In this document: piece after piece, positions 1 to 64,000 of the stretch
Position numbering within the stretch: the stretch's first letter is position 1
How the letters are laid out: each line of letters opens with the position of its first letter
NCBI GenBank assembly: GCA_038496445.1
Contig: JALMLS010000075.1
Span: 124,001 to 188,000 of the forward strand
Length of the DNA: 64,000 nucleotides
Origin: Trichosphaerium sp. ATCC 40318
Lineage: Eukaryota > Protista > Tubulinea
Direction of reading: 5' to 3'
Position numbers and translations under genes: made by a program
The notes under the pieces: model-generated
The model's database searches: none
The model's input: only the letters and a program-made list of their open reading frames with translations
What the model was told of the DNA's origin: nothing

Positions 1-796
1 TACCTTGTTGCTGTATTAGAGTAGATAGACGTTCAGTAGAAGGAGTACCTTTCAAGTATACGAAAAGCACCAAGCTGTCTTATGTCGTCAAGTGTCACTG
101 AATACCAAGCTTCAAAACCGTTTAGATTTAACCTCCTTGCCAGTTCATCATATTTATTTCTTTGGTGACCTATACAGCTCCAGTAATTACTCGGACTATG
201 TCTAAAGAAATCAGTTAACTCAAATACCTTTTTTCAGAAAAGAAGTATGAAAAAAGGCGATTTCTGACAGACAGGCCACTGGGAATCCCTCAAAGAAGTG
301 GGGCGTGGCACTGCTTGTAGTCATTGCATGCGTGTAAAATACTTTGATGTTCAACCAGAATGTGGTAACAAAGAAACAGTTAAAAAACCGAAATGTCAGT
401 TTTGTCGTACAGGAAATTCCACTCAACCCACTTGTCATAGGGATATAATGTCTTTAGAGTTGTACAAACAGAATCTCCATGCCTTAGTAAGTACGTCAGA
501 GGCCGTTAGCGTTATAATAGAAGCTGTACCGTGCTATAATTCCTCTACCACCGTTTTCAACGACGTCGTCTCCTGAAACGTCGTACCAATCGTCTTTTGT
601 AAAGACTCGAAGCTTTCTTGCCAATACAATACTGAAGAATGTAGCTTGTGACTCTATTAGATTCCAAGTCCCTGGTTTATTGCGTCGTTGGCCTGCAGGA
701 TGTTTTTTAGTCCTCGTTACTGGTTTAAACTTAGGCGTCAGTATTTTCATCACCCATTGTCTACCACGCGTAAGAGAGATGGTATTGGTGTAGCTG
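1..796 (-). CDS. Uncharacterised protist repeat protein (W..QR..D.LA..L...DWY.V...D...GG..I..RY repeats); spliced, runs off the window
   Basis: Minus-strand exons give 'LARKLRVFTKDDWYDVSGDDVVENGGRGIIARY' and 'YWSCIGHQRNKYDELARRLNLNGFEAWYSVTLDDIRQLGAFRILERY', two copies of one repeat. The start is uncertain. Confidence 0.6.
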
Positions 797-1168
797 AAAG
801 CCCAATAACAGATTCAGAGTACAAACAAACCAAACAGATTTATACAACTCGCCAGAGATAGCAAAGCATTCCTCCATGCGTACCGTACGGAAAGGAGGCA
901 GATAGAATAATACCGTTTCTATTCGACACTAATTTGGTGCTAAAACGAAGGAAACAAGATCAACAATATCCAAGACAACCCGTTGTAATGCGTTTGTACA
1001 AAAATTTGCTACTGTGACTTATGTAAACTGTCTCTCACAGTTGTGCACGTGACTGTCTTTTTATCACCTTCACATTGCAAACAGCAAGCGTTAGAAAGGT
1101 TTTGCTTGCAAGTGTCACATTTTTTGGGTTCGAATGGTGCCTTAACATTGACAAGAAAATAAACTAGG

Positions 1169-3784
1169 ATGACCTCCTTTCTATTGGCATTTGCTGCCAT
1201 TATATTTGTTGTTAGTGCGTCTGGAACTACAGATGGGTACAAAGGAATAAAAACACCAACAGGTAACCAAGAAGAGTCTAACTTTACGCTGTAATGTTGT
1301 AAAGGGTACACGTCAATACTGAAGCATGGTAATAGCTCTGTTTGGACAGTGGATGCTGGTACACTTATTTAATTTGTAATTGCACATTTACACCTTGTTT
1401 TCGCCAAAGAACCAAGCTGGTTATTAAAAAATCGTACACTAGCCTGTTTTGAGGCATTTACGGTCTTTTTTGGCTCTTACTAATTCAGTGCTTGCTAATA
1501 CACTCTTAGAAGGAGCGTATGTACATCCAATATACATTGTTAACCTGTATGGTGATCATTATACAATGGGTTATGATTACGGATACATGTTGGCAGGTAA
1601 CGTCCATAAACGTGATAAATCAACAGTTATTCAACGTCTCAAACAAATGACACGCGTTGTCATAAATGACACGCGCTGTTGAGCTACGAAACGGTTTTTT
1701 TTTTGCACTCACAATCTTTTTTTTTCCTTTTTTTCTGTTTTTAACCTATTGATTAGATAAGATTCAGGAAATGTTTCCAAGCTTCATAAAGCACTTTTTG
1801 CCTTACTCTTGGGAGCAATTTGTACTTGAGGAGTTTCTTGACTGGCAGTGGGATTCTTATTTATCCAAACAAGTACCTAAAGAGTATTTTGAAGAGCTCA
1901 AGTACGTAATAGTTTTTTTTTGACATTAAACTTTTCCTCAAAACAAGAAATGTTTGTCATTTGATGTCTGGGTTAAAAATAAACAAATGATAGTATTAAT
2001 ACATTAATATTAGGGGTGTAAAGGATGGTGCAGAAGCAAGAGGATTTTACAATATTGAAAAGTATATCCAACGCATCTATGTCATTTCTAACTTCCCTGT
2101 AAGTACTTTTTCCGACTTTTTTTTTAAATTTCCGTTTCACTCATTCCCGCTCCACGTGTTCTCTCGCGCTTCATATGATGACAACTGCTTTATCTTTTTC
2201 TAATAATATTAGGGTGATATTGAATCAAACATTGAATGGCTTCTCTTCCATGAGGGCGTTGACGCGTTTCCTTTTAGTCTTCAAGAACATCTTCGTAAAA
2301 GAAATGTTGGAGATTCTTCAATCTTTGGTGGTCTTCCATCAATGAGTTGTTCCCATTTTGCTGTCTGGGGATCGCGCACAAAGGATAGAAAGTTATATTC
2401 CATGCGTAACCTCGATTGGGCACCAGATACAGGTATTGAGCCTTTTCTTAAGAAATTCTTTTCTAACTTCATTATTCAGGTGCTAACAAATACAAGTCTG
2501 TCACCGTCTTTCACCCAACCGATGGTATCCCACACGCGGCCATAGGATTCTTCGGAATGCTAGGAGCACTCACAGGTACGATTTGTAGGCTGGTAGACTA
2601 GAGAGCCCTTTTAAAAGCTATAATCACTACAAAAACCCATCGCATCATGAACTGCAGCCTTTTGCTTGCAAAACTTATCTGATTATTATAGGAATGAGCG
2701 CACAGGGTATAACAGTTGCCGAATCTGGTAACGATGTACGTCAAGAGACTTTTGAAGGCTTCCCTTGGGTACTAAGACTCAGGTATGTCACGTGTTTTTT
2801 TTTACTATTGCTTGTTCATACTTTTTTAATAGATACATCATGGAGAATGCCAATACACTGGATAAAGCTGTCGGTCTTTGGTCTGCAACAAACAATACAT
2901 TGGGCATGAACCACATGATTGCAAGCTCAAACGACGCAAAGTAAGATTCATTCTGTGTTAAATTTTTTTTGCGTTCTTGAAAACAGCTAACATCTCATTG
3001 AGGCCAAACGGTAAGCCAGCCGTTGCTCTAGAAACTATGGCAAGATACAGCGCACTTTTCTACGAGAACGATCCTAGAGAAGCAAATTACATGTACACAA
3101 ACAAAGATGGTACAGTTTTGACAATGCATTTTTCAGGATTCTTGTTTGTCAATGATCTAACTTACTTGTGTCTAGGAACTAAAGTCCATCTTGGTAATCC
3201 ATTACCTGAAGCTGTATGGAGAACTAACCACGGTTATGATCCTACAATTGTAGCAGCGGAGATTGCACCTACTGCTCCAGGTCATGATTCAGAAGTCAGG
3301 TGCGTTTTGTATTCAGCTTTTTTTTTTTTTGCCGTATTCCAACGAAGTTTGTATTGCCGTTGAGAATGAGTTAACGCTTTGATAGATACAACATTGCTCA
3401 TAACTCATTTGCTTACTACGAATCTGCTGGTATTGAGATGACTCATTTGGAGGCCATTAACGTAACTTCTATCATGGCTGATAAAGGTATCATTTATTTC
3501 CATTTTAGATTGTTGAAGTATGTACTCAATGCTTTTGTTGTTAGGTGGTATGCACTTTTATAAATGTGAAGATAAAGCAGAAGGTATCAATATAATCAGT
3601 GTTACATTTGCACCAGAAGCAAATGCTGGTACAATGTATCTCGCTTATGAGTCCGGCAGTGGTACGTACTCAGTCTTCATAGCGCTTACAGGTTTTTGTT
3701 AAACAAATTGTCCGTCTAGGATCCACATGGCGTCCTGGATGTTGTGGATGGTACATCGCATTGGATATGTCAAGGTGGTGGTAA
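1169..3784 (+). CDS. Secreted Ntn-hydrolase, peptidase C45 / acid-ceramidase-like (Dictyostelium dcd1-like); multi-exon
   Basis: Signal peptide MTSFLLAFAAIIFVVSA; nucleophile motif 'MSCSHFAVWGSRTKDRKLYSMRNLDW'; 'WRTNHGYDP'; ends LDMSRWW-TAA; GT-AG introns keep the frame. Confidence 0.8.
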
Positions 3785-4020
3785 ACTTGAAATAAAACAG
3801 TGACCATAGTGAAACCTTTAACTGAGTTTTTTCCTTGCTACCTTTTTATTGTTTCAATACAAGCTTTACAATAAGATGTATCGGTAACCGAACAATCGTT
3901 CGTGATGGCGTTCCGTACGCTTGGGACTGTTTGCCATTGAGGCCATTTCTTTTCAAAAAACAGCGTGAAAAGGCCTTTTTTGACTTAGTTGAAACTTGTT
4001 GAAAGGAGAGTCAACCGTTT

Positions 4021-4036
4021 TTTATCACGTGATAAA
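4021..4036. promoter_or_regulatory. Perfect 16-bp palindrome containing an E-box (TCACGTGA), 13 nt upstream of an ATG
   Basis: tttatcacgtgataaa is its own reverse complement; function is inferred only. Confidence 0.4.
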
Positions 4037-4049
4037 GCACTAAACTAAA

Positions 4050-5541
4050 ATGCGAATAGAGGTGTTGTTACTCGCGTTACTGATAGTCGGTTAGACATAA
4101 TTTAAAGAAAAACATAACATAACCTCCTTTGTAGTCTATGGATGCCTCACTGCAAAGGACTGTTCTTTAAACGGAGAATGTATATCTTCCAAGTGTGTTT
4201 GTGATCCTGGATGGTCTTCAGATGCGTGTACGCCGCTACAATAAGCAACTGAAAAGTTGTCGTAATGTTCTATAAAAATAGGCAACGTTTTGGCCTTTGA
4301 GGATGCTTCAACAGATACTGGGTACCACAACAAGACTTTTGCTTCGTGGGGAGGCCTTCCAATAAAAGGAGACGATGGGATGTACCATTTATTTGCTGCA
4401 GGTATCACGTTTTTTTAAGCTGTTATACTTTTGGTGGTTTGTACAAACGACTTTTTCTTCTAGAAATGGTGAACGGGTGCCTGCTTAACTCATGGACGTT
4501 AAACTCGCAAATAATACATGCTGTATCCAAAAGCATAGAAGGACCATACGAGAAAATACAGATCGTACTTACACCGTTTGCTCACAACCCAACAATTACA
4601 AGAGCTCCAGATGGCACCTACTTATTGTATTTTATCGGATCATGGCCAACTGTTCCACAAAAATGTAACAATAAATCTCAAGGTGTACCACGTGCGACAG
4701 TGAAGTACTCTATGGTATCTAAATGGGAGAATACTTCAGATGGATGTGGACCAGCACCAATGAACAACGGGTTATAAAGTACTGAATGCAAGCTATCATC
4801 TAAAATATCTATTTAGGTGTGGCATCCACCTCGCGACCTCTAAATCTTTAAATGGTCCATGGGATGTTCGAGCAGTAGTAATAGAATCTCCTATACCTAA
4901 GGAAGAACGTTGGGATTGCGCTCATACTAACCCAACTGTGATAGTCGCACAGTACTGTTTCTTTTTGTTGTAAGATTGTTTTTTCTTATTACGAGCAACT
5001 AGGAACGGGTCTCTGTTGCTTGCTTTTAATGCTGGATACTGTCGTAACCACTTAGAAACTATAGGAATCGCCAGAGCGGCCCATTGGTCTGTAAGTATGC
5101 ATAGTGAATCTCGTATTATTAACATTTTTTCAATAGGGGCCTTACTCTTTGTGGAATCCAAAGCCTATTTTCCAAGCAAATGGAGTAGAAGTTGAACACA
5201 TCGAAGATCCTCATATGTGGAAGGATAACCGTGGATATCATATGCTTGTACACGCTGAGCGCAATGCTCCATACGTAGGAGGGTAAGCTACTTGATCCCA
5301 TATTAGTACAACAGTAATGTTATCAAGGTATGGCTATTCTGAAGATGGTTATAATTGGGTATACTCTCCAGCAGCGTACTCGCTAGAAGTCACGTTTGAA
5401 GGAGGCCAATTGAAGAAATATAAAAGACGTGAGCGACCACAAATATATGTCGAACAAGGGAAACCACCTTACCTTTTTAATGGTGTGGAATTACCTGATG
5501 CTGGTCCTGCATCTTATACTGCTGTACAGCAATTCAAATAA
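4050..5541 (+). CDS. Secreted EGF-like + five-bladed beta-propeller glycoside hydrolase (GH43/clan F-like); multi-exon
   Basis: Signal peptide MRIEVLLLALLIV; CSLNGEC...CVCDPGW EGF-like module; SWGG, 'FAHNPTITRAPDGTYLLY', 'EDPHMWKDNRGYHML', 'RRERPQI' motifs. Confidence 0.75.
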
Positions 5542-6020
5542 ACTCGTTCTCATGCTACATCTACAATAGACTGCATCATTTACCGGCGGCATAGTAGGAA
5601 AGCTAACTGCTGGGTGTTACTTTCTGTTTGTTTGAATTGAACTAGCATATTGCTTGCTTACACCGTTCAATGTTAATTAATATACTTGCACGTGCTTTTG
5701 AAAAATGTCCGTTTTGTATTTCAAGTGTTTAATTTATCGTTTGAAATCGCATATCTTAAGGATGACGGTTTCAATCATATTCAAATGTTTATTGTTCGAT
5801 CCAAAGTCGTTTAATTGAAGAAATTTAACGGCGCTTTTAAACAGTCAAATAAAGTGATAATTATCACGTGGACTTCACAACTCGGTTATCTTTATCAGTT
5901 GCGAGCACCTAACAGAAACTTACCGCGAAGTACGTAATATATGAGGAACGTTAATAGACTGATATTAAGGTATAATCTAGAAGAGGTTGTACGTTACGTT
6001 TTGGACCATTTGACAACAAA

Positions 6021-7169
6021 ATGGAGGGAAAATACACAAACAATGCTAATCCGAGCATATTTGACCTTGTTGCGCTTCCAAATGAACTAATAGTTCATAT
6101 TCTCAAACAAGGGATTTATACACTTCATTCTGCCCAAACATGTCACTATTTGCGAGATATTGTCCACAACCACGTTGGATATAATGCTATCAGTATTCGC
6201 TGTGTAAGTCAAGTGAACATTCTTTCTGGCAGCCCGTTACTCCTGAATACACCTATTCACGTGCTCTGTCATTCAATACTTGATAAGCACATCAAGATGT
6301 TAGCAGGTGTACATACTATCAACTTAAACACGTGTGAATTGATAACAGATGAGGGTATAAAGGCTTTGGCAGGTGTGCATACAATTGATTTATATGGCAC
6401 AAATGTAACAGATGAAGGTTTGAAGGCGTTGGCAGGAGTACATACAATTGGGTTGTGTCGGTGTGCAGTAACAGATGAAGGCATAAAGGCTTTGGCAGGT
6501 GTACATGAGATTGATGTGTCATGTACAAATGTAACAGATGAAGGTTTGAAGGCGTTGGCTGGCGTACATACTATCAGCATAAACATGTGCGAATTGATAA
6601 CAGATGAAGGTTTAAAGGCTTTGGCAGGTGCGCATACTATAAACTTACATGAGTGTGAGTCAATAACAGATGAGGGCATAAAGGCGTTGGCAGGAGTACA
6701 TACAATTGAATTATCATATACAGATGTAACAGATGAAGGGTTGAAGGCCTTGGCAGGAGTACATACTATAGAACTTGAAGTTTGTGAATTGATAACAGAT
6801 GAAGGCATAAAGGCATTGGCGGGTGTACATACAATTGATTTAGAAAGTACAAACGTAACAGATGAAGGTTTGAAGGCGTTGGCTGGTGTACATACTATTG
6901 ATTTAGAAAGTGAATTGATAACAGATGAAGGTTTAAAGGCATTGGCGGGTGTACATACAATTGATTTAGAAAGTACAAACATAACAGATGAAGGTGTAAA
7001 GGCATTGGCAGGTGTACATGAAATCAATTTATCATACACAAATATAACAGATGAGGGTTTGAAGGCACTGGAGGGTGTTTCTAGAATAATATTGCTTGGT
7101 TGTAATTCAATAACACTTGATTGTATTGCTGCATTGAGAGAGAAAGGATGCACTGTCAAATACCAATAA
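6021..7169 (+). CDS. Intronless F-box-like + leucine-rich-repeat protein (382 aa)
   Basis: N-terminal 'LVALPNELIVHIL' F-box-like motif, then about 11 repeats of GVHTIDLxx(x)xxTDEGLKALA; single uninterrupted ORF. Confidence 0.9.
   Translation: MEGKYTNNANPSIFDLVALPNELIVHILKQGIYTLHSAQTCHYLRDIVHNHVGYNAISIRCVSQVNILSGSPLLLNTPIHVLCHSILDKHIKMLAGVHTINLNTCELITDEGIKALAGVHTIDLYGTNVTDEGLKALAGVHTIGLCRCAVTDEGIKALAGVHEIDVSCTNVTDEGLKALAGVHTISINMCELITDEGLKALAGAHTINLHECESITDEGIKALAGVHTIELSYTDVTDEGLKALAGVHTIELEVCELITDEGIKALAGVHTIDLESTNVTDEGLKALAGVHTIDLESELITDEGLKALAGVHTIDLESTNITDEGVKALAGVHEINLSYTNITDEGLKALEGVSRIILLGCNSITLDCIAALREKGCTVKYQ
6300..7080 (+). repeat. Coding tandem repeat (72/75-nt LRR units)
   Basis: Recurrent 'aacagatgaaggtttgaaggcgttggc(a/t)gg(t/a)gtacatac' with high nucleotide identity between units. 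Confidence 0.95.
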
Positions 7170-7716
7170 CAGAGTCAAATGAATAAGATTGATTGATTCA
7201 AAAACTTTGACATGCTCTGAAGAAACAAGTGTCAGCAGCTATACTAGAAAAAGACGTTACACCTTTATCATTTTTTAAATATCAATTTGGAAAAATAAAC
7301 GTTCTGAAGACCAGTGTGCGTTCCGGAAAAAAAAAACTTCAAAAAAAAAAAAGTACTTTGAGTTACTAAATAGCATTAGCCAGAAAAACAAAGAATAACA
7401 GCCCCAAATGCCTAATCTAAAAGCAAACTATCCACCCAATATGGTGCTATTTCACACTACCGATGTGGGTCAAGGAACATGTACAAACTGCTCTCTAAAA
7501 AAGAAGAATGTCAAAAAAATAGCAAGATTCATGGAAATTCGTGAAAATCGACATTGCAGCACTAGGCAGTTTTATCCAACAAGCAATGCTATGTATTTGC
7601 AAATTGTAGAGCAGGTGTATTGTCGTGCCTTGTTCTCTTTAGCTATGCGAGTGCCTATTAAGTTGTAAAGCACGTGTTAAGTTCAGAGTATCGAAACGTC
7701 AGACACCAAGAGATAC

Positions 7717-8591
7717 ATGACAAGCGCTTTGAAATCAAATTGTTGCCGCCTGTTAGACCTTCCACTTGAGCTACAGCTTGATATAATAGATTTAGACTTT
7801 GAAGCTTATTTACGATGGCCTCTTCTATCAAAACACGCAGCAACAACCACAAGGTTTGACGATGAACTAAAAAAACAAGGAAAGTGGATAAAAAGCAATA
7901 AAAAGTACTATTACGACTTTAGACGAAATAAAAGCTGTACGTACTATCAACACAAGGTAAAAGAATCAAAAAAACCCGTTCCTGTTTCCCGTTATTGATG
8001 TCAAATTACTTGTAGGTCGAGAGTACTTTCAGGCATGATTTATATCATGGAGAGTACAAAGAGTGGGATAAATATAACCGACTAAGAAAGCAATGCTCCT
8101 ATATAGATGGTTCTCTTGAAGGTGAGTACAAGACATTTCATGCCAATGGCAAAATGATGGATCGTGGCTATTATGTCAAAGGTAAACAAGAAGGAGACTT
8201 CAAGGCATGGCATGATAATTGGCAACTGCACAGAGAATATCATTGTGTTAACGGGTTGAAGGAAGGAGTGTGTAAGGTTTGGTACAGAAATGGTCAACTA
8301 GAAATGAAGTGTAGTTATCTTAAAGGCAACCAACACGGTGAGTGCAAAAAGTGGCATTATAATGGTCAACTTAGTAGTAAGGCTATGATGAACCATGGCA
8401 CATACGGACTGACCCAAGTATGGGACATGAATGGTCATTTACTTGAGGAAGAAGACTACCACAAAAAATTTCGTACTTGGACATATTGCTTAAGTTGTAT
8501 GCTCATTTGTTTACTACTAGCATTTATGTTGGTTTTGTACGTGATTTTCTCAATCTTAAGCTTTATATGGGGCTATGTCAAACCTTACTGA
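7717..8591 (+). CDS. F-box-like + MORN-variant (MORN_2/YwqK-like) repeat protein with C-terminal TM anchor; 2 exons
   Basis: 'CRLLDLPLELQLDIIDLD..WPLLSK'; intron ~7957-8015; repeats G(E/D)(Y/F)KxWHxNGQL; hydrophobic C-terminal segment CLLLAFMLVLYVIFSILSFIW. Confidence 0.8.
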
Positions 8592-9078
8592 CTGGTAATG
8601 ACACCAAGTTTTAAATAAAAAAGCGAACAGAGGAGTCTCTACATTGTAGGTAATTTTTGTGTGTTCGACACATTCACTTTCATTTGCGCTATTTAGATCG
8701 TTTATATCATTTATGGCCTTGGTATTTTTGCCATCTCTGGATGAGATGCAAATTCTTACTTTCGTGAGGAACTACCACTTGTGAAATAGCGCTCAAACCA
8801 CGCACTTGGACCTCTTTACAAGGGTAGCTCCATTTGCGTCAGAGCTTTTACCATTATTGTAGATAAAAACTGAAACACATTGGGCGACTCATTTTTAGGG
8901 GCATCACCACGTGCGCGTTGAGGGCGGAAGTTGTCCAAATTCTTGACTGGCCCGGGCTTGAATCGTAAGTTTTTTTTTTTGCACCTCTAATTCTTGAGAT
9001 TGTGTACCGACAAAAGAATCTCAATTGGTGGCAGCTTCTCCGCACTTGTTTTATATTAAACAATACCAACAATACGAC

Positions 9079-11798
9079 ATGATACGTATAGTATTAGTCG
9101 CGTTATCTTTGTTAGCATTAGCCTCAGCTCAATCCCTTGTGCAGTGTAATACAACAACAGTACGTTAACATACTATCATTATTGCGTTATCGCTACAAAC
9201 CGTTGTTATTGAATAACAATGAATACTTTGGCTTTTAATGACTATGAACGTATATTTAAGATATATGGGATGCGTCTAGTATAAATTATCTCGTTGTTCT
9301 TCGCTTCCGGAGGATTTTTATTAACAATTTATTTTTTTGTTATTAGATTGTGACTACTGCTGTGCCAGATGAGTTCTGTACATTCACATGTGAAGTAGCA
9401 CATGCCTTTTGGTTCGAATCATGGCAGACACTCAATGTAGCGGGTACGTCATATCGACGGTTTTTAGACCCAAAGTTGCTGTCGTTTATATTTGTGACGT
9501 TTGAATCGCGTTTTTTTGTTCACGTGTTCATTTTTATTTTGTTTTTTTTGTATTTCAGCGTCTTACTTCGTTCAGGTGCTATGAATATCGATAGACGCTT
9601 TTGGGAGTTTGTCAATGACTTCACTGACGATAATACGCTCACACTTGAGTGTCTTGACAACGGCATTGGTAAGAAAAAAAAAAAAGATACAGAGCCTTTT
9701 CTCGGAGTCTTTTCCTTAAATCTCAATCACATGGATTGCACATAAAATACACACTCGAACTCTGAGTGATGACAGCAACACTGCCACACTAGGAGTATAT
9801 CGAAGAGTCGACTTGTGGTTTTTTTTGGTTTCTTTTAGTTAAGGCACTAAAACTTTTTATCCCTTAAGGCACGCTCAGAGGGAGAATAAAGCCTGTTAAT
9901 GATAATTCTAATAATCCATGGGTATTTGATGTTGTATTCACATTTGCTTTCCTGACTGATTCGGGTTCTCCAGTGCTGTGCGTAAAAACAAGAAATTCTC
10001 GACAATTTTATCTTACCCTTCCCTAGAGAGCTTAGATCCGATGCTTACGTTGGTAATGGTGGATTCGTAGATCCTGCCACATGGAATTTCTTTGTGGCGC
10101 CGACAGGCATTGCTGTAGTGGATGGTAATAGCAAAACGAAAAGCAAGCAAAGGGTTTTGTACTTATTTTACTTTTAGGTGTCGCTATCGCACCACCGGGC
10201 ACTCCATTAGCTGTATGTAGAAAGAAATGTTATACAATTTATTTATATTATTGTAGGGTGCGCGTGTCGTATTCCGTGCTCAAGGTAATGGTCAACCTAT
10301 ACATGACGTACAATTTGGAGTAGGCGGTACGTTCTGGTAGCTAACACAAAAGCACGTGGATGTCACGTGATTTCTGACTTTTTACAGCGAATAACAAGAA
10401 TACTCGTGATGGTCTATCTACATGGCTAAGGCACGTGATTTATTCAGCCATAGAAAAGCTCATTTGAGTGTTTGGTTCAATTATGTGGGGTAAATTTGGT
10501 TTTATTAACACTACTTTAGCTGGATTGTAACGAGTCAACCAACATTGTTTCCAGTCAGCTTACCAAATTCAAACAGTAAATACGATTAAAACAGTCATAA
10601 AACTTATGCTTTGTTTAGGTCAAAGAGGAGATATCAACGTCAATTTTCTACCACTAAGTAATGATACCTCACCAACAATGGTGCCAACCCAAGCCCCTCC
10701 TACAGATGCTCCTACAGATGCTCCAGTAGCGCCTCCAACAGCTCCACCACCTACAGATGCTCCAACAGCCCCTCCACCTACAGATGCTCCAACAGATGCT
10801 CCAGTAGCGCCTCCAACAGCCCCACCTCCCACAGATGCTCCAACAGCGCCACCGCCTACAGATGCTCCAACAGCCCCGCCACCTACAGATGCTCCTACAG
10901 ATGCTCCAGTAGCTCCTCCAACAGCTCCACCTACAGTTCCACCTACAATGACTCCGCCTCCTACAGCTCCACCTACAGCTCCTCCAACGGCTCCTCCTAC
11001 AGCTCCACCTACAGCTCCTCCTACAGCTCCTCCAACTGCTCCTCCAACTGCTCCTCCAACTGCTCCTCCAACTGCTCCTCCAACTGCTCCACCTACTGCT
11101 CCGCCAACTGACGCAGCAACGGAGATGCCAACTGCTCCGCCAACTACAATGGCACCAGTAGCACCTACAACTAGACCACCTGGTAGAGTTCCTTCGTCAA
11201 CATTTCCTCCATTAATGACACGCGCACCTCGTCCACCTCCACCAAAGGAATGGAAAAAACGTGGTATTGAACATACTGTTAAAGCACCTGAGAACGGCAT
11301 AATAATGCTCGCGAAAGCGTAAGCTACACAACTTTTTTGTTTCTTAACCCAATTTCGACTTTCTTCCATTTTATTTCCATTTTGTAGAGATTAATCAATA
11401 TCCGCTGATACAATTATTTTTAGGGATATCACCTCTTGTTCTCCAGAGGTAGCATCAAAAGATGCACTTGATTTAATCTCAGAAAAATGCAACAGGTAAG
11501 TGTTGATTTTCTATCTTTTTTCTTGTGTTAACCTTTGGTGTCAAGCTTATGTCAAGCACAATTGTATTGCTTACACGAATACCCTTCTAAAGAATCCATG
11601 CTTGAAGATTGTTCTGAATTCACATCTACAGCCTCAGATTTTAACTGTGCGTATTTGGGTTTTCTTCTTTTTTCCCTTTTTTTTGCGTTAAACAACCCTT
11701 CATGCTTACGATTCACTAGGTGGTCCTGCCCGTTCATACAAAGAAACTACAGTATCACTATCTTGCGCTTGTAAATGCAGGCACGTTTGGAGGACATA
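9079..11798 (+). CDS. Secreted protein: uncharacterised N-terminal beta-rich domain + Pro/Thr/Ala mucin-like stalk + Cys-rich C-terminus; multi-exon
   Basis: Signal peptide MIRIVLVALSLLALASA; exons join in frame through to the PPTDAPT repeats. The 3' end is ambiguous because a possible GC donor at 11781 would move the stop to about 11909. Confidence 0.7.
10690..11150 (+). repeat. Coding low-complexity repeat (PPTDAPT / TAPP)
   Basis: Runs of cctacagatgctcca and ccaactgctcct; translates as a mucin-like stalk. Confidence 0.95.
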
Positions 11799-12389
11799 AT
11801 AAGTCCTAAATGGCGAAAACTAACTTTTGCACTTGCATCATTTTCTTTTTTTTTCTATTTCTTTTATGACTGTTGTCTAATGATACTATTTAGACAATGT
11901 TCATTGTAATAATGTGCCTCAACTCAATATTTCTATTAATAATAACATATGTTTACTGAAAACAGACTTGAAAGAGGTTCATTAAAAAATAACTTAGAAA
12001 TTCGCCTTAACCATAAATGAATATGTTAACATTAAGAAACCCTTCATAGATAGCAAAGCTGATATTATTCCCAACATCTTGTAACAGTTATGGTTAAGTA
12101 CAGTGTGAGGAAAGGGCGAACTATAAACAGCCTCTACTCAAACACGTGTCGTGTTTGGCTTATGATTTTAACGAAATTTCAATCACGTGAGTGTTTTTTA
12201 CTAATCACATTCGTACAAATCTGCTAAGTAATACGTTAAAATGACCGAACTCCGACTGTAACACGAGTGGTATCTTTATTTTACTGCAATGCAAAAACCA
12301 GCTAGTTGTTAAGGTACAATTGTTTGAGTTAAGTACTGCAACAACGAAAGTTGTACACAGATTACGTCTTCGGAGCTATTTTAGTCATA

Positions 12390-36348: not shown

Positions 36349-39300
36349 TTAAGGTCTTGTTGCTATCCAGTATAGTGCATTAGTCTTTGGGTTACCGTTA
36401 TCATACTGGGTCAAGTTTTGTAAATCATTCCAAGCTGTATTTTTATCTAGAATAGCACTGTCCATCAACACGTACCCTCTTGTGAAAAAGAGTCAACAAC
36501 CACGCAAAAAATTCAAGAATAAAACAAGAAAGCAAACACAAAAACACCCTCGTACTTCCAAATATCTGCGATGTTTCCTGATAGTACTCTTGATAAGAAA
36601 CTATATTCATAAGTAACCCATGATGTAGGAGAAAGTAACCACTCTGTTATAGGGGTAAAAGGGAGCATTTGAATGCAATGAATGTATTCCATGTTTGAAC
36701 CGAACCATGTCGCATTATCCACTTTTGTTGACCATAGAATACCAACAATTGGATTAGCAAACTCAGGTGGATATATATCAGAGTTCCTAAATTAATTAAC
36801 ACAAAGTTAGACATAATCGTTTGGTTTGTGACTCGATAGAAAATATCAAATTTTTCTGTGTTTTTTTCACTTTTTGTTCGAATTTGTACGGTTTTATATG
36901 CCAGTATGTCTGAACTGATTGAATCTCTGTAGTCATCAATACACGACCTAAGTCTTCAATGTGTCCTTGATTTGTTGCAAGCCCCCATAAGTAAATCCCG
37001 CTACGCGTCCTTGTTAGGCTTTTTGGGATTGAAAAAAACCACGTGCTAAGTATATGATCAGTTATTTTCTAAGATAGATAAACTATTTTTCAATGTACCT
37101 AGTAGGCATGTACAGCTTCAGATGTTGATTCTTGGTTCTTTGAATCTTCAGAATAAGAGAAAAAAGTAAGAAATAGAACAGGCGTTTTTTTAAATGTTTT
37201 CTAGAACGTACCTGGAAATGTATCTAGTCCATTTGCCCAAGAGTGACCCAAGAACCTTAAAAAAATATTAAAGATCGTTTTTGGAGGTTGATCACGTGCC
37301 AGTTCTTATGTCTTGTTATAGGAAAGTACTCATCGTCTGCAGATGGATTTGCAATATCACGAATAAGTGCATTAACAAAAACAGCATGACTTGATACCCA
37401 TGAAGGATCAAACTTTGCTATTACTGCGGCACTATATATGTAATATCCATAGTGAAAGTCTAAGAGGTATGCATAAAAACAGAGGAGCAAATGACGTCAC
37501 AAATGTTCGCACGATGATCGTTATAATATCCATTTCCGAAATCAGCCGTTCCATCATTTAACCCTCTAGATGTGCATATACCACCCCAAGACTCATCGTA
37601 CATAAATTTATTAACATTGTTACCTTTAAACCAGATCTCAATGGCAGTCTAAACGTAAACATTAGCCAAAGGCAAATGAGTAAAATTACAGGTCGTCTTT
37701 TCGCTTGGTTTACCTTGAGTCGTTCTACCAGGTTGTTTCGTATTGTGACTTCACCGACTTGATCTGCTATTAGTGCTAATCTAGCTGAAGCTGATAGTGT
37801 CTTTCCGTAAGCGTATACATCAACCTAAAGTCAACAAACTTAGAATGTAAAAAACCCAAAACTTGCTGGAACAAAGTAGAGTTCCTGCTCAATAGTAGGC
37901 TATTCTTCAAAAAAAAGCTGAAACAGGTTTTTTATGATTTCGAGACAATGTTGTAATTGAATTATGAAAATAAGAAGGTGTACTGCAGGTTCTATAGGCC
38001 AATTTTGATCATCTTGAAGTGATGTTTTAATATCGTCTATCCTTGTTGGATCAATTGGTCTTGGGGCATCCCATCTAGATATGATGTTAATGTACTTTAT
38101 AATCTATACTCTTAGTATCGTACTGAACATCAGGTAGAGAATATTTAAGCGTCCAAGTGCTTAACAGTCATGTAAGAAAATTTTCAGAATATTGACGTTG
38201 GTTTCGAACAAAATTGCGTGCCTTCCTTGTACGCCTGTCATGTTTCCTTTGATTGTTCTGTATAATTGTCCAACCGATGCTATACTATTAAACAAAGGTA
38301 CTTGGTGAGGTAGAGCCATCATTAGGAGTTTATCAGCCTTTCCTTTTGTTTTCCAGTCAAAAGTCAATGATGCTGTTTTTTCCTATTTTGTTTTAATACA
38401 TTAACATATTCTGATTGTTTTGTACTGCTCTGTTCACTGCGTAAGTGATTTGTCCTCCAGTTGCGTATGTATCTACATGCTCGTCTATAATCTTCGCGCC
38501 ATCGGTTATATCGGGTATCATTGCTAACTGCAGTGTACCGTGCAGTCGTTTAGAAGTTTTTAATCCAACTTTGCAGAAATAAGGAATTTGGAATATTTAA
38601 ATAAGAAAAAAAACGAAACTCGAAAGGGACTGTAAGATACTCTTCTCTTTCTTGCGTACCAATGTTGTCCCACGAGAATTTTGGAGCCTTCCCTTTTGTT
38701 GTATATAGTTTCCATGTCTTTCCACTATTTAACTCTATCTCCAGAACCTTATCTAAACAAGAGATGAACGATTGTACTAACTTTTTAAAAAGGTAACATT
38801 GCGCTTACTTTGAATGCTCGATGGTTGATTTTGTTCATTCACACGGACAATTGCATGCACTGAAGAAAGCTGAGGAGATAGACCATTATATTTCAAGGTG
38901 ATATATGGAGACCCACGAACGATATATGCCTGCATGGTCAGCTCTTGGTGAGAAGTTAATAGATTGTTTCGTAGAATGAAAAACAAAAGAGTATTTGTGT
39001 TGACTAACCATTTGGGTATGTGAACCAGAGAATTGCTATAAAACATACAATTACAGCAACACCAACAATAGATACAATGACAACACAGCAATTTGTTTTT
39101 AAGAAAGCAGCATTAGGAGCGTCCAGGCCTCCACTTAATTTAGAGTACTCCGAATTTGATACCTCAGCATTTTCTTTTTGCCTAAAGAGGAAGTCACAAA
39201 TCACTAGGTGTTGCTTTGTTAAATTGTGAATTATGTATTTAATACCCTATTATTCTCATGGATTTCTCTTTCAGACGTTGTGCAGTTTCATGTTGACCAG

Positions 39301-40774
39301 TTAGCGTGAATGGTATCAACCATAATTTCGCATAAAATATAATCCAAACCAAATACACAAAAAAAAAAGCATAAACAGGCCATATCCCAGCAGTGACACC
39401 CATCATTCTCATACCGTCAGCTTTTAATTCGTTAGGCGATTATTGATCAGTTTGTTTTGCTTAGTGAGTACCTATCTCTACCACACCGGCCAAAGGTGCA
39501 GCAAGGAGTATAATCCAGTAGACAGTTTCGAGCCTTATTATCCATGGATTTTTTGAATAAAAATGTTTCATTATTAGTAGTGCAGCGTTACTTATAGGCA
39601 TCGCAAACGCTAATATAAACAAAGGGTATCCACTGTGTACATTCAGTTAATAAACAAAGGGTTTTCAAGTTGAGGTTTTCAAGAAGAACGAAAAAGGGTG
39701 TAAGCTTTTCGTACAGGATTTTGTGGAAATGGTTAGTCGTTGATACTTGCATATCACCATCAAAAAGTGATGTCAGTGTAAACCCTACAATCGATAATAC
39801 CAAGTTAATGGTTATACAAAGGAAAGAAGCTAAATATCTCCAGTTCCTGTAACAATAAACTGAGTTACTGAAAAAAAAAAACCATAAAATGCTCTTACGC
39901 ATCAAGTGAAGCTGGGTATTTAGCTGTGATGAGTGACAACATAACAAATACTCCCCACCCTAAGAACATTGCAAGTCCATGACCTTTTGGTAAGAGTACT
40001 AGAACAGGTGCTTTAGGACCGATGGTTTACTGTCAAACGAAGATATCTTACCACTTTTGTACCACTCTACCTGTACACCAAGTTCATCATAATCAACAAT
40101 TCTTTTCCCTTCTGCTTGTGAAGCTGTCACACTTATATCTGCTACGAAAATACTTGCGACGTGGGTCCCTGCAGCGAAGCTAACTGAGTCAGTTCATGCG
40201 ATAACAACAGTTAAAGTGTAGTCTTTCAACTGGAAGTATACAATCACGCAAGAGTGTTACATTATATTCATTGGGTACGTCATTGTGTTTCAAAAAAAAA
40301 ATACTAAAAACGTACTAATCAGGGTAACAAACTGTTATGCCCTTAGAGTCTACACGCGTCATATAGGGTAATGGCGCTACATAAGAGCGTTAAAATTACC
40401 TCGTGAACAATCAGGAAAACCCCTTATCAGCGTACAAAACTGCCACTTGGAGTTATCTAACACTGCATTCATCCAAAAAGAATGTGTAGGATAAGGTCTC
40501 TCGATTTTATCCCAAATCCTATTTTATTTGTAATCACGTGCGCGTATATTATTACGTTAACGAGTTACGCACGTTCCTGGTTTTTCAGGATGTGTTCTAT
40601 GAGGAAAAGGAGGGTTTGAAGTTGACACTGGTGTTTTTGACACACCGTGAGGTTTAGATACTATCGCATGTCAGTTACGGTACTATATGAGCTCTTGGTG
40701 GTATTTCTTACCGCAACGTGCTATATATAAAGCGCTTATAAGCGTCAATGATACCCACAAGAGTTTTAAAGCAT
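36349..40774 (-). CDS. GH81 endo-1,3(4)-beta-glucanase with in-frame six-TM cytochrome-b561-like insertion
   Basis: Signal peptide MLLKLLWVSLTLISALYIA; 'PYPTHSFWMN'; 'VRGSPYIT'; 'DFGNGYYNDH', 'FHYGY', 'RHKNWFLGHSWANG', catalytic 'NQESTSEA', 'IQMLPFTP'. Confidence 0.9.
39009..40010 (-). other. Five-exon, 753-nt multi-pass membrane module (cytochrome-b561-like) inside the GH81 gene
   Basis: Exons 40010-39899, 39846-39715, 39632-39472, 39420-39246 and 39181-39009, all GT-AG and in frame; 'HGLAMFLGWGVF', 'HKILGYPLFIL', 'EIADG'. Confidence 0.75.
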
Positions 40775-41235
40775 TGGGGCGCGCCATTATTCAAAATAAT
40801 GATCGTAACGTCACCGGTACAAGACAATATGCCAACGGCTTTAAGTTCTTGGTTAAGGCAATAAATAAAATGTAGACAAGTCGCTTTGATGTGCTACATT
40901 TTAGTTTAATAAATTTCGCCCTCTGAACAGCTTGCACTGCGAATCCATGGTGCATTGCAATATCAGCGTAAGCAGAAACAACAGATGAGCTGTCATCAGA
41001 CTCGTAGGCGCTTGTGCAGAGTCCTAGGCAGAAAGCGGCAAATAGGAAAGAAGGGTGCTTTGAGTTGTAGTAAACGAACAAGTGAAGAGATGGAGAATAC
41101 TTTTATTGTAATAAGGGTAATACAAAAGGAGAGAAACCGCCTTCTAGACTTCGAAATTAAAAAAGTCGAGGGATTGAAAAATTGGGTAAAATTGTGGTGA
41201 ATTCACACCGGTGGTATGTTACGATTGATTTGATC

Positions 41236-41973
41236 TCAATCGGAATGTTCTACGCCACATTCAAAAGAACATGCACGTGTTGGTAGGTTTTTGTTGCATT
41301 TTCTGATGCATTGTTGACCTTGAGGACATCCTGTTCTTGTGCACTGTTCTACAAGTCTGTTTGTCTTCGTTGCTTGTTGTTTAGGTGTGCATGTGTATTC
41401 GCAATCTACTGTGAAAGTAGTTGCTCTCTTGCATGATGTAGCAGTGCACTCTTGACCTTCAGGGCATCCGTCCATACCGCACATGAATTGCCATTTCTCG
41501 ATATTAGTATCATCGCCTGCTGTAGCTTCGGTTTCAGCGTGTTGTTCTTCTTCTTGTTCTTCTTCTTCTGTAGGAACCTCAGGGCAAGGACATTGACCAT
41601 GGCATTTTGGAGTGATACCGTGAAGCCGTCCAGTTGTTTTGGAAACGCAGTTAACATAACATCTACAAGAAAGATAAGAATCAGCAACCGAAAAAAAAAA
41701 GAGATAAAAAGTTGTTTGAACCGCAATTCAGCGGGAGTTCAAGAACTTACTTATTAGGATATGTAATGCCGTCACTACCGCATACTTGTTCGAATTTATG
41801 GTGTTGACAAATACGCTGGCATGAACTTGCGTTTGAAGAGTGTACGAGTGTAAACTAGAGGAAATGAAGTCAGTTTTTGTATTCAGTGTTCAATTCTTGT
41901 TCTTGAGGTTCAAGTTTCAACGTACAATGACACAGGCCAGTGTAAGTATTCTAAGTGATTGTGTTTGGGCCAT
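41236..41973 (-). CDS. Small secreted Kazal-domain / Cys-rich protein; 3 exons
   Basis: Hydrophobic leader; 'CQRIC...QVCGSDGITYPN.CYVNC' Kazal motif; two C..GCP.GQ.C repeats. Confidence 0.8.
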
Positions 41974-42531
41974 TTGTGGTGTGTTTTGTGTGATTGAGGT
42001 GAGAATGCCATATCGGGTTAAAACCGAGGAAATTCAAGGGATTTGGCCTTCCATATATGTACTTCGCAGTTAAACTACTTCCGCACGCTTTGATAGTGCC
42101 CCAAAAGCGCCCAGAGGTTTCGGGTACTTTTGTTTAGGCAGAATAACTTCAGAAAGTAACGTTTAGTTTTAAACGGGCTTGAATAACATCAAAGTGACGT
42201 ATTATAGCGTGCGAATGCCTTAACGTTCAATTTAAATGGTAGTCAGAAAACGTTATTTGATAATAAATGCCGAACGGAAACAAAACGCTCTGATACTTTC
42301 AGAATATGATATCGATATCATTGATAACCGTTTACAGCGTTTTCGTTTTTTGTAGTATTAGAAAATGAACGGTTCGTTATTGACAACTGTTCTCCTATAT
42401 TTCTCCACCACAACAACGCACTAATATATACACAATACGATAAGCAATAATTAACGCGCGAATTCTTATCCATGGACGAAAAAAACGACAAGACATTTCG
42501 CTGTTTTCTTCTTTGTTTTTAAATTTGTTTA

Positions 42532-44729
42532 TTATTCTTTCTTTTTTGATAAACCAACAAGTTGTTCTATTGTTTCTTTAGGTAAAGACCTTGGAAACTC
42601 ATCTGGTTTTGAAAGACTTTCAATCTCAACAAAATCCTTCAAACTACCTCCAAACGAAGCACCATAGTTTATTAATATTTGCTGACCGATTTTTATGTCA
42701 GTTATCGCAATAAAAACTGCCTAATTCAAGTTGTAAGTCCTCAGAAGAAAAAAATTCCCAAAAAGGAAAGTAAGAAAATAGTTGTAAAGTTTTCGGGATT
42801 TTACAACGGGTTCAGATTCGCCTTTGTTCTACATATGTGTAGTATCGTTTTATATAAATATTCAGACGTTATTTTATACATCATTGAGTTAAAATTTAAA
42901 GAGTGACAGAAAAAAAAAGAAAAAAACTGTGACGATTCGTAACATACCTGTTCAGCGCCTTTATCCATTATACATTCCGCTTGTGCATTAGGGACCTTAC
43001 TGTGGTTAGCCATAGCAGCTAGATTTCCTAATTATGAACAGTTAGTGCGTTTTAACGTCAAGGAAAAGTTGTTGTCGAAAAAACGTGTATTGCACGCGTA
43101 AAAACTTCGTAAGAAAATTTTCGATTGACTTGTCAGAAATGTATTGTGTCAAAGTATGTTTCTTACTATACTCTGAAGCATCTAGAATCATATCTTCTAC
43201 GCCAGATGTAACAGCATAAGATCTATTAGGTTGCTCTACATCCTTGACAACACGACCACCATACTTGACAATAAAATCACCTTTTTTAAACTCCTTCTTT
43301 GCGAAAATACCGTAACCGATAACATCGCTTATTTTTGATAACACAAGATTTTCATCACCACTAGTAGTATTCATAATCTTTGTATACTTTTCTCTAAACT
43401 CAGCATCCTTTGACGTTATTTGCATACCAGAAAACAAAAGTTCTTCAATGTACATAAAACTACACAAAGGATGAGGCGTCCATTTAACCTAAACGTTATT
43501 AATAATAAGAAGAACAAGAAGAAGAAATAAAACGTGTTTCAGTGGGACGTTTTCGTTATACTCAGCGTGAGTAAAACACAAAAAAACTTCGTGACGTTTT
43601 TTTTTTTCTTGTATTCTTTTTTTCTTTTTTTCAGAAAACTGTCTGTTCCTTGGTTCCTATTTTTATGAAAAACATAAGTACCTTTAGTGTTTCTTCAAAT
43701 TGCTTCGTTTCCCATGATTCTAGCTCTTTTGTCTCGTTATTGTAGTATGTAATGGAGTGACCTTTAAAGTGGTTTTTTGGTGGTAGCATTTGAAGCATAC
43801 GCGCAAAATCAAGCGGAGTGCCTAGATTACGCTTGATAAGTGAAAAATTAAGCGTTATCAAAAGAAAAACCAAAAAAAAAAACGCGATTAAAAAATTCGC
43901 TGAAATTCGTTTGTTAGACGTCTATCTATTGATTCGTTACCTTCAAATTTATCTTTACCATACATGGTTGCGCCAGCCTTAAGTAGAGCCCACCTATTAG
44001 AATTTAAAAAAATTTCAGAGCCAAAACAAATTCTGATTTTTTGAACAAATTGCTCGTACATGATTGCCACATTCTCAATAAACACTGCCAAATGGAATGG
44101 TGTAAACCCAGTAACGAAATCACCCTTATCTACAAAGTTTTTTCCTCCATTCTCGAGCACTAACTCGACCATCTTGACATTTCCTGTTAATACCTACGCT
44201 ATACGTTTTAATACAAGTCACAATCATGTGGTAGAGCGTACAGCGTATATCAATGCCGATTTATCTTTGCTCAAGTCGCGAATTTCGTCACCTTTTGAAA
44301 GCGTCAGAATAATACAAAAAGAATGAAAACTGGTAGCCAGTGCGTAGTTTTAAAGTACAATGGCGTTATTGAGTGTTTTTCTATTCGGAACCTTCTTGAA
44401 ATGACCTTTGGCTATCCTTCTTTATCTGTAGCTCTGCTGTGTCCACGTCGTTTGATAGTATAAGTTCTTGTATTGTTGTCAAGCCTTCTCCCATTACATT
44501 TTGCATTTCGGTTGAAAGCTTCTTAGCGAACGCTTTTCCTCTCATTACATCAAAATCAAAGCAAGCTAGGAAATAACTGAAGAAATTATGTTAAAAAGCG
44601 TTAATTTTTATCTACATACGATGCCCACTGTGTTGGAGCAGGTTTCTTCGCAATTAATGGGCATTTCTCATCTCCAAGGCATACTTCCTTTAAAAACAAT
44701 TTGTACCACTTTGATTCTGAAAGGGACAT
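42532..44729 (-). CDS. Ankyrin-repeat + SET-domain protein (putative lysine methyltransferase)
   Basis: Ankyrin 'GFTPFHLAV', 'GTPLDFA'; SET 'IGYGIFAKKEFKKGDFIVKYGG', 'LDASEY|RNLAAMANHSKVPNA', 'QILINYG'. Confidence 0.85.
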
Positions 44730-44985
44730 GTCAGTAACACTCTAGTACACGTTTAATTCGTTTAGCTCCTTAATTAAGCTGAAAACATAGGCTTAACTAA
44801 ATACCCTTCATTCTACGCCTTCTAGTACGACTATTACAATAGCGTGTCAACCAGAACAGAGTTGCAAGCAAAAACTATGTTCTAGCCAAGTTCGAGTAAC
44901 AGGTTGTTCAGGTACTGTAAACGTATGTGCTATGATAAAAGAGTTTTATTATCTTATAAATGCATGTGGCAAAACGGGACACTTT

Positions 44986-46742
44986 TTAAATTACTAGAGC
45001 GATCAAAGCGATCACAAGGAATGAAGTGAAAGCCAATACGCTGCTACTACTTGTTGCGGTGGTTGCATGAGTAACGCCTAATGCAGAACCATCACGGTTA
45101 AGGCTTGCGACTACAGCACTTACTGCTGCATCTATTAAAATAGTTAGTATTGGGATGAGAGAAAGGGAGTACGTACTCTCTTCATTCGAGAGGTTAACAT
45201 CAACATGTGCTTCTCCTGAATTTCTCTTGAAAGATGAACATCCAACTGTATCCTCGACTTGAATAGCTTTATCCATAAACTCTGAGATGTACTCTAACAG
45301 AGGCGCCAAGTTTGTACAATCGCTCAAGAACACTCGGAGTTTTACCTTCAAAACAAGTTAGCTTTATTTGAACAAATGAAGAACTGTAGTACGTACAGAT
45401 ACTTTATCGGTAGCATCTGGGTCGTCAACAGCGCCTTTAGCATCTGGAGGTTCGCAATAACCGAAACAATCTGGGCAATCGTCTCCATCAAGGCAAACAG
45501 TAGCGCCACAAACCCAATCTATAAAAATCAGATTAGAAAAGTAACCATCAAATTGCATAGTCTGAAATAGTTGAGGTACCCTCTTCTTCGCATCCTGTAG
45601 ATGTTGTGTTTGCGCTTTCATCAGCTACACATGTATCGCCATCGGATACACGTGCCAATGTACATGGTTCACAAGGACATTTTCCAAAACACTTTCTTCT
45701 GATCCATTCATCATCTTCTTGTCTTACACCGTTTTCGCAATTACGCTTGTATCGAAGACAACTACATTGCCGTGGTTAGAACTTCGTAGATCAGAAAACC
45801 ATTGTGCAATTAAATCGTGGTCTGGGCGTACTCATTCTTGAACGAAGTTCCATCTGAACCGCAAACGTAAGACTCAAAGTCTTCATCGCATCCGGCAGTT
45901 GCAAGTAAATCACATCGATCGCCTTTACGTTCTCTGCACATTCCAGTATACGTTGTAGGACAAATATCATCGTCAGACATTTCCTACAAAAACAGTGAGA
46001 AAGCGCAACTTGCAAAACTTTACGAGGCAAAAAAAAGAAAAAAGAAAGAAAATAGCTACCAACTCACCTCGCAGTATTCATTGTCTGCGCACTCCATTGG
46101 TACAAAATCTGGGTCTAGAGGCCATCCATCACATTTCTCCATGAAAGTACATTCTTCAGGAGTGGTAGTTGAATTATCTCCACCAGCATCTGGGTCTGGG
46201 CAAGGACATTTACCTGCACAATCGACTTCGACTTTATCATCACCGTCTCTGTCGTTAAGGCAGTTTTCCCTCGTTAAGTAGCACCTATTAAAAACGTGAT
46301 TAATAATCTCAAGCTTCGCGATTTTAAAAGTTAAAATGTTCACACGCACTCATTAGGATATGATTCACCATCTGTACCACAAACGCGGTCTAATCTGGAC
46401 TTACATTTCCCACATTCTTTATTCTTTAAATGTCTCTTCCACAACTCATAAAGATACTTTCGGAACCAATCCCATTTATCATCATCATCATTATCCCCCA
46501 TAGGATCCGTAGGGTCCGTAGGGTCCACAGGGTCCATTGGGTCCATTGGGTCCATTGGGTCCATTGGGTTAGACATTGGGTCACCGTCGTCGTCATCGTC
46601 GTCTTCAGTGTTAGCGCCAACAAACTGTAAAAAAAGGGAAAGCGTTAGGTTTGTGTTTCAATTGTTTTTTTTCTCGATAGGCTTGACTTACAGTGCACGC
46701 AAAGAGCAAGGCAGCAAGAAGTAGTATCAGTAGCTTCGACAT
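44986..46742 (-). CDS. Cell-surface Kazal/Cys-rich protein with DPM repeats and C-terminal hydrophobic (TM or GPI) tail
   Basis: Signal MSKLLILLLAALLFA; 'VCGTDGESYPN.CY' Kazal motif; (DPM/DPT) repeat; C-terminal VLAFTSFLVIALIALVI. Confidence 0.75.
46500..46570 (-). repeat. 9-nt coding tandem repeat (DPM/DPT)
   Basis: gggtccatt and gggtccgta units on the + strand. Confidence 0.9.
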
Positions 46743-47874
46743 GGGAGCTGTGTCTGTTATGAAGGTACGCAGTTTTGATTAAAAGGTCATTCATGCCAAC
46801 TTAAAATCATGGACTTAGGAAAAGAGGAAGTTCTCAATCTATTTCTGGTGTTGTCGTCAACAGATCTCTATAACCGACGCTCGCATATACTTTAAATATA
46901 GTCTAAACTGTAATTGTTAACAAAAGTTTGTGGGAAGGAGTAAAAACGCCGAAATGAAATTTCATACAAAAGTTGATGGTTTATACACGTCATTTGATTG
47001 TGGCACTTTTTGTTTCTTGCCCATCTTTTGCTGACGCATTCGCATATTGGTTCACACTTTAAACACTGGAAGTATTTAGGTTAGCGTATTATGTACTACG
47101 TTAAAGTACATACAAAACCTGTAAAACCGATAAGGGTATGGAGCAAAAAAATCTCAAAAGAACTTCGCCAAAAACGGCAGACATCGTAATTGTTTAGTAT
47201 TTAGAAAAGTTGATCGTAAGAAAGGCAAGAGAGAACTATACGCTGTGGTTTGCGAGGGATTTTAAAGATCGGGTAATGCTGCCAATAACGAAATCACGAA
47301 ATGACGCTAGAGAAAAACTAAAGTGAAATCACGTGCGTGACAGACGTAAAGAAGTCTAGGAAAAATATTTTTCTGCATTTATACCGCACTTTGTACTGCG
47401 CAGGATTGCGGATATTAATATTGCTGTCGCTCGTATTACCAACGTTTCTCTTGTGTACGTAGTACTGATAGGCAGTTGCGAAAACAAACTATGAAGTACA
47501 CCATACAAAACTGCAGTTTTGTGATTTTACTATTGTAATTCTCGCAACTTGGTTTCGTGTTAATCTGTCTTCAGGCCGCGAAGAAAAACCTACGACTTCA
47601 ATCGAGATTCTAAATCAATTACTCACGCTTGATTGTGTGAATGATAAAAACCCCAATAAAACAGCACAATAGTTACATCTTCAACAATTCTCATCGTTTT
47701 TTGTTTCACCAACTGGATGGAGTATTGTTTGTTATGTCATTAAATAACGCGAATGTGAGTTACTCTTGCGAGTAATTTTTTTAGCTTTCATGAGCCTCCC
47801 ACTATTTTTTAGTTTTTAAGTTGTCTTTTTACAAGTATATTTTATTTGTCTTTTCATTCAACACTTCCGAGCCT

Positions 47875-50796
47875 TCATGATGTCATTGTACGCAATAAAG
47901 GGTATGGTTTATCAGCTAAAAAAGTTGGTATAGCCCCTCTGGAATTATACCGTGGTGTCAAATGTGGTGATGAGTCTCCAGGGTTGAAATAATAAAACAA
48001 GTATTTATCGGCAAAAACTCTATCAAAATCTTGAACATGTTCAAATACACCCTACTAAGAGTAAATAATAAATCAACATCTAAAAGTCTCTAATCACTTC
48101 TGTAATATTACTCAATATGTGAATGGGTGTAACCATTCTCATCGATTAAGATGAGAGCAAACGAAAAATCGGAAAAAAAAGTGTCAGATTTGACATTTTT
48201 GTTTTAATGTGTAGGTAAGTACGTACATGTTCCTGAAAGTATCTACCAATTATTACAGCAGTTAAGCGGCTATCAAGAGATAGTTGTTCAACCATCCAAT
48301 CGACAGCTTCGCTTGCTACAAAAAGGGATAAGTAAAACCGTTTTTTTTTTGTTTTTTAATGATGTAAGGCATGGGTAAATTGTCACGTACCTATGAAGCA
48401 TGATTTGTATAATTTGAACTTATATCTTCTGTTTTCTACTAGAATACCACCTGGACCGTCTTCATTCAAGGCGATAATGAGCTAGAAAAAAGGGAAAAGT
48501 CAGCAAACTTGCTTTGATAAAACCATCAAAGTTAGTTTTAATTGGTTCGTACTGCTCTTTCTATAGCACTAATATCTTTCCTTACAAGCGTTTTTAGCAT
48601 GTGGAACTTAAATAAAGCAATCTAAAAGAACAATTAGTATAAAGAAAACGCATGTAATGAGCGAAAACATCGCTACAAAGAAAACCGTTTCAACAAAAAA
48701 AAAAAAAAGAATGGTCAAGGACGCACTTGTTCATTAATATCTGGGTTCTTTCCGTTGAAATCTAGAATCGCGTGTTAGCTGAAAAAGAAAAACAACACGA
48801 AAATGAAAATAATCAACACAAACACGTGATCCTCACCTCCAACTTTACCAACTAATCTATTATGTGCAAGAACACGATCAATAAGTAAGCTATCAAATCT
48901 CATTGTTTTGTTTGATGTATTAAAAGCAATATAAGTATCAATACCATCATTAGTTGTTACACAACATTGATGTGCTAGAAGAGAAGACTTAATAAAAAGG
49001 CCGAAAAAAACAAGAACAACAAAATCCTATGTTTTTTTTTGTTTTGATAAATCAAGCGTACGATGACTCTTTGAGGCGTAACAAAAAATATCAATGACAT
49101 CTCCAAGGTTAAAACTTCGTATAAGAACAACATCATTATTACTATCTTTTTCTGTTATTGTTAAAGTGCTGTAAGTCATTTTCATTGAAACTGCTCTCCA
49201 AGACTTTCCGTCGCACAATAAAGCTTCAAGTACGGTACCCTTTTAAAATATAATATCAGTACAGTAAATAAAGCAGAATATACAAGCTTGATAAGCGTTT
49301 ACAGTGGCCAAAATAAAGGAAAATCAAAGCTTGAAATGGCTTTTTTGATGCTTCAACGAAAAGAGTCGACGGCAACTCCGGGCTCTTTTGCAACAAAAAA
49401 TGAACGTACAGCTTCCCATTCAGGATACCAAGATACAGTTAAATCTGAAAATGCATGTAATATTGTTTTTATAGCAGCAGCCACTCTTGGTGTAAGCTAT
49501 CACCAAATAGGTAAGTAAAAAGAAAACCTACTTATTAAAGTGTTGTTTACCGTTTCCCTTCCAAAATGCCTTCGCAATGCTTGTGCTACTGACACAGTAA
49601 AGTGAGTAAAATCGCTTCTTTTCATATCGTAAATTCTATGGTACAAGGCTAAATAGCGAACGTAAGTAAGATGGTAAGCAAAACCAAGTTTTTTTGAGTG
49701 ACACTGTTTTCAGAACAGAACTGAAAAGATTCTACATTCTTGACCACGTACATAATCTTCTGTAGATTTTATACATTTCTTCTGGATTATCCAATGTCTT
49801 TAGTAATCCCACAAAGAAATTCTGAAGCTTTCTTACAATATCAGGAATACTAGTAACATTCTAGTGACAAACAGTTAGAATAAAATACTTGTTTTGTTAT
49901 TTGTACTTTAAATAGCTCTACAAATCCACCACTTTTATTCATTATTCTCTGGTACATATCCCTTTATAAATAATAAGTAAATCAAACATTATATAATACA
50001 AGCACAAAATAAGAAAAACGACGAAATGAGAAAATGTCCAAAACTTTTATATTTTCTTACATAGCCATTTTGGGAGTAAAAAAAAAAAGCTTGTTTTCCT
50101 GATGTGTAATTCTGAGTCATTAGAACGTACTCAAAAAGAGCCATTGAATCAAGTTCAGGTAGTTCTGTAATAGTAACGAGTATTTTACGTAAATCAGTGC
50201 GTTGTGCTTGTGTAATATTGAGTAAAGACGAGCGCTCACCTCCGTAAGCTACAGTACGCATTATACTGTAGTTTCGAAGGTTCTTAAAGCAAAATTAGTC
50301 GGAGTCCGAGAAGAAAAAAAACATTTCGAAATAAAACGTCATTTCGTTTTATCTCCGCTTTACAAATATCGGGGTAGCTTACTTTAGCCATGAATAGAGC
50401 TTTATACTTGGTTCTCGTGACAATTGGTATTAAATGATCTTCTAAAGGTACTGGTAGGTTCATACGTTTTAAACCTTCTAAGCTTAGCCTATTACATGCG
50501 TTAGAGCAGTTTTATATCAGTCTTACTAAAAAGAAAGCGAGGACTATTACGTAGTCATTATTATCTATAAAACGCACCTACGAAGGTGATACAATGTGTA
50601 TATTAGGTTCTTTTTAAGTATATCACACCATGGCTTTATTTTAACAGTTTCTTTACGGTTGTTAGTAATATTAACGCTATAACTATCGAGTACCATTTAA
50701 ACGTAGTTTTTGTTTAATAATATGTGTCAAAAGCGATTCTACAGATGTTGTGTCCCTAAATGATGTGACGAGATCACCCCACTCTATAGCTGCCAT
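47875..50796 (-). CDS. SAM-like + globin + PH-like + DEP domain signalling protein
   Basis: Globin: 'ITQAQRTDLRK...FEDMYQRIM...ELFK...LLKTLDNPEEM..IYRRLSLYHRIY...DFTHF...ALRRHFG..LTPRVAAA'. DEP: 'RRYKFKLYKSCFIASEAVDWM...GVFEHV...FADKYLFYYF'. Confidence 0.8.
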
Positions 50797-51039
50797 AGTT
50801 GACGTGTTCCCAAAACAAATTCACAAGTGTGTAATTTAACGTAATTCCTTATTCCGATATCATAAGTCATAGTATGTGAACTAGTCCACTTAACTGAAGC
50901 TCAGCAGAGTTTGTGTCAACAATTTCCTCTTAGCTTATTTGGTCTGTAACTTCTCATATTGAGGCATTTAACAACATTACGCTAGTATTCGTAATACTGT
51001 CATGCTTTATTTCATCAATTTTTCTTTTCAATAATTTGT

Positions 51040-54000
51040 CTAATCCGTTGTCATAATAGGGCTTATCCTCCCTACATCAGGACCAGCTTGTGGTGCTTTC
51101 TTAACAACCAAAAAGTATATGATACCAGCAATAGTTGCTAATACTAGGAGGACAGCTACAGTACCACCTAATGCATAGTAAAGAACAGCATTATCTGATC
51201 CGCTTTTGTTACAGTTATTTCTTAGAATAAGAAACAATTGCTGTTGTCTATGCTGTAGTACTTTATCAAACTCTTGGCATTCACTATGCTCATCTACAAT
51301 AGCTACGTCTTTAAACGTAGGTACTTTATCTGTGCATTGATGCACAAGAACAAGAATCTCAACTCCGCCCTTTTTTGAAATAAAGTTAGACAATTGATTG
51401 TCAAACACTAATGTACTGTACCTCTGATTGACTTTGTGTACTGTCCCCTTTTAACAATGTAATATTAAGAGTAGTTTTACTAAAGTCAGGACAACCTTGA
51501 GTGGTCAAGGTACTATCTGTTACAATACCAACAAAGGTATCAGCGCTAAAAGTCAGATTGCCTTTTAAAAAAGTAAGTGAAGGAAAAACAAATCCATCTA
51601 AAACATACCAAGAATTGTTGTGTTTGAGTTAACAAGAAGAGATAGCCTCACATGCACACTTGTAGGTGTTACCCATGTACTTGCATTACAATATGACGTC
51701 AGTGTTGGCGGTGGCAGCTTACAAGTCTCAGAAGGTGGTGACGCAGGTGGTGAAGTAGTTGGTGTAGCGGCGGCAGGTGACGCTGTAGTAGGAGATTCTG
51801 TCGTTGGTGCCGTAGTGGCAGGCGATGCTACAGGCGAAGTAGTTGGTGCAATGGTGGTAGGTGATGCTGTAGTAGGAGGTTCCGTGGTAGGGGTAGCAGT
51901 AGTAGGCGCCTCTGTAGGTGAAGCTGTAGTTGGTGATTCTGTAGGTGGATCTGTAGTTGGTGCATCTGTAGTTGGAGGATCTGTTGTAGGTGCATCTGTA
52001 GTAGGTGGAGGTGTAGGCGCAGTTGTAGTTGGCGAAGCTGTAGTAGGTGGATCCGTTGTAGGTGCATCTGTAGTTGGAGATGCTGTTGGAGCCACTGGCG
52101 GTATTACGACTTGCACCTAATACAAGTATTCAGCGGGTTGTGAGTATATGATGTTGGTTAGTAAACGTACGTTGACATCATCAATGTAAGCAGTTACGGT
52201 GTTATCGAAATTAATAAAAAACATTTCTATCTGGTTTACTTCACTTGAGCACGAATAACCAGTTGTATCAACTGTGTATTGTTCCCAACCCGTTGACGAT
52301 AATATTATTGGTATATTTGTTGTCTAATATTGTTAGGGTTAGACAATCACGTGACAACTTGTTGTATGATTAAACTGTTTAAAAGAAAAAACAACTTAAA
52401 GTTCAAGATGACACCGTACGTCTGAGCAGCCAGCAAGATTGAAATCAATTTGTAGATTTAATCCCATAGGATTTTCTACGCGTAGATAGAAAGTAAAACC
52501 AGTGATGTGATTTATACTGTAAGTAACTGAATACCTATTGATAAAATTACCTCAAAAAGTAAAAAAAAACACAACTAGTTCGAAAAAACTAGTGTAAGTT
52601 GAGCTCAAAGATGACCTGATTGATTATCATTACATCAACATTAAAAATCAAGTAAAATGTGTTTACGTACAGGAGGTTTAAAAGTTTTATACCACTGACA
52701 AAATCTAAACGAAATAAGACTTAGTACATTGACTTTTTTCTTTGTTGCAAGTGTTTTTTACGTGCCTGTTAGTTTACCGCTTACAGAACCGGTATTACTC
52801 TGTTCCATATTATTAAAGTCATGAGTAAAACCTTGATGATATGATAAGATCCATTCCATTAGAGGAGGTCCCTACAAGTATTTTAAAACAGAAGTTGATT
52901 AAAAGTTATTAAGTACGTCGAGAAGGTTACCCGTTATACTCTCAGTAAATATTTCGGTCGATGAGAATGACCATGGACACGCCTCAGCGCCTTAAAGAAT
53001 TAAATATATGAACAAGTAATGAAGCATGTGTACCTGCTGGTACAGAAGTAGTTGGAAATTGGCCAGAACTCTAAAACAAAAATCAGGAGAAAAAGAACTT
53101 AACAAGAATTGACCGATACCTCAGCGAAATTTAAAGCGCCTATTGTAGCACCGGTAATATTTAAAGAATCTCCTATTAAAGAATTCAATGTGTGTTACAA
53201 TACAGTGAATTGTTTCGACCCAACATACCGAAACTTGAAGTAATCTAAAAATAATTAGAACACGTTTATTTGTTTTCTATAGTTGGGCTTACTCTGAACA
53301 CTGGACCACCTGTGCTGGTATCTGGTGTTTCTGCGTTATCGTACTTATATATGTTATCCATAGTTCTTAACATTCTATACCAGCCTCCAGATAAAAGTAC
53401 TTCGATAGTATCAACACCAACTGAAAAGAAACAAGAATTAGTCAAGTAAACAAAATAACATCCAAAAAAATAGGGTTGACTTTGATGAAGTATTGGATTG
53501 TGATAAATAAAAAGTTGAGTCAAGACCTACCTGCGAAATTGTACGGAGCCACAGTAAAGTCAGTTTCTGATACAGTATCGGAAGTAAACCATATAGCTAC
53601 ATTTTTACCTTCTGTTGGGCAAGGTATCTTACGCATTATTACATCAGCATATCCTCTGTAGAAACCTCCTTTAATAGACTAAAGTTCTTATTAAAAACCA
53701 AAAAATCATGTTTTTGAGCTTTGTTCGTACTGTAAGCAGTCCATCAGACTCATTCATGATAAAAGTAGGGTACTCATCGCCACACTCTGTAGCGATACAG
53801 TAACCAACAACCTTAAAAATGACATAAGAAAGGAAATATGACGAAAAAACCAAGATGTTTTTTTGGTCATTACCATTGCAATTGTGGTTCCGTGTGTTCC
53901 TGTAATATCATAGCACTCTCCACAACTCCCTCCACACTGTAAATCACCAGATGGATTTGTATCAGGGTCATAGCAACGGTTTGTGTCATCTACGATACCA

Positions 54001-54400
54001 TTTGAAGTGTTGAGAAAGTTGAACATGTGAGACGCCAATAGTATGAACTGTACGTTTTGAAACGTCTATAATATGCGTTAAAACGGTGCGCAGAAGTAAT
54101 TACTATGCTTTACGGATGTCATTCTTGGTGTGTTGCTTTCTCCAAAGCTGCACCCTACAATAGGCGCAGACGCTAATGAAATTAGTGTAGCTGGCGGCGA
54201 TGAATAGCGTACGATTGAATTGATTGTACTCAGAAGCTCGAGCTCTCTAAAAACGAGTTAATGTTTTAATCAATAGGCTCCAAACGTACTATACATTGAT
54301 TGTATATAAGTGCATCTTGCTGCTCAGGACCCAAGCAGTGTACAGACAACAGAAAAAAAGCCAGCAGTATCAAAACAACTCCTTTTGATGCCATCTTCAT
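51040..54400 (-). CDS. Membrane-anchored expansin-like protein (DPBB/expansin + CBM-like domain + Pro/Thr stalk + TM)
   Basis: Signal peptide; 'CSFG', 'GGSCGECYDITG', 'RKIPC' expansin-like motifs; PTT(D/A)(A/P)PT stalk; TM 'LGGTVAVLLVLATIAGIIYFLVV' followed by KK. Confidence 0.75.
51720..52100 (-). repeat. Coding mucin-like repeat (PTTxxPTT)
   Basis: 15-nt periodic repeats translating to PTTDAPTTDP / PTTASP. Confidence 0.95.
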
Positions 54401-54840
54401 TTTTAGCTATGGAGAAGCCTTGCTGATTAATAAAGAAACAGTTTTAATTGAAATCAATTGACTAGCAGTCTAAAACACCCACTTTTGCCGTAAACTACAG
54501 CTAAAAAGGGTTCTACAGTGAGTACACCAAAGATGGATTCGGTTATACCATAACAAACTAGGCTTCTTCTGCATTTTGAGTAGTGTTTACCCGACAACGT
54601 AAAATACCATTAGGTACACGCTGCAAACGCGAAGGTGTACTTTAGATGGGACATTAAATGTTTATTTGCTAAAACTAGCAATACGCCAAATAAGGGCGCT
54701 AAAAATTTTTTATATTATTACAGAGTAGCTATTAACAGCATAGATAAGTTATTCCGTTCCTCAGTCCCTTTTTGGTACAGATCCAAAAAAGGCTTTCGCT
54801 GTTTTAGTTTTTTGTTGCGTTTAACGTACTGCGTACGACC

Positions 54841-56863
54841 TTATTCTTCTACCGTTAGTTCAACGATACTATCATCGCTGTTATGATCAATTTCGCCGTT
54901 AGCTGCTTTGTATTCCACTATTTCGCCTTTGTAAGGTAGCTTACGCGCTCTTTTTCTGATATAGTACAAAGACGTATGCACTATTGCGAAAAGAAACAAG
55001 TACGCTGCATAGAAATAGCAGCAATATCGAAATAGATTTTTGAACCCAACTTTTTCGGATATGACACCACCAAGTAGGCTTCCTGTTCCGGAACCCACAC
55101 CCCAATAAATACCACTAACTATTCCCTATGTTTAGTTGATAAATACTCCGTTTTGGAAATCAGGAAAGCGACGAAGCCAAAAAACTGCGCGAAGAATTGT
55201 TTTGTTTGATTTGAAAATACGTACCACCATAGTAGTTTCCATACTCTTAGGTGCTATGCTCTTAGCGTATGTTACAGTGGCGTCCCAACCAGAAGCATAA
55301 GTGATACCTAAAGAGATACGTTGAGTAACAATGTCAAACTGTTGGGGCGAACGGTTGGTTTATAAAAAACCCCTTTGTAGTTTGTTAACATCCAAGTTTC
55401 TTCGGCGTACCATGAAGAAGCTCAATGGGCAGTATCACCCATGGGTTATGCAAAAAACTGTACCAAAGAAACCGAACAACAAAGCAAAAAATAGATAAAC
55501 CCAAAACTCCATTAATTCCCAAACGCTTTGTCATAGTTGCTAAATGTAGAACATAAGTTATAAAACATAGGAAGTGTTCGCTTCAGCAATAGTGAAATGC
55601 AGGGGAAACAGTAACGTACAAGCATAAACAAACACGACTACTTCTGAGACACAAGTAACAGTAAGACTTAATCCCATAAGTAAAACAGGTCCGTCAAGTT
55701 CTTGAAGCCATAGAAATAAATAGCTACCAATCACTCCCTAATAAACTAAGTAAGTTCTTAAATGAGCATTATATTCCCTATTTGTACATATGCTGATCCC
55801 ATAAAGAAGGCTGTTATAAAGAACAGTATAACATCAATTTTTGTTAAAACTTTAAAGAGATCACTGAACATTTTCTTGTTTTTTGATTCTTTCATGATTG
55901 GTAGAAAGTATACAAGACAAAAAGTAGCTGCTTGCATAACAGATTGTGCCCAAAAAGGAATAGCATTGATTTTTAAATAAGTTACACCAGCACCAACAAC
56001 TAAAAAAGTTACGAATCATTTCAGTTTCTACGGTTTTTTGTAATTACCTGGTGCAGCAATACCCCACCCTACAGCTCCCCAAAGTCGTTGTTTCCCGTAT
56101 CCATCAGTGCTTCCACTACCCAATATTTTTAGTGTAGTTGAATCGAGCATAGTTCCAAGAGGAGAAGTCATGAATTCGGATGCAACAACCTGAAAAAAAA
56201 ACAATTGAGAAAAACTATCGTTTAGAGCTTTTCTGTGTAAAAAATCACGTACGATTGCCAATATAGCGTAAAAAGATCTTGGCATGTAGTATATAGATAT
56301 ACGCATCAAACTTGAAACCACAATAGCACCTTTTGGAAATAAAATGTGTCACGTGATTGTTTTCATCAACAAAAAAATAAAATGAGAGATATTACCCATA
56401 AAGATGAACTTATGTTTTTGTAGCTTGTCAGCAATAAAACCGAAAGTTGGTGGTCCCTTTTGAGAAAATTAGCATGTTTTTGACGAGTTTTTGTTTAAAG
56501 AGTCGTCATTTCTGAATAACAAGCGTAAAAACGTGTTCAAAGGCACTCAGCTTCACAGAATAGCGCCAGAACTGAGAATTACGCTTGTTGTGGCAAGTTC
56601 AGTTTAAATCGAACGAATACGTACTATAAATCTCATGGCGCTCACGCCAGCTAATATTATGCCTATTTCATGTCCTTTTAAGCCAATATTCCCCAAAAAC
56701 AATGGTAGCAATGGAGCGTAGCTAGCAAAGCCCGCAAACATAGTCTAGTAAGTAAATTAGCGCGTATTAAATGCTTTTGGTCAATAGAGAGCCATACAAG
56801 ATATGTAACAGCATTTATAGTTAGCAACGTGCTCTGTGATCGTATGGGTTGCTCTTCTGTCAT
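54841..56863 (-). CDS. MFS transporter (MFSD6 / MFS_1-like)
   Basis: 'YGKQRLWGAVGWG', 'GFIADKLQKHK', 'LPIELLHGITYASGW', 'GVGSGTGSLLGG'. Confidence 0.9.
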
Positions 56864-57333
56864 TTCTGCCAGTGTTGCTGTACAGCTGCTCGATAGGCCT
56901 TTGCTATTCTTACTTTACCGCCACGGTAGTATGTTCGCGTATTAAAAGCTTCAATGAACAAATTTCAGCATAAGTTTCAACATCCACGTGCAAGCCTTAA
57001 GGAAAATCAATACACCTCATCAACTTACAATCACTTATTATGGTGCGTGATACGCTACATCTCTTTACCAGTGCAAAAGAGGTCATAAACAAAATGTTAA
57101 GACTTCAAACCAGCGCAGATTTGCCTTATTTGGTTGTTTCAAGCTTTTTGCAACATAATGACTTATGTCGTTCACATATACGGATAAATTTCTAGGTGCA
57201 CAAGCTTACATATAATCAATATTGCAGTGGCACTTGTATACCATTATTGCAGGAATAAGGCTTTGAGGAATGTACACATGACATTAATTTTTATTTTTGT
57301 TTCAAACTTGGATTGACTTCAACGAGTTTATGC

Positions 57334-59449
57334 TCAGTCTTCCTCTATCAATTCAGCTGTTGTTTTGTACACACCAAGGCCCATAAAAAATAGTGATGCT
57401 ATTATTAATAGTACTACTGGTAGTTTGTGATGATATGGACGTAAAAAGTACTTAAGATTTTCACGTGTTATAGGTCTATAAATAGTCAGTTGTCAAGTCT
57501 ACGTAGCAAACCACGTACAATCTCTCATTTTCCAATACCACTTGTTTACCCTGAACTGTTTCAGAATCATTACTGGAAACAATATCCTGGTATGGATCGT
57601 CACAAAAGAAAGGGAGTAATGCGTTTATGAAAAAAAAATTCTGTTTGATTAAAAAGTTGTTTCTGGTTTCTGCTGCAACGTACTCCATTAACATATAAAG
57701 GTTTTATCGCAGTCAGCCTCAAGTAAAACAGCGCTGGAAATATAAATACAATAAGCATACCTCCCTAGCGTTACAAGAGTAAGCTCATGTTGATACATAA
57801 ATGGAACATACTGTAGCAGCAGCGTAAGCAAATACAGTGTCTATGCCAGGAACAAAAATAGCAATCATGTATGTAAATGCAATGATACCAGCTGCTTCAA
57901 TGAATATCCTGATAGGTGGTGTAGGTTGTTTTGTAGGAAATAAAAGACGGTCTAAGGCGCTCCTTCAAAAAAAAAGTTAGTGAAAAAATCATTGTTCTAG
58001 AAATACGCAGTACCTTGACGCGTATGTAACAAGTGGATAGGAGAAAGCAATGATAATGGAGTATCCAAAAGATATAAAATCGAACAAAGTATCATTACCA
58101 GCAAAGTTAAGAAGGATGTTACCTAAAGAAACAAATAATTAACCAAGCCAATTACATGTAGGTGCTACTGAATGAAAACTAACAAAAGTCATTTTAATTA
58201 CTTTCAAGGTTATCGTAGAATGTTAGGTACGAGAACGCAGCCACAATAGTATACGTAGTAATACACGTGCCAATAGATATACAAATCTTCAAAAAAGAAA
58301 AATTAGTTCAATGAGTGAAGAACATAAATTTCTTCTCATTGTGATGATAACGTACTGATATGGTTATTGATTTTTGGGAGGTATCTTTCATACCATTCCA
58401 AATATGGAAAAGATTAGGATGGAACGTAAAAGAGAATAAAATTATAGGGAATGCTTTAAACAAGTTCAAGAAATCATTGCTAAGCTTGACTTGCTCGTTA
58501 TCGATGCCGCTTTTTGCTATCTCCTGAGACCCACGTAATACAACTCCAACCATCAAAAATAGTATACAAAGTATGGCAACCTAAATAGTATACTATAAGC
58601 ATGTTAACAGTAAAAACAAAGAAGGTACCAAGGAGATGTATCGCAAAGAATGTATATGTTGTAAATTACATAACGGAAATAGAATGACAACACAAATCAC
58701 AGCTTGAATTAACCTTAGCAGCGGTTAAGACTAACTAATTAACCTCACGTGTACCTCATATCTATGTACACATTGACCAGTTCCAATAACGCGCTCACAG
58801 TATCGCCTGAATGACATAAACACACAGCTTGTTTCAAATTCTATCAGATGATTTTTTTACCTAAAATGATGATATATCCCGTCTGAGCGCCCATTAGATA
58901 GAAAACAAGAGTAATATCCATCTAAAAATAACTATCAATTCACGTGACATTTTCGAAATAAAACACGTACCACTAAAGGTCCAAGCTTCTTTCCAAACGT
59001 AGAACAAGCCAAATCTCTGTAAGTTATGCCTAAAAACAATCCTGTTTAAGCTTTTTTGACAAATAAAGCGTAGAAAAATGTCATTTCATCTCACCTCCAT
59101 TTACAGGAGGGCTAGAACACGTGATAAGTAATCTTGCGCTGTAAATAACCAATAGAGCTTGTACAACAAACAAACACGTGCCAACCAAAACACCTAAGCT
59201 TTTGTAAGCGTCAATCGTAACAAAACGCGTATACATAGCTTTCAAGCAAGGACTTATCGCGTACTACTAACCTGATAACTTAAAAGTGTACGGAAGAGCT
59301 AAAATACCACCGCCAATGATCATATTTACCAAATTAAAGACAGCTGAAGGAATACCAGCTTTATCGCCGGTACGAATATTCTCAATTGGTGGGTTGGATT
59401 TTCCATTGAGTAAAGGGTTCGCTTCGCGATCAGAGCTGCTCTCTGACAT
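57334..59449 (-). CDS. AAAP/SLC38-like amino-acid transporter (Aa_trans)
   Basis: 'AVFNLVNMIIGGGILALPY', 'AFPIILFSFTFHPN', 'SYLTF', 'SYPL', 'FIFPA'; N-terminal EANPLL dileucine-like motif. Confidence 0.92.
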
Positions 59450-59653
59450 GCTTACAGCGACCTACGAAAATTTGGAAACACTGAAATTTGGTGCTCTTAT
59501 TGACTTAACCAAACATGACTTATAGAGCTCTCAAACAATTTTAAACAACGTACAAGGATCACTATAACAAGTGCGAAGCGTGGCGAAAGTTTTCGCGAAA
59601 ATAGACGCCAGCAGAATAGAAAAAAAATCTATTTAAACAAATTGACATTTTTT

Positions 59654-61093
59654 TTACTCTTTCTTCTTCTTTTGATGTCTCCATTTGATTTCTAGGCGGA
59701 TCCAAGCATCTATGATATCAGGGAAAAACCAACGCAAGTTATACATTATCTTATGCATATTATGTGTTATAAGGAGTCTATCGTTTCTATCCATAGCGTC
59801 CAACATCAATAAAGCACAAGTCTACAAAAACAGTTATTAGTTAACTTTTTCGTTTGTTGTGTATTCGTACAGATGCTTCCATTCCTGAACTAAGGTTGAG
59901 AACTGTATCTGCAGTTTTGGCATCACCGCCTAAAGGATGTTTAGGATGCATTAAGAATAGTACAATGGATAGATTAGATTACCAATGCGTAGTCTGTTAA
60001 TTTCAGTTTTAACAGGACCTGGAGCAGCAATCAAGATTGGAATCGATATACCACCCGCGCCACTACTAGCCAATTCTGAACGCACACATTGAAATAATCC
60101 TACGTAAAATAAAATTATTCTAATGACCGAAAAAACGTTCCAAAAAAAAAATTGAGAAAAAACCAAAAGAACAAGTGATGTTTTTTCTAAACTTGTGTGA
60201 CACAATTCTCCTCTGTAGTCTCGCGTAACGTGATTTTATGCTTCTGTGTACATTATAAAAAATAAACGTACCATCTAGAGCGAACTTTGCAGCACTGTAA
60301 CCACAACGTGAAGGGATACCAATAACACCTATAAAAAATGTCAACAAAGAAATGTCTAGTAGATGATACTCACCCGCTCTTGATGATGTGATTATAATAT
60401 GAGGTTGTTTTGATTTCTTTATATGAGGTAAAGCGTAGTACAACGGATTAACAGATCCAAAGAAGTTCACGTCCATTAACTTTGTGAACAAGTCCAAGTT
60501 TGTGATATTATCAAAGTGTGAGTGCATTGATGATCTACAAGTTGTTTAGAATGTCTAATGATGCACGGTATGGCGTCTGGGGTAACCCGTTTTTACGTAC
60601 CCTGCGTTTAAGAAAAGAAAATCAATACCACCGAATTCTTTGACAGCCTCCTTGATGAGGTTTCTATTAAGTAGTAAGAATCACTGTACAATTGTTTTTG
60701 CGTACTCGCAGTCCTCACGGACGATAACATCAGTCTTAACTGCTATTGCTTTACCACCAACAGCCTCTACTTCTTTTACAGCCTACATTGATGCTCAATG
60801 AACGGTTCACAAGGAGGAACAAAATTAACTAACCTCATCCAGGTTTTCTTTTCTACGAGCGGCTAGTACGACGCTAAAGGTATTGTTAGCAACGATTTTT
60901 GACACGTAATTACTTACCTGGTTCCTCGTTTGGCTAGCTCGATCGCTAACGCTCTACCAATACCACTACTGGCACCAGTGATGACTGCCACACCTCCTGT
61001 CTTTTTCTTTGGTGGTATTAAGCGGTACAAGCCGTAAAGAACCAAAATGGTAACTACCGAGCCCACCAAAAATACGCAAATCTCAGCGATCAT
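59654..61093 (-). CDS. Short-chain dehydrogenase/reductase (DHRS7-like, membrane-anchored)
   Basis: TGASSGIG, LNAG, VNFFG, catalytic YSAAK; N-terminal hydrophobic anchor; C-terminal KKKE dilysine motif. Confidence 0.93.
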
Positions 61094-61314
61094 TAGATGT
61101 CGTTATCAAGAGGAAGCAAGATAATGGTAATCAAAGGCCCGATAAAAAGTCAATTCTGTACAACCCTGAAATAAAACTTCACAATAAAAAAACCGGTTTG
61201 TGCGTTTGCGGCCCTTGGCAATTCTACAAAACGGTTTTCCCACATTTTTGCAGAAACTTCAGAATTACTTAACTGGTGTCTTTGTTTCTATGTATTATAC
61301 AACTAGCAGAGAAT

Positions 61315-64000
61315 TTATTTTGGTAACAACAGTTGTGTACAAATTTCAGCCATTGGCGGCCTGTCTTCTGGTGTGAAGCTCCAACATGCTTTCATCAAGC
61401 TTCTATACTTTACAGGTGTACATTCTTCGTTAACAGGTGGTGTGGCACCTTTTTCTCGTATATCCAGTGCCAACTGTAACAAATCGTTTCTATCGCGCCA
61501 TGGTGGCTGTTCATGGAAAATTTCGAACTATCACGTGTTAATAAAAAACTTCAAATTATCTCTACGTACAAGTAAACAAGCAAAAGACCAAACATCTGAA
61601 CTCTTCGAGTACTCTCTTCTCATGTTTTCTGGTGCCATCCATCTATTTTAAAAAAGTAGTGTAAGTTAAAGCTCGATGAGTTTTGAAATAAAAAAGTAAG
61701 TTCGATGTACTTGATTGGTCCTGTTGTATTCCTTGTTGCTCCTTTTGATTGTTGTTCTTGAAGCGTTCGAGACATACCAAAATCGCTTATCTTGGGAACG
61801 TTACGTTCATCTAGTAGAACATTCCGTGCAGCAAGATCGCTTTAAAGACAATTATGTTAAAATATTATTATTTGAATAAAAAGAAAAAAGTTACCGGTGT
61901 ATGATACCCTCTTGGTGAAGATGGTGTAAACCTTTTGCTGTGCCTATAATGATACTTTTCTTCTCTTCTAAAGATAACGAAACATCACTCTCAAACAAAA
62001 GTGTATCCAGAGATCCACCTAAGCATTCAACTTTCAGGAACTATTATTTCAAAAAAACTCATACCTGCCATGAAGTCCATTACTACAAGGTATGACATTG
62101 TAGATTCGTTTTTACATACACCAAAAACCTGAATACGATATTAAATTAGTTGCGCAGAACTATAGAAGTTGTCTTGAGCGTACGCGAACTACGTTGTTAT
62201 GAGGTCTCATTTCTACCATTAGTTTTACTTCAGCAATAAACTCGTCTACTCCGCTAACATCAGAACAGAACTTGACAGCAACATCATTAAATCGCCAAGT
62301 GGCTTTCCGGACAATACCAAAACTACCTGGATCGAATAATTACAACTTTTGCTAACCAAGAAGAGACGCACCCGCTCCAAGCTTTTTGCCAAGTTGTAAC
62401 TCAGAATAATCTAAGAACCAGTTTTTCGCAACCAGTGTTGATAGTGCCATAGGTCTACTAGGTTCTCTGGTAATCCCTGGTTCTTGAATTGTACCTCCTG
62501 TTATGTGTGTTTCAACACGTGCATATTGATCATTGTCTAGATCTTCAGTGTGGGTTTCAACACTAGCTACTTTTCTTTCTTTAAGTTCTTCTGAGCTGCT
62601 ACTTTCTTTTGCGTCCATTGTTTTGTATCTAGACGAATCCTTCTTCTGTGGCATTGTATTTTTATTCTACACACTAAATTAGAGGAGTCAAAGTTACTTT
62701 GATAAAAATCATACGTGTTGCTTGAAGTACAGAAACAGTACTACTAAAAGAACGACCAACAAAATGAACACAAGCGCAATAACCAGTCCAATGATTATAT
62801 ACAAAGAGCTATTATTACTTGGGGTTTCTTCTTGTGCAGGCGATTGTGGAGAACTTGTTGAAGTAGGTTGTATTGTAGTCGCTATTGTTGGAGAATCCGC
62901 AGGTGGTGACTCACCTGGGTTTGCCGAAGCTTCTCCAGTATCTAATTTTGTTTAAGTCGTGCTTATGTTTTGTTGACACTTTCTGACGTACTATCGCACT
63001 CATTTAGCGTAACTCCTATGGCTAGGAATGTAGCTGCTCCATCAAATATTTCTTCGCACGTTGTTCTATAAAATTCGTCTATTGGTGGCTGCGTGACTAA
63101 GGCAGAATGTAAATTTAAGTGATATTTGTGTGTAGAGAAAAGTCTAAGTCTTTAGTTGTCTTACTGCCGTTTAGGTTGATTTGAAGAACGTAATCAGTTA
63201 TTTGACGTTTTAAAGCCCCAGTTCGAAAGATCACTCTTTCAAAGCTTGACTCTTGTTGGTCTGGAAATAATTTTGCTATCGCTGAAATAAGACTTGTAAC
63301 ATTTTCATCTGTAAATCCTGAAGTTGCTTCGAACGCTATGACAACTACAAATAAACATAAATACTAGCTTAAAGAAAAGTTGTAATCAAAGAAACAGTAT
63401 AATAAAGATGTAGGGAGCCACCAAAAAAGGTAACAATTAATCATAAAAGTATGATCATACTTGGAAAAGTTTCGCAGTCTGCCACAGCTGCAAGTGTCAA
63501 GTCATGATCTGTTTCAATGGTTAAGAAAGCTATTTCTTCAAGTTTGCTATTTGTGTCATCCACCACGTAGGAAGTGATCTGCGGTATAAATCAGTTCAAA
63601 ACGACTTAGCACAAATTCTCAATTAATTCTCAAAATAATTCCACTATTTCACGCACTGTCTTCTTGCTTGCGATATAAATGTAATCTACTGCGCTATGCT
63701 AAATTATCATGGTTATTTTGCATTCAATTATACAATATATGCTAACACTAACCGTCTCTGCAGTGATTGAAGTACAGTCTGTCAAGTCGGTAGAGAACGT
63801 TATGTTTTTTGTGATATCGCGTAAGAAATCACCATTGGGTCCTGTGAGGCAAACATATATACTTCCACCAGCTTTACAATTAACTAAATAAGTTCATAGC
63901 ATCGAACAAAGTTACGCACTTTGTACAACAGCTCTAATCTGCAGGCCCTCGTCAGTAAAGTCTGCGTCGGTTATTGTGTTATCAAAGTTCCCATCTTTGT
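61315..64000 (-). CDS. Receptor-type TKL / tyrosine-kinase-like protein kinase; 5' end outside the window
   Basis: TM 'IIIGLVIALVFILLVVLLVVLFLYF'; LGAGSFG, VAVK, HRDLAARN, DFG, GPIKWMAPE, SDVWSF, CW...PEDRP. Confidence 0.93.

Follow-up and report, generated by a model that had tools for sequence, protein, structure and literature searches.

A single expressed gene of Trichosphaerium sp. ATCC 40318 carries an in-frame six-helix insert within the N-terminal domain of a GH81 protein. The gene lies in the 64,000 nt stretch of DNA that was analysed here (the window), and we put at roughly 60% the probability that it encodes a polytopic, outward-facing GH81 endo-β-1,3-glucanase anchored by a degenerate cytochrome b561-like bundle.

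In the RNA-guided model, the coding region occupies positions 36349–40787 of the minus strand (ATG at 40787, TAA at 36349–36351) and consists of 24 exons that encode 934 amino acids plus the stop in a frame that is open throughout; the gene edge had originally been placed at 40774, short of the actual start codon at 40787. Exon 1 (40712–40787, within an X2 contig that spans 40712–40814) encodes a signal peptide whose hydrophobic core coincides with a hydropathy peak at about residues 9–27. The next four exons (40573–40660, 40436–40518, 40316–40376 and 40052–40179) encode the first part of the GH81 N-domain (40052–40660, residues 26–145), which ends with the strand VQVEW followed by the turn YKS; they were delineated from homologue alignment and from the joints 40376/40436 and 40517/40572 present in X5 RNA contigs, with a putative 136 nt intron at 40180–40315. 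The five exons of the insert (the cassette) follow, and the N-domain then resumes in the exon 38809–38943 with the strand MQAYI and the segment VRGSPY (PF03639 match, 4K35 alignment and X7 record 17). The remainder of the N-domain, a linker and the C-terminal catalytic domain are encoded by 13 exons (36352–38752), with joints in X1, X2 and X5 contigs and matches to PF17652.

All five cassette exons are stop-free, have GT..AG borders and are separated by introns of 41–82 nt. Exon A (minus strand, as are all the others; 39899–39998) encodes a linker and the first transmembrane helix, TM1, with His152 (39979–39981), Gly159 and Lys172, whereas TM2 and an outer loop with His218 and His220 (39723–39731) are encoded by exon B (39715–39846). 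Exon C (39472–39632) encodes TM3 and TM4, exon D (39246–39420) TM5 and the first half of a basic cytosolic loop, and exon E (39009–39181), recognized by its open frame and an RNA overhang, the remaining part of that loop (with YSKL) and TM6, which is predicted to take the chain back outside.

RNA contigs link the cassette to the GH81 exons on each side, which places it within the mature message, as the original prediction had it. The joint 39998/40052 (GT..AG on the minus strand) was found in two separate studies (X5 record 15 and X2 record 11). At the other end, an X7 contig with an exact 11 nt overhang connects the end of the cassette at 39009 to the GH81 exon starting at 38943, the overhang ATTTGGGTATG matching 39010–39020 and being joined to 38944/38943. 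The joint between exons A and B (39899/39846) is present in an X5 RNA contig, with exon B in X5 record 15. The contig that covers most of exon D (X2 record 10, 39280–39420) breaks exactly at the exon start, 39420, and another 30 nt in the same depth bin fit the joint 39472/39420 and would form the 3' end of exon C. Junctions B–C and D–E, or a full-length transcript, were not seen among the RNA contigs, and no cassette-skipping joint was listed among them. An acceptor proposed earlier, at 40010, was rejected in favour of the one used in the RNA, 39998, which lies 12 nt further downstream. Exon A is therefore 100 nt long and the phase of the insert is still 1–1. Thus, of the five GT–AG exons predicted from the DNA (112, 132, 161, 175 and 173 nt), the existence, borders, short introns and lack of stops stand, but the length of the first does not, and an insert of 753 nt (251 codons) becomes one of 741 nt (247 codons, V146–N392).

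Because the cassette is of phase 1–1, skipping it would keep the frame and restore the same Glu codon and the canonical hairpin. This would allow for the main product being an ordinary secreted GH81 (40052 spliced to 38943) and the membrane form a minor or conditional one, particularly as RNA contigs drop rare variants. However, both contigs over 40052 enter the cassette and the sole contig over 38943 leaves it, and the skipping intron would have 1108 nt, about seven times the longest intron of the gene, which makes such an optional exon block improbable.

It is harder still to regard the cassette as an artefact, be it a misassembly, a separate nested gene or chance frames in a long intron, and we consider this highly improbable. 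Canonical splices tie the cassette to the GH81 exons in independent studies. By simple arithmetic, the expectation for 247 stop-free codons in DNA of 37% GC is ~3e-8; together with the six hydropathy peaks of the insert, which bear out the six hydrophobic helices proposed originally, this excludes a chance origin. The GC and GC3 content, codon use (r = 0.82) and intron style of the cassette match those of the host gene. Finally, the differences seen in RNA from relatives are mostly synonymous: in exon B, T>C at 39795 is silent and T>C at 39815 results in I190V, and the three differences of X2 record 10 in exon D are all synonymous, so that the total of four synonymous changes and one I-to-V replacement points to constraint on the cassette.

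On both sides of the insert, the protein is recognizably GH81. The N-terminal 110–120 residues of GH81 homologues align to the first part at 40–52 bits, and residues 35–144 and 395 onward align with the N-domains of the homologues, the nearest of which are ~43% identical. The exon in which the N-domain resumes (38810–38941) matches profile positions 121–160 of the N-terminal β-sandwich family PF03639 and aligns to residues 157–188 of Rhizomucor miehei RmLam81A (PDB 4K35), and two exons match PF17652, the C-terminal (α/α)6 catalytic domain (E = 4.5e-16 and 2.8e-18). The insert of 247 residues sits between S145 and E393, interrupting an N-domain that is uninterrupted in the GH81 members compared. 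In 36 of the 39 full-length homologues, the flanks of this site abut (−3 to +6 aa), the other three having +16 (twice) and +87 (once), and in the AlphaFold model of the homologue P0009 (pLDDT 89) the site is a four-residue β-hairpin turn between strands 133–137 and 142–146. Both results agree with the earlier assumption that these segments are adjacent strands in ordinary GH81 proteins. One homologue, P0060 (from a Schistocerca record), was considered as a hint of an ancestral hairpin intron and rejected: its 87-aa insert sits inside one long exon and is therefore uninformative on this point.

The catalytic residues are intact, which favours an enzyme over a sensor or a redox role. In the conserved-column alignment, Asp693 of the NDHH motif (exon 37513–37648, aligned to RmLam81A D475), Glu768 and Glu772 (exon 37100–37145, all on the minus strand), the glutamates of the GH81 signature motif ESTSE (PMC4176579), fall on columns that do not vary among 36 sequences and reach a conservation of at least 98% across 185. 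The protein thus resembles the GH81 endo-β-1,3-glucanases, such as RmLam81A, yeast Eng1/Eng2 and Bacillus halodurans BH0236, in having PF03639, PF17652, the NDHH Asp and the ESTSE glutamates, and differs from them in that its N-terminal β-sandwich is broken at the hairpin turn by the six-helix insert and in having Asn747 (exon 37300–37459) at the position of RmLam81A D530. This position is nearly invariant (D in 183 of the 185 homologues), and its substitution may alter the activity.

Asn747, which is also found in the RNA of relatives (X1 record 4 shows no deviating letter between 37299 and 37459), could be taken as a sign of a non-catalytic or weakly catalytic β-glucan receptor that signals via the bundle to the long cytosolic loop 5, in keeping with the sensor role suggested originally. 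The family does include the soybean β-glucan elicitor-binding protein, a glucan-binding surface protein that shares the GH81 fold but has no membrane helices; the protein described here keeps the catalytic residues. With the catalytic Asp, both Glu and 24 of the 25 invariant GH81 columns in place, and with cytosolic loops in which neither a domain nor a motif for signalling was found, a receptor appears unlikely.

The preferred reading, an anchored enzyme, is consistent with the predicted topology. The loops contain 13 Lys and Arg residues on the inside vs. 3 on the outside, which, combined with the signal peptide and the even number of helices, predicts both GH81 parts to be outside, as originally suggested; loop 5, a basic loop of 57 residues, is predicted to be cytosolic. 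The chain would start outside, cross the membrane six times and end outside. The two strands of the hairpin would pair just above the membrane, connected to the bundle by linkers of about five or six residues, and the intact enzyme would lie flat on the membrane of the cell surface or of a phagosome, where it could cut β-1,3-glucan of prey walls or the organism's own glucan.

The likeness of the insert to cytochrome b561, as first proposed, is only partly borne out: the markers of the outer haem site fit but those of the cytoplasmic site do not, and single exons have no Pfam or PDB match. His152, at the outer end of TM1, and His220, at that of TM3, lie 68 residues from each other, and Gly is found at H1+7 (Gly159) and H3+4 (Gly224) and Lys at H1+20 (Lys172). 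In b561 proteins, the non-cytoplasmic haem site is marked by an H1–H3 spacing of ~70, by a small residue seven positions after H1 and a basic one at H1+20, and by a Gly four positions after H3 (PMC10691727), and the insert has this whole set, which recurs in a fraction of 1.3e-4 of composition-preserving shuffles. Of the four haem-ligand histidines H1–H4, however, only the H1 and H3 positions are filled in the insert. The expected H2 position (in the W(H2-4) register) is Ala185; no His stands 36–39 residues past His220, where the usual spacing from H3 would place H4, these positions being Arg256, Leu257, Glu258 and Thr259; and the Gln at H3+14 is absent. Queried exon by exon, the cassette had no match among Pfam families or PDB chains. 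A language-model (Atlas) search with exon A alone gave a weak lead (0.80) to PF03188/PF10348 (b561/DUF2427), and exons B and C retrieved unrelated families, that is, noise. No DOMON domain precedes the bundle; the preceding residues belong to the GH81 N-domain.

A close parallel to the insert is the b561 core of the CYBDOM/FRRS1-SDR2 type (Drosophila CG8399, plant CRR/HYP1), which has such a His pair at the outer start of helices 1 and 3, with the Gly and basic markers, and likewise comes directly after an extracellular β-sandwich. The insert differs from it by the missing H2, H4 and H3+14 Gln, by the lack of DOMON and by an extra sixth helix that takes the chain outside. Judging from the residues, the insert most likely descends from a DOMON-type cytochrome b561 core and would have lost the cytoplasmic haem site, keeping the outer one at most; the b561-derived block may therefore now be mainly an anchor. 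If the insert still worked as a b561 module, with a single haem or some other redox activity coupled to glucan processing, this would account for the retention of the outer ligand pair and the Gly and Lys markers. Yet the loss of H2, H4 and the Gln at H3+14 leaves no route from a donor in the cytoplasm, and single-exon queries gave no profile-level b561 match. Moreover, GH81 hydrolysis is not known to need a redox partner, and we consider such a module very unlikely. More generally, there is little probability that the insert is a functional module in which the outer haem or the bundle couples the state of the GH81 domain to the cell; if it were, the protein would be a transmembrane β-glucan receptor or a redox-gated glucanase, with a b561-derived bundle threaded through a glycoside hydrolase hairpin.

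No similar architecture was found, in line with the original prediction: a multi-helix insert was found in none of the 273 GH81 proteins examined, and the literature searched contained neither a combination of GH81 with b561 nor a polytopic GH81. In a profile search built from 36 GH81 sequences, the 120 best matches carried just GH81 domains or carbohydrate-binding modules. The 76-aa GH81 exon had a best identity of 66% among 1.84 billion representatives, which therefore include neither the protein itself nor an orthologue. Searches for relatives of the cassette gave no candidate with exon B, no confirmed case among 163 pattern matches in a metagenome scan with exon D, and no paralogue within the window (tblastn). 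Single-pass anchored GH81 proteins do occur among the homologues and provide a precedent for anchoring. These are likewise membrane-tethered, by an N-terminal (e.g. P0039, P0135 and P0198) or a C-terminal (e.g. P0032, P0094 and P0126) helix that leaves the fold intact, whereas the six-helix bundle described here is inside the fold.

Terminal helices, lipid anchors or binding modules are the usual tethers of carbohydrate-active enzymes. An expressed six-helix bundle threaded through a β-hairpin of a globular glycoside hydrolase domain is a rare domain insertion, which a gene finder would probably read as a single long intron. It bears on the folding of an extracellular domain whose two parts are separated by a membrane bundle and, being a phase 1–1 block with introns of the host style, on exon-level shuffling in an intron-rich protist, and it would be a naturally occurring b561-like core with, perhaps, the outer haem alone. 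KORRIGAN, a plant membrane-bound GH9 endoglucanase with a single type II helix anchor, works beside cellulose synthase; it differs in family, anchor and polymer and offers, by analogy only, a possible working model of an endo-glucanase kept at the membrane beside a glucan synthase. The finding also bears on how amoebae handle β-1,3-glucan at the membrane, be it that of prey walls or that of their own wall or store.

The GH81 beta-1,3-glucanase gene of Trichosphaerium sp. ATCC 40318 has a split architecture, with an insert of six membrane helices interrupting the N-domain, and it is expressed. The gene lies on the minus strand in ∼37% GC eukaryotic DNA with short introns and runs from an ATG at 40787, in a signal-peptide-like exon, to a TAA at 36349–36351; the model built from RNA joints has 24 exons and is open for 934 aa. 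Its GH81 exons match Glyco_hydro_81 and Glyco_hydro81C in a per-exon Pfam search. Between the GH81 exons ending at 40052 and starting at 38943 lie the five minus-strand exons of the insert, A (39998–39899), B (39846–39715), C (39632–39472), D (39420–39246) and E (39181–39009), all with GT..AG borders and free of stops, as in the original prediction, and with introns of 41–82 nt. The insert is in phase 1 at both ends and, whether it is in or out, the junction codon is Glu and the frame is preserved.

For the RNA comparison, Logan contigs of four public runs, whose type was guessed as RNA, were aligned to 36300–40900. These contigs omit introns at canonical sites along the entire GH81 gene and therefore come from spliced RNA. 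The joint leading into the insert, 40052/39998, is found in two studies (run X5, record 15, study P3; run X2, record 11, study P2). The acceptor of exon A is thus 12 nt downstream of 40010, where it had been placed originally, and the insert comprises 741 nt, or 247 residues (V146–N392). The same X5 contig carries the A–B joint (39899/39846). The predicted exit joint, 39009/38943, was borne out by record 17 of run X7, which spans 38805–38944 with an 11-nt overhang identical to the final bases of exon E. X2 record 10 starts precisely on the first base of exon D (39420); the remaining 30 nt share its depth bin and are compatible with 39472–39501 at the end of exon C. The RNA joints at the insert cover 40052/A, A–B and E/38943 directly and C–D by fit, but not B–C or D–E. 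No joint skipping the insert is listed among the contigs of the four runs, which could miss a rare isoform. The insert differs from the relatives' RNA at five positions (four synonymous changes and one Ile-to-Val). Depth over a 35-nt stretch coding for the sixth helix (39053–39087) is inflated by unrelated low-complexity transcripts, abundant in X2 and X7, that match it, and does not represent coverage of exon E.

Several other details of the gene were observed. X5 contigs retain an inferred 136-nt minus-strand intron (40180–40315) that contains an in-frame TAG; they are also shorter by 2 T in the T-run at 40292. Introns 37256–37299 and 38160–38221 (minus strand) have GC-AG borders (GCACGT and GCACGC), both confirmed by RNA joints. 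X1 and X2 contigs join ...CCTACTA (37100) to CGGG... (37000), so that minus-strand intron 37001–37099 starts with GG, not GT, in the window; use of the GT one base beyond would create an in-frame TAG. Either the intron is GG-AG, or the window differs or is in error by one base. Exon 36916–37000 is present in run X1 in two versions (depths 20 and 9.7) that differ by four synonymous changes and 37000 C>A, the exon's first position, and therefore represent two alleles or a close paralogue. The hexamer CACGTG occurs 50 times in the whole window versus 10.6 expected (largest shuffle, 19), and its three copies in the GH81 gene (37040–37045, 37293–37298 and 40535–40540) are all intronic, one at a GC donor. 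Open frames with leucine-rich repeats and an F-box-like start (6021–7166, plus strand), MORN repeats (12526–13107, plus) and a SET domain (43045–43467, minus) have no evident connection to the glucanase.

In a phmmer comparison with the nearest 150 of 504 GH81 representatives, residues 35–144 and 395–933 of the gene model align to adjacent stretches of the homologues, and the exon 3' of the insert matches profile positions 121–160 and residues 157–188 of RmLam81A (4K35). The gap between the flanks in the 39 full-length homologues is −3 to +6 residues in 36, +16 in two and +87 in one. When homologue P0009 was modelled with AlphaFold (36-sequence alignment, pLDDT 89), the insertion site was a four-residue turn between strands 133–137 and 142–146, so the flanks are indeed adjacent strands in ordinary GH81 proteins, as had been claimed. 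Only ∼six residues lead into the first helix and ∼five lead out of the last. The +87 homologue, P0060 (L001:3001–5509, from a Schistocerca gregaria assembly record), carries its low-complexity insert in this hairpin turn too, inside one long exon; it is the second-best full-length relative, and its 36% GC contig may carry a gene of the insect or of a microbe in the sample. Another homologue, P0017 (937 aa, Logan), has ∼250 extra residues without hydrophobic helices elsewhere, between positions corresponding to residues 465 and 494.

Hydropathy analysis recovered the six predicted helices. Lys and Arg number 13 in the predicted inside loops of the insert versus three in the outside loops, which fits both chain ends, and hence the two GH81 halves, being outside, as proposed originally. 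A YSKL motif in a cytosolic loop may serve in sorting, although such short motifs are frequent by chance. The GC, GC3, codon use (r = 0.82 versus host exons) and intron sizes of the insert match the remainder of the gene, and the insert is therefore an old resident of the genome; no paralogue was found in the window.

The original prediction likened the insert to cytochrome b561, a family defined by four haem-ligand histidines, H1 and H3 binding the haem on the non-cytoplasmic side, H2 and H4 the cytoplasmic one, all carried in the DOMON type on helices 1–4 (PMC10691727). Markers of the outer haem fit: helix 1 has His152 at its outer end and helix 3 has His220 at its own, a spacing of 68 residues, and the insert shares with b561 the conserved small residues at H1+7 (Gly159) and H3+4 (Gly224) and the basic residue at H1+20 (Lys172) (PMC10691727). 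In a post hoc test, composition-preserving shuffles yielded this marker set at a frequency of 1.3e-4 (1.4e-3 under lenient rules). Unlike b561, the insert lacks H2, H4 and the H3+14 Gln; single exons used as queries had no Pfam or PDB matches, and in an Atlas search only exon A pointed to clusters of PF03188 and PF10348, at 0.79–0.80, below the tool's level for more than a lead. For these reasons we withhold a b561 assignment; the insert probably (about 0.6) derives from b561 and retains no more than the outer haem site.

We take D475, E553 and E557 to be the catalytic residues of RmLam81A. Of the 25 alignment columns that do not vary across the 36 sequences, the Trichosphaerium protein keeps 24, including D693 (aligned to D475) and, from the ESTSE signature of GH81 (PMC4176579), E768 and E772; its catalytic residues are intact as read from the alignment. 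The sole exception is Asn747 (37303–37305), which is Asp in 183/185 homologues (D530 in RmLam81A) and whose codon is identical in the relatives' RNA.

The original prediction knew of no described protein with this architecture, and this stands: none of 273 fetched GH81 proteins carries an insert with multiple helices (single terminal helices occur in a few), and among the papers searched there was none linking GH81 with b561 and none on a polytopic GH81. The GH81 family and membrane tethering are already known; a six-helix bundle threaded through a hairpin is new. The signal peptide would carry the first sandwich strands to the outside, the six helices would then enter the membrane, and the remaining protein would emerge outside, completing the sandwich just above the membrane. 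This would hold an active endo-beta-1,3-glucanase at the surface or phagosome membrane, where trimming the cell's own glucan and digesting prey walls are equally plausible roles.

Follow-up and report, generated by a model that had tools for sequence, protein, structure and literature searches.

Two groups of described proteins are closest to the gene reported here, the GH81 endo-β-1,3-glucanases and the cytochrome b561 proteins. The GH81 enzymes known to us, among them RmLam81A (structure 4K35), the fungal Eng1/Eng2 and BH0236, are soluble or carry separate binding modules. The b561 proteins are defined by two hemes which carry electrons across the membrane. In the classical six-helix members (Dcytb, chromaffin granule b561, AtCytb561-B) the four-helix heme core presents four histidines from helices 2–5, and FNWHPVLM is a local motif of this group. 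In the CYBDOM proteins (Drosophila CG8399, human FRRS1/SDR2, plant CRR/HYP1) an outer β-sandwich, the DOMON domain, immediately precedes the b561 core; as exemplified by CG8399, the ligands H1–H4 are found on helices 1–4, and the non-cytoplasmic heme has H1 and H3 as its ligands, the cytoplasmic heme H2 and H4 (PMC10691727). Room for the outer heme is provided by a small residue at H1+7 and a glycine at H3+4, and the hallmarks of the inner heme site are Arg/Lys at H1+20, Gln at H3+14, Gly/Ala at H3+18 and Gly at H4+4; a fly protein without the ligand histidines was dropped from the dataset of the same study (PMC10691727). In the literature, as far as our incomplete coverage of it extends, we found no paper that connects b561 and GH81 or reports a naturally mono-heme b561.

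The window, i.e., the whole stretch of 64,000 nucleotides from Trichosphaerium sp. ATCC 40318 that was analysed, has a base composition of 37.5% G+C and short introns, and the DNA is eukaryotic in character. One intron-rich gene occupies the minus strand between 40787 and 36349; its exons were taken from the three-frame display and their ends were fixed by script. Every junction of the gene model is GT..AG and the phases are consistent; introns measure 51–82 nt, plus one of 216 nt. The spliced model was assembled for numbering, hydropathy and motif scoring, and the database searches were run exon by exon. Exon 1 (40712..40787, minus strand) begins with the ATG at 40787, encodes the signal peptide MARPNALKLLWVSLTLISALYIARC, with a hydrophobic stretch at residues 5–27, and is bounded by a GT donor at 40711. 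Exons 2–4 (40660-40573, 40518-40400 and 40183-40052, minus strand; GT..AG, consistent phases) cover the initial portion of the GH81 N-terminal domain and end in ...VQVEWYKS, and the remaining GH81 exons (36349..38943, minus strand) encode the rest of that domain and the catalytic C-terminal domain, down to the stop codon at 36351-36349. To stay in the GH81 frame from ...AVNRA to EKTASLTF..., the model has to assume an intron of 43 nt (GTACAA...AAATAG; 38383-38425, minus strand); no other intron of the gene is as short, and the exon boundary at this place is uncertain.

Exon-wise Pfam searches found the GH81 N-terminal domain (PF03639; best E 8.9e-10) and the C-terminal catalytic domain (PF17652; best E 5.6e-18) in order along the gene, as in the described enzymes. 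Upstream of a five-exon cassette, the translation of exon 3 gives a weak match to positions 13–31 of PF03639 (E 0.27); downstream of it, the matches cover positions 125–167, 166–192 and 244–313 of PF03639 and positions 75–112, 114–166, 198–232 and 236–310 of PF17652. In a search of PDB sequences the post-cassette exons align to residues 157–188 and 478–531 of 4K35, and there are alignments to other solved GH81 enzymes as well. The stretches YYNDHHFHYGYY and NQESTSEA (ESTSE) can be read in the sequence, corresponding to the YNDHHFHYGY and ESxSE stretches of GH81 enzymes; the Asp in YNDHH and the two Glu in ESxSE are the putative catalytic acid residues, a role attributed to them in work on RmLam81A. 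Given that GH81 matches occur before and after the cassette and in the right order, the six-helix block encoded by the cassette is an insert inside the N-terminal domain of the glucanase: in contrast to the known GH81 enzymes, a membrane module of 247 residues interrupts this domain. No DOMON domain was matched by the exons preceding the cassette in exon-wise Pfam searches; where CYBDOM proteins have DOMON, part of the GH81 β-sandwich stands in its place.

The cassette consists of exons b1–b5 (39998-39009, minus strand; 741 nt, 247 codons, model residues 139–385), and its hydropathy profile has six hydrophobic helices. Exon b1 (39899..39998, minus strand) encodes helix 1, VLLPKGHGLAMFLGWGVFVMLSLITAKYPASLD, the best match to helix 1 of CG8399 in the whole model. 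Exon b2 (39715..39846, minus strand) encodes helix 2 (NWRYLASFLCITINLVLSIVGFTLTSL), an outer loop and the beginning of helix 3 (NHFHKIL), and exon b3 (39472..39632, minus strand) the rest of helix 3, an inner loop (KHFYSKNP) and helix 4 (WIIRLETVYWIILLAAPLAGVVEI). Helix 5 and the start of a cytosolic linker of about 50 residues are found in exon b4 (39246..39420, minus strand), and exon b5 (39009..39181, minus strand) carries the remainder of the linker and helix 6 (CCVVIVSIVGVAVIVCFIAILWF; hydropathy peak 3.34), by which the chain is predicted to return to the outside. The predicted inner loops contain 13 Lys/Arg and the outer loops 2; together with the signal peptide and the even number of helices, this places two histidines, His145 and His213, on the outer, glucanase-side face. 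An even number of helices also suits a loop insert with both ends outside. The CYBDOM core, in contrast, is not set within another domain; the core found here is, and so needs an extra return helix.

Database searches with the individual exons did not reveal the ancestry of the module. Pfam gave no b561 match for any of the cassette exons (33–58 residues each), nothing relevant was found among PDB sequences for b1, b2 and b3, and the scores of b2 and b3 in the protein atlas were at chance level. Exon b3 had no relative in a search of 1.8 billion proteins, its sole match there (P0001) being a repetitive protein that we rejected as spurious; scans of metagenome loci with b3 and b4 found no relative, and tblastn with all exons found no paralog within the window. 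A query of 53 residues would miss relatives below about 50% identity, and a blank search is therefore no proof of a unique insert. Since the single-exon searches were silent on b561, the description of the family in PMC10691727 was used instead.

Two kinds of comparison were made on this basis. The pattern tested was a His with Gly at +7 followed, 64–74 residues later, by a His with Gly at +4; it is present in the module and in 0.17–0.25% of composition-preserving shuffles. The helices were scored, ungapped and with BLOSUM62, against CG8399-type sequences from the supplementary alignment of PMC10691727, with reference rows which were picked after inspection and whose source, the machine-read text of a PDF, may hold reading errors. 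For helix 1, the CYBDOM sequence LHGAFMIAAWIGTTSLGIIFARYFK compares with GHGLAMFLGWGVFVMLSLITAKYPA here (score 28, 8 of 25 residues identical), and for helix 3 NPHAILGCITTGLAFIQPFGAL compares with HFHKILGYPLFILAFAMPISNA (score 23, 8 of 22 identical). In neither case does any other position of the model score higher; each score is reached by about 60 of 200,000 shuffles of the segment concerned (~3e-4), and among the six-frame positions of the window 1 of 34,037 reaches the score for helix 1 and 0 of 39,414 that for helix 3. An unrelated stretch, RATAILISAILRSTKCGINAEKYFS (47359-47433, minus strand), scores 30 against the helix 1 motif of CG8399 without having the His, and this shows how high chance goes for a single short motif. 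The likeness extends to the CYBDOM motifs LHG..M..AW.G...ARY in helix 1 and NPHAILG......FIQP in helix 3, the Q of FIQP being Met here; what the two have in common can be written as HG..M..[AG]W...A[RK]Y and H.ILG.....LAF..P. Helix 2 scores 1 against CG8399 and helix 4 scores 2, the latter reached by 583 of 100,000 shuffles. The classical motifs FNWHPVLM and YSLHSW are not seen in the module (YSLHSW appears as YSLSW, its His dropped, in the machine-read alignment rows). We conclude from this motif-level evidence that the module is a putative descendant of a CYBDOM-type b561 core. The first-pass annotation had described a b561-like insert: this is supported and can be made more precise, the likeness being to the CYBDOM/FRRS1 type. 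Helices 2 and 4 are nearly without similarity.

The residues expected around an outer heme are present. On the minus strand, GHGLAM (within KGHGLAM) starts at 39984, and HFHKIL occupies 39731-39714. His145 (39979..39981, minus strand) occupies the outer ligand position H1 according to the hallmark positions of PMC10691727, and His213 (39723..39725, minus strand) occupies the outer ligand position H3 according to the match of helix 3 to CG8399-type sequence. The distance between them is 68 residues, compared with 70 in Dcytb and 71 in CG8399, in keeping with the H1–H3 spacing of about 70 in CYBDOM proteins; each of them stands 1–2 residues ahead of a hydrophobic stretch, on the predicted outer face, which agrees with the spacing of H1 and H3 in the eukaryotic cytochrome b561 family (PF03188) and with their placement on alternate helices, at the non-cytoplasmic ends. 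Both of the small residues which make room for the outer heme are found, Gly152 at H1+7 (39960-39958) and Gly217 at H3+4 (39631-39629, the first complete codon in exon b3), and the same two glycines are a feature of the classical proteins, in which H1 and H3 likewise bind the outer heme. A polar residue is kept at H3-2 (His211, 39731-39729). The propionate-binding positions H3-5 and H3-4 are Thr208/Thr209, and not the usual Asn/His and Met/Phe/Leu. The first-pass annotation had read histidines at the start of TM1 (GHGLAM) and of TM3 (HFHKILG), had assigned the first and third b561 histidines to the outer heme and the second and fourth to the cytosolic one, and had placed the pair on the same side as the glucanase; the letters themselves, the family description in PMC10691727 and the topology (signal peptide, helix count and distribution of Lys/Arg) agree with it on these points.

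The module has five histidines in all, His145, His211, His213, His239 and His313. His239 (39565-39563, within KHFYSKNP) stands where helix 3 ends on the cytosolic side, while His313 (TGQHETAQ) belongs to the cytosolic linker encoded by exon b4, both away from the b561 ligand positions. His211 was considered as H3 and rejected, as the Gly at +4 would be lost. The heme site of the ferric reductases was considered as well: in the NOX/FRE family each of two helices carries a pair of His spaced by about 13 residues, and this candidate was rejected because no such arrangement is seen here.

The inner heme site presents a different picture. The absence of His from TM2 (WRYLAS, 39842-39825) and from TM4 (RLETVYW, 39535-39515) had been pointed out before and is confirmed, neither stretch containing one; RLETVYW lies beyond the span of 39715-39985 to which that observation was attached, yet belongs to the same module. 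Helix 2 (NWRYLASFLC...) and helix 4 (WIIRLETVYWIILLAAPLAG) are in fact without any His. The place of H2 is taken by Ala178-Ser179 (39825..39830, minus strand), with Trp174 kept four residues before Ala178, where CG8399-type proteins have W-F-A-W-H (alignment rows of PMC10691727). When the helix 4 motif of CG8399 is aligned at its best without gaps, its His falls on Ile257, and the place of H4 is taken by Ile256-Ile257 (39509..39514, minus strand), with Arg249 and Trp255 before it and the small Ala260/261 at +4. Of the four conserved His by which PF03188 is recognised, the module has H1 and H3. Two further inner positions have changed: H3+14, Gln in b561, is Met227 (39601-39599, minus strand), and H3+18, Gly/Ala in b561, is Asn231 (39589-39587, minus strand). 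H3+18 is one of the two inner positions for small residues; the other, H4+4, is probably Ala260/261 under an uncertain alignment. Lys165 (H1+20; 39921-39919, minus strand), Trp174 and Arg249 are inner-face residues that are still present, and their equivalents line the inner site in CG8399 (PMC10691727). In comparison with the CYBDOM proteins, H2, H4, the Gln at H3+14 and the Gly/Ala at H3+18 are all absent; and unlike the classical proteins, which have four His and two hemes and carry electrons across the membrane, this module probably cannot do so.

It had been proposed that the loss of one complete ligand pair looks selective. The count of histidines does not by itself bear this out: if two of four were lost at random, a complete pair would be gone in two of six cases (1 in 3), and the count alone is thus no sign of selection. 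The accompanying residues are divided in the same way as the histidines, and they make the better case for selective retention, in that the outer-site hallmarks are all kept, several of the inner-site ones are lost, and the only helices still recognisable are 1 and 3, which carry the outer ligands. An outer-heme-only reading of the candidate site is therefore plausible, and partly supported by this division.

The reading that we prefer, and to which we would give an even chance, is that of a b561-derived anchor which keeps one heme, on its outer face, and through which electrons no longer cross the membrane; this heme would serve the anchor as a structural cofactor or would be a local redox centre. 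From the residues, the topology and the similarity of the motifs we infer a fold in which a CYBDOM/FRRS1-type b561 core would be followed by the fifth helix, the cytosolic linker and the return helix. Lying inside the N-terminal β-sandwich, the cassette would tie a GH81 endo-β-1,3-glucanase of the secreted type to a membrane, on its outer (or phagosome-lumen) side. The inner site would have decayed, with H2 replaced by Ala/Ser, H4 by Ile, the Gln that positions H4 by Met and a room-making Gly/Ala by Asn, and with the recognisable similarity of helices 2 and 4 gone; the outer site, in so far as sequence can tell, appears intact (His145, His213, both glycines and the polar residue at H3-2). One b-type heme would then most likely be held between helices 1 and 3, on the side of the glucanase, and electrons from cytosolic ascorbate would no longer be carried across the membrane.

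A module of the same descent might also bind no heme, acting as a polytopic anchor only, with its His and glycines as relics of ancestry; we consider this possible and rather unlikely. Two of the four universal ligands have been lost, helices 2 and 4, which would wall the pocket, are unrecognisable, the residues at H3-5 and H3-4 are of an unusual kind, and H4+18 cannot be placed on a small residue; moreover, the protein search with exon b3 and the metagenome scans with b3 and b4 provided no ortholog showing constraint on the histidines. All of this would be expected of a relic, whereas the retention of all four outer-site hallmarks, with several inner ones lost, would not, and conservation is far stronger in helices 1 and 3 than in helices 2 and 4, suggesting uneven constraint and not uniform decay.

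Improbable, in our estimate, is a cassette that stands outside the main product of the glucanase gene, because it is mostly skipped or because the model is mis-joined, so that the chimera would be rare or not made at all. The cassette is entered and left in phase 1, by which the reading frame is preserved if b1–b5 are skipped: ...VEWYKS would be joined in frame to ELTMQAYIVRG. This, and the absence of any protein with exon b3 among 1.8 billion representatives, is what a skipped cassette would predict. Against it there are five consecutive open exons with canonical splice sites and with introns of the same 51–82 nt as in the rest of the gene, 247 codons without a stop or frameshift, a G+C content by codon position of 0.44/0.38/0.32, which is coding-like and matches the rest of the gene, and an even number of helices, as suits an insert in a loop with both ends outside. 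The phase 1-1 arrangement fits exon shuffling into a phase-1 intron, and a cassette that can be skipped would allow soluble and membrane-bound isoforms of the glucanase.

There is a very slim chance that the module is a generic six-helix segment unrelated to b561 and that the positions of its His and Gly are coincidental. While the single-exon family and structure searches report no b561, and one unrelated six-frame position reaches 30 against the helix 1 motif, coincidence would have to account for two independent motif matches (~3e-4 each) in the right order and with a spacing of 68 against 70–71, located at the outer ends of helices 1 and 3 and conforming to a pattern set beforehand in the literature. 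Slimmest of all is the chance of two hemes with non-canonical inner ligands such as His239 with Tyr254 or Met227, since, although these three residues lie toward the inner half and the Lys165, Trp174 and Arg249 of the inner-site lining are kept, helices 2 and 4 have no His, H3+18 is Asn, the Gln that positions H4 is lost, and basic residues at the inner helix ends are expected in any membrane protein by the positive-inside rule.

If the outer-heme-only reading is correct, a natural b561 of this kind, built into a glucanase that faces outward, would be evidence that half of the fold lends itself to separate reuse. It would likewise offer a rare example of exon shuffling that placed a polytopic membrane domain in a loop of a soluble enzyme domain, an origin made testable by the phase 1-1 arrangement. 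A further step, by which the outer heme would act as a sensor of redox state, heme or gas, with the local redox state switching the cutting of glucan on the cell surface or within the phagosome, is decidedly improbable, and a sensor or local redox role of either kind is put forward here speculatively; a sensor heme wired into the β-sandwich of a glucanase would, if true, couple a carbohydrate enzyme to a membrane cytochrome in a new way. The gene has an unusual architecture and a coherent pattern of residues; as this is a single predicted gene, the practical value is limited for now.

Two features were observed in the sequence neighbouring the glucanase gene. Just upstream of it, at 41236-41484 on the minus strand, there is a cysteine-rich open frame of 82 residues (MCGMDGCPEGQECTATSCKR...), possibly an exon of a neighbouring gene for a secreted protein. 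At 43042-44172, also on the minus strand, the list of open reading frames has open frames which include an ankyrin-repeat-like stretch (TPFHLAV...LLKAGA).

Follow-up and report, generated by a model that had tools for sequence, protein, structure and literature searches.

A predicted Trichosphaerium gene joining a globin-type domain to PH-like and DEP modules: a candidate membrane-addressed globin

The minus-strand locus described here raises the question of what a globin would do in one polypeptide with two modules of a membrane-docking type, and, before that, whether a single gene encodes such a polypeptide at all. The locus lies in a 64-kb window, the whole stretch of DNA that was analysed, from Trichosphaerium sp., a poorly studied marine protist; its surroundings are AT-rich (~37% G+C), intron-rich eukaryotic DNA. 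The gene model was built from a three-frame translation of the minus strand combined with a reading of the splice junctions. The coding region runs from an ATG at 50796 to a TGA at 47875 and comprises 14 exons (E1-E14) and 491 codons without any internal stop (Table 1). All 13 introns are of the GT-AG type, 46-216 nt long, and each of them contains stops or frame breaks; a CTAAC/CTAAT/CTGAC-like motif lies 12-20 nt 5′ of the acceptor in many of them. The donor has the form GTA[CA] in 11 of the 13, the exceptions being the two donors that flank E10 (GTGAGG and GTGCGT). The spliced peptide that had been proposed in an earlier sequence-only reading of this DNA was matched letter for letter by the 14-exon model, and both ends fell on the same coordinates. 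Read from its N-terminus, the one gene probably encodes an N-terminal module, a linker, the globin, the PH-like segment, a short linker, the DEP domain and a tail, its splicing and expression being predictions from the DNA.

Table 1. Features of the predicted gene. E1-E14 are exons; B10, CD1, E7, E11, F8 and G5 after a residue name are positions in the globin fold.
Feature	Position	Strand	Residues	Basis
Whole coding region	47875-50796	-		exon coordinates, phases, open frame
N-terminal module (E1 + E2)	50383-50796	-	1-66	SAM-like label from pattern alone
E1	50694-50796	-
E2	50383-50477	-
Globin region (E3-E7): linker + 3-on-3 globin (~90-230)	49410-50282	-	67-233	profile alignment of exon chain
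E3	50131-50282	-
E4	49907-49961	-
E5	49752-49860	-
E6	49551-49648	-
E7	49410-49496	-
Tyr120 (B10)	49952-49954	-	120	A2 alignment
Phe134 (CD1)	49910-49912	-	134	on Phe43 column of A2
Ile143 (E7)	49837-49839	-	143	A2 alignment
Leu147 (E11)	49825-49827	-	147	A2 alignment
His175, proposed proximal haem ligand (F8)	49638-49640	-	175	on invariant His85 column of A2
Phe185 (G5)	49608-49610	-	185	A2 alignment
PH-like segment (E8 + E9)	48837-49239	-	234-338	sequence pattern + language-model leads for E8
E8	49062-49239	-
E9	48837-48974	-
E10, 35 nt, short linker exon keeping PH and DEP parts in frame	48727-48761	-		splice signals
DEP domain (E11-E14)	47977-48621	-	~351-458
E11	48553-48621	-
E12	48391-48481	-		PF00610 positions 1-19, 14.4 bits
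E13	48227-48315	-		PF00610 positions 21-48, 22.4 bits
E14, DEP part	47977-48051	-		first 25 residues: PF00610 positions 50-72, 12.4 bits
C-terminal tail, ~33 residues (NPGDSSPHLTPRYNSRGAIPTFLADKPYPLLRTMTS), + TGA	47875-47976	-		gene model
AATAAA, probable poly(A) signal, 29 nt past stop	47841-47846	-		sole AATAAA downstream of E4, same strand

The product of exons E3-E7 reads ...LNITQAQRTDLRKILVTI...ALF(E)DMYQRIMNKSGGFVELFK NVTS...YRRL(S)LYHRIYDM...GRET LTPRVAAAIKTILHAF (residues in parentheses come from split codons), and a 3/3 globin pattern with Tyr B10, Phe CD1, His F8 and an apolar residue at position E7 had been claimed for it. Searches with the separate pieces returned little. The Pfam globin was matched neither by the raw ORF pieces nor by single exons, phmmer searches of PDB with E3, E6, E8 and E9 gave nothing meaningful, BLASTP of the exons against the globin of E. 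coli Hmp found nothing, and hhalign of single exons against a profile of flavohaemoglobin-type globins (A2) gave probabilities below 1%, E5 nonetheless being placed where it was expected. The globin exons encode just 18-50 residues each, which explains why the single-exon searches were non-significant. Profile A2 represents 19 flavohaemoglobin-type globin domains taken from plasmid records and from E. coli, whose identity to E. coli Hmp ranges over 31-79%.

For the chain test, E3-E7 were joined in their order with X between exons and locally aligned to A2. At standard gap costs (5.5 / 0.5 bits) the chain scored 31.5 bits over profile positions 22-135, while within-exon shuffles of it gave 12.8 ± 2.0 bits with a maximum of 24.3, and none of the 600 reached 31.5 (z 9.3, Gumbel p ≈ 3e-6). 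At lenient gap costs (3 / 0.5 bits) the chain reached 36.8 bits over the span 3-135, a score attained by 2 of 1000 shuffles (21.1 ± 4.2 bits). The reversed chain scored 12.8 bits at standard costs; as helical decoys, windows of an all-helical PPR protein gave at most 15.0 bits and other decoy proteins at most 17.4, and other parts of the same protein gave 13.9 and 16.4 bits against A2, so that every control lay close to the null. The native exon order was the best among 120 permutations, E4-E5-E6-E7 being colinear in all top orders. When the filters were switched off, three of the single exons took colinear places as well: E4 was the best of all 14, with MYQRIMNKSGGFVELF at A2 positions 28-43 (Tyr B10 to Phe CD1), E5 was placed at positions 69-70, and E6 at 97-104 with its His on the F8 column. 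The claimed globin pattern therefore exceeds what chance would give, and the predicted exons E3-E7 encode a sequence of globin type, which belongs to the F lineage in the same wide sense as eukaryotic 3-on-3 globins do (PMC7475203).

The alignment places four of the seven invariant A2 columns on identical residues (Tyr120 at B10, Phe134 at CD1, Leu147 at E11 and His175 at F8), which are also common to E. coli Hmp and Vitreoscilla-type globins of the F lineage. Compared with the F-lineage profile, Ile stands in for Gln at E7, Phe for Tyr at G5, Thr for the Tyr124 of the profile and Ala for its Trp120, and the position of Glu H23 is unmatched in the globin part. Because Ile stands at E7 and Phe at G5, the domain is not a flavohaemoglobin; Tyr B10 is present, but the FAD/NAD reductase domain of flavohaemoglobins is missing, and the PH-like and DEP modules follow the globin. 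As for the S (sensor) lineage of the globin-coupled sensors, Pfam revealed no enzymatic or MCP output domain on any exon, and the globin, which was compared with the F-lineage profile alone, appears to fit the F (flavohaemoglobin-type) lineage and not demonstrably the S lineage.

The replaced positions bear on whether the domain handles haem at all. It might be a real globin fold devoid of haem or ligand chemistry, which would serve as a structural or interaction domain in a scaffold, like the non-haem globins of RsbR or photoglobin; four F-lineage-invariant positions are changed, as listed above, and non-haem globin families are documented (PMC8717448). We regard this as quite unlikely, since His F8, Phe CD1, Tyr B10 and Leu E11, which of all positions bear most closely on haem binding and the shape of the pocket, are kept in register across three exons and an apolar residue at position E7 is frequent in protist globins (PMC4101818).

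Downstream of the globin, the DEP domain is the solid part of the predicted protein and bears out the earlier claim of such a domain. Pfam PF00610 is tiled by the three consecutive exons E12-E14, whose scores amount to ~49 bits as a simple sum, against a curated cut-off of 32.7 bits for this 72-position profile, no single exon alone lying above the cut-off; the raw ORF piece around E13 matched PF00610 at E = 2e-6. The profile coordinates of the three exons abut, which confirms the E12/E13 and E13/E14 splice junctions. DEP was the only Pfam match across the exons and no enzymatic domain was detected, in agreement with the absence of an enzymatic output that had been noted before. As in Dishevelled, RGS7/EGL-10, Epac and pleckstrin, DEP domains provide docking to membranes and membrane proteins, a property they share with PH-type modules.

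The segment encoded by E8 and E9, between the globin and the DEP part, is probably PH-like. E8, which encodes KSWRAVSMKMT...SFNLGDV, and E9 display a beta-rich alternating pattern and a closing helix with Phe in place of the usual PH Trp. Among ten language-model look-alikes of E8 in the Atlas, eight belonged to the PH clan with scores of 0.75-0.81, which are to be read at the level of leads; DUF956, Vps36 GLUE, RME-8_N, GRAM, bPH_3 and BBL5/BBS5 were represented. Neither exon had a match in Pfam or PDB, and E9 had none in the Atlas either. The PH-like label of the sequence-only reading thus stands as a pattern with PH-clan leads for E8, but not as a Pfam or PDB match. The beta1-beta2 loop shows no clear basic phosphoinositide motif, and the module abuts the globin directly at the junction of exons E7 and E8, with no linker in between. 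The SAM-like N-terminus suggested for residues 1-66 found no support from any tool: E1 and E2 had no Pfam match at E<=10, a weak test with little power because these exons encode just 31-34 residues.

Whether the PH-like and DEP parts belong to one gene turns on E10, which is the weak link of the predicted model. If the donor of E10 is unused, the frame stops three codons further; if E10 is skipped, the frame changes and a stop is met as well. On the alternative reading the fusion would be an artefact of gene modelling: a SAM-like-globin-PH gene would end at the TGA at 48718-48720, just past E10, and the DEP exons would form a separate downstream gene. The two donors flanking E10, which do not have the GTA[CA] pattern seen elsewhere in the gene, speak for such a split, as does the proximity of the stop. 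The signals around this exon, however, point the other way. The intron upstream of E10 has GCTAAC, which resembles a branch point, and its acceptor is TAG, and the intron ahead of E11 ends in a strong combination of a TACTAAT branch-point-like motif and TTTTAG. Because this strong intron 3′ end precedes E11, the exon needs an upstream donor, and the donor of E10 is in frame; the end of E9 offers a consensus GTAAAG donor of this phase as well. Two genes would moreover leave merely ~118 nt between the alternative stop and the first ATG of the DEP part. No AATAAA occurs on the minus strand between the PH and DEP exons, and the only one downstream of E4 follows the final stop at 29 nt, the same spacing as in the upstream neighbour gene (stop at 51040, AATAAA at 51006-51011). 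The splice signals together with the single AATAAA argue for one gene. We consider the single-gene model for the PH-like and DEP parts highly probable and the two-gene artefact very unlikely.

The combination of a globin with PH-like and DEP modules is described nowhere in the literature found. The literature search returned no paper joining a globin domain and a DEP domain, which is in line with the earlier remark that the architecture was not recognised; in reviews of chimeric globins the partners named are reductase, sensor outputs, calpain and cytochrome b5, PH and DEP being absent. Relatives were searched for with E8 alone, and the blanks obtained do not make the architecture unique. A whole-library HMMER search with the 59 residues of E8 returned seven giant repeat proteins only, with no self match and no relative; all seven were taken as spurious because the four examined (BspA-type LRR, PPR, DUF4926) had scored via many weak stretches. 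When metagenomes were scanned with this exon, the single match was to an aconitase-B-like contig that has GDVIDIFCY in common with E8, and it was judged to be due to chance. In the 64-kb window, tblastn of all exons detected no paralogue, and a weak match of E9 at 16.07-16.19 kb lay in a non-coding-looking frame.

The best reading of the protein, to which we give about an even chance, is a globin held at membranes by its PH-like and DEP modules for the local handling of ligands or oxidants. The globin would bind haem via His175. A five-coordinate haem iron is proposed because position E7 is Ile and there is no distal His; stabilisation of bound O2 could come from Tyr B10. Docking by the PH-like and DEP modules would keep the globin on a membrane or on a partner that is itself a membrane protein, where it may act locally on diatomic ligands or oxidants, for instance in O2-dependent NO removal or in the protection of membrane lipids, and a separate reductase would re-reduce it. 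NO-dioxygenase chemistry is a guess here, because Gln E7, Tyr G5 and the reductase domain are absent. The domains of signalling type would thereby serve as address labels and not as an output.

A membrane-addressed globin of this kind would be analogous in its logic to acylated globins, namely globin X (PMC3176823) and C. elegans GLB-26 (PMC3520999), two lipid-anchored membrane globins for which roles in membrane protection or redox sensing, and not in O2 transport, have been proposed. Both share with the present protein a 3-on-3 globin and the lack of an enzymatic partner, and they are membrane-directed, as is predicted here. They use N-terminal myristoylation or palmitoylation and are six-coordinate, with His at position E7, whereas the Trichosphaerium protein does not begin with MG, its E7 residue is Ile, and PH-like and DEP modules take the place of lipid anchors.

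The same set of domains could alternatively constitute a haem-based sensor-adaptor, close to the gas- or haem-regulated adaptor that had been suggested first. O2, NO, CO or a redox change would alter the globin, shift the binding of the PH-like, DEP or N-terminal modules via the globin-PH junction, and so relay the state to a membrane signalling complex, the protein having no enzyme activity of its own. The linker-free contact of the globin with the PH-like module at the junction of exons E7 and E8 would suit such a relay, DEP is a docking module of signalling proteins in RGS7/EGL-10, Dishevelled, Epac and pleckstrin, and no catalytic domain was detected on the exons with Pfam. GLB-26, for its part, is myristoylated, and a role in redox sensing has been proposed for this globin (PMC3520999). 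Nevertheless, the globin fits the F-lineage profile, and nothing in the analysis points to a partner, to a conformational relay or to switching that depends on a ligand. The known globin-coupled sensors (HemAT, DosC/YddV, AfGcHK), whose globin is likewise followed by other domains in the same polypeptide, have S-lineage globins and carry MCP, diguanylate cyclase, kinase or similar outputs (PMC7475203), whereas the downstream modules here are eukaryotic docking domains. The sensor-adaptor is a tentative possibility in our estimation; the reading as a membrane-addressed globin would fit the data at least as well and is simpler.

The arrangement of the docking modules themselves has familiar counterparts. 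Pleckstrin has the order PH-DEP-PH, and PH and DEP also occur together in P-Rex. The first two-thirds of pleckstrin correspond to the present arrangement, in which a short linker separates the PH-type module from the DEP domain behind it. The Trichosphaerium protein differs from pleckstrin and P-Rex in having no second PH and no DH, in a PH part that is merely PH-like at the level of leads, and in the globin placed in front. A DH (RhoGEF) or RGS identity of the helical part, as in P-Rex-like DH-PH-DEP proteins, was rejected on the globin profile match in register and the haem-pocket residues.

A bolder extension, which we consider doubtful, would see in the DEP domain, and maybe in the PH-like module too, a lineage-specific assembly tag that joins the reductase-less globin with putative DEP-tagged flavoprotein reductases and a peroxidase into a membrane-bound, non-covalent 'split flavohaemoglobin' or redox hub; on the same footing, the protein might be the first eukaryotic haem-globin adaptor to relay a gas state via DEP docking. 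The partners known from chimeric globins are reductases, bacterial signalling outputs, calpain and cytochrome b5, and known membrane globins use lipid anchors only. If true, the wiring of a globin to eukaryotic docking modules, PH-like and DEP, would be a novel means by which haem chemistry is brought to a membrane or to a receptor complex, and it would offer a tractable test case for eukaryotic globins as local gas or redox sensors.

A globin embedded in a larger eukaryotic protein and interrupted by atypical introns is also found in androglobin and in the multi-globin proteins of Guillardia theta (PMC4101818; PMC13331133), whose partners are calpain/IQ and cytochrome b5, respectively, in place of the PH-like and DEP modules predicted here. 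In the Trichosphaerium gene, the introns interrupt the globin part at positions unusual for a globin, at ~B7, CD2, F5 and the GH corner, and atypical intron positions are known from other protist globins (PMC4101818).

The 13 introns of the globin gene (window 47875-50796) follow a tight grammar in Trichosphaerium sp. ATCC 40318. The donors read GTA[CA] in 11 of them. The acceptors are TAG or AAG, are pyrimidine-rich, and are preceded in many introns, at a distance of 12–20 nt, by a motif resembling CTAAC, CTAAT, or CTGAC. AATAAA, the probable polyadenylation signal, lies 29 nt downstream of the stop codon in two adjacent genes, the globin gene and its upstream neighbour (stop at 51040). These features of the globin locus should aid gene modelling at other loci of the genome. 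The stop of the upstream neighbour is separated from the ATG of the globin gene by only about 240 nt. This neighbour looks like a mucin-like protein with a transmembrane helix and a short tail at its C-terminal end.

In the N-terminal module of the globin protein, taken for SAM-like in the sequence-only reading, the second exon, E2 (50383-50475; LEDHLIPIVTRTKYKALFM), gave a very weak match of 2 bits to positions 17–34 (A/B-helix region) of the globin profile. This match is probably due to chance, although it could be a hint that the module is not a SAM domain but a degenerate piece of a globin. Exon E8, part of the PH-like segment, has the nonapeptide GDVIDIFCY in common with an aconitase-B-like ORF of 895 residues on a metagenome contig (L098:1133-1192). 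The shared peptide was read as coincidental and not as a sign of homology.

Repeat-bearing genes and ORFs in the window
Feature	Position	Strand	Description
Upstream neighbour of globin gene	51040-52116	-	Thr/Pro-rich, PTTDAPTT repeats
Leucine-rich repeat ORF	6021-7169	+	382 residues, without introns, repeats of ~24 residues, TDEGLKALAGVHTIDL...
MORN/YwqK-like repeat ORFs	8154-8591; 12526-13110	+	Repeat pattern GKQ.GEYKEWHENGQL
Long Pro/Thr/Ala repeat ORF	10606-11322	+	PTDAPTAPP units
Ankyrin-repeat-like peptides	14770-15270	+	Split frames, e.g. GHTPLHWA, DGASPLKLA

No exact copy of the leucine-rich repeat ORF was on record in the gene-position collection. The Pro/Thr/Ala repeat ORF is mirrored by an ORF on the other strand, as is typical of low-complexity repeats. 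The ankyrin-repeat-like peptides probably belong to a further multi-exon gene.
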